The notes under the pieces were generated by a model that ran no database searches, was not told the origin of the DNA, and saw only the letters and a list, made by a program, of their open reading frames with translations. Made by a program: the position numbers and the translations under genes. Positions 1 through 36,927 of a DNA stretch of 36,927 bases are shown here, in pieces (positions within the stretch are counted from its first letter, which is position 1; each line of letters starts with the position of its first letter). This stretch comes from an uncultured bacterium (GTDB taxonomy: Bacteria > Joyebacterota > Joyebacteria > Joyebacterales > Joyebacteraceae): NCBI GenBank assembly GCA_964572375.1, contig CAZNHF010000002.1, forward strand, positions 1 to 36,927. The letters are read 5' to 3'.

Positions 1-763
1 GCGCGAGCACGCCGATCTCCACCGCATACTCCCGCTCGACGCGGGTGACGTTGATGTACCAGTTGCGTGCACCGTGTGCGATTTCTATGTCTTCGTAGCC
101 CGCGGGGCTATCGATATCGGTTCCAGTTACGTCGTAGACGCGAAGGATGAACCGGCTCGTCTCGAACTCTTGCTCGCCGAGCACGTCGGACAGCTCGCGG
201 CCGATCTCAGGGGCGAGTTCCCAGTACGAGTAGAGCCAGTACGGGTCGCGCACCATCAGCTTGACGATGTTCTCTCCGTAGCTCTCCGGATACGTGAAGT
301 GCGCGTCGAGCTCGGGCGACTTCTCCACGCCGAGGTAGTACTTCGCGGCCGTGACGCGCTGCTGCGTGCCGTTGGCCTGCGTCAGAGAGAACGCGCGGAT
401 CGTCCGCGGCGAGAGCGCCGGCACTTCGGGGGTGACGGCCTGCTTCCTGGACGGCTTCTTCTTCGCCGCCGCCTTCGGTGCGACCGACGACTTTGCAACT
501 TTCGCCTTTGCAGCCTTCACCTTTGGCGTGGCCTTGACCTTCGCCTTCGGCGCTGCGCTCGTCTTCTTCTTCGGCGCCGCCTTTGGCGCGGCCTTCGCGA
601 CCGACTTGCTCACGACCTTCTTCTTCCGCGCCGGTGTGGTCGAGCGCACGAGAAGATCGACGAGTTCACCCTTCTTCATGGAGGAGTACCCCACGAGTCC
701 AAGAGATCTCGCCTCAGCCTTGAGCTCAGCGATGGTCCGTCCTGTGAGATCTGTCTTCTTCAT
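1..763 (-). CDS. Protein with a Rho_N (SAP-like) domain, a Lys/Ala/Pro-rich linker and a DUF4912-like domain. Partial: the C-terminus runs off the window start.
   Basis: Absent from the ORF track because it is open to the window edge. Minus-strand translation from the ATG at 763-761 reads MKKTDLTGRTIAELKAEARSLGLVGYSSMKKGELVDLLVRS, which is the Rho termination factor N-terminal-type motif. A KAAPKAAPKKK...KVKAAKAKVAK linker follows. Then comes YPESYGENIVKLMVRDPYWLYSYWEL...RFILRVYDVTG, which is DUF4912-like. AGGGAGA lies directly upstream of the ATG. Confidence 0.8.
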   Translation of the reverse strand, partial: MKKTDLTGRTIAELKAEARSLGLVGYSSMKKGELVDLLVRSTTPARKKKVVSKSVAKAAPKAAPKKKTSAAPKAKVKATPKVKAAKAKVAKSSVAPKAAAKKKPSRKQAVTPEVPALSPRTIRAFSLTQANGTQQRVTAAKYYLGVEKSPELDAHFTYPESYGENIVKLMVRDPYWLYSYWELAPEIGRELSDVLGEQEFETSRFILRVYDVTGTDIDSPAGYEDIEIAHGARNWYINVTRVEREYAVEIGVLA

Positions 764-833
764 TGTCTCCCTGCACGCTTCGGTGCCCGGGGCGCACCAG
801 CGCAGTCGCCGGACACAGTTACCCCGTCGCTGT

Positions 834-862
834 AGTATGTTCTCCGGAAACCGCCGTGTCAA
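834..862 (-). promoter_or_regulatory. Candidate sigma70-type promoter for the Rho_N/DUF4912 gene
   Basis: The minus strand reads TTGACA (862-857), a 17-nt spacer, then CATACT (839-834). This lies about 70 nt upstream of the ATG at 763. The -35 hexamer is perfect and the -10 matches 4 of 6. Confidence 0.4.
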
Positions 863-1016
863 CCGTGCCGTGGGGATTCATGGAGAACTGACATTCGGGG
901 GCGGCGACGATCGGTCAGGCTCCAGACGGAGCCGGGCGAGAACGAAGCCGCACGGCGCTTCCAGGGACTCTCGGAGGGATGCACAGGATTTGCTACTCGT
1001 CCCGTTCGAGGTCGGG

Positions 1017-1967
1017 TCAGCGGTACATCGCCTTGATCGTACCCCAACTGGTTGACTCAACGGGCGTCGCTCCGCCGTTCAAGAAGAGGAGGTTCTCATA
1101 CCCCAAGCCTACTGAGAAGATGATGTCTGGGTCACCGTCTCCATCCACATCGAAGAGTTCAACCCCCCAAGCTCCGTCGATGCGCAGCTCCACTCCGGCG
1201 AGCAAGTCAGCATTGGCCACGAACTCGAACACCTGCGCTGATCCGATGTTCTCGAAGCACTCGGGTGCCGTATCGACAGTCACCCGCACGATGTCCAGAT
1301 CACCATCGCCGTCGAGATCGCCGAGGGCCACGCTCGGGATGGACCCATTGACATACGGAATCTCGTCAATATCCGAGTACCCCTCGAACTCCGGTGCGGT
1401 CGATGATCCCGTGTTGGGCGTGTACCGAATCCGCCCCCAGCCATCACAGACGAGGAGGTCCAAGTCCCCGTCGGCGTCCATGTCGGCAAGCTCAGGGATC
1501 TTCTCATACGTCCCGATATCGATGGCCTGGAAGACCGTCAGATCCTCTTCCCACTGCGGCATCGTGGGCGTACCGGTGTTCCAGTAGAACCTCTGGAATG
1601 TCTCGTAGTAGCAGCCCATCACAAGATCCAGGTCCCCGTCGGCATCGAGGTCGCCGAAGTCGCCACCGCGATTGCTGCAGTAGGTAACCTCACCGAACTG
1701 AGAGGAGTCGAGCTGCCAGAGAGGCTCGGTGGCACTACCGATGTTCCAGAACTGCTCGATCTGCTCCTCGATCCCCACGATCGAGATGTCGCAATCTCCA
1801 TCAGCATCCAAGTCCGCGGCGGCCATTCTGCTGCCGCAGCCTTGTGGCGCCAGTTCGTGCGCGGGGGTCCAGTAGATGGTCCCCGCGCAGACGACGGGAA
1901 CCGCCGTGAGAACCGCACAAACTAGCCCAGCTGCAATCGCTGTCATGTTCATCTTGTCCCTCCTCAT
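1017..1967 (-). CDS. Secreted FG-GAP/VCBS repeat protein ending in TSWGTIKAMYR
   Basis: The 316-aa ORF has a signal peptide (MNMTAIAAGLVCAVLTAVPVVCAG). It carries repeated D-x-D-x-D-G-D calcium-binding-like FG-GAP motifs: DLDADGDCD, DLDADGDLD, DMDADGDLD, DLDGDGDLD and DVDGDGDPD. GAGGAGGG lies upstream of the internal ATG at 1952, which is the more likely start. Confidence 0.85.
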   Translation of the reverse strand: MRRDKMNMTAIAAGLVCAVLTAVPVVCAGTIYWTPAHELAPQGCGSRMAAADLDADGDCDISIVGIEEQIEQFWNIGSATEPLWQLDSSQFGEVTYCSNRGGDFGDLDADGDLDLVMGCYYETFQRFYWNTGTPTMPQWEEDLTVFQAIDIGTYEKIPELADMDADGDLDLLVCDGWGRIRYTPNTGSSTAPEFEGYSDIDEIPYVNGSIPSVALGDLDGDGDLDIVRVTVDTAPECFENIGSAQVFEFVANADLLAGVELRIDGAWGVELFDVDGDGDPDIIFSVGLGYENLLFLNGGATPVESTSWGTIKAMYR

Positions 1968-2012
1968 TCTGGAGGAATCACTAGGCTGCTCCGCTCGCTT
2001 TGCGGCAGCACT

Positions 2013-2621
2013 CTATCGAAGTCCGCCAGCATCCGACTCCGCCAGCACAGCCTGCGGCGTGTACCATATCGTCAGCCGTGCCGCCCTCCACGTACCGCCT
2101 CCGGCAAGCGACGGCCGGATCACGGCTTCCTCTCCCACCGAGGGAACGAGGACAAATCCTCGATTGGTGGTTGAGTCATTGGCCCATGTCGCGACCATCT
2201 CGGTCACATCCAGGCGAACCAGCGACGAGTCGCCGGCGGCCACACCCCACATCGCGTGAAGACCGCGGTCGAAGGGCTCCTCGCCGCTCCCATCAAGCCC
2301 GGTCCAGTCAACGAGGCCTGCCTCCCAGTCCTCCGTCACGAAGTACGCGTTGAGGGTCAGACCTCCAACCTCGGAGTCACACTCAACGTCCGCCGAGAAC
2401 TCAGCCACGGCCAGCTCGATCCCTGCCTCAGCAAGATACTCCGGCAGGTCGAACCGCACCAAGTGCCGGGAGGGTGACTCCGCACCGTCATCAATCACCA
2501 TCGCCGTGGCTCCCGCCTCGATCTCCACCCTCGCGGCGTAGCTTGAACCCGCCACGCAGGCCAGCAGGACGAGGGCCACGATGGAGACTGTGTAGCACCG
2601 ACCGTACCATCCGTTCATCAA
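2013..2621 (-). CDS. Secreted protein with a tentative DNRLRE-like domain
   Basis: The 202-aa ORF has AGGAGGG 6 nt upstream of the ATG at 2618 and a signal peptide (VSIVALVLLACVAGSSYA). The motifs HLVRFDL, LNAYFVTEDWEAGLVDW and VRLDVTEMVATWANDSTTNRGFVLV resemble DNRLRE-type secreted domains. It starts 8 nt after the stop of the upstream C25 gene. Confidence 0.6.
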   Translation of the reverse strand: MMNGWYGRCYTVSIVALVLLACVAGSSYAARVEIEAGATAMVIDDGAESPSRHLVRFDLPEYLAEAGIELAVAEFSADVECDSEVGGLTLNAYFVTEDWEAGLVDWTGLDGSGEEPFDRGLHAMWGVAAGDSSLVRLDVTEMVATWANDSTTNRGFVLVPSVGEEAVIRPSLAGGGTWRAARLTIWYTPQAVLAESDAGGLR

Positions 2622-2629
2622 GGGCCCTC

Positions 2630-5600
2630 CTACTTCAAGAGTATCACTTTCTTGACCGATGTAGAACCCTGCGATATCAGACGGCAGAAGTACACGCCTG
2701 AGGCGACCTGCTGCCGGTCGTCACCACGGCCATCCCAGATGACATCGTGCCAGCCTAGCTCCATATCTGCGTCCACGAGCGTCCGTACACACCGGCCCGC
2801 CACATCATAGACCGACAGGGTGACATGCTGCTGAGCAGGGAGCCCGAATCGGAGCGAGGTCGTCGGATTGAACGGGTTCGGAGCGTTCTGGATGAGACAG
2901 AAGGGGATGATGTCAAGGTGCTCCTGCTCCGCGCCTTCTCCTCTGCTCGTCGGGTCGCAGGTGTCAGCCACGAGGAATGGATGCCAGTCCACGAGACCCA
3001 TGAACGAGCCGACGCTCGGGTTCGCGGTACCCCACCAGTTCGCCTCCGCCATGACAGTCGTCAGGCAGTACGGGTCGGCTCTCACACCGTAGCGGAGCCA
3101 CGTCCCGTCCACACAGTTGTAGCCGCCGTCGCCCATCGTGATCCCGAGGTTCGGAATCTCCGTCGCCGTGGCGTTCTCGATCCAGAACGCGTCCCGCACT
3201 CCGTCAATCACGTTGTTCCTCGGAATCGCTCTCGAGAGGTCAAAGTACATGCCTTTTGATGTCGGATGAAACTGCTCGACGAAAATCGTGTTCCCGGTGA
3301 CGTTGACGTCACTGTGAAGCCCTTGATCCTCGCACGCAATGCCGCTGGTCCGGGCGTTCGTGATCGTGTTCCCGGAGATCTCCAGAGTGTTCAGCTTCCT
3401 ATTGATGGTGCAGTCCAGCGAGATCCCGGAGAAGGGACCGCCGGATGCTGAAAACGGGAAACTGATCGTGTTGCCAGTGATGTCGGACTCGTAGTCGGAC
3501 ATCATGCGGATGCCGTAGCTTCCGCAGTCCGTGATCGTGTTCGAGTCGACCGTCGCATCGCACCAACCAAGGTAGAGCCCTGTCTCGGCATCCCTGATGT
3601 CGTTCCCTTGGATCAGGACATCCGCCGTGCCCTGCTGGCCGATGCACTTGATCCCGATGGCGTCGCACCCGGTAATCCTGCAATCCTGGACATGAATGCT
3701 GTCAGGCTGTTGAGCAGCGATACCGATGAAGGCATCTTCGATGATGCAGCCCACGAAGGAACTGTGGCTGCCGTAGATGGGTGTGATGCCGTACCAATCG
3801 CCCGGTGCCGGCGATGCGGCAGCAGACATGAAGCGAATGGGCGCAGTTGCGGTGTCACCGACCGCAGTGATATCGCCCTGGATGATGAGCTCGACGGCAT
3901 CTGGATCGACGCCGATCCCCTGATCGTCGTCGGTCGCCACACGCACCGTGGTTCCCGACTGGATGAGCAAGCCGGAGGAGCCGTCTACGATCACGTCACC
4001 GCTGAGAATGTAGTCACCCCACCAGGAGATGGTGGAACCCGTCGGGTACGCGCCAGACACCGGCGTCTCGTACACGCCCGTGTGACGTTCGTCGTGCTGG
4101 AACATGCTCCAACGAGATGGTTCACCGGTGAGAGGAAGCTCCCCGAGATCTAGGCAATGGAGCATGCCCACTCCATCGGCAAGCCATATCTCCAAACTGC
4201 CATCATCGTCTGTGTCGCGTACGGCCGGCGTGCCAGTTGCCATCCCCCAGAACAGGAGAGGTCTCTCTATCTCATCGAATGGCTCTAACGTGAGCGTCGA
4301 GGCCTCGAATGTGAGAACCTCGAGATGTGATGTCGTTTCCGCCTCGGCATCGAGCATCTCCTTGCGACACGAAATGGCGATGATCTCCAGATTGCCGTCC
4401 CCATCCAAGTCGGCCATTACGGGCTGCGTTGTGAACCCGCGGTCCGTGACGAACGAGTCGACAATTGACCCTGCGGAATCGATAACGTAGAGAACGCCTG
4501 CGCAGTCCTCAAGCGACTCGAGCGCGCGATACGTGGTCACCACAACCTCCGGTTCGCCGTCCGCATCCACATCACCGACGGCGACGCCCGCCGGAGCCCC
4601 AGCGAGATCGTATTTCCAGCACTCGTACCCGTGAGAACTCACGCACATCACCGTGCCTGCGGCGAACAGGACCTCGATCCCCGTTGAGTCTTCGACAACA
4701 TCGGCGGCAACAGGACTGCAGAAGAACTCGCCTACAGACTCCATAGACCAAAGCGTGGATCCGTCATCAGCAGCGTGCACCGAGATCGCCGAATCGTCGC
4801 CGCGCTGATATTGTGACGACCGATAAGAGGCGACAACCTCGCAACGGCCATCCCCCGTGATATCTACAGCGAGCGGCGCTCGCTCGAGAAACGACGCACT
4901 CACACTCGCTACCATGCAGGACACATCCCACACATCGCCGGTGCCGTCATGGTCAATGACTCGAACGCCATGCCGCGCCGGCAGGCCAGTTGTCTCCCAC
5001 TCGACGATGATCTCCAGATCACCCAGACTATCTTCTTCGCCCATGTCAGCCAGAGTGGCTGCCCCGACCAACCCTGGTACTTGGCGCGGCGACCACCCGG
5101 CGACCGCGTCTCCGTCGAGGCCGAGAGCATCCACATACCCGGTTCGCGTAAACACGATATCCTGTTCGCCATCGACGTTCAAATCGGCGATGGCGACGGG
5201 CCCGAGCAGCGCGGCTCCCGAGGGAACTGTGTAGGCCCACAGGCTCTCGGCAGAGGAAGATGAGAATGCGGCGATGTGGCCGGGGATGCGCGTGCCAGAT
5301 ACAACGTCATCCAGTCCATCTCCATCGATATCCACGAACACCGGTGCAACGCCCTCGACCCCCCACATGTCTCTCGGAAACCCGTCCCTCTCGAAATAGA
5401 CACAGACAGGGCGCTCCGCCTCGTTGTTAAGCTCGGATAGCTCGTCCTGCTCACCCTCGGGGTCGACGCGCACGCGAAGCTCGGTCCGGCCGATGTCCGA
5501 TTGGCTGGGCGTCCACTGGACGCTGGCGGTCTCCGAAGACCAGTCGCTTGGCTGCACGTCATCCCATCCGAGCGTGTCCCACTCAGCATTCTCCGGATTC

Positions 5601-7750
5601 CAGAGCAAGAAGAGCACGTCGACCGGTGTACCCGGAATGTAGTTGCTCTCGTTGCGGACCTCAATAGCGATGGATGTCGATACGCCAAACGACGGAGATG
5701 CCGGACTTAGCTCGATGTCCCGATCACGAACGATGTAGTCGGGTGCACTGGAGTAGCCTTGGGTTCCCGTGTCTGTCAGGAACAGGTCGAGGGCAGGGTC
5801 TCCGAGAAGGTTGTACATCAGATCGTGACGATACTGGGCCTCCGAATCCGTCCGCAACGACTGGAACTTCAGTTTCGCAAATGTGATGAAGTCACCGGTC
5901 CTCGTACAGCCGTGCTGATAGATCGACTCCCACACGTACATTCCGATGTCGCCCCAAACATTCGAGCAATTCTCGCTCGAACCGAAGAAACCGACTGCGC
6001 CCGTCAGACCAGCCTCTTGGTGCATCAGAGCCTCGCCGAGGCAGTCCCAAGGGCTCGCAGGAACATCGCTCGTGTACACATCGTATGCCCCTGTCCGGCA
6101 CGAGTAGTTCATCCAGAACGGGAGCTGCCCTCCGTTGTTTGTCAGCAGCGCGACATCTACCCGCTTGAAGGTGTCGCACTCGTGAGGGGCCCCGTGGGCG
6201 CACAGCTCAACCAGGTGCAGACCACCATTGATGCTGTCACGTTGTGCGGTCTGAACGCCCTGCTGCTTGATCAAGCACGTTACGCCGTCCTGCTCGACCG
6301 CATGAATCTCCGTCACAGCATGCCCGGATATCAGTGCCCGCGCCGAGTCGAATGCGGCGTATGCAGTGGCAACCTTGTTTGCGTCGGCGTCAGTGCAGAA
6401 GCCGGATGTCATGAGAATCCGATTTCTCCATTCATCCGTGGACGATGCGTCAACCTCGTAGCCGACGATCTTCTGAACCTCGCGGGCCAACTCTGTGACA
6501 TCGCTGACACACAGACGACCGATCATGAGATCCGGATGCAGGTCATCGTCTCCATCAACACACGAGTACCACAGATCGTTCGTGGCCCAGTTGGACGCAT
6601 TGACTTGTATCTCATGCGCGGGCAGCAAGCTGTCCGCGCCACCGTGGGCAGCGTCCCTGGCATCGCCGACAAGAAGCACGTACCCCAGCCTGCTGTCCTG
6701 CATGTGCTCCGCGCTCTCGGTCTCATAGAGCGACTGGATGAAGTGGCGAATCGCCACATCGCTAATCGTCGGTTGTCCGTAGTGATTCACGACAGTGGTG
6801 TCAGGCACGATGGCAACGTTGAACCCGTTGTATGTCGCCCGGTGCTCTGCCAAGCTCCCCAGGTAGGGCGACCCCATCAGTGAACCCTCGACGATCATGA
6901 GATAGTCCGTCAGACTGTCAGCGCAGGCTCCAACCGTGCGGCAGACACCCCATCTGCCCGGCCCGGCCGCCTCTCTCCAGCCAGCCGAACCAGCGCCATC
7001 GTATCCCAGTATCAGTGCCTCCGCGATCTCGCTGAACGGACCAAGGTTCTCAGACATCCCACCTGTTCCGCCAGTCAGCTCCAGCGTCACGACCATGGAT
7101 GGATAGACACGAAGCTGTGATGTCGTCGGATCAGTCTGCATGGGGTAAGCACCCAGACGCACGACCCCTTGACCCCTGAAGCTCCCAACGTCACCAATGC
7201 TCGTGGATGGGCCCGGGCAGTAACCGCTGCGCGAGTAGGCCTGTCCGTCGTAGGCAAACTCGTAGTCGATATACTCCCAACCTTCTTCGGTGTACTTCAC
7301 GACTGGTTCTTCCACCGGGTAGACGGTGCAATCGGTGAAGAGAAGAGAATCGAGCGCGACAGCGGAGACGCCAACCTCGCAACCGTTGGGGACGGCCACA
7401 AGCGTCCGCACAGCGGTGAGTGCAGGATGACCTATCTCGCCAAAGTCGAAGTAGCTGGGCAAGCTCAGACGCTTGAAGTTGATCGCGTCGTGTTCCACAG
7501 ACTCCACGAGGACTCCGGGCGTGTCGATTCTCAGCACGACGCGGCTCGCCTCGGCCGAGATCAGCTGAATCGTCGGCGCGGTTGGGGCCAGGGTGCGCCC
7601 GTCAAAGGAGACCCACCCGTCGCTCAACTCCGCCGCCTCCGCGTGCGAACCAGCGAGAGACATGAGGAAAGACGCCAAGACGATCGGGAAAACACCACGA
7701 CGGAGACACTCGATGGGAGAATCCGAACAGTGAGCGGAAGACACCATCAT
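2630..7750 (-). CDS. Giant secreted gingipain-like cysteine peptidase (family C25). Domain order: propeptide, catalytic domain, CARDB-like domain, FG-GAP/VCBS repeats, right-handed beta-helix (PbH1) repeats, T9SS/FlgD-Ig-type C-terminal sorting domain.
   Basis: The 1706-aa ORF has a signal peptide (FPIVLASFLMSLAGSHAEA).
- C25 motifs: YLMIV, GYVLLVGDA, NDLWYSCVDGDDDLHPDLMIGRL, catalytic His in ELCAHGAPHE (codon 6194-6196) and catalytic Cys in NYSCRTGAYD (codon 6098-6100).
- CARDB-like segment ending DELSELNNEAERPV.
- FG-GAP motifs: DIDGDGLDD, DVDADGEPE, DLDGDGNLE.
- PbH1-like repeats and EANWWGT.
- C-terminus: IQNAPNPFNPTTSLRFGLP...VASGVYFCRLISQGSTSVKKVILLK. Confidence 0.9.
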   Translation of the reverse strand: MMVSSAHCSDSPIECLRRGVFPIVLASFLMSLAGSHAEAAELSDGWVSFDGRTLAPTAPTIQLISAEASRVVLRIDTPGVLVESVEHDAINFKRLSLPSYFDFGEIGHPALTAVRTLVAVPNGCEVGVSAVALDSLLFTDCTVYPVEEPVVKYTEEGWEYIDYEFAYDGQAYSRSGYCPGPSTSIGDVGSFRGQGVVRLGAYPMQTDPTTSQLRVYPSMVVTLELTGGTGGMSENLGPFSEIAEALILGYDGAGSAGWREAAGPGRWGVCRTVGACADSLTDYLMIVEGSLMGSPYLGSLAEHRATYNGFNVAIVPDTTVVNHYGQPTISDVAIRHFIQSLYETESAEHMQDSRLGYVLLVGDARDAAHGGADSLLPAHEIQVNASNWATNDLWYSCVDGDDDLHPDLMIGRLCVSDVTELAREVQKIVGYEVDASSTDEWRNRILMTSGFCTDADANKVATAYAAFDSARALISGHAVTEIHAVEQDGVTCLIKQQGVQTAQRDSINGGLHLVELCAHGAPHECDTFKRVDVALLTNNGGQLPFWMNYSCRTGAYDVYTSDVPASPWDCLGEALMHQEAGLTGAVGFFGSSENCSNVWGDIGMYVWESIYQHGCTRTGDFITFAKLKFQSLRTDSEAQYRHDLMYNLLGDPALDLFLTDTGTQGYSSAPDYIVRDRDIELSPASPSFGVSTSIAIEVRNESNYIPGTPVDVLFLLWNPENAEWDTLGWDDVQPSDWSSETASVQWTPSQSDIGRTELRVRVDPEGEQDELSELNNEAERPVCVYFERDGFPRDMWGVEGVAPVFVDIDGDGLDDVVSGTRIPGHIAAFSSSSAESLWAYTVPSGAALLGPVAIADLNVDGEQDIVFTRTGYVDALGLDGDAVAGWSPRQVPGLVGAATLADMGEEDSLGDLEIIVEWETTGLPARHGVRVIDHDGTGDVWDVSCMVASVSASFLERAPLAVDITGDGRCEVVASYRSSQYQRGDDSAISVHAADDGSTLWSMESVGEFFCSPVAADVVEDSTGIEVLFAAGTVMCVSSHGYECWKYDLAGAPAGVAVGDVDADGEPEVVVTTYRALESLEDCAGVLYVIDSAGSIVDSFVTDRGFTTQPVMADLDGDGNLEIIAISCRKEMLDAEAETTSHLEVLTFEASTLTLEPFDEIERPLLFWGMATGTPAVRDTDDDGSLEIWLADGVGMLHCLDLGELPLTGEPSRWSMFQHDERHTGVYETPVSGAYPTGSTISWWGDYILSGDVIVDGSSGLLIQSGTTVRVATDDDQGIGVDPDAVELIIQGDITAVGDTATAPIRFMSAAASPAPGDWYGITPIYGSHSSFVGCIIEDAFIGIAAQQPDSIHVQDCRITGCDAIGIKCIGQQGTADVLIQGNDIRDAETGLYLGWCDATVDSNTITDCGSYGIRMMSDYESDITGNTISFPFSASGGPFSGISLDCTINRKLNTLEISGNTITNARTSGIACEDQGLHSDVNVTGNTIFVEQFHPTSKGMYFDLSRAIPRNNVIDGVRDAFWIENATATEIPNLGITMGDGGYNCVDGTWLRYGVRADPYCLTTVMAEANWWGTANPSVGSFMGLVDWHPFLVADTCDPTSRGEGAEQEHLDIIPFCLIQNAPNPFNPTTSLRFGLPAQQHVTLSVYDVAGRCVRTLVDADMELGWHDVIWDGRGDDRQQVASGVYFCRLISQGSTSVKKVILLK

Positions 7751-7806
7751 GATTGACCCCCTGTCGGCTGGACGGTCTTGGACAAGAGCATATTGATTAC
7801 ATATAT

Positions 7807-7838
7807 AGGATAGACGATGCCCCCCCCCCTATGGTCAA
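7807..7838 (-). promoter_or_regulatory. Candidate promoter of the C25 gene with a G10 tract inside the spacer
   Basis: The minus strand reads TTGACC (7838-7833), ATA, G10, CATCGTC, then TATCCT (7812-7807). That gives a 20-nt spacer. An AT-rich TATATATGTAATCAATATG follows. The element lies about 60-90 nt upstream of the ATG at 7750. Confidence 0.35.
7820..7829. repeat. Homopolymer tract C10 (G10 on the coding strand of the downstream gene)
   Basis: Read directly: gatgc ccccccccc t. It is the only homopolymer of this length that I saw in the window. Confidence 0.95.
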
Positions 7839-7970
7839 GGGGAATCCAGCAATATGGCTGCGCGTCTTCCGTCTACAGCCTGGAAACACTCGATCGGCAA
7901 TGAGGCAGTGCAGCTGTTCGGTACGGGGTGATTGTCCCCTTGCGGGTTGCGACGGCACTCCCACGATGTA

Positions 7971-8936
7971 TCATTCATTGGGCTCCAGGTTCGTCCCCGC
8001 GATCGGCGACACCTCCCCCATGAACTCCTGAACCCACCCGTTCGTGAGGCCTGCCTCATCGTGGGCGCTGAAGGCGGCGTCCCACTCGGTCGCGGTGAGC
8101 CTGCGCCCGATGCGGGGATGCTCGCAGGCGCGATGCGTCGGGTAGTACTGGGACATGAGGCTTACGAACGTGTCTGCGCCAAGCTCCCGTGCGACGAACG
8201 CGAGACTCTCCCGGGTCCCGGAAACGCCGTCCGGCAGGACGAGGTGGCGCACGATGAGGCCTCCGATGGCGACGCCCGCTTCGTCCATCCTCAGAACCCC
8301 GACCTGGCGCCGCATCTCGCGGAGCGCCGCACGCGACACGGTCGCGTAGTCACCGGCATCCGAGAGTTCTGCGGCCACTGCGTCGTCAGCGTAGCGGACG
8401 TCGGCCAGGTAGACGTCGACCACGCCATCCAGAAGCGCCAGCGTATCCGGGGTCTCGTAGCTCGAGGTGTTCCAGACCAGAGGAACGCTCAAGCCCTCCC
8501 CGACCGCCGTTTCGAGAGCCAACAGAATAGCCGCGGTGTGGTGTGTGGGTGTGACGATGTTGATGTTGTGGCAGCCGGCGGTCTGAAGATCGAGCATCAT
8601 CCCCGCCAGCTCGGCGACGGTCCGCTCGGCACCCTCGCCCCCCTGGCTGAACCGCGCGTTCTGACAGTAGACGCACGACAGCGTGCAGCCGCTCATGAAG
8701 ATGGTACCCGAGCCGTGGGTGCCTGAGATCGGCGGCTCCTCACCCGTGTGCGCCATGTGGCTGTAAACGGTCGGCAGGTCGCCGGTGCGGCAGTACCCGC
8801 GTTCGCCGGCCATCCTGTCAGTCCCGCACGCGCGCGGGCAGAGCGTGCACGCGCGGAGACTCTCCGTCGCCCGCTCGGCGCGGCGCTTGAGCTCACCCGA
8901 GTGGGCGAGCTCGACGTATCCGGACATGGATTCCAT
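7971..8936 (-). CDS. Radical SAM protein, PflX-like (homolog of pyruvate formate-lyase activating enzymes)
   Basis: The 321-aa ORF has the CxxxCxxC cluster CTLSCVYCQN. It also has an N-terminal extra Cys motif, LRACTLCPRACGTDRMAGERGYCRTG. Its start is 6 nt after the stop of the upstream rlmI-like gene. Confidence 0.85.
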   Translation of the reverse strand: MESMSGYVELAHSGELKRRAERATESLRACTLCPRACGTDRMAGERGYCRTGDLPTVYSHMAHTGEEPPISGTHGSGTIFMSGCTLSCVYCQNARFSQGGEGAERTVAELAGMMLDLQTAGCHNINIVTPTHHTAAILLALETAVGEGLSVPLVWNTSSYETPDTLALLDGVVDVYLADVRYADDAVAAELSDAGDYATVSRAALREMRRQVGVLRMDEAGVAIGGLIVRHLVLPDGVSGTRESLAFVARELGADTFVSLMSQYYPTHRACEHPRIGRRLTATEWDAAFSAHDEAGLTNGWVQEFMGEVSPIAGTNLEPNE

Positions 8937-8942
8937 CAGAAC

Positions 8943-10202
8943 CTACAGAAGCTCCAGCACGACGCAGGTGAGATAGCGGGTCTCGGGGTGACCGAGGACG
9001 ACGGGATGGTCCCGGCTCTGGCCGCGGACCTCGATGACCCTCGCGTGGCGGTCGGCCTCGCGCGCGGCCCCGACGAGCGCGTTCATGAACGCCTCCTGCT
9101 CCACTAGATGCGAACAGGTGCAGGTCACGAGGTAGCCGCCGGGAGCGACGACGTTCATCGCGAGTCGGTTGAGACCACGGTAGGCCTTGAGCGCCTCCCG
9201 GATCCGCTTGCGGTTCTTCGCGAACGCCGGCGGGTCGAGGATGACGAGCCCGAACTTCTTCGTCCCCCTGCCAATGGCGGCCAGCCGCTTGAACATGTCA
9301 CCGTCGATGAACTGAGTGGAGTCAGTGAATCCGTTGAGCGCGGCGTTTCTCTCTGCAAGCCTGATCGCGGGCTTCGACGAATCAATGCCGGAGACCGAGG
9401 TCGCACCGGCCGAGGCGGCGGTCACCGACCATGCGCCCGTGTAGCAGCAGCAGTCGAGTACGTCACGCCCCTTAGCAAACTCGCGCGTCCGAAGCCGGTT
9501 CTCGCGCTGGTCGAGAAAGAACCCTGTCTTCTGTCCGTCGAGCACGTCGACGAGGAACTTCAGACCGTCCTGCTCAATTTCGACCGGATCATCCGCGTTT
9601 CCAAGAACGACGCGCTTCTCGATCGGCAGCCCCTCGAAGTGTCGCATGCGCGAGTCGTTCCGAAGGACGATCGTCTTCGGCTCCAGCAGCTCCTCGAGGA
9701 GAGCAAGAATGTCATCAAGACGCCGCTCGATCCCGGCGGTCAGCGACTGGACTGAGAGCGTGTCGCCGTAGCGATCGACGATGAGCCCGGGGAGCAGGTC
9801 GGACTCTCCATAGATGAGACGGCCGACGGTCTCCCCCGGATAGAGCCGCTCACGATACTGGAGCGCATGTCGGATGCGGCGACCGAGGAAGCTCTTCGTG
9901 AGCTCGAGCCGGCGGCGAGCAAGCAGGCGCACGGAGATGAGCGAGTTCGGGTTCATGTAGCCCGTGCCGATGACCCGCTTGGCCGCGTCGACGACGATGA
10001 CACTGTCACCGGAGGTGACAGCTCCGTCCACCGAATCGATCTCGTTGCTGAAGACCCACAGGTGTCCCGAGCGCAGGCGCTTCTCTCCGCCCTTCTTCAG
10101 ATAGACCGTTATCGCAGGCTCGTTCACTCGCTCCCTCCCCTTCGCCGGACCCGAAACCCCGAAAAACCCCTTAGAACCAGGCATGCGGTACGCGATATGC
10201 AA
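8943..10202 (-). CDS. rlmI: Class I SAM-dependent rRNA (cytosine-C5) methyltransferase with a PUA domain, RlmI-like
   Basis: Motifs: LKKGGEKRLRSGHLWVFSNEI, YGESDLLPGLIVDRYGD, DGQKTGFFLDQRENR, VLDCCCYTGAWSV and ILDPPAFAK. The likely true start is the GTG at 10127, preceded by GGAGGGAG, rather than the longest ORF start at 10202. Confidence 0.85.
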   Translation of the reverse strand: MHIAYRMPGSKGFFGVSGPAKGRERVNEPAITVYLKKGGEKRLRSGHLWVFSNEIDSVDGAVTSGDSVIVVDAAKRVIGTGYMNPNSLISVRLLARRRLELTKSFLGRRIRHALQYRERLYPGETVGRLIYGESDLLPGLIVDRYGDTLSVQSLTAGIERRLDDILALLEELLEPKTIVLRNDSRMRHFEGLPIEKRVVLGNADDPVEIEQDGLKFLVDVLDGQKTGFFLDQRENRLRTREFAKGRDVLDCCCYTGAWSVTAASAGATSVSGIDSSKPAIRLAERNAALNGFTDSTQFIDGDMFKRLAAIGRGTKKFGLVILDPPAFAKNRKRIREALKAYRGLNRLAMNVVAPGGYLVTCTCSHLVEQEAFMNALVGAAREADRHARVIEVRGQSRDHPVVLGHPETRYLTCVVLELL

Positions 10203-10353
10203 CTACCAGGACGACAGTAACAGATACCACCCTGCGGAGGGGATAGCAACCGGGAACCGAGTCGGAAGCGCCAGAGAACAGGGGCTTTGCCGACGTCCCG
10301 GCATTGCCCTCCTTATGAACAGCCACACGACTTCCTGCCACAGGAGACGGAAT

Positions 10354-11070
10354 ATGCAGAAGACAGCGCTGATTGCCCTCATGATCCTCATCGTCATAGC
10401 CACCCCGCTCGCGGCGCGTGAATCGGTCATGAAGTTCGATCCCATGACAACGAATCGGCTCAACACATTCTCACTTGTCGACCGCGACCCGGGTGATCTC
10501 TGTGAGGTGTGCAACAACAGCTACTACTGGACCGTCGAGGGCTGGCTCGTCGGACACGAGTCGTACAGCAACTACTGTGACCCGACCGGCTGCCCGTGCT
10601 GCGACGCCGGGTGGAAGCCGATCAGCGTCACCATCTATCTTTACTGGGCGGAGGAGAACACGTGCCAGTTGACACTCTCGGCCGATATCGAGAGCGTCGA
10701 TCTGAGCGATCCCGAGTGCCCGCGGCCGGGCGCGGTGATCGCCGCGTCAGGTCCGGTCGTCGTGGGACCTTTCAGCCCCGCCGGGCTCTGGGCCATCACG
10801 ATACCGATCCCGATCGACTGCCCGATCATCGACGAGCCGTTCTTCGCATCGGTCTCGTTCGATGACAACTGCGAGGTCATGCCATCGCTCGTCACCGATG
10901 AGGGGCCGTGCGAGCCATGCTTGAGCTGGAACGATTGGGGAACCGGGCACCAGGACCTGTGCGACTTCGGGTTCCCAGGAAATCTCAGCATTTACACGAC
11001 GCTCGAATGTCAGGGGCCGAGCCCGGTCGAGCGCGCGACATGGACGCTCATCAAGAGCATGTATCGGTAG
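10354..11070 (+). CDS. Secreted Cys-rich protein of unknown function ending in ATWTLIKSMYR
   Basis: The ATG at 10354 is preceded by AGGAGA at 10342-10347. The signal peptide is MQKTALIALMILIVIATPLAA, and there are many Cys residues (CEVCNN, CDPTGCPCCDAGW, CEPC). The track ORF beginning at 10183 adds an implausible Arg-rich leader. Confidence 0.75.
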   Translation: MQKTALIALMILIVIATPLAARESVMKFDPMTTNRLNTFSLVDRDPGDLCEVCNNSYYWTVEGWLVGHESYSNYCDPTGCPCCDAGWKPISVTIYLYWAEENTCQLTLSADIESVDLSDPECPRPGAVIAASGPVVVGPFSPAGLWAITIPIPIDCPIIDEPFFASVSFDDNCEVMPSLVTDEGPCEPCLSWNDWGTGHQDLCDFGFPGNLSIYTTLECQGPSPVERATWTLIKSMYR

Positions 11071-11108
11071 CCGGCGACAGGACGCTCATCAAGAGCATGT
11101 ATCGGTAG
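11035..11108. repeat. Near-perfect tandem duplication of the last codons plus stop codon of the 10354-11070 gene
   Basis: ggacgctcatcaagagcatgtatcggtag occurs at 11042-11070 and again at 11080-11108, a 29-nt identity. With a 1-nt indel (t at 11041), the similarity extends upstream to gcgaca. Confidence 0.9.
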
Positions 11109-11234
11109 GATGAACAAACGGCGGGAGCTGTCTCTCCGGAGGCGACCCTGCTCACACGATGACGACCGAATCGGGTGCAGCCGTGGCGCAACGGCAACGC
11201 CCGGGCCAATCCCCCAAGATGGCCGGTCTGAAGG

Positions 11235-11268
11235 AAGAGAGGCAGGTCGCGTTCGACCTGCCTCTCTT
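11235..11268. terminator. Strong hairpin between convergent genes, probably a bidirectional intrinsic terminator
   Basis: AAGAGAGGCAGGTCG (11235-11249), loop cgtt, CGACCTGCCTCTCTT (11254-11268). This is a perfect 15-bp stem. TGCGTTCGTT follows on the plus strand. The hairpin lies 31 nt beyond the stop of the minus-strand gene at 11299. Confidence 0.7.
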
Positions 11269-11298
11269 TGCGTTCGTTCCCCGTACGACCGTGGCCTG

Positions 11299-12771
11299 CT
11301 ACCGATGCAGCACGAACGACAACCGTCCCTCCGACGAGACGATGATGCCATCCTGCGCCTCTATCTCAAGCCCCATCGCCGTGACGGACAGCGGCCCGGT
11401 CAACTGGTTGATACCGGGCAACGGGGTGAAAGGGATCCCGCCGACCTTGATCTCGTATGTCTCCGGCGCCTCAAGAATGAGCTGGTGGAAGTCGAACTCG
11501 TCCTCGCCAAGCACGACGGCCGTCCGCCTGCCGATCACGTGGATGTGCGTCCCGCCCGAGAACTCGATCTTGATGATGCGCTTGTGAACCTCCCGGTGCG
11601 AATCGACCTTCGCGATCTGCCCGCGGTCGTAGCTCACCCTTGTGCTCGCGAGCCGATCGGTGCTGATCAGGAAGAGCGGCGCGGTGCCGTGGGTGATCTC
11701 ATCGAACAGCTTCTCCGGCCCGGATTTCGTCGCTTCGATGAACGTCCTCGCCTCCGCCTCGCGCTCCTCGAAGCCGTACCGCGCGAGAAGTGGCGTTACG
11801 TCCGGACGACCACCCATGTACTCCGTCCACAAGAGCGCGTACGGATCGATGCAGCGGTCCACGACCTGCTCGCGCCAATCGGCAACCACTGCATCCATGA
11901 GATAGCAGATGGCAGCCCCCATGCACGCGAACCGCTCGTCTCGATACCAGTCCAGACCGGTCGGTTTGCACAGCCAGCTCTTCAGGCAGAATGTATCCTT
12001 CACCGACGGAGTGAGCAGACTCTCGTCCGCAGGGTCGATGTAGCTTGCGGCCAGTTCTCTGGCGCGGAACCGCACGTAGGCAGACATCCCCTCGCGGTAC
12101 TCGCGGGCCCGCTCGCGGTTGACAAAGCCGCCGGTCATCCCCGCCCTGCGATACCCACGCACACAGATGAAGTCGCGTACGAGCGACTCGACCGAGTCCG
12201 GGTGCGCTGAGATAGCGGCAAGCGCTATCACACGCTCGATGTCGGCCAGAGCGATGTCACGAGGCTGAGACGGGGCGCCGACGAGCGGGTCGTCCGGCGC
12301 TCCCAGCTCGGGACAGACTGAATGGAGATGCGCCTTGAATGCAGCCTCGAACGCGGCCGGCACGACGCAGGTCGACATCCGGTCGGTCACGATGAACGCG
12401 GCCGGCTCTCCCCCGACCGTGCCGTCCCGCTGGGAGACACCATCACTGTCGAGCGCTACGACGTGGACGTCGAATCCGGACCGACGTTCACCGCCAGCAT
12501 CGAGACGCACGCGCTCGTAGCCGCCGAACTGCGGAGCATCGCCCAACAGCCAGTAGTCCGCCTCGTCGACAAGCACGAACGGTGTGCTCGAGATGGTCCA
12601 TCCGGGCCAGAGTTCGGTACTGAGTCGGTCGAGATCAAGTGAGGAGTGAAGTTGAGCGAGGCATCGGGATGCGTCGAAGCGGGGCGCTTCTGCGCATACA
12701 CCGGGCGGCGTCATCACGAGGATGGCCGCCACGGCGAGCAGTGCGCACGTGCGCTCTCGCTCCCGCGTCAT
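11299..12771 (-). CDS. Secreted protein of unknown function
   Basis: The 490-aa ORF has a signal peptide (CALLAVAAILVMTPPGVCAEA). The composition looks coding and I recognised no family motif. An EGMSAY segment is faintly reminiscent of MA-clan peptidase third-ligand regions, but no HExxH is present. Confidence 0.7.
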   Translation of the reverse strand: MTRERERTCALLAVAAILVMTPPGVCAEAPRFDASRCLAQLHSSLDLDRLSTELWPGWTISSTPFVLVDEADYWLLGDAPQFGGYERVRLDAGGERRSGFDVHVVALDSDGVSQRDGTVGGEPAAFIVTDRMSTCVVPAAFEAAFKAHLHSVCPELGAPDDPLVGAPSQPRDIALADIERVIALAAISAHPDSVESLVRDFICVRGYRRAGMTGGFVNRERAREYREGMSAYVRFRARELAASYIDPADESLLTPSVKDTFCLKSWLCKPTGLDWYRDERFACMGAAICYLMDAVVADWREQVVDRCIDPYALLWTEYMGGRPDVTPLLARYGFEEREAEARTFIEATKSGPEKLFDEITHGTAPLFLISTDRLASTRVSYDRGQIAKVDSHREVHKRIIKIEFSGGTHIHVIGRRTAVVLGEDEFDFHQLILEAPETYEIKVGGIPFTPLPGINQLTGPLSVTAMGLEIEAQDGIIVSSEGRLSFVLHR

Positions 12772-12906
12772 TCCAGCATCCCCCGGCGCAGACCTGCGCC
12801 AGTTCTCAGTCTATGACTTCTTGTTGGTCACATCAAGCCCGGCATGCCTGACGCTCGCACACTCTTTGACAACAGAAGTCGCGATGAGGTTCCAGTCAAT
12901 ATGGCC

Positions 12907-12946
12907 AAAAAACAGCGACCGGGGCCCAATCTCGGGCCCCGGCGCT
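12907..12946 (-). terminator. Rho-independent terminator downstream of the PDZ/retropepsin protease gene
   Basis: The stem is CCGGGGCCC/GGGCCCCGG (12919-12942, 6-nt loop). It is extended by AGCG/CGCT with one bulge. On the minus strand GTTTTTT follows immediately (plus-strand A-run at 12907-12912). Confidence 0.75.
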
Positions 12947-13039
12947 TTCGCCAGCCGCTCTGCGCAGGCCTCCGTACGGTGCGCGGACCGCACGGCAGCC
13001 GATGATGAGTGAATAGGCCTTGCGGCCCGGGGGGAGTCC

Positions 13040-14992
13040 TCACTCCAGAAGCTTGGCCAGCTCAACTGTGATCTGTTCCGTCTGCCCGCCACGAATCACC
13101 TCGAACTCGTATAGTGTTCCGGGATCGCGCCGCAGGAGCTCGCGGATGGCGGAGAGGCCCGCAAAATACTCCGCCGGGATGCCGTTGATCGATGCGATAA
13201 CGTCACCGTCCGCAAGTCCTGCAGCGTCTGCCGGTGTTCCGGCAGCCACGTGGAGCACTTCAACCACACCGGGTTCACCCCACCATATCTGGAGACCGGA
13301 GCGGTCCAGCGGCACGTGTTTCTCGAAGTCCTCCCCGCGTTCGAAGATGACCTCCTGTCGCGCATAGTCGAGGTAGAGCACGAAGCGCCGGAACAGGGAG
13401 TTGCCCAGGTTTCCCGAGATCTCGGTCGAACCGAACGCACCGACGAGATCACCCTTAGGGATACTGATCACCGGATGCTCGATGACGAACCCGCCGACCT
13501 CAATCGAACCGAACAGATCCGCCTGCCGCGCCATCCTTCCGCCGGCGCCAAAGCCCACGCGGTCGATGCCCTCACGCTCGAGGTATCCGCGCTCGGCGGC
13601 AAACGGGTAGTGGAACGACTCACCGCTCGCGCCAAGATCGACGGTCCACCGCCCGGCGGACTCGCCGTCGACGCTCACCGGGACGGTGAACGTGTCGCCG
13701 ACAAGCGATGCGTCGACGCGAGTCCCGTCACCGGCGTACTCGAAGTACTCCGGGTCGTAGAAGGTCAGTTCCTCGCGCGCATAGTCGACGCGCGTGACGA
13801 ACCGCGAGAGGAAGTCGTAGCCGAGAATGCCGGATATATCGAGGTCGCTCGTCTTCTCAAAGAGCGGCGCGATGTCGAGGCTCACGCACTTCTGCGAGGC
13901 GAACTCGATGCCACCCACGCGGTAGCCGGGAAGCTCGACAAACGAAACCGTCACAGTGCTGCCCGCACCGATCCCCTCCATCTCGCCCACCATCTCCAGC
14001 CCGAGCTCGTTCGCGAATCGTTCATCGATACACGTCGCGCTCGCGCCGGAATCGAGGATCCATAGCCCTGTGCTGCCTTCCATCTCGACGACGACATAGA
14101 TGTGGTTCTCGTGAAAGCGCATCGGGACGATCTCAAAAGGACCACCCGATGCGAAGCGGAAGTCACGGACATCGTCAGTCGGAGGTGCGAAAAGAGCCGG
14201 GTCGAACACCGGCGCGACCTCGATCTCCGTCACCGTGAACGTCTGTGTCTGCCCGGGCGGCTCGATGAGGGTCTCCTGCGAGAACGGATAGGTAACACCA
14301 CCCACATCCCGGAAGTCACTGAAGTGCGTGGTCGAAACCACGTCGGGTGTGGTGGTGCGGCGACGGCGCTCCATGAGCGTCCCGACGTCGATACTCGTTT
14401 CAAAGACATCATCGTTGAGCGAGTTCGTGATGCGAATGATGTAGCACGCGGCGCCATCGACATCACCCTGACCCACGTACTCGGCCGAGAACACGTCCGA
14501 GTTCCGATCGAACGGCTCGTAGCCGGCGATGCGAGCCTCGACCTCGCGGCGGACGAGCGCGTTCTCGTCCTGAACGATCTGCACCTTCCCATTAGCATCA
14601 CGCTGCCACACGGTGACCCCGTCGTCGCCGCTTGTCTCCGCAAAGACGACGAGATCGACCTCCTGGCGCTGCATGCGCCCGGATCCCTGCCACGTCTCAA
14701 CGGTGCCGGTGAGACCAGCGACCGTGAGCGTGCCCTTCATGCGAACCGACTCGCGCGCGGTCAGCCGGTCCATCCCGCCGAGCGCATCCGCGTGCTGCTC
14801 GAGAATCGAATGCGGATCGACGCCATCAGCGCGTGAGGATACGACGAGCGCAACGAGGAGGAACAGGGCCGTCAGTCCGACCAGCAGCGCCAGCCGCCGG
14901 GCGTGCTCGCGTACCGGCGCTCGTCGCGCCTCCACGCTCGCCGATCCGCAGTAGATGTCGTCCGGATGTGGTCGGTGGTGGTGCCTTGCCAT
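13040..14992 (-). CDS. Membrane-anchored protease with two retropepsin-like aspartyl protease domains and a C-terminal PDZ domain
   Basis: The 650-aa ORF has an N-terminal TM anchor (LALLVGLTALFLLVALVVSS). The first aspartic motif is LWILDSGASATCID and the second is WTVDLGASGESFHY. The PDZ-like C-terminus reads VAAGTPADAAGLADGDVIASINGIP. Confidence 0.8.
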   Translation of the reverse strand: MARHHHRPHPDDIYCGSASVEARRAPVREHARRLALLVGLTALFLLVALVVSSRADGVDPHSILEQHADALGGMDRLTARESVRMKGTLTVAGLTGTVETWQGSGRMQRQEVDLVVFAETSGDDGVTVWQRDANGKVQIVQDENALVRREVEARIAGYEPFDRNSDVFSAEYVGQGDVDGAACYIIRITNSLNDDVFETSIDVGTLMERRRRTTTPDVVSTTHFSDFRDVGGVTYPFSQETLIEPPGQTQTFTVTEIEVAPVFDPALFAPPTDDVRDFRFASGGPFEIVPMRFHENHIYVVVEMEGSTGLWILDSGASATCIDERFANELGLEMVGEMEGIGAGSTVTVSFVELPGYRVGGIEFASQKCVSLDIAPLFEKTSDLDISGILGYDFLSRFVTRVDYAREELTFYDPEYFEYAGDGTRVDASLVGDTFTVPVSVDGESAGRWTVDLGASGESFHYPFAAERGYLEREGIDRVGFGAGGRMARQADLFGSIEVGGFVIEHPVISIPKGDLVGAFGSTEISGNLGNSLFRRFVLYLDYARQEVIFERGEDFEKHVPLDRSGLQIWWGEPGVVEVLHVAAGTPADAAGLADGDVIASINGIPAEYFAGLSAIRELLRRDPGTLYEFEVIRGGQTEQITVELAKLLE

Positions 14993-15061
14993 CGTGTCTC
15001 CTCATCCCTCGAAGGTCAGCGTCGTTCAGACGCGAAGCACATCACTGCCGGAGTGCCGCCG

Positions 15062-16423
15062 CTATGAACCCGCTCGCTGGGATCTGAATCGTGCCGCTGC
15101 CCGCGGCCCGGGGTGTGTCTGCGTAATGGTGCGAACGAAGTAGACGGCGTCGTAGGCGTCGCCGGGAACACACACCACGTCAACACCCTGTCCGCGCATC
15201 CGCCGCTCGCGCCCCAGCCATCTCGCCGCCGGACTCCCCTGGGGAGCCGAGCGGAGATCGAGAAGCATGAACTCCTCTCCCGACTGTGCGAGCGCGCCGC
15301 CGAAATACATCGTGTCGGTCGGCGCCACGCTCCTCGGGTCGACGCCTGCCTCCTCGGCGTACTCGCCCTGAAGATAGGTCCCGGCGATAGAGACGAGATC
15401 GTCGCCCAGACGGTCGCTCAGGTGATAGATCATGTCGACGAGCGTGCCGTCGAATGCGTCAGGCATCGTGAAGGGCGCTCGCGAGATGTGTGCGTTGTGC
15501 GCCCAGACGACGGCCTTCCGTCCGGGAAGCTGATCGTCGAGGATCCAGGTCAGGTTGTCCGCCATCGCGAGGTCGCGGATAACGCCGCCCTCTTCCCGCG
15601 ACTGCGAGCAGTAGAGGTCGTGCGCGGCCTGACCGATGTACACCTGACGTATCGCCCAGTCGAACTCCTCCGCGGAGGAGCGCCGCACGAGTTCGCTCCG
15701 TCGCGCCGCCATGTACACGGCCAGGTTCTCGTAGGCCTGCCCGATGGCCTCACGGCGCGCGTCCGTCACCGCCGCATAGCGCTCGAACGTGACCCACCAG
15801 TCTCCCTCCGCGTAGAGCGAGAGACCGAGCGAACCGGTTTCGAAGCGATCGTGGAAACCCGGATCGTTGCTCTCCATGTAGGCGAGCGCATTGACGAGTC
15901 CAAGCCTCGGCGCGGTGCAGTCGAGACCGTAGAAGCGAAGCTTCGGCTCGTGTGACGGATCGTCATTGTACGCCCGCACCCACTCCACAAGTTCCAGGAT
16001 CTCCTGCGTGTCCCACGCGAACCAGTTGGAGAGCCCTCCGAGGATGGCGGCGGGGTCACCGTCGCCTCCACGGATGTACTCGTCCACGGCCTGCGCCTGC
16101 GCCATGCCCTCCTCAAGAACGATGATCGAGAATCCCATCTCCTCAACGAGGTATCTGACCATGCGGTGCTTGAACTGGAACTGCTCGCTCGCATCGTGCC
16201 GGCTCTCACCGAGACACACTACGCGCGCGTCGCCGACGATACCCCGAAGCGGAGCAAGATCGTCTGTGTCGGCGTCGGGATCGACCGACGTGATGGGAAA
16301 ACCGTGGGAGGCGACCCAATCCGCGAAATCAGGACCGGGGCTTCCGACCGACAGATCCCAACCGACGCCGAGCGTAACGGCGACCAGCAGTGTCAGCAGG
16401 CAGAGAGCCCTGCGCTTCTTCAT
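15062..16423 (-). CDS. Secreted erythromycin esterase family (Ere/ChaN-like) protein
   Basis: The 453-aa ORF has a signal peptide (MKKRRALCLLTLLVAVTLG). Motifs: VVCLGESRHDASEQFQFKHRMVRYLVEEMGFSIIVLEEG and VVWAHNAHISR. AAGGAG lies upstream of the ATG, and the start overlaps the PP2C stop as ATGA (16420-16423). Confidence 0.8.
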   Translation of the reverse strand: MKKRRALCLLTLLVAVTLGVGWDLSVGSPGPDFADWVASHGFPITSVDPDADTDDLAPLRGIVGDARVVCLGESRHDASEQFQFKHRMVRYLVEEMGFSIIVLEEGMAQAQAVDEYIRGGDGDPAAILGGLSNWFAWDTQEILELVEWVRAYNDDPSHEPKLRFYGLDCTAPRLGLVNALAYMESNDPGFHDRFETGSLGLSLYAEGDWWVTFERYAAVTDARREAIGQAYENLAVYMAARRSELVRRSSAEEFDWAIRQVYIGQAAHDLYCSQSREEGGVIRDLAMADNLTWILDDQLPGRKAVVWAHNAHISRAPFTMPDAFDGTLVDMIYHLSDRLGDDLVSIAGTYLQGEYAEEAGVDPRSVAPTDTMYFGGALAQSGEEFMLLDLRSAPQGSPAARWLGRERRMRGQGVDVVCVPGDAYDAVYFVRTITQTHPGPRAAARFRSQRAGS

Positions 16424-17823
16424 GCTGCTCCTTCTAAGGCCAATCCCGCCGGTGCAGCCGAGGCGGGCCCTCCGAGGCGATCCGAGTCGGATACGCCTTG
16501 CGCGGCAGAGGACCCGCCAATGGCCTCTCGGGGGGAGCCCGAGCTTGAGTACGCTCTTCTGGTATTGTCAAGATCCACAGGGGCGTTCTCGTCGAAGCGC
16601 TTGACGATGACCATCGTGAGGTCATCGGCCTGCGCAGCCCCAGCGGCGAAGTCGCGAATCTCTGTATAGACGTGTTCCTCGATGTCTCGGGCGCTCTTGT
16701 GGCGATGCGCGACCAGGAGATCCTCGAGCCTCTCCTCACCGAACATCTCCTCTTCGCCGTTCATCGCCTCGGTGACGCCGTCCGTGTAGAGGACGAGATC
16801 GTCGCCCGCGCAGAGCGTGACTGCCCCCTCTTCGTACTCGATACCGGGTATAACGCCGACAACGAGCCCGCCCTTGTCGAGATACTCACGATCACCGTTC
16901 GCCCGGAGCACGCACGGCGGGTTGTGCCCGGCGTTGACGTACGTAACCACCTGCGTGCGCGTGTCCAGGACGGCGTAGAAGAACGTCACAAAGACGTTGT
17001 CCGCGGTGTACCCGTGGACGAGTGTGTTGACGCGTCCGACGAGCTGGACGGCTGGGACGCCGCTCTCCGCGAGCGCCCGCACGGCCGCCTGCACATTCGC
17101 CATGAGGATGGCCGCCGGAGTGCCCTTCCCGGAGACGTCGCCGATCGTGATCGCAAGCCTGCCGCCGTCGAGCTCGATCACGTCGTAGCAGTCACCGCCG
17201 ACGTGCTTCGCAGGGACGCTGAACCCGAAGATGTCCCAACCGGGGGGCTTCGGGAACTGCTTCGGCAGAAGCTCAGTCTGAATACGGCGTGCGATGTTCA
17301 TCTCGTGTTCGAGCTTCGACCACTCGGCAACAGCGTTCTCAACCTGCGCCCTCATCTGGTCGTACATGTACGTCATCAGTCCCACAACGAGAGCCACGGC
17401 GGCGTTGATCGTCGTCACCATGACCGCGTTTTCCATCTGGTAGAGCACGATGAGCGGGTTGACCAGGATCGCGATGCCGCTGCCGATCACTCCGCCGGCG
17501 ATCAGCATTACGATCGCGAGCGGGATGCGCACGTACGCCGGGAAACCACTGACCCGTGGCAGCACGAGCTTCACCGTGATGATGGTCGTGAACACGGCGA
17601 CATTCGCAAAGACAACGCTCATCAGGACGAGCGATCTCGCCGCGCCACCTTCGGCGCCCGAGAAGAATCTGATCGCCAGACCGATTCCGGTCCCCGCAGC
17701 GCTCGCAGCGAGAGCCCAGAGGAGCACTCCTCTGAGATTGAGTCTCCTTGATGTTCCCAGGAACGAGGTTCCGCGCGTACCTGCGTTCATTGTCCTATCC
17801 TTCCGAGATTCCGGGGAAGACAC
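16420..17823 (-). CDS. Membrane-bound SpoIIE/PP2C-type serine phosphatase with an N-terminal 4-TM sensor domain
   Basis: Four predicted TM helices are followed by a coiled linker and the PP2C motifs GGDCYDVIELDGGRLAITIGDVSGKG, LYTDGVTEA and DDLTMVIVKR. The likely start is the ATG at 17790 (MNAGTRG...), 4 nt after the stop of the upstream gene. Confidence 0.85.
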   Translation of the reverse strand: MSSPESRKDRTMNAGTRGTSFLGTSRRLNLRGVLLWALAASAAGTGIGLAIRFFSGAEGGAARSLVLMSVVFANVAVFTTIITVKLVLPRVSGFPAYVRIPLAIVMLIAGGVIGSGIAILVNPLIVLYQMENAVMVTTINAAVALVVGLMTYMYDQMRAQVENAVAEWSKLEHEMNIARRIQTELLPKQFPKPPGWDIFGFSVPAKHVGGDCYDVIELDGGRLAITIGDVSGKGTPAAILMANVQAAVRALAESGVPAVQLVGRVNTLVHGYTADNVFVTFFYAVLDTRTQVVTYVNAGHNPPCVLRANGDREYLDKGGLVVGVIPGIEYEEGAVTLCAGDDLVLYTDGVTEAMNGEEEMFGEERLEDLLVAHRHKSARDIEEHVYTEIRDFAAGAAQADDLTMVIVKRFDENAPVDLDNTRRAYSSSGSPREAIGGSSAAQGVSDSDRLGGPASAAPAGLALEGAA

Positions 17824-19255
17824 TGGGAAGAGCGTTCTCGTCCGTCGGCTCGACCGGCTCGAACGCGGCCTCGAGACGCGTCTCCTTCCGCTGCAGGAGT
17901 GCGCCGAGCCCGAAGAAGATGATCACGATGCCGATGAGCGTTCCGAGGATCGGGATCGCGGTCAGGAGATAGACGATCAGAAGACCCAGAAGCATCGGCG
18001 GGACCGGCGACTTCGTCATGATCCGCTCGCCACGCCTGAGCATCCAGCTGCCGAGCCAGATGGCGAAGTAGAACTTCGAGATGTACAGAGCGATCAGATA
18101 CGCCAGCGCGAGGATGAAGCTGAACGGGATCGTTATGATCAGCACCAGCGTGATCAGGATCACGATCGGACTGCAGATGTAGGCTACGAACCCGATCCCG
18201 AGGCTCTTCAGCGGACGCGTGCGGATCTTGTTGGCGGTCCTGCACGCGTGGTCCTTCGTGAGCGCGATGATGATGACGCCGGCTATGATGGCCGCGAAGA
18301 ACCCGAAGATGTGCATGGCCAACCCGAACAGCGGACTGAAATCGAAGTCCTTGGATATTTCATCCTTCGGCTGCATGAAGGTCACGCTGCCGTGGACGAT
18401 CCCTTCGCCGATTTCGATCCGGGACGGCCCCTGGTAGATGAGATCGCCGCCGATCTGCGCACGGTCCGCGAGAGTCAGGCCTCCGTCGGTGAGAAGCTCG
18501 GCGTTCCCGTCAATACGGCCGGTCATGGTGATCGCACCCGCGCCGATGCGCGCGCTGCCCTTCACATGCCCCTGGAGAGTCACGGTGCCGGCGCCGACGA
18601 GAAGGCTGCCGTTGATGACCGCCCCCTCCTCGATGATCACGTTCGCACCGGCAACGAGCACGTCGCCGTCCACCACGCCCGAGATGCGGATGTTCTGGGC
18701 GAAGGCGCGCACGTCGTCGCCGACCCTGCCAGTGATCGTGACGTTCTCCGCGAAGCACATCAGATCCTCTGTCACGGTGCCGTCGATCGTGAGCGACTGG
18801 CACCCGACGAAGACGTCACCGTCGAGTGTCCCCATGACACTCATGCTCTGTGTCCAGAGGTAGAGGTCGTACGGGTACGACTCGTCCGGAAGGACCTCGA
18901 AGTGCTGTGACTGCGCGATGCGCATGGTATTGGCGATCGAGACACTCGTTCCGCCGGTCGGGGTGTTCGATTCGTCGATGACGTTCATTGCTCCGTCACC
19001 GAGTGCGACGCCGTCGCCCACGGCCGGGGCAGCGAGCCCCACGAGCATGGCGACTGCGATGAGCGCCACGAACGCAGTGATGTTCCGGTCCGCCTTCATT
19101 TCCCTTCCCCCTGATGTCGGCCCTCCGGGCCGTGTGTGGTGATTCCCGGGTCCCTCGTCGGCCCTTCCGGGCGGAGGAGACTCCTGTTGTATCTCACAGT
19201 GCCTATCATATGGATAAACCGGTCCGGTTCGAAGGTGTCTCCCGCCAAGCGGCAT
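17795..19255 (-). CDS. Membrane protein with a signal/anchor, a bactofilin-like beta-helix domain and a C-terminal polytopic TM domain
   Basis: The likely start is the ATG at 19099, preceded by GGAAGGGA, giving MKADRNITAFVALIAVAMLVGLAAPAVG. There are about six 17-19-aa windings: NVTITGRVGDDVRAFAQ / NIRISGVVDGDVLVAGA / NVIIEEGAVINGSLLVGAG / TVTLQGHVKGSARIGAG / AITMTGRIDGNAELLTDG. Four or five hydrophobic helices follow. Confidence 0.75.
   Translation of the reverse strand: MPLGGRHLRTGPVYPYDRHCEIQQESPPPGRADEGPGNHHTRPGGPTSGGREMKADRNITAFVALIAVAMLVGLAAPAVGDGVALGDGAMNVIDESNTPTGGTSVSIANTMRIAQSQHFEVLPDESYPYDLYLWTQSMSVMGTLDGDVFVGCQSLTIDGTVTEDLMCFAENVTITGRVGDDVRAFAQNIRISGVVDGDVLVAGANVIIEEGAVINGSLLVGAGTVTLQGHVKGSARIGAGAITMTGRIDGNAELLTDGGLTLADRAQIGGDLIYQGPSRIEIGEGIVHGSVTFMQPKDEISKDFDFSPLFGLAMHIFGFFAAIIAGVIIIALTKDHACRTANKIRTRPLKSLGIGFVAYICSPIVILITLVLIITIPFSFILALAYLIALYISKFYFAIWLGSWMLRRGERIMTKSPVPPMLLGLLIVYLLTAIPILGTLIGIVIIFFGLGALLQRKETRLEAAFEPVEPTDENALPSVFPGISEG
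19205..19235 (-). promoter_or_regulatory. Candidate promoter plus a 13-bp palindrome upstream of the beta-helix/PP2C operon
   Basis: On the minus strand, TATGAT (19210-19205) sits 17 nt after a weak TTCGAA. The perfect palindrome AACCGGTCCGGTT (19217-19229) fills the spacer. The site lies in the 290-nt gap between the LytTR regulator gene and the next gene. Confidence 0.3.
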
Positions 19256-19389
19256 CTGTCGCGGGCGAGATGACCTGAGCCGACGGTGAACTGCAGGCGT
19301 GGGAAGGGGGGCTACGGCGTTACGTGGGCGGGCCGCGGCGGAGCCCTGTGTGCATTACGAAGGGAGTATTTCGCGGACGCGAAGCTCCG

Positions 19390-20148
19390 CTACCATGGAA
19401 GTATCTCGCGGAGCCGGCGGGCCCGCGCCCGGGACAGCACAACCTCGGTCTTCGCATCGTCACCGACGATGACCTGATACTTGCCACCGAACCACGGGAC
19501 GATCTCGACGACGTGCGCGAGGTTGACAATGCTCGAACGGTGGGTCCGAAAGAACACCTTGGCGTCGAGCCGCTGCTCGAGCTCTGCCATGGTCATGTTG
19601 ATGAGGTACTTCTCGCTCTTCGTGTGGACGAAGACGAGTTCATCGGACGCTTCGACCCAGATCACGTCGGCATGGTCCACCAGGATGATGCGCTTGCCTT
19701 TCGTGACCGGGAGACGCTTGATGCCCATCGGCTGCACGAGTTCAGCGATGCGCCCGATGGTCTCCTCGAGACCGCTCTCCCCCTGGAGCATATCGCGCGC
19801 ACGCGAAAGCGCTTCCGCGAATCGCTCCTTCGAGATCGGCTTGAGGAGATAGTCGATCGAATTGACCTCGAACGCCTTGATCGCATATTCGTCGAACGCG
19901 GTCGCGAAGATGACGAGCGGGACCTCGTCGAGCGCTTCGATGACCTCAAAACCGTTCATCCCCGGCATCTGGATATCCAGGATCACGATGTCAGGCCTGA
20001 GCCCCTTGATGTTCTCAACGGCCGCGATGCCGTTGCCGGCCTCTCCGACGCACTCGAACTCGTCGTGTCCGGCGAGCAGGTCCTTCACGCGGGCCCGTGC
20101 GAGCTCCTCGTCATCGACCACCAGCACTCTGATCCTGTCATCGCTCAC
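19390..20148 (-). CDS. LytTR-family response regulator (REC plus LytTR DNA-binding domain)
   Basis: The REC domain reads RVLVVDDEELAR...PDIVILDIQMPGMNGFEV. The LytTR domain reads LPVTKGKRIILVDHADVIWVEASDELVFVHT...FFRTHRSSIVNLAHVVEI. The GTG start overlaps the kinase stop as GTGA. Confidence 0.9.
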   Translation of the reverse strand: MSDDRIRVLVVDDEELARARVKDLLAGHDEFECVGEAGNGIAAVENIKGLRPDIVILDIQMPGMNGFEVIEALDEVPLVIFATAFDEYAIKAFEVNSIDYLLKPISKERFAEALSRARDMLQGESGLEETIGRIAELVQPMGIKRLPVTKGKRIILVDHADVIWVEASDELVFVHTKSEKYLINMTMAELEQRLDAKVFFRTHRSSIVNLAHVVEIVPWFGGKYQVIVGDDAKTEVVLSRARARRLREILPW

Positions 20149-21254
20149 GCTTCACTCCGTTCCATGGTCGTCAAGGGGATGACGAGGCGCACCGAGGTCC
20201 CCACTCCGAGCTCACTCTCGACCGTCAGCCACTCCCCCGCCCCGAAGGTGGTGCGAAGTCGGTCGCGCACGTTTCTCAGTCCGTAGCTCTCTGGCGACAG
20301 CTCGGCCAATTCCAGCTTCTCGGCGCCGACCCCGTCGTCCGAAACGAGCACGGTCAGTCTCCCGTCCTTGACCGACGCCGCGATGCGGACCACCCCGCCC
20401 TCGACCTTCGGTGATATGCCGTGACGCACGGCGTTCTCCACGATCGGCTGGAGAATGAGCGGCGGGACGCTGACGTCTCCGGCGCCCGGCGCCACCTCCT
20501 GCTCCACCCTGAGCCTGTCACCGAACCGCGCCCTTTCGACGTCGAGGTAGGCGTCCACGAGTTCGAGTTCGCTCGAGAGCAGGACGCTCCCCTTCTCGGA
20601 GGCAAGCAGCGTTTTGCGGAAGATGCTCGCCAACCTCTCGAGCGTCCCCTGCGCCGCTTCGGGGTCGATGGTCGTCAGTGCGGAAATCGAATTGAGAGCG
20701 TTGAACAGGAAGTGCGGATTGATCTGCGCCTTCAGAGCCTTGAGCTCCGAGCGCGCCGCGAGTTCGCGGAGTCGCTCCTCGCGCACGCGATTGGCGGCCA
20801 GCTCACGATAGGTCCGTTCGATCTCGTCCCTCATGCGTTCGAAATTGTAGACGATGAGGCCGACGATGACCGCGAGGAAGCTGTCGATGACGATGACGAT
20901 GGCCGCCATCCGGCCCTGGTAGAGGATGAACACGGGATCGGCGTAGATGACGAGTGCCGATCCGAACGCGCCACCCGCCAGCAGCGTCAGGACGGCGAGC
21001 GGGATGCTGACAACCGGCGGGAAGGCTGCATAGCGTGGGAGCACGAACCGCGCCGAGAGCACCGCTGCAAAGCCCACCGCGTTCGCAAACAGAATGCTCA
21101 GGCGCGTCGAGTTCGCGATGGCCGCGGTCTCCCCGGAGAAGACGCCGATGGCGAGACCCACGAGCGCCCCGGAAACGGAGAAGGCAAGCGCCCATCGTAT
21201 GAGACTCAGGACGGTCAGCCGCCCGGCCTGGGAGCGTGTCGCGTTCTGGTTCAT
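20145..21254 (-). CDS. LytS-type sensor histidine kinase (4-TM sensor, His_kinase/PF06580-type phosphoacceptor, HATPase_c)
   Basis: Motifs: QINPHFLFNALNSI, PPLILQPIVENAVRHG and GYGLRNVRDRL. There are four N-terminal TM helices. The ATG overlaps the PBP4 stop as ATGA. Confidence 0.9.
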   Translation of the reverse strand: MNQNATRSQAGRLTVLSLIRWALAFSVSGALVGLAIGVFSGETAAIANSTRLSILFANAVGFAAVLSARFVLPRYAAFPPVVSIPLAVLTLLAGGAFGSALVIYADPVFILYQGRMAAIVIVIDSFLAVIVGLIVYNFERMRDEIERTYRELAANRVREERLRELAARSELKALKAQINPHFLFNALNSISALTTIDPEAAQGTLERLASIFRKTLLASEKGSVLLSSELELVDAYLDVERARFGDRLRVEQEVAPGAGDVSVPPLILQPIVENAVRHGISPKVEGGVVRIAASVKDGRLTVLVSDDGVGAEKLELAELSPESYGLRNVRDRLRTTFGAGEWLTVESELGVGTSVRLVIPLTTMERSEA

Positions 21255-22873
21255 GAAGCCCTCTTCTGGTGCGCGTGCATCAGGATCGCGTGCTCCACAT
21301 CATGCACTTTCCATGCCTCGCACTTCGACCCGTTGGTAATGATCGAGAAAACGAGCCGCTCGCCCGATGCGGTCTCCATGACGCCCGATATCGCCGTCAC
21401 ACCGTCGAGAAGCCCTGTCTTGGCCCGGATGACGCCCCCGAGCCCGCCGTAACCCATCCGGTCGGAGAGCGTGCCGTCTGTTCCGCTCACACTGAGAGAC
21501 GCCAGGAATTCAGGGAAGGTCGCGAATTCGCTCGCGGCGCTTCTGATAACGGCCGCAATGGCCCGGGTCGTGATGCGGTTGCCGCGCGAGTACCCTGAGC
21601 CATCCGCGATCCGAATACCGGTTGTGTCGGCGCCGACAGATGCGATGTGCCTCAGCAGCGCCTTGCATCCAGCCGCGGTCGTCCCCGGCTCGCCGGTCGC
21701 CTCGGCGCCCAGCGTCTTTGCGAGCTGCTCGGCCACGAAGTTGTTGCTGTACTTGCCCATGTCGCGGACGATGAGCGAGAGCGGCTTCGATCTGTGAACG
21801 AAGAGCACACGCGCGCCCTCGGGAGCCGACCCGGGGCGCAACCCTCCGGAGAACTCGATCCCCGCCGACGCAAGAGCCGTCTCGATAGAGGCCACAAAAT
21901 TCCAGAGCGGGTCGTCGATGCTGCGGTACGCGACGACTCCCTCCCCGCCCTCGGGAATGCGTCCGCTCGTGACGATGAGGTTGTCCATCGATGGCCACTC
22001 GCCGTTGGCGCGCGGCGTCCCCATGAAGACGGACTGACGCCTGACTTCGATCGTTCCGTTCCGTCCGGGAGCGCAGGTCGTCGCGTGGTTGTCGACCCGC
22101 ACGAACCCGACGTCCGGCGAGATTATCACGGTCGCAGGGTCACCGCTCTCGGGCCCCGGGACCACGTGGACCCGCACGGTGTTGAAGTTGGCCGATAGAG
22201 CGCCCGTCCGCGCGTGGTAGGCGCGGTCGCCCTCCGCGACCTCCTCCGAGGTCGTCCACTCGCGGTCGAAGTACGAGGTGTCGAACACGAGATCGCCCTC
22301 GATGCGCTCGACGCCGAGCGTACGGAACCGTTCGGCGATCTGCCAGAGCTGCTCCGAAACGATGGAGGGATCGCCGCTCCCGTGGATGAACACGTCACCA
22401 CGCAGGACGGGAGTGATCGTCGTGGCGTTCGTTGCGAAGACGGTTTCGTACACATAGTCCGCCCCGAGCTCCGCGAGCGCGGCTGCGGCAGTGACGACCT
22501 TCATATTGGAGGCAGGTATCATCAGAGCATCGGCGTTCCGCGCGTACAGGAGATCACCGGTGTCGAGCGACTCGATGACGATGGCGATGGCGGTTCCGCG
22601 AAGATCCGGCTTCGCGAGCAGCGAATCGACGACCCAGTCGAGGCCCTCAAGCGGGGCGGAGTCGCTCCTGACGGCGGTGACGTCCGTGGAGCCGGCCTTC
22701 CCGGCGGCGTCCGCAACGACCCCATCCGACGCGGCATCCGCGCCTCCTGCATCCGACGCAGTGGCGTCCGCGCCTCCTGCGTGGAGACATACGACTGTCA
22801 GCAGGAGCACGAGCACCGTCACCAGACGGTGGCTTTTCGTGGTGAGCATCATCAGAAGCCTGTGGTTCATCAT
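21251..22873 (-). CDS. dacB: D-alanyl-D-alanine carboxypeptidase/endopeptidase, PBP4 (peptidase S13)
   Basis: The 540-aa ORF has a signal peptide. SxxK appears in PASNMKVVTAAAAL, and GSGDPS and KTG (IRAKTGLL) are present. A low-complexity GGADA/ASD segment follows the signal peptide. Confidence 0.9.
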   Translation of the reverse strand: MMNHRLLMMLTTKSHRLVTVLVLLLTVVCLHAGGADATASDAGGADAASDGVVADAAGKAGSTDVTAVRSDSAPLEGLDWVVDSLLAKPDLRGTAIAIVIESLDTGDLLYARNADALMIPASNMKVVTAAAALAELGADYVYETVFATNATTITPVLRGDVFIHGSGDPSIVSEQLWQIAERFRTLGVERIEGDLVFDTSYFDREWTTSEEVAEGDRAYHARTGALSANFNTVRVHVVPGPESGDPATVIISPDVGFVRVDNHATTCAPGRNGTIEVRRQSVFMGTPRANGEWPSMDNLIVTSGRIPEGGEGVVAYRSIDDPLWNFVASIETALASAGIEFSGGLRPGSAPEGARVLFVHRSKPLSLIVRDMGKYSNNFVAEQLAKTLGAEATGEPGTTAAGCKALLRHIASVGADTTGIRIADGSGYSRGNRITTRAIAAVIRSAASEFATFPEFLASLSVSGTDGTLSDRMGYGGLGGVIRAKTGLLDGVTAISGVMETASGERLVFSIITNGSKCEAWKVHDVEHAILMHAHQKRAS

Positions 22874-22897
22874 GTCTCCTCGTCCAGCCTTGTTGAC

Positions 22898-23458
22898 TCA
22901 GACGTCGCGGACGTCCGGGCCTTCGGTTCTGTTGAGCACGGCCGTGACCGAACTCCTGAAGTCATCCATATCGACGGCAAGCCCCGGACACTCCTTGCGC
23001 TGCACGCACTCTCCGTTCTCGATGACATAGCCTGTGCCTTCGAGTTCGCGATGGCCGAGCACGCGGTCCGGCGTAAGCCCGAGTTCGCGCACGAGACGTG
23101 CGCAGAGCTCGGCCGCGGCTCTGAGCTGCCCGCGCGGCGGCGGCTCGTCGCATGCGTCGTACGCCATGCAGACGCCGATCGACCGGTCGTTCCAGGGGCC
23201 GACGTGCCACGAACGGATGCCGGGTGGCAAGCAGCGGTACATGAGCCCATCGGGCTCAATGAAGTAGGCGTACGCGATGGTCGGACATCCGGTTTCACAA
23301 ATGTGGTTCGGCCCGGTGTGGTAGCGTGCGGTCTCCCACACGTTCCAACCGGACATCGCGGTACAGTGAAGCACCACCGTATCGATCCCGTCAGGATCCC
23401 GCGTCTCGGGCTCCCCGTTCACGGGGAGGACGGGCGTGATGTCGTGAAGCCACCGCAT
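22898..23458 (-). CDS. ampD: N-acetylmuramoyl-L-alanine amidase (amidase_2/PGRP fold), AmpD-like
   Basis: The protein is 186 aa with no signal peptide. Motifs: IDTVVLHCTA, HVGPWNDRSIGV and VLGHRELEGTG. The ATG directly abuts the stop of the upstream HAD gene. Confidence 0.75.
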   Translation of the reverse strand: MRWLHDITPVLPVNGEPETRDPDGIDTVVLHCTAMSGWNVWETARYHTGPNHICETGCPTIAYAYFIEPDGLMYRCLPPGIRSWHVGPWNDRSIGVCMAYDACDEPPPRGQLRAAAELCARLVRELGLTPDRVLGHRELEGTGYVIENGECVQRKECPGLAVDMDDFRSSVTAVLNRTEGPDVRDV

Positions 23459-24148
23459 CTATTTGCCTTCCCAGCTCTCCACGAGCGGCGCAAGTTCATC
23501 GAACGAATGGATGATCTGATCGGCGCCGTTGAACTCGCCGTTCGATGCAAATCCCCAGTCGCAGCCGATGGACCATGTACCGGCGCTCTTCGCCGCTGCG
23601 ATGTCGGAGCTTCTGTCACCGACCATCACGGCCCGCTTCGGCCAGACGTCGAGCGTCGTGAGGATGCCGAGGATGAGATCCGCCTTGTTGAGCGTACCGC
23701 GCTCGCCTGCGCACCACGTCTCCGAGAAGTACGACCTCAGGTCGAACGTGTCCAGAACGAAGTGCATGTAGCCCGTTCCTGCGTTCGTAGCAACGCCAAG
23801 AAGATAGCCGGCATCACGCAGCCTCTGGAGTCCCTCGAAGACGCCCGGGAAGAGCGAACCCTTCCCGCCGGCGATGAGCTCGTGCTCCCAGTGCCAGATG
23901 AGGTCGCCCATCTCGTTCACGTGTTCCTCCGGCAGCATCGGAAGCACGCCCGTCACGTAGTTCTCGCGTGTGTTTCCGACTCCGCCCATGATCTCGTCGG
24001 GGGTCGGACGCGGGATCCTCAGGCCATGTCGCTCATTGATGTCGCGCACGGCCATCTCGACCGCGCCGACCGTCGTTGCTGTCGATGAGTAGATGGTGCC
24101 GTCAAGATCGAGGATAACGAGGTCGAGTGCGCGGATGTTCTTCTCCAA
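23459..24148 (-). CDS. HAD-IA family phosphatase (phosphoglycolate phosphatase-like)
   Basis: Motifs: LVILDLDGTIYSS (DxDGT), GVATNAG and VMVGDRSSDIAAAKSAG. The longest ORF starts at 24292 and overlaps the upstream gene by 53 nt with an Arg/Gly/Ser-rich leader. I prefer the TTG at 24148, which is preceded by GGAGA, but the start is uncertain. Confidence 0.75.
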   Translation of the reverse strand: MEKNIRALDLVILDLDGTIYSSTATTVGAVEMAVRDINERHGLRIPRPTPDEIMGGVGNTRENYVTGVLPMLPEEHVNEMGDLIWHWEHELIAGGKGSLFPGVFEGLQRLRDAGYLLGVATNAGTGYMHFVLDTFDLRSYFSETWCAGERGTLNKADLILGILTTLDVWPKRAVMVGDRSSDIAAAKSAGTWSIGCDWGFASNGEFNGADQIIHSFDELAPLVESWEGK

Positions 24149-24239
24149 TGCTGTCTCCGATGTCTGAATGTTGTGCGGCTGCGACGCGGCTGCGAATCTC
24201 CCGGAACGCGCGGTGCACGAATCCGTCCCCACGCCTCGG

Positions 24240-25181
24240 TCAGAGCCGCCCCTGCTGCCGCATGAGTTCTTCGATCTCTGCCAGACCGGCAACGCCGCCG
24301 CGCGCGCCCAGCGCAGTGCAGTTCAAGGCCGCGGCCGCGTTTGAGAAGTCGAGCGTCCGCTCGACCGTCCAACCACTGAGGAGACCGTAGATGAACGCGC
24401 CGTGGAAGATGTCGCCTGCGCCGGTCGTGTCGACGACGTTCACTGCGAACCCCGCCGATTCGACCTTCGCGCCGTCCTTCGCTATGGCGATGGCGCCCCT
24501 GGCCCCGCGCGTCATCACGGCGAGCGACGGTCCCTGCTCGAGAATCCGGCGCAGCGCCTCCTCGTCGTCGGCGCACCCGGCGTAGATGTTCGGGAACCGC
24601 GACGAGGCAACGAGCAGGTCGGTGTTCGCCACGAGCTCGTGCGTTCCCTCCTTCACGGTCTCCGCATCGAGAACGACTGGAATGCCGCGCGCGCGCGCAA
24701 GCTCCGCCGCCCGGGCTGCCGCCGGCGCGTCGTGTCCGTCGACCAGAAGCGCGCGGCCGACCGCGATCTTCTCGGGCGTTATCTCATCGGGCTGCGTCGC
24801 AATACCGTCGGGACGGTCCCAGAAGATGGTCCTCTCCCCGGTCGTCTCGTCCACGATGATCATCGCGAGCTGATTCGTCGCGCCGGGAACTGCGGGGACA
24901 TCGCTGACGTCGATCCCTTCGGAGCGGATGCTCTCGAGCGAGTACTCGCCGATGGCGTCACCGCCCACCTTGCCGACGTACTTCGCCCGGAGTCCGAGCC
25001 TCGCACACTGCACCATCGCGCTGGCCGCCTGCCCGCCCGGCGTCCGGTGGAACCCGACGAGCTTGAGCTTCTCGCCTCGCTCCGCCTCGCGCGGAACGAT
25101 ACACAGATGGTCGACGGCGTTCAGGCCGAAGCCGACGACATCGAAAGGCGCGGTTGTCGGGACCTTCAGTCCAAAGTCCAC
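24240..25181 (-). CDS. PfkB-family carbohydrate kinase (ribokinase-like)
   Basis: The protein is 313 aa. Motifs: VVGFGLNAVDHL, GGQAASAMVQCARLG and DTTGAGDIFHGAFIYGLL. Confidence 0.85.
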   Translation of the reverse strand: MDFGLKVPTTAPFDVVGFGLNAVDHLCIVPREAERGEKLKLVGFHRTPGGQAASAMVQCARLGLRAKYVGKVGGDAIGEYSLESIRSEGIDVSDVPAVPGATNQLAMIIVDETTGERTIFWDRPDGIATQPDEITPEKIAVGRALLVDGHDAPAAARAAELARARGIPVVLDAETVKEGTHELVANTDLLVASSRFPNIYAGCADDEEALRRILEQGPSLAVMTRGARGAIAIAKDGAKVESAGFAVNVVDTTGAGDIFHGAFIYGLLSGWTVERTLDFSNAAAALNCTALGARGGVAGLAEIEELMRQQGRL

Positions 25182-25248
25182 ATGCTCTCCGAGGCAGTGT
25201 GATGCGATCGATCGACAACGTGCCGCTGTGACACGTCAACCGGCACGC

Positions 25249-26700
25249 CTAGACCTTCCTGTCCTTCCACTTCCCGCGGCGGAACCAGAAGTACGTAAGC
25301 ACGACCTCGATACTCGCCGCGATGAACATCGACCACCAGACTCCGAGCTCCGATGTGTGGAGCACGTGGATGGCGCCGAGGATGAGCGGGATCTGAACGC
25401 CCCACTCTATGATGGCGGCGATGACGGTCGGCGGCCACGTATTGCCCGACCCGAAGAACGCCGACGACAGGACGATGTGCATCGCGATCATGATCTGCGC
25501 GATAGCCATGAGCTTGATGAGCGGCACACCTGCTGCGAGCACGGCGGGGTCATGGGCAAAGACGCCCAGGATGCCTCGAGCGAAAACGATCTCGATGGCG
25601 CCGAGGACACCCGTGATGAGAAGGACCAGCAGCGTAGCCTTGACCACGGCTTCGTGCGCCCTCTCCTTCTGATGCGCCCCGAGATTCTGGCCTACAATGG
25701 CGCCGCAACCGAGTTCAAGGCCGATGGCAAAGAGGATGCCGAGTTCCATGATGCGCAGGCTGACGCCGTACGCTGCCACGACGATGGTCCCGAATGTGGC
25801 GACCAGCGTTGCTATGTACCAGTGCGATACGCTTCTGAGGAAGCCGTTCAGCCCCGCCGGCATTCCGATCTTGAGGATGTCGAGCATGACACGAACGCGC
25901 GGCTGGAAGCGGGTCCAGATGGGCACGGTAATGCTCGCCTTGCCGGCAGAGAGCACCCATATCCCGACGAAGACCGCGGCCGCCGCCGAGACGGCGGTCG
26001 CCCACGCAGCTCCCGCGATACCCATGTCGAAACCGAAGATGAACAGCGGATCGAGCCCGACGTTGAGCACCGTCGACATCAGCATGATGTACATCGCCTT
26101 CGGCGCGTCACCGACGCCCCGCAGCGCCGTGTAGATCGTGTACGAGGAGAACATGAACGGAAGGAACGCGAACCGGATGTTGCCGTACGCCATCGCCAGG
26201 CGGTGCACCTCGGGATCATCGGTCATGATCTTCAGAACGTGGGGCGCGATGAGGAGACCGAGCAAGCCCATGATGATGGCGATCCCGAACTTGAGCAGCA
26301 GCGTCTGACGGATGATGTCGCGCGTGTCCTCCATCCGCTTCTCGCCGAAGCGCCGCGAGATGAGAGCGACCGAGCCGGTCCCGATGATCTGGTTGGCCGA
26401 GCCGAAGACCCACGCGATGGCCGCGAACAGCGTGATGGCCGCGACGGGCGCGGTGCCGAGCCTGCTGACCCAGTAGATGTCGGTCAGGCTGTAGATGGTC
26501 ATCGCGCCGAACCCGATCATCGACGGAATGCCCATGTAGAGCACGTTCTTGAGCACGTTCCCCTTGGTGATGTCCATTCGCGGGGTGCGCTCGAGAACGG
26601 CCTCACTGACGTCGGGAGCGATCTCGCCGAGTTCGGGGACGATGCCGTCGTGTTCGATCACGGCGTCGTCCATAGGATTGTGTCTGGGGTCGTCGGCCAC
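25249..26700 (-). CDS. MATE family efflux transporter
   Basis: The protein is 483 aa with 12 predicted TM helices. The N-terminal motif is ITKGNVLKNVLYMGIPSMIGFGAMTIYSLTDIYWVSRLG. The GTG start has AGGAG about 10 nt upstream. Confidence 0.85.
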   Translation of the reverse strand: MADDPRHNPMDDAVIEHDGIVPELGEIAPDVSEAVLERTPRMDITKGNVLKNVLYMGIPSMIGFGAMTIYSLTDIYWVSRLGTAPVAAITLFAAIAWVFGSANQIIGTGSVALISRRFGEKRMEDTRDIIRQTLLLKFGIAIIMGLLGLLIAPHVLKIMTDDPEVHRLAMAYGNIRFAFLPFMFSSYTIYTALRGVGDAPKAMYIMLMSTVLNVGLDPLFIFGFDMGIAGAAWATAVSAAAAVFVGIWVLSAGKASITVPIWTRFQPRVRVMLDILKIGMPAGLNGFLRSVSHWYIATLVATFGTIVVAAYGVSLRIMELGILFAIGLELGCGAIVGQNLGAHQKERAHEAVVKATLLVLLITGVLGAIEIVFARGILGVFAHDPAVLAAGVPLIKLMAIAQIMIAMHIVLSSAFFGSGNTWPPTVIAAIIEWGVQIPLILGAIHVLHTSELGVWWSMFIAASIEVVLTYFWFRRGKWKDRKV

Positions 26701-26780
26701 GTGTGCCGGTCTCCTGCTGGACGGGGCTCCCCTCCGGCGGTCAAGGTGTTGGTGCCGGAAGGTTCAATGCGTGTACGCGT

Positions 26781-26810
26781 AGCATATCCTGTGAATGGGT
26801 GTCGGCTCAA
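26781..26810 (-). promoter_or_regulatory. Candidate promoter for the MATE-to-LytTR gene string
   Basis: The minus strand reads TTGAGC (26810-26805), an 18-nt spacer, then TATGCT (26786-26781). It lies about 80 nt upstream of the GTG at 26700. Both hexamers are imperfect. Confidence 0.3.
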
Positions 26811-26905
26811 CTGCGCAGATTGTCGGGCCACCTCCGGGGCACACGGGTCCCCTCCCCGGGCCACGACAGGCGTTGACCCTGGGTGGCACAGCTGGGCGTT
26901 GCTTA

Positions 26906-26934
26906 TTGACATCTACTTCATTTCGAGGTATAGT
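26906..26934 (+). promoter_or_regulatory. Near-consensus sigma70 promoter for the plus-strand beta-helix gene
   Basis: TTGACA (26906-26911), an exactly 17-nt spacer, then TATAGT (26929-26934). It lies about 80 nt upstream of the ATG at 27015, in a locally AT-richer stretch. Confidence 0.7.
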
Positions 26935-27014
26935 GTAGTGTTTTCCGAGACACACATCATCGCTGCACGAGGCCTTCAGTGCCCTGCCATCGAAGACAAC
27001 GGACCTTAGCCAAC

Positions 27015-28058
27015 ATGCGTCGGGTCGCGCTTGCTGCAGTGCTCCTCATGGCGGTCCCCTGCGCGCATGCCAAAACATGGCATGTCGATGGCGACAACGC
27101 CTCCGGCATCGAGGACGGCACTGCACTCCACCCCTACATTCTGATCAGCTCTGCGATGAGCGTCGCTGAGTACGGCGACACTGTGCTCGTCATGCCGGGT
27201 GAGTACTCGGAGTGGTTGAGTGTCTGGATGTACAGTCCCTCAGGCATGAACTGCGCATCAGTCGTGGTCCCTGACGGTGTCGTATTGACGAGCAGCTCAG
27301 GGGCTGACTCAACGACGATTCACGGCGTGGGCACTCAAGCCGCCGTGTTCTTCGATGCCTGCGGTCCTACCACCGCTCTCAACGGATTCACGATCGTGTG
27401 TGATGGCACCGGCTGGGGACATCGCGCGGCGATCATCGGCTACGCAAGTCAGCCGGGCATCACTGGAAACACCGTGACGGACGGTTGGAGCGAGCTCTAC
27501 TTCCGCGAGTCGTCCCACGCAGTCATCTCGGAAAACGTCTTGGACGATGTCTCGTTCGTGTCGGACTCAGGCGGAATCGTGATCGACAACGAAATCGCAG
27601 GAACGGTCGGCGTCGACACGAACGGCAACATCACAGTTGAGGGGAATGTGTTCCTGCCATCCCGCGGACGCTGGGGCTACGGCTTGTACATCAAGCCCGG
27701 TAGCGGTGTAGTCGAGGTCGTTGAGAACAACATCACAGGACGAAACGTGGGCGCCTATGTGTGCCGGGGCACGTTTCGTGGGAATCGATTCACTGACAAC
27801 ACCACAAACCTGTGGCTCCCCAACGAGTGTTCCGAATGCGAGGATGTTGACGCTGAGATGAACTGGTGGGGCACAGTTGACGAAACCATGATATCTGACT
27901 TGATCACGGACGAGGATGACGACCCGAGCATCCCTTGCAGCGTCGACTACACTCCATGGTGCCTCGATGCAGACTGCACCCAGTCATCGACGCATTCACT
28001 CACATGGGGCGCTGTCAAGGCTCGCTATCGGCACCCAAGCAACGATGCGAGGAGGTGA
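27015..28058 (+). CDS. Secreted right-handed beta-helix (PbH1/pectate-lyase-fold) protein with TWGAVKARYR near its C-terminus
   Basis: The signal peptide is MRRVALAAVLLMAVPCAHA. Motifs: TWHVDGDNASG...GTALHPY..I..A....GDTVLVMPGEY, then repeated N-x-I/V-x-G windings and EMNWWGT. The track ORF begins 12 codons earlier, at 26979. Confidence 0.8.
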   Translation: MRRVALAAVLLMAVPCAHAKTWHVDGDNASGIEDGTALHPYILISSAMSVAEYGDTVLVMPGEYSEWLSVWMYSPSGMNCASVVVPDGVVLTSSSGADSTTIHGVGTQAAVFFDACGPTTALNGFTIVCDGTGWGHRAAIIGYASQPGITGNTVTDGWSELYFRESSHAVISENVLDDVSFVSDSGGIVIDNEIAGTVGVDTNGNITVEGNVFLPSRGRWGYGLYIKPGSGVVEVVENNITGRNVGAYVCRGTFRGNRFTDNTTNLWLPNECSECEDVDAEMNWWGTVDETMISDLITDEDDDPSIPCSVDYTPWCLDADCTQSSTHSLTWGAVKARYRHPSNDARR

Positions 28059-28089
28059 CGCAATGAGGGGGACTTTGACCTGCCCCCAG

Positions 28090-28363
28090 TTGTTGTACCA
28101 CATCTGGAGACAGAGTGCCGCTGCTGAAGGCCTCGGCATCACCGCCTCCGGTGCCGGCGGCCGGTACCCCAGTGAGCTGTGTGGCCGCACCTGGTTGTAC
28201 TCCCTCCGCATGCCTCGATCACAACTCGTGCTTCCTGAAGACTCGTGAAGAGCTCTCCGATGATGAGCGCCGTCAGGGCCGCCGCGTCTTCCGCAACCTT
28301 CCGCTCGTACCGCTGCGTCGAGCGTGATTGGTCCAGCACCCGGCATGCGCGGCGTTCGCTCAC
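28090..28363 (-). pseudogene. Decayed IS3-family transposase (orfB) remnant with an internal deletion and a frameshift
   Basis: One frame (28363 downward) reads SERRACRVLDQSRSTQRY...AEDAAALTALI, joined directly to ELFTSLQEARVVIEA. A second frame then continues RREYNQVRPHSSLGYRPPAPEAV (28208-28140). The N-terminal and C-terminal signatures of IS3 OrfB are both present, but the DDE core is missing. Boundaries are approximate and I identified no inverted repeats. Confidence 0.7.
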
Positions 28364-28390
28364 CGCAAGCGATCGGGACTCCAGAAGCCA

Positions 28391-30070
28391 TCACCGCGAG
28401 AACGCGCGAAGCGCTGCCAGCTGCGCCGGTCGGGAGCCGTCCCAGCAGCAGAGGATTGCATCGGAACCACCTGCGGCATCGGCATGCCACGGAGCCGCGA
28501 AGAGGAGCGTGATCGTGCGCGGGGATGCTTCGACGATGGAGGCGACCAGTTCGCGCGCCGGTCCGGCGAATCCCGCGTGACCCTTCCACGCGGTCACCTC
28601 GTCGAAGAGCGCGATGATACAGTGTGATGCCCGGGCCACAACATCCATGGCCCCTTTCCGGCCGTTCGCATCTGCACGGCAAAGCGCTCCGTCGCTCGGC
28701 TCCCCATCGGCTCCGACTTCTGCCGGCACGCAGGCCGATGCGAACCGCCCGCCCGGGAATGCCGCCTCGAACTCACTCCTGAGCCAGATGAAGTTGTCGA
28801 ACTCCCCCACCTCGTGGATGGCCACCAACGCCACCGACGCCGGGTCGCATGAGCCGAATTCCGCCGTCACTGTCGAGGGGGCACCCTTGAGCCACGTCAC
28901 GCCGCGCTTCGCGATCTCCGTCGCAACGAAGCTCCGGCTCTCGCCCCAAAGATCGCTCTCGCTCCCATCCAGATGACAGCGGAGCGTGTCGGCGAGTTCG
29001 CGCGGCAGAATATCGTACGGCGGCTCGGGCACCGGGCAGGCGTCGGACCAGTCAAGGAGCCGTTCGATGCGCGCGATGGACGTGTCGAGCCGCTCCTCCG
29101 TCAAACGACCGGATTCCACGGCATCGACGATCCCGTCAATGGCCGCCTCGGCATCGGCCGGCATGAGCAGCACGTCGACGCCGGCTTCGAGCGCGAGGAC
29201 GGCGGCATCGCCCGAACCATACAGACCAGTAATCCCACCCATCAGGAGCGCGTCGGTGACAACAAGTCCGTCGAACCCGAGCTCACGTCGCAAGAGGTCG
29301 GTCATGACGGCTCGAGAGAGCGTGGCGGGCCCCGCGTCGAGCGCCGGGTACTCCACGTGCGCGGTCATGACCGCCTTCACGCCCTCCGCGAACGCTGCTC
29401 TGAAGGGAACAAGTTCGCGGGACTCAAGCGTTGCGCGGTCGACGTCGACGACCGGGAGTTCGATGTGCGAGTCGCGTCGCGTGTCGCCGTGACCCGGGAA
29501 GTGCTTCACTGTCGCGGCGACTCCCCCGCGCTCGAGACCGCGAACGAACGCGGCCACGAACTTCGCGACCATGCCCGGCTCGGCTCCGAACGCGCGCACA
29601 CCGATGATCGGATTCTCGTCCTCGGTGTGCACGTCGGCCACCGGCGCGAAGACCAGGTTGATGCCGGCAGCGCGCGCTTCGACTCCGGTTACGCACCCCT
29701 GCGCGAATGCCAGATTCGTATCCCCGGTCGCACCGCACATCATCAGACAGGGGAAGATGGTCGCCCCCTCGAGCTGCTGCCCGACGCCCCGTTCGAGGTC
29801 CGACGCCACGAGCAGACGGTGGCCGGAGAGCCCCCGCATCGCCTTGATCAGCTCCGGCGTACGGTCGACGTTCCCGCCGAAGATACAGAACCCGCCGACA
29901 CCGAACTCCTCGACCTCGCGCTCGAGCCTCCGACACTCGTCACCGAAGTCATCCCACGCGCGGTCGGAGATGTGCGTCATGATGAGGCGCGCGGCCTTCT
30001 GTCTGACTCTCACTGTCGTCTCCTTTGCCGCCGGGGGGCGCGGTCGGGGGCGCAGCTGCCCGCGCGGCAC
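28391..30070 (-). CDS. nagZ: Glycoside hydrolase family 3 beta-N-acetylhexosaminidase (NagZ-like) with a C-terminal extension
   Basis: Motifs: GVGGFCIFGG, LLVASDLERGVGQQ, INLVFAPVADV, KHFPGHGDTRRDSH and GLVVTDALLMGG. The likely start is the GTG at 30013, preceded by AAGGAG. Confidence 0.85.
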   Translation of the reverse strand: MPRGQLRPRPRPPAAKETTVRVRQKAARLIMTHISDRAWDDFGDECRRLEREVEEFGVGGFCIFGGNVDRTPELIKAMRGLSGHRLLVASDLERGVGQQLEGATIFPCLMMCGATGDTNLAFAQGCVTGVEARAAGINLVFAPVADVHTEDENPIIGVRAFGAEPGMVAKFVAAFVRGLERGGVAATVKHFPGHGDTRRDSHIELPVVDVDRATLESRELVPFRAAFAEGVKAVMTAHVEYPALDAGPATLSRAVMTDLLRRELGFDGLVVTDALLMGGITGLYGSGDAAVLALEAGVDVLLMPADAEAAIDGIVDAVESGRLTEERLDTSIARIERLLDWSDACPVPEPPYDILPRELADTLRCHLDGSESDLWGESRSFVATEIAKRGVTWLKGAPSTVTAEFGSCDPASVALVAIHEVGEFDNFIWLRSEFEAAFPGGRFASACVPAEVGADGEPSDGALCRADANGRKGAMDVVARASHCIIALFDEVTAWKGHAGFAGPARELVASIVEASPRTITLLFAAPWHADAAGGSDAILCCWDGSRPAQLAALRAFSR

Positions 30071-30087
30071 GCCATCAGCAAGTCCAT

Positions 30088-31353
30088 CTAGAGCCCGACG
30101 CTGATTTTCCCAAGCACGGCACCCGTCTTCGCGCCAGTGGCGGCCGGGACGTTGCCGGGACCGCCACCGAGTGTCTCGTTCGCGAGCACCGCGAACCCAA
30201 TCGCCTCTTTGGCGTCGGGGTCGATGCCAATCTCCGCCAGACTGCGCACGGGGATCGGCGCGAAGGCATCGCTGAGCATCGTCATCATCGCCCTGTTTCT
30301 CACACCGCCACCGCTGACGACGACCTCCGCGAGCTCTGGGCTCCGCGGAAGGAACCGCTCAGCATCGCGGATCGACCGTACGGTGACCGCGGCCGCCGAT
30401 GCCTGGAGATCGTCGACATCGCTCTCGGAGAGCGTGTCCGCGCCCTTGAACCAGTCGCGGCCATTCTCGCCGTGAACAAGTTCGGCCAGCTCTCCGGTCG
30501 CTTCGCGCCCGAAGAGCTCCTTACCGGTCGACTTCGGCGGCTGCGCGGCGAAGTATTGCCGGGCGAGGAAGGCCGTAACGGCTCCTTCATGAACTGTCCC
30601 GCGCGTGGCACCCGCGCCATCCTCGTCGTACCGCTGCCGTCCGTGCGACGCGCGCCGGGCGATTTCGTCGCAGAGCGCGTTGCCCGGTCCTGTATCGAAC
30701 GCGCGCACACCCGCCAGGTCCTCGACGAGCCAGGTCACGTTCGCGATGCCGCCGATGTTGAGCATGAGCCTCGCCACATCCGGCTTGCGGAAGAGGAGCC
30801 AGTCGACGAGCGGGATCAGCGGAGCGCCCGAACCGCCTGCTGCGATATCGGCCGTGCGGAAGTCCGAGATGGTCACGACGCCCGTCTGCCGCGCGACGAC
30901 GTCACCCTCGCCGATCTGGAGCGTGGCGCCGCGCCTGTCGCCCTCGGGGGGCTCGTGGTAGATGGTCTGACCGTGCGAACCGATGAGGTGTACGTCGGTA
31001 GGACGCATGCCGGACTTGCGGAGGACCGCGAGAGCGGCGCCCGCGAAGGCCTCCCCGACGTCGAAGTTGAGACGCGAGATCTCCGCCACGCCCGCGTGTG
31101 CGGCATGGCCGATTCTCTCGGCAAGCGACGGCTCGTACGGCACGCAGATGAAGCTCAGAAGCTCCGCCTCAAGCCAGTGGCCCCACCCGTGGCATCTGAC
31201 CAGCGCCGCATCGATCCCGTCGGCCGACGTGCCGGACATGAGTCCGACAACAAGCCGCTCGTCAAGCGACGCGAGGCTTGTCAGCTTCTTCACGAGCCGA
31301 CCGGCGGAGCTTGGCTTGGCCATCAGGCCCTCCGTTGGGGTGATTCGCGGCAC
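30088..31353 (-). CDS. anmK: Anhydro-N-acetylmuramic acid kinase
   Basis: Motifs: VVGLMSGTSADGIDAALV, IGSHGQTIYH, NIGGIANVT, FDTGPGNALCD and VVVSGGGVRNRAMM. The likely start is the ATG at 31323, preceded by GGAGGG. Confidence 0.9.
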   Translation of the reverse strand: MPRITPTEGLMAKPSSAGRLVKKLTSLASLDERLVVGLMSGTSADGIDAALVRCHGWGHWLEAELLSFICVPYEPSLAERIGHAAHAGVAEISRLNFDVGEAFAGAALAVLRKSGMRPTDVHLIGSHGQTIYHEPPEGDRRGATLQIGEGDVVARQTGVVTISDFRTADIAAGGSGAPLIPLVDWLLFRKPDVARLMLNIGGIANVTWLVEDLAGVRAFDTGPGNALCDEIARRASHGRQRYDEDGAGATRGTVHEGAVTAFLARQYFAAQPPKSTGKELFGREATGELAELVHGENGRDWFKGADTLSESDVDDLQASAAAVTVRSIRDAERFLPRSPELAEVVVSGGGVRNRAMMTMLSDAFAPIPVRSLAEIGIDPDAKEAIGFAVLANETLGGGPGNVPAATGAKTGAVLGKISVGL

Positions 31354-31417
31354 GCCGGCCGTCGTGGCACGACGCCCCGGTCATCGGGGCACGACGCCGC
31401 GGCGCACGGCAGCGTCT

Positions 31418-32473
31418 CTACGTGCTGCGAGGGACCGGATGCGACAGGAACGTCCGGAGGGTATCGCCCTCGAGCGCCGCCCAACTCATCGCCTGGGTCG
31501 AGTAGCCGATGGCGATCTCGCCGTTGACATCGATCCCGATGAGCCCGAACTCGAATGACTCGTCGCATGCGGTACGCATGACACGCTCCATCGCACCGGC
31601 CGCTCCGACCTCGGCGAACGCCTCGACGAGCGCGCGTCCCATCCCGTGACGGATGACCGGCTCACCGTGCCCGGTCGCCGAGACGCCACCCCGGCAGTCG
31701 CAGTACGTGCCCGCACCGATCACGCCGGTGTCACCGACTCGGCCTGGAAGCTTGAGCATCATCCCACCGGTCGACGAGGCTGCCGCGATTCGGCCGGCCG
31801 AATCGCGGACGACGATGCCGACGGTCCCGCTCTCGGGATCGCGGTCGTCATCCCACTCGGCCTCCGTGCGAAGTTCGTCATAGAATTGCCGCAGCCGGGG
31901 CATGAAGTGCGCATCTTCGCCGGCTTCGAGCTTCGCGAGCGCCCTCTGGTAGCGCTCGATACGATCAGGGGTCCGCTGGTCACGCTCCGGGAGTCCCATG
32001 TGGCGCGCGAAGGCCTCGGCGCCACGACCGACCAGAAGCACGTGGTCCGTCATCTCCATCACGAGGCGCGCCACAACGATAGGATTGGCGAATCCGCGGA
32101 GCGCTGCAACCGAGCCGCACGACATGTCGTCGAGCATGATGGCCGCGTCGTTCTCAACATCGCCGTTGAGATTAAGCGAGGAGCCGTATCCGGCGTTGAG
32201 AACTGGCGCTTCCTCCATGAGGACGGTCGCCTCGACGGCGGCATCACACGAACTCCCGCCGGACGCAAGGACACGCACCGCCGCCTCGCAGGCGGCGACG
32301 AGCGCCTTCTCGTGTTCGGCGCCGGGCTCATACGTCCCTGCGCCTCCATGTACGACGATTGAGTTCACGGTGCCGCGCGCTCCGTGGATGGTGGTCGTGT
32401 CAGGTGGGAGAGGGATATCCGGCACGTTGCCGGTCGGATCGTCGGGTGGCCTCAGAACCGGCGGGCTCATCAT
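31418..32473 (-). CDS. Ntn-hydrolase of the isoaspartyl peptidase/L-asparaginase (asparaginase_2) family
   Basis: Motifs: IVVHGGAG, an autoprocessing and nucleophile site in ESGTVGIVVRD, GDTGVIGAGTY and VSATGHGEPVIRH. There is no signal peptide. Confidence 0.85.
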   Translation of the reverse strand: MMSPPVLRPPDDPTGNVPDIPLPPDTTTIHGARGTVNSIVVHGGAGTYEPGAEHEKALVAACEAAVRVLASGGSSCDAAVEATVLMEEAPVLNAGYGSSLNLNGDVENDAAIMLDDMSCGSVAALRGFANPIVVARLVMEMTDHVLLVGRGAEAFARHMGLPERDQRTPDRIERYQRALAKLEAGEDAHFMPRLRQFYDELRTEAEWDDDRDPESGTVGIVVRDSAGRIAAASSTGGMMLKLPGRVGDTGVIGAGTYCDCRGGVSATGHGEPVIRHGMGRALVEAFAEVGAAGAMERVMRTACDESFEFGLIGIDVNGEIAIGYSTQAMSWAALEGDTLRTFLSHPVPRST

Positions 32474-32491
32474 GCAAGCGGGCTTCTGCCT

Positions 32492-33451
32492 CTACTCGCC
32501 TCTGCCCCCCGGGTCGGCATCGGCCCCGGCCAGCTCGAGCGCCTCGCGGACGCGGCCGCCGCTCTCTTCGAGCAGCCGCTCCGCGTCGGCCCGGTCCCGG
32601 CCGGTTCTCGCCATGACGATGGCAAGTTTGACGTTGCCTCCGGCCCTCTCCATGGTCTCGACCGCCTCATTGTACGACAGACCGGCAGTCTCTACGAGGA
32701 TTCTGCAGGAGCGGTCGCGGAGCTTGTCACAGGTCGCTGTGAGGTCGACCATCAGGTTCCCGAAGGTCTTCCCGAGGAGCACCCAGGCCGAGGTCGTGAT
32801 TGTATTGAGGACGAGCTTCGTCGCGGTTCCGGCCTTCATCCTGGTAGAGCCGGTGACGACCTCGGGGCCGGTGAGCGGGTTGATGATGACGTCCACGTCG
32901 ACCGCGCCATCGGGGACCGGACTGCAGGACAGGAAGACCGTCGCTGCCCCGGCCTCGCGTGCGGCCGCGAGCGCGCCGTGAACGTACGGGGTCGCACCGC
33001 TGGTCGCTATGCCGAGCACAACATCCGCAGCGGAGACGCCTCGCTCCAGAAGATCCGCCGCGCCCCCCGCCTCATCGTCCTCCGCTCCCTCCTTCGCCCG
33101 GACCAGCGCGCCGTACCCGCCGGCGATGATGCCCTGAACGGCGTCCGGGTCGCTGCCGAACGTCGGCGGACACTCGGCCGCGTCGAGCACTCCCAGCCTC
33201 CCGCTGGTACCCGCACCCACATAGATGAGCCGGCCGCCTCTTCGGAGACGGTCGGCCACGAGCTCAACGGCAGCAGCGATCGCCTCGCGCTCGCGGGCGA
33301 CCGCCGCCGGTGCCGTCTGATCTTCGGAGTTGATGAGGTCAACAAGCTCGAGCGGGCTCATGCGGTCGAGATCCGCCGAGCGCGGGTTCCGCCGCTCGGT
33401 AAGGAGCGACCCCATATCACCCATGTCCCGCTCAGGCCGCTTCCAGGTCAC
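32492..33451 (-). CDS. murQ: N-acetylmuramic acid 6-phosphate etherase (SIS domain)
   Basis: Motifs: LTERRNPRSADLDRMSPLELVDLINSED, YVGAGTSGRLGVLDAAECPPTFG, GIATSGATPYV and TGSTRMKAGTATKLVLN. The start is either the GTG at 33451, which overlaps the upstream stop by 1 nt, or the ATG at 33424. Confidence 0.9.
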   Translation of the reverse strand: MTWKRPERDMGDMGSLLTERRNPRSADLDRMSPLELVDLINSEDQTAPAAVAREREAIAAAVELVADRLRRGGRLIYVGAGTSGRLGVLDAAECPPTFGSDPDAVQGIIAGGYGALVRAKEGAEDDEAGGAADLLERGVSAADVVLGIATSGATPYVHGALAAAREAGAATVFLSCSPVPDGAVDVDVIINPLTGPEVVTGSTRMKAGTATKLVLNTITTSAWVLLGKTFGNLMVDLTATCDKLRDRSCRILVETAGLSYNEAVETMERAGGNVKLAIVMARTGRDRADAERLLEESGGRVREALELAGADADPGGRGE

Positions 33452-34356
33452 TACGCCTCCTGCACGATCGCCTCACCCTGCTGTCCTGTGCTGTCATGAT
33501 GGTCACGGATCCTGATGTACGCAAGCGTCCAGAGCGAATAGTCGTACGTGCCGAGCGCGCCGGAGATGATGAAGATCAGCACGAGCCCGACCGGGATGCC
33601 GACGGCGAGCGCCGCGACGACGTTCAGAAGCCCGAGGAGAATGAACGGGACCGCGGCCAGGAGAAGCGCGAACACGACGCAGATGGCGAACACGATCCCG
33701 GAGATGAGCGAGACGAGCCAGACGACCATCGAGTTCCAGAAGTACTTCCTCGTCAGCTCCCACCCGATCCTCAGACTGTCGAAGACTCCATGTCCCCGGA
33801 GCACGGCCTCACGCTCGGCGTACGTGACCGTGAACGCCACGACGAAGGCGAACGCAAGGAACGGGATGAGCAGCAGCGCGCCGATCGCGATGGCGACGAC
33901 CGCACCGGCCTTCCCCGCGAACAGCGGGAGGACGATGGGGATGGCGAAGACGAGGATCCCGACGACGAACACGATGAACCCGACCAGAACGAACCCGAGC
34001 ATCTTGAGGAAGTTCTTGTAGCCGATCTCCCAGGCGCGCCCGAAGGTGATGTCGTGATCACGTTCGGCGTGCGCGATACTGCCGATGAGGGCGCCCTTCG
34101 AGAGCAGCCCCATCACGAAGAACACGAACCACACGATGACGAGCCCCATGACTAGCATCGTAATCAGCTCGACGTGCGCCACGACCCAGTCACGCGCCTG
34201 GGGCCCCGCGTGTTCTGCCCATCGGCTGGAGTTGCCGGAGCTGCCGCCCGCGGCGGTCGCGAAGAAGCCGAAGAACCACAGAAACTTGTGCTTCCAGAGG
34301 ATGTGGAACGACCGGGTGATGAGTCCCCAGTAGTCGATCGACAGCGGCGTATTCAT
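33451..34356 (-). CDS. Polytopic membrane protein of unknown function (about 6 TM), translationally coupled to murQ
   Basis: The ATG at 34356 is preceded by AAGGGAG and opens MNTPLSIDYWGLITRSFHILWKHKFLWFFGFF. Several long hydrophobic helices follow. The track ORF starts 44 codons upstream with an Arg/Gly-rich leader that I reject. Confidence 0.7.
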   Translation of the reverse strand: MNTPLSIDYWGLITRSFHILWKHKFLWFFGFFATAAGGSSGNSSRWAEHAGPQARDWVVAHVELITMLVMGLVIVWFVFFVMGLLSKGALIGSIAHAERDHDITFGRAWEIGYKNFLKMLGFVLVGFIVFVVGILVFAIPIVLPLFAGKAGAVVAIAIGALLLIPFLAFAFVVAFTVTYAEREAVLRGHGVFDSLRIGWELTRKYFWNSMVVWLVSLISGIVFAICVVFALLLAAVPFILLGLLNVVAALAVGIPVGLVLIFIISGALGTYDYSLWTLAYIRIRDHHDSTGQQGEAIVQEA

Positions 34357-34646
34357 GACACACTCCCTTTCGCGTCCCGCCATTGCGGGTGGACTGCCTC
34401 CGGCGACCCTCCGGGTCATGGCCCCGCGCGGCCGGGGACATTCCGCGAACCCTCGCGAGACCCCACTCCTGCCGGCGCTCCGACTCACACTGAGCCTACA
34501 TGATGCGACCGCCGGGTGGAATCCGCGGCCGGCGAGCCGGCGAATCCACTGTGTGAGCCGCCCTCACGCGAGGGTGAAACGCATGCCGATCCCGCCCCCA
34601 TCCCCGTGCGGCACACGAGGCGCACCACAAGGACCGCGCTGAAGCG

Positions 34647-35723
34647 CTATCCCCCGCCGTTCCTGACAAGCCAGAGCGCAGCGACGTAGACGGGCACGAG
34701 CGCCAGCGCCAGCAAGCGTGCCCGCGTCTTGCTCGCGTGCAGCCAGCGGACCTTGAGACCCGCGAGCACGAGCAGCGTCAGGATGAGCCCGGCCACGACG
34801 TTGACAGCATTGACGGGGTCGAGCCCCGACCAGGCGGTCTCGGAACGCGACGACAGCAGCAGCGGCGCCCCGACCGCGAATACGAGGATATTGATGGTGT
34901 TGCTCCCGAGGAGCGTGCCGATGGCCATGTCCGGCGAGCGAGCGCTCCGGACCGCCGCCGTGGCGACCGTCACTTCAGGCAGGGACGTCGCGATGGCGAC
35001 AAGGAGCGTGCCGACGAACGTCTGCCCGAGCACGATGCCTCCGCCGAATGGATGCGCGGCGATCACCGCCGCGCTCCGCGAGATCACGACGCCGGCAGCC
35101 ACGACCAGGAGCGACAGAAAGGCGAAGGAGAACGCCGCGGCTCCCGTGCCGGGTGAAGGTGTCACCCTCTCCTCGGTCGGTCGCTTCTCATCGCGCCGCT
35201 CCCCGCTCCGCCCCCGGTTCATGAGCGAGTCGGCGATGAAGAGCACCACGAGCGGCAGGCTGAAGACGAGTGCGGCAGAGGAGGGCGGAACAACACGTCG
35301 GCCGTAGAGCACGCCCGCACCTACGACGGCCGTCATGAGGACGAGGAGCACGCACGTCCTCGAGAAGCGGATCCCGTCGGTCCTGACCAGGAGTCCTCCC
35401 CCGACGAGAGCGAACTCGAGCGCTGCGATGGCCGTGATGTTGAAGTTGTTGCTGCCGAGGATATTGCCGAGGGCCAGGTCAGGTGCGTCTTCGACAAGCA
35501 TCGCGGTGAGCGTAACCGCCAGCTCGGGGAGCGACGTGATGATGGCGAGCACGAAGAGTCCCACGGCGGTTGCGGATATGCCCAACCGGTCGGCGAGTAC
35601 CTTGCCGTGCACGGGCAACCGGCTTCCGCTCATGAAGATGACGGCCCCGCCCAGGATGAAGAGTGCGAACTGAAAGACCACGATGCTCCCGCCCGTCTCG
35701 GCGACCCATGAGGACACATCCAC
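34647..35723 (-). CDS. Sodium/calcium exchanger family (CaCA, YrbG-like) membrane protein
   Basis: The protein is 358 aa with two alpha-repeat signatures, GNILGSNNFNI and GTLLGSNTINILV. A central charged loop sits between two 5-TM halves. Confidence 0.85.
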   Translation of the reverse strand: MDVSSWVAETGGSIVVFQFALFILGGAVIFMSGSRLPVHGKVLADRLGISATAVGLFVLAIITSLPELAVTLTAMLVEDAPDLALGNILGSNNFNITAIAALEFALVGGGLLVRTDGIRFSRTCVLLVLMTAVVGAGVLYGRRVVPPSSAALVFSLPLVVLFIADSLMNRGRSGERRDEKRPTEERVTPSPGTGAAAFSFAFLSLLVVAAGVVISRSAAVIAAHPFGGGIVLGQTFVGTLLVAIATSLPEVTVATAAVRSARSPDMAIGTLLGSNTINILVFAVGAPLLLSSRSETAWSGLDPVNAVNVVAGLILTLLVLAGLKVRWLHASKTRARLLALALVPVYVAALWLVRNGGG

Positions 35724-35813
35724 AGCTCATGGCAGTATAGAGGGCCGCTTCGCGGAGGTCAATTGTGACGGGCGCCGAACCGAAACCGCCCGACGCCCTG
35801 CTGCTTTGCTGTC

Positions 35814-35892
35814 TGAGGCTGTCCTCACGCTCCCGGGCTGACTCGCTTCCCCGAGCAACCCTCACACGGTGAGGCTGTCCTCACTCCCAGGG
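35814..35892. repeat. Repeated short hairpin motif (T/G)TGAGGCTGTCCTCAC with an extra CCTCAC copy that allows alternative pairing
   Basis: TGAGGCTGTCCTCA lies at 35814-35827 and GTGAGGCTGTCCTCAC at 35869-35884 (6-bp stem, 4-nt loop). CCTCAC at 35860-35865 can also pair with the same GTGAGG. A diverged copy, GAGCCTGCCCTCAT, lies at 35907-35920 inside the 3' end of the LTD gene. Confidence 0.5.
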
Positions 35893-35897
35893 CCACT

Positions 35898-36533
35898 TCA
35901 CTCCCGGAGCCTGCCCTCATCGGCAAAGAGCGCCTTGATGCCGCCCCAGGTGAGCTCCTCCACGGGCGATCCGACATTGGGTTCCCCCGGCGTCGGTACG
36001 AGACCCGTCGCAGGCGGGGTCGTCGGGTTGAGGCCGTCGTACAGCGCCCACTCGACGCCTCCGTCCGGCAGCCGGCCGTACGAGCAATCGTCGCGGACCT
36101 GACTGCCCGTATACTCCACCCGCTCGACGACCGTCCCGTCCGGCCGCACGAGTTCGATCGTATCACCGCTGTTGTTGAGCGACAGACCGTTGCGGGTGTA
36201 GCCGTTGACGTCCTCCCACGCGTACGCCTCGTTCCCGTAGATGACGATGATGGCGCCTGAGCCGAGCGTCCCAGAGAACTCGAACTTCCAGCTCGAGTCC
36301 GAGACAGCGTCGCGAAGCCTCCACCCTGTCATGTCGACGGCCTGCCCGCCGGTATTGATGAACTCGACCCACTCGTCGTCGAGCGAATCGTACACGTCGT
36401 CACCATCCGACGGTGACCAGTCACTGGCCGGGTCGGCCATGAATTCGTTGATCACGACACCCGCGCTCGCTACGACAGCAGCGGACGCGAAGAGCACAAC
36501 CACGAGCGCCAGCACCCTGGCAGTTCGCATCAC
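35898..36533 (-). CDS. Secreted lamin-tail-domain (LTD) protein
   Basis: The signal peptide is RVLALVVVLFASAAVVASA. The LTD signature is VVINEFMADP...DEWVEFINTGGQAVDMTGWRLRD...FEFSGTLGSGAIIVIYGN. The C-terminal part contains LTWGGIKALFADEGRLRE. GGAGGAGG lies upstream of the ATG. Confidence 0.8.
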   Translation of the reverse strand: MMRTARVLALVVVLFASAAVVASAGVVINEFMADPASDWSPSDGDDVYDSLDDEWVEFINTGGQAVDMTGWRLRDAVSDSSWKFEFSGTLGSGAIIVIYGNEAYAWEDVNGYTRNGLSLNNSGDTIELVRPDGTVVERVEYTGSQVRDDCSYGRLPDGGVEWALYDGLNPTTPPATGLVPTPGEPNVGSPVEELTWGGIKALFADEGRLRE

Positions 36534-36670
36534 GCACCTCCTCCATGTTGGTGAACTTCGATTTGGGGTCGCAGGGGTGCGGGGTTCGCCTGGGGAATGG
36601 GCTCGCTGGGGGTGGAGTCCGTCGGGGGGTCAGCGAGAGGTGCCGGGCCTCGCCGTAAACACCATAGACA

Positions 36671-36722
36671 AAGGCCGGGGCATGGACCGCTTTCAAGCAG
36701 AATGCGTTCCAGCCCCGGCCTT
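36671..36722 (-). terminator. Long GC-rich hairpin, a possible terminator of the partial upstream gene
   Basis: AAGGCCGGGGCATGGACCGC pairs with GCGTTCCAGCCCCGGCCTT. That gives 18 bp with one mismatch, one bulge and a 13-nt loop. TGTCTATGGTGTTTAC follows on the minus strand. The hairpin starts 70 nt beyond the stop at 36792. Confidence 0.4.
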
Positions 36723-36791
36723 CAGTACGTGTGTCACCCGCCCGGGTACCGACAGCTCAGGCCGCCGGCCCCGAAGCGGAGACGAACGGTG

Positions 36792-36927
36792 CTACTTGAG
36801 CAGCACCATCTTCTTGCTGAACTCTTCCTCACCCGCGTGCATCCGGTAGAAGTAGATGCCGCTCGCGACCTTCTGTCCATCAGCGTCGCGGCCGGTCCAC
36901 TCCACGAAGTGCTGACCCGCGCCGAGG
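36792..36927 (-). CDS. 3' end of a gene encoding a protein with a T9SS/FlgD-Ig-type C-terminal sorting domain. Partial: the N-terminus lies beyond the window end.
   Basis: Absent from the ORF track because it is open to the window edge. The minus-strand translation is LGAGQHFVEWTGRDADGQKVASGIYFYRMHAGEEEFSKKMVLLK*. This parallels the C-terminus of the 1706-aa protein (DVIWDGRGDDRQQVASGVYFCRLISQGSTSVKKVILLK*). Confidence 0.8.
   Translation of the reverse strand, partial: LGAGQHFVEWTGRDADGQKVASGIYFYRMHAGEEEFSKKMVLLK

Follow-up and report, generated by a model that had tools for sequence, protein, structure and literature searches.

A four-helix membrane module on both a LytS-type histidine kinase and a SpoIIE/RsbU-type phosphatase in a conserved gene cassette of uncultured bacteria

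Intramembrane-sensing histidine kinases depend on LiaF or BceAB. In the LiaFSR, VraTSR and BceRS-AB systems the kinase, which lacks an extracytoplasmic input domain, is accompanied by a conserved adjacent membrane protein that is likely to be the real sensor or a modulator. Members of the LytS/YehU family (LytSR, BtsSR, YpdAB) have a PF06580 plus HATPase_c core and a REC-LytTR partner, and LytTR regulators bind repeats of ∼9 bp that are 12 bp apart (PMC2766830). Two-component and LytTR systems are known to have ‘Toastrack’ proteins, of beta-helix type, among their partners (PMC11237479). The principle that histidine kinases and PPM phosphatases may have sensor domains in common is already established: through coiled-coil linkers, identical kinds of sensory domain can control either enzyme (PMC12143880), the same input domain being joined by a helical, probably coiled-coil, linker either to a SpoIIE/RsbU-type phosphatase or to a histidine kinase (PMC12143880, PMC3183031). 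Those cases concern soluble domains, with the alternative outputs in different organisms or operons.

The cassette described here encodes a kinase and a phosphatase with the same four-helix N-terminal module (TM4), a LytTR response regulator and a beta-helix membrane protein, and offers a natural example in which a single type of sensor drives two kinds of signalling chemistry. Its kinase and regulator share the core and partner of the LytS/YehU family, but the kinase has neither 5TMR-LYT nor GAF, four TM helices with minimal loops being joined directly to the kinase, and a paralogous sensor is added on the phosphatase. As in LiaFSR, VraTSR and BceRS-AB, the kinase is without an extracytoplasmic input domain and has a conserved membrane protein beside it, the gene for which also appears autoregulated; the transducer, however, has four TM helices rather than two, and serves a second, PPM phosphatase output. 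The phosphatase resembles SpoIIE and SiaA in having a multi-TM N-terminus followed by PF07228 with intact metal-binding motifs, but it has 4 TM helices against 10 in SpoIIE, lacks the HAMP domain of SiaA, and the TM regions are unrelated. The fixed linker lengths of the cassette fit the linker mechanism of the soluble-domain systems. In contrast to those systems, the cassette has no linked partner-switching components and carries one membrane-embedded domain on both outputs of one conserved operon.

The window analysed is a 36,927-nt stretch of contig CAZNHF010000002.1, from an uncultured bacterium of the GTDB family Joyebacteraceae (Table 1). A first-pass annotation, made from the sequence alone, had given correct places for the two TM4 genes, which lie on the minus strand, and the four peptide strings it quoted are all present in the translations. 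It was also right about their surroundings, namely the LytTR regulator, the beta-helix gene between the two, and the PBP4, AmpD-like and muropeptide genes.

Table 1. Features of the window discussed in the text.
Feature	Position	Strand	Details
Aspartyl-protease + PDZ protein	13040-14992	-	Pfam
Erythromycin-esterase-family protein	15062-16423	-	Pfam
TM4-phosphatase	16420-17790	-	456 aa from ATG 17790; Pfam PF07228 3.2e-53, full model covered
TM4 module of phosphatase	17320-17751	-	Residues 25-168 of 467-aa ORF; BLASTP, shuffling, alignment
Beta-helix membrane protein	17795-19099	-	434 aa; ATG at 19099 preceded by GGGGGAAGGGAA; Pfam Bactofilin
Promoter-like element	19205-19233	-	TTCGAA 19233-19228, 17-nt spacer, TATGAT 19210-19205
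Three direct repeats, 21-nt spacing (candidate LytTR binding sites)	19241-19293	-	Triplet score 18.8 bits; CAGTTCACCGT 19293-19283, CATCTCGCCCG 19272-19262, CGCTTGGCGGG 19251-19241
Response regulator, REC + LytTR	19390-20148	-	252 aa; Pfam PF00072 6.8e-23, PF04397 1.3e-27
TM4-kinase	20145-21254	-	369 aa; Pfam PF06580 2.6e-25, PF02518 6.9e-09
TM4 module of kinase	20799-21227	-	Residues 10-152; helix-by-helix alignment with phosphatase module
PBP4-type D-Ala-D-Ala carboxypeptidase (Peptidase_S13)	21251-22873	-	Pfam PF02113 4e-97
AmpD-like amidase (Amidase_2)	22898-23458	-	Pfam PF01510 1.6e-24
Second, weaker triplet of repeat motif	34539-34581	-	15.5 bits; window's only other triplet ≥12 bits

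The homology of the two membrane modules, claimed in the first-pass annotation, holds up. With compositional adjustment, BLASTP aligns phosphatase residues 27-189 with kinase residues 12-177 over 167 aa (E=5e-31), with 37% identity, 59% positives and 5 gap positions. For the two 140-aa TM regions the Smith-Waterman score is 281, compared with 40 ± 7 for whole-sequence shuffles (z=33) and 56 ± 12 (z=19; maximum 114 in 2000) when shuffled in 10-residue blocks, which retains TM/loop composition; the reversed sequence scores 45. Significance thus survives even block-wise shuffling, and because these controls fall so far below 281, the likeness reflects homology and hydrophobic composition alone is ruled out. 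Conserved motifs reach through the juxtamembrane YExMRxQIE helix. TM4 paralogues within one locus are 27–51% identical. In Candidatus Eisenbacteria the kinase and phosphatase modules average 45% identity, while each is 31–33% identical to its own counterpart in other phyla; no such closeness exists between the paralogues of the Acidobacteriota-type clade, which resemble each other no more than they do anything else.

TM4 does not correspond to a named domain, as the first reading had supposed: a Pfam and NCBIfam scan gave no match even at E≤10. It is not the 5TMR-LYT arrangement either, since PF07694 was not matched and hhalign against E. coli BtsS gave a probability of 0.14%. Fold and profile searches linked it to no characterised sensor. 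The module is rare: an exhaustive profile search of 1.84 billion proteins found 49 cluster representatives, and the only outputs found with it are His_kinase (9 members) and SpoIIE (8 members). Hydropathy indicates four TM segments in the kinase copy, with loops of 1–10 residues and almost no extracytoplasmic loop. An AlphaFold2 model of the phosphatase copy, of moderate confidence (pLDDT 69.7) and built from a shallow alignment of four sequences, likewise has four helices, the last forming part of a single helix of ∼60 residues that runs into the phosphatase domain. Polar residues are conserved within the helices: an Asn or Glu in helix 2 (motif S-[VI]-L-F-[AG]-[NE]-V-V-G-F), a G-x-x-x-G-S motif in helix 3, and an Asn or Asp in helix 4. 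In the Acidobacteriota-type clade the helix 2 position is Glu in the phosphatase copy versus Asn in the kinase copy.

In the kinase, TM4 is followed by a 43-residue helical linker and a LytS/YehU-type His_kinase plus HATPase_c core, this whole catalytic core being 38% identical to that of E. coli BtsS (E=2e-35). In all 36 kinases compared, 43 residues separate the YExMR motif and the His. The gene overlaps the PBP4 stop and the regulator start by 4 nt each, and PBP4 is translationally coupled to it. Wherever a contig runs beyond the TM4-kinase gene, the regulator gene comes after it. The phosphatase has the order TM4, 24-residue helical linker, SpoIIE/RsbU-type PPM phosphatase domain. Its mechanically called ORF (16420-17823, 467 aa) begins with GTG at 17823, but the N-termini of orthologues indicate that the true start is likely the ATG at 17790, 4 nt past the beta-helix gene stop; at its other end the phosphatase gene runs 4 nt into the next one. 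Linkers are 24 residues long in 17 phosphatases and 27 in 10 (24 in Eisenbacteria versus 27 in the other clade, among the printed examples). All 27 orthologues tested keep the metal-binding motifs GGDxYD, DVSGKG, AGH and TDG, and 24 of the 27 keep DDxT, from which the domain is predicted to be active. NCBIfam similarities to SpoIIE, RssB and SiaA are weak, all scores being far under the cut-offs. Pfam detects no other input domain in either enzyme.

Of 31 loci with adequate coverage, 30 contain the complete set of four genes, and they are distributed over several uncultured bacterial phyla (Candidatus Eisenbacteria, to which the window likely belongs, classes of Acidobacteriota, and Cryosericum). 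Co-localisation of the kinase and phosphatase genes is therefore general among relatives, although the order is rearranged. In the 18 complete Eisenbacteria loci it is kinase, regulator, beta-helix, phosphatase, and in the 12 complete loci of Acidobacteriota, Polarisedimenticolia or Cryosericum it is phosphatase, kinase, regulator, beta-helix, with the first two genes adjacent or overlapping; 15 further partial loci fit one or other order. The flanks of Acidobacteriota-type cassettes are unrelated (PolX, HhH-GPD, methyltransferase, LON-domain protein, EamA, LOG). Since the pairing is kept despite rearrangement and unrelated flanks, inherited synteny does not account for it. The exception is a Gemmatimonadota locus (L035) with only the TM4-kinase and regulator and no beta-helix or phosphatase gene within 10 kb, so the kinase can work without both; every other cassette has the beta-helix gene.

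The peptidoglycan context pointed out earlier stands in part. The PBP4 and AmpD-like genes are syntenic in all Eisenbacteria loci, and NagZ, AnmK and MurQ-like genes occur further along the window, but the PBP4 and AmpD-like genes are absent from Acidobacteriota-type loci, and a cell-wall cue can therefore not be extended to cassettes in general. As first reported, no STAS or anti-sigma gene occurs in the window, among called genes or in intergenic gaps. None was found adjoining 45 related cassettes or cassette fragments, nor were SiaBCD, SpoIIAA/AB or RsbV/W genes found near cassettes, and no cassette includes a gene for a phosphatase substrate. Partner switching by the phosphatase is an assumption from family precedent. 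To our knowledge, the targets of characterised SpoIIE/RsbU-family phosphatases are all STAS-type or comparable small partner proteins, and on that precedent the substrate would most likely be a phospho-STAS-type protein encoded elsewhere.

The beta-helix protein matches Pfam Bactofilin at 35 bits (cutoff 27.9), and precomputed PF26514 and PF04519 assignments cover 254 clusters of its homologues. It differs from Toastrack proteins: the DUF4097, DUF2154 and DUF2807 models are not matched, and its beta-helix has a predicted periplasmic location where that of Toastrack is predicted to be intracellular. The protein has an N-terminal signal/anchor helix, an acidic beta-helix of ∼190 residues, and a C-terminal domain of 4–5 TM helices that is homologous across phyla. 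In the AlphaFold2 model (mean pLDDT 83.7) strands occupy residues 52-242, and helices lie at 255-280, 296-319, 321-353, 366-380 and 385-402. Acidic residues outnumber basic ones in the beta-helix region (30 D/E, 11 K/R), and loops rich in K/R obey the positive-inside rule; the beta-helix is predicted to be periplasmic and bactofilin-like. A Thr-rich cytoplasmic loop is invariant in Eisenbacteria. This protein was a bystander in the first-pass annotation, but because TM4 has almost no extracytoplasmic loop, it is more likely to be the primary sensor than TM4.

The three direct repeats that precede the genes for the beta-helix protein and the phosphatase match the known architecture and 21-nt periodicity of LytTR sites (PMC2766830). 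Their triplet is the top scorer of the whole window; shuffles average -5.0 ± 4.7 bits, and 0/200 reach its score. An equivalent triplet occurs at the same place in 24/24 Eisenbacteria loci examined, and essentially no other triplet reaches 15 bits in 629 kb of loci, which makes the repeats highly specific to this position. No such sites were found in cassettes outside Eisenbacteria. The promoter-like element begins 7 nt 3' of the third repeat, and by eye most orthologous intergenic regions have a TAnnAT-like element followed by GCAC(C/T)GTG(G/A)G; a generic sigma-70 scan did not call the element, which from its sequence is a putative promoter. The conserved candidate repeats suggest that the kinase arm induces the phosphatase arm. 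A second triplet, CGTTTCACCCT with CGGCTCACACA 21 nt on and a similar -10 region (CATCATGTAGGCTCAGTGTGAG) after it, lies in the gap 5' of a DUF7544, MurQ-like, isoaspartyl-peptidase, AnmK and NagZ string.

The best explanation, to which we would give about an even chance, is that both TM4 copies are loop-less intramembrane transducers and not ligand-binding sensors, and that the role of primary sensor or co-sensor falls most likely to the beta-helix protein, whose state both modules would read through contacts within the membrane, much as LiaF or BceAB are needed by intramembrane-sensing kinases. Each TM4 would continue unbroken into its fixed-length linker, leading in the kinase to the phospho-accepting His and so to the LytTR regulator, and in the phosphatase to the regulatory helix of the PPM domain. 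In Eisenbacteria the phosphorylated regulator, bound at the candidate repeats, probably activates the promoter 5' of the beta-helix and phosphatase genes, giving a feedback by which the kinase arm would induce the phosphatase arm. That both modules read one cue is plausible, yet a within-locus identity of only 27–51% leaves room for diverged specificity. It is doubtful, but possible, that TM4 itself senses a membrane property or lipid-embedded molecule (a lipid-linked cell-wall precursor, bilayer stress, a proton or ion) via its conserved intramembrane polar residues, in which case the beta-helix protein would not be the input but an output under regulation, or else an unrelated protein of the envelope. 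The polar positions conserved in helices 2, 3 and 4, the Glu/Asn difference between copies, the Gemmatimonadota kinase without a beta-helix protein, and the position of the Eisenbacteria beta-helix gene behind a candidate regulator-dependent promoter, like an output gene, would all fit. Against this, both TM4 genes come with the beta-helix gene in 30 of the 31 adequately covered loci despite rearrangement and unrelated flanks, which is hard to reconcile with a mere target; autoregulated accessory sensors such as LiaF serve as input and output alike, and the sequence yields no ligand or sensed property.

The phosphatase might instead mainly regulate the two-component pathway, as negative feedback once induced, either through mixed TM4 dimers with the kinase (or competition for a common membrane partner) or by removing Ser/Thr phosphate from the kinase, regulator or beta-helix protein. 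The constant company and frequent translational coupling of the two genes, the candidate LytTR-dependent promoter ahead of the phosphatase, the lack of a linked external substrate gene, and the closeness of the Eisenbacteria modules, as if partners co-evolved or were homogenised, agree with this. It is nonetheless unlikely, given the small partner proteins of characterised relatives and the lack of any special closeness between Acidobacteriota-type paralogues; moreover, no conserved Ser/Thr site was found, the Thr-rich loop of the beta-helix protein not being kept in Acidobacteriota orthologues. Least probable, and in our view quite improbable, is that TM4 is a mere membrane anchor and dimerisation module, duplicated and kept by synteny, with the enzymes regulated otherwise. 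The absence of an extracytoplasmic part and of any link to a characterised sensor would suit an anchor, but neither enzyme has another input domain, the motifs run on through the juxtamembrane helix, linkers keep an invariant length from phylum to phylum, a pattern to be expected where signals are passed on mechanically, and the gene pairing outlasts rearrangement in unrelated contexts.

Beyond the phosphatase gene, the protease-PDZ gene follows directly or past the esterase-like gene in most Eisenbacteria loci (L007 and L017 excepted), while the esterase-like gene is confined to the closest relatives (L004, L005, L014, L028). In the window, both are probably co-transcribed with the phosphatase gene upstream of them.

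The LytS-type histidine kinase and the SpoIIE/PP2C phosphatase begin with a common, unnamed domain of four transmembrane (TM) helices, here called TM4. Residues 27–189 of the phosphatase align with residues 12–177 of the kinase at 37% identity (BLASTP with compositional adjustment, E=5e-31). The 140-residue TM regions score 281 against each other, compared to 40 ± 7 for global shuffles (z=33) and 56 ± 12 when 10-residue blocks are shuffled and the TM/loop pattern is kept (z=19). The alignment E-value and the shuffle scores confirm, at the sequence level, that the similarity reflects homology and not composition, as the first-pass annotation had proposed; all the peptide strings it quoted were found in the translations. 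Its view that the sensor module is without a named domain, and is not 5TMR-LYT, also holds. The N-terminal 150 residues of either protein gave no Pfam or NCBIfam match even at E<=10, the N-terminal 160 residues of the kinase gave no Pfam match at that threshold, 5TMR-LYT (PF07694) included, and a 24-sequence TM4 profile compared with full-length E. coli BtsS reached an hhalign probability of 0.14%. Neither fold nor sequence-profile searches of the PDB with TM4 returned a significant match, and kinship with known TM domains was rejected. The sole PDB sequence matches were to Fluc/CrcB (E=0.19–0.5), aligning TM2-3 with Fluc TM1-2 out of register, and were dismissed as chance.

Hydropathy and the positive-inside rule predict a TM4 topology with both termini inside, four TM helices and external loops of ∼8–10 residues. 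All loops are 1–10 residues long by hydropathy, and are also short in the AlphaFold2 model, which is of moderate confidence only (four input sequences, pLDDT 69.7); it has four helices, the last running unbroken for ∼60 residues into the output domain. The motifs defined from the 24-sequence alignment are Trp and Gly in TM1, S-[VI]-L-F-[AG]-[NE]-V-V-G-F in TM2, F-P-R ... L-P ... R in the cytoplasmic loop, L-T-L-x-x-G-x-x-F-G-S in TM3, P-[LF]-F in the outer turn, Asn or Asp in the fourth helix, and Y-[ED]-x-M-R-x-Q-[IL]-E directly after the membrane.

The kinase matches His_kinase (PF06580, 88.9 bits, cutoff 25.2) and HATPase_c (PF02518, 36.6 bits, cutoff 26.4), its core is 38% identical to that of E. 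coli BtsS over 201 aa, and the NPHF histidine motif occurs in 36/36 orthologues, features of a LytS/YehU-type kinase core that here appears without the 5TMR-LYT sensor domain. Its input region consists of TM helices only, with very short extracytoplasmic linkers and no further Pfam domain, and so fits the definition of an intramembrane-sensing histidine kinase, although the classical type has two TM helices rather than four. The C-terminal part of the phosphatase covers positions 1–191 of the 192 in the SpoIIE model (PF07228, 181 bits); all 27 orthologues have the metal-site motifs GGDxYD, DVSGKG, AGH and TDG, and 24 have DDxT, which places the protein by sequence in the SpoIIE/RsbU-type PPM (PP2C) class with metal-coordinating Asp motifs. 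In the kinase, the YExMR Tyr and the phospho-accepting His lie exactly 43 residues apart in 36/36 orthologues, across phyla. In the phosphatase, 24 residues (17 sequences) or 27 residues (10 sequences) separate the corresponding Tyr from the A-R-[DE]-[IV]-Q helix that starts the phosphatase domain; among the examples printed, Eisenbacteria have 24 and the other clade has 27. Helical linkers of fixed length are what the coiled-coil model of transduction predicts for PPM phosphatases and histidine kinases (PMC12143880).

The first-pass annotation had linked the phosphatase to partner switching, while noting that the window encodes no STAS or anti-sigma partner. The latter is correct for window genes and intergenic ORFs alike, and the flanks of the related loci hold no STAS antagonist or HATPase_c_2 anti-sigma kinase beside any cassette. 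An RsbU-RsbV-RsbW-type system is thus not seen in the window or in the neighbourhoods of related loci, and family precedent points to a phospho-STAS-type protein, presumably encoded elsewhere, as the substrate.

An exhaustive profile HMM search of 1.84 billion cluster representatives recovered 49 proteins with TM4 at E<=1e-3. Of these, 9 carry His_kinase, 7 HATPase_c and 8 SpoIIE, no other domain was recognisable, and the remainder are fragments; TM4 is therefore rare and confined to kinase and SpoIIE outputs. Word-indexed homologue searches, with a single sequence or the 24-sequence profile, gave 2 proteins each, hydrophobic words swamping the candidates. Some database proteins (e.g. P0008) read as the end of a SpoIIE phosphatase joined to TM4 and His_kinase, and are probably gene-call or frameshift artefacts, not true fusions. 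When one genome for each GTDB species was scanned with a 6-sequence seed alignment, the 24-sequence one being too divergent for this purpose, 46 loci were recovered; the seed pattern needs Asn in TM2, so that stand-alone TM4 copies with Glu there would be missed. The closest loci (∼90% identity), like the majority of the set, come from MAGs whose label is Candidatus Eisenbacteria or unclassified ‘bacterium’, and the window itself almost certainly belongs to the Eisenbacteria. The remaining labels are Acidobacteriota, Terriglobia, Polarisedimenticolia, Cryosericum, Gemmatimonadota and one short Dongiaceae contig.

When all fetched loci were annotated with the window proteins, two gene orders emerged. 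The Eisenbacteria order is NagZ, MatE, PfkB, HAD, AmpD, PBP4, TM4-kinase, LytTR response regulator, bactofilin-like beta-helix membrane protein, TM4-phosphatase, (esterase-like), protease-PDZ and onward; this block is complete on 18 contigs, and 12/12 partial contigs agree. The Acidobacteriota-type order, complete on 12 contigs and in agreement with 3 partial ones, is TM4-phosphatase, TM4-kinase, LytTR regulator and beta-helix protein, with unrelated flanks (PolX, HhH-GPD glycosylase, methyltransferase, LON-domain protein, EamA, LOG). As the same four genes recur in a different order and between unrelated flanks, the four-gene set is a conserved unit. The lone exception, a Gemmatimonadota chromosome (L035, CP070758.1), has only the TM4-kinase and LytTR regulator; the 10 kb to each side of them hold neither a beta-helix protein nor a TM4-phosphatase. 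The peptidoglycan neighbourhood noted by the first-pass annotation is real but local: PBP4, AmpD, NagZ and the like are syntenic within Eisenbacteria only, while the Acidobacteriota-type cassettes lie in unrelated surroundings, and a general link to peptidoglycan recycling was rejected. PADLOC assigned the cassette proteins to no defence system. In seven Acidobacteriota-type loci (L034, L037, L042, L043, L044, L046 and L047) the phosphatase and kinase genes abut or overlap.

Mean TM4 identity between kinase and phosphatase is 45% within Eisenbacteria; it is 30–34% within the Acidobacteriota-type clade and in all cross-phylum comparisons. In a neighbour-joining tree the modules cluster by lineage and not by output, a pattern that would fit separate duplications, later homogenisation or co-evolution alike, and no claim is made for one or several duplications. 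The TM2 motif of the Acidobacteriota-type clade has Glu in the phosphatase copy (FAEVVGF) and Asn in the kinase copy (FGNVVGF), whereas Eisenbacteria have Asn in both; a membrane-embedded acidic residue in one paralogue only may mark a functional difference.

Positions of the cassette genes, their neighbours and other features in the window
Feature	Coordinates	Strand	Start
Peptidase_C25 protein, 1706 aa	2630-7750	minus	
Aspartyl-protease/PDZ gene	13040-14992	minus	
Erythromycin-esterase-family gene	15062-16423	minus	
TM4-phosphatase	16420-17790	minus	ATG 17790
Beta-helix membrane protein	17795-19099	minus	ATG 19099
Repeats with -35/-10-like element	19205-19293	minus	
Candidate LytTR repeats	19293-19241	minus	
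LytTR regulator	19390-20148	minus	
TM4-kinase	20145-21254	minus	
PBP4	21251-22873	minus	
74-codon intergenic ORF	28139-28363	minus	
Second, weaker repeat triplet	34581-34539	minus	

All cassette genes and their near neighbours are closely packed on one strand. The beta-helix protein has a strong ribosome-binding site (GGGGGAAGGGAA) before its ATG, which is the true start; the mechanical ORF (17795-19255) is 52 codons too long, and its extension overlaps the promoter and repeat region. For the phosphatase, the ATG is most likely the start rather than GTG 17823. The erythromycin-esterase-family gene, between the phosphatase and protease-PDZ genes, is found only in the window and its closest relatives (L004, L005, L014 and L028); it is missing from the remaining Eisenbacteria loci, most of which have the protease-PDZ gene directly after the phosphatase. 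It looks to have been inserted into the operon recently.

The 290-nt gap between the regulator and beta-helix genes contains three imperfect direct repeats (consensus C-[AG]-N-Y-T-[CG]-R-C, 21-nt spacing), which end 7 nt before a -35-like hexamer (TTCGAA, then 17 nt, then TATGAT). With a weight matrix derived from those orthologous sites that are clearest, a triplet was found at the equivalent position in 24/24 Eisenbacteria loci examined, including loci outside the matrix building, with at most 1 of 200 shuffles reaching the observed score. The triplet in this gap is the highest-scoring in the window, and it is virtually the sole one of at least 15 bits in 629 kb of fetched loci. LytTR regulators bind ∼9-bp repeats 12 bp apart (PMC2766830), and the repeats look like candidate sites with the architecture of a LytTR-regulated promoter, in which imperfect direct repeats of ∼9–10 bp recur every ∼21 bp immediately before the -35 region. 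This suggests that the beta-helix and phosphatase genes are targets whose transcription the kinase/regulator pair activates. Comparison with the regions upstream of non-Eisenbacteria cassettes showed no equivalent repeats. The second, weaker triplet has a similar -10 region and lies upstream of a string of genes for DUF7544, MurQ-like, isoaspartyl-peptidase, AnmK and NagZ proteins; it may link the regulator to muropeptide recycling.

The beta-helix protein matches Bactofilin (PF04519, DUF583) at 32–35 bits (cutoff 27.9). PF26514 (PF26514.1) is precomputed for every listed homologue (database proteins P0052–P0171), and the 254 homologue clusters carry this assignment too. Its AlphaFold2 model (114 sequences, pLDDT 83.7) has an N-terminal hydrophobic helix, a beta-helix at residues 52–242 and further helices at 255–280, 296–319, 321–353, 366–380 and 385–402; across phyla the TM domains are homologous and keep a T-I-P turn. 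Because the beta-helix region is acidic (30 D/E vs 11 K/R) and the loops after TM helices one and three are K/R-rich, the beta-helix is predicted to be periplasmic. Such a placement, between a signal/anchor helix and a multi-TM domain, argues against the classical bactofilin role, which is cytoplasmic, polymer-forming and cytoskeletal. Foldseek comparison with the bactofilins 6rib and 2n3d gave TM-scores of 0.57–0.64 on target at non-significant E-values, and the PDB fold search returned generic beta-helices only, none significant. The Toastrack models DUF4097, DUF2154 and DUF2807 gave no match, Bactofilin and FapA being the only ones even at E<=10. Toastrack/LiaF proteins are the closest conceptual precedent (PMC11237479), but there the beta-helical domain is predicted to be intracellular and lies C-terminal to the TM region, whereas here it is N-terminal to it and predicted to be periplasmic. 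A putative phospho-acceptor site (TKDHAxRT) in a Thr-rich cytoplasmic loop of the Eisenbacteria proteins is not kept in Acidobacteriota orthologues and was rejected as a general feature.

The evidence best fits an intramembrane-sensing design with a pair of paralogous TM4 transducers that have no real loops; rigid helices would connect one to the kinase and the other to the active PPM phosphatase. The beta-helix membrane protein, kept with the TM4 pair and predicted to carry the sole sizeable extracytoplasmic domain in the cassette, is the favoured co-sensor, to which we would give an even chance. That TM4 itself, with its conserved intramembrane motifs, senses a membrane property is rather unlikely; the Gemmatimonadota kinase and regulator stand without a nearby beta-helix gene, and elsewhere the four genes stay together. 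It is more doubtful still that the phosphatase chiefly feeds back on the two-component pathway, whose regulator may control its promoter in Eisenbacteria; family precedent, on the other side, points to a STAS-type substrate. The least probable reading makes TM4 a mere anchor, against which stand the invariant kinase linker and the juxtamembrane motif.

Both TM4 paralogues and the TM domain of the beta-helix protein might form one hetero-oligomeric membrane receptor. His-Asp phosphotransfer and Ser/Thr dephosphorylation would then answer simultaneously to one beta-helix sensor in the periplasm, the kinase arm transcriptionally inducing the phosphatase arm. This is a tentative and rather unlikely proposal; if true, it would be a built-in two-chemistry feedback circuit of a kind without prior description.

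Intramembrane-sensing kinases that depend on accessory proteins are well established. Sensory domains common to kinases and PPM phosphatases are likewise established (PMC12143880, PMC3183031). How one kind of sensory domain controls both is, mechanistically, an open question (PMC12143880). Pfam, NCBIfam and the searched literature gave no description of the TM4 domain itself, of its occurrence with both outputs within a single conserved operon, or of the bactofilin-like, periplasmic membrane protein linked to it. The analysis defines a TM signalling domain that had no name before and a four-gene module conserved in phyla that are poorly known (Eisenbacteria, Acidobacteriota classes and Cryosericota), the hosts being uncultured. 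The membrane-anchored, apparently periplasmic, bactofilin-like protein is a candidate for a new class of accessory sensors in the envelope. With a small membrane domain, its juxtamembrane motif and fixed linkers on both enzyme types in one cell and operon, the cassette offers a matched pair from nature, which makes direct comparison and domain-swap experiments possible.

Two further features of the window lie outside the cassette. The giant 1706-aa protein has a Peptidase_C25 propeptide and catalytic domain, FG-GAP repeats and a right-handed beta-helix, and its C-terminus weakly matches Por_Secre_tail at 21.4 bits, short of the 27-bit cutoff. The protein is probably exported as type IX secretion cargo, in keeping with an FCB-group organism. 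The 74-codon intergenic ORF encodes a peptide (...RRACRVLDQSRSTQRYERK...) that by eye resembles the N-terminus of an IS3-family transposase, and may be an insertion-sequence remnant.
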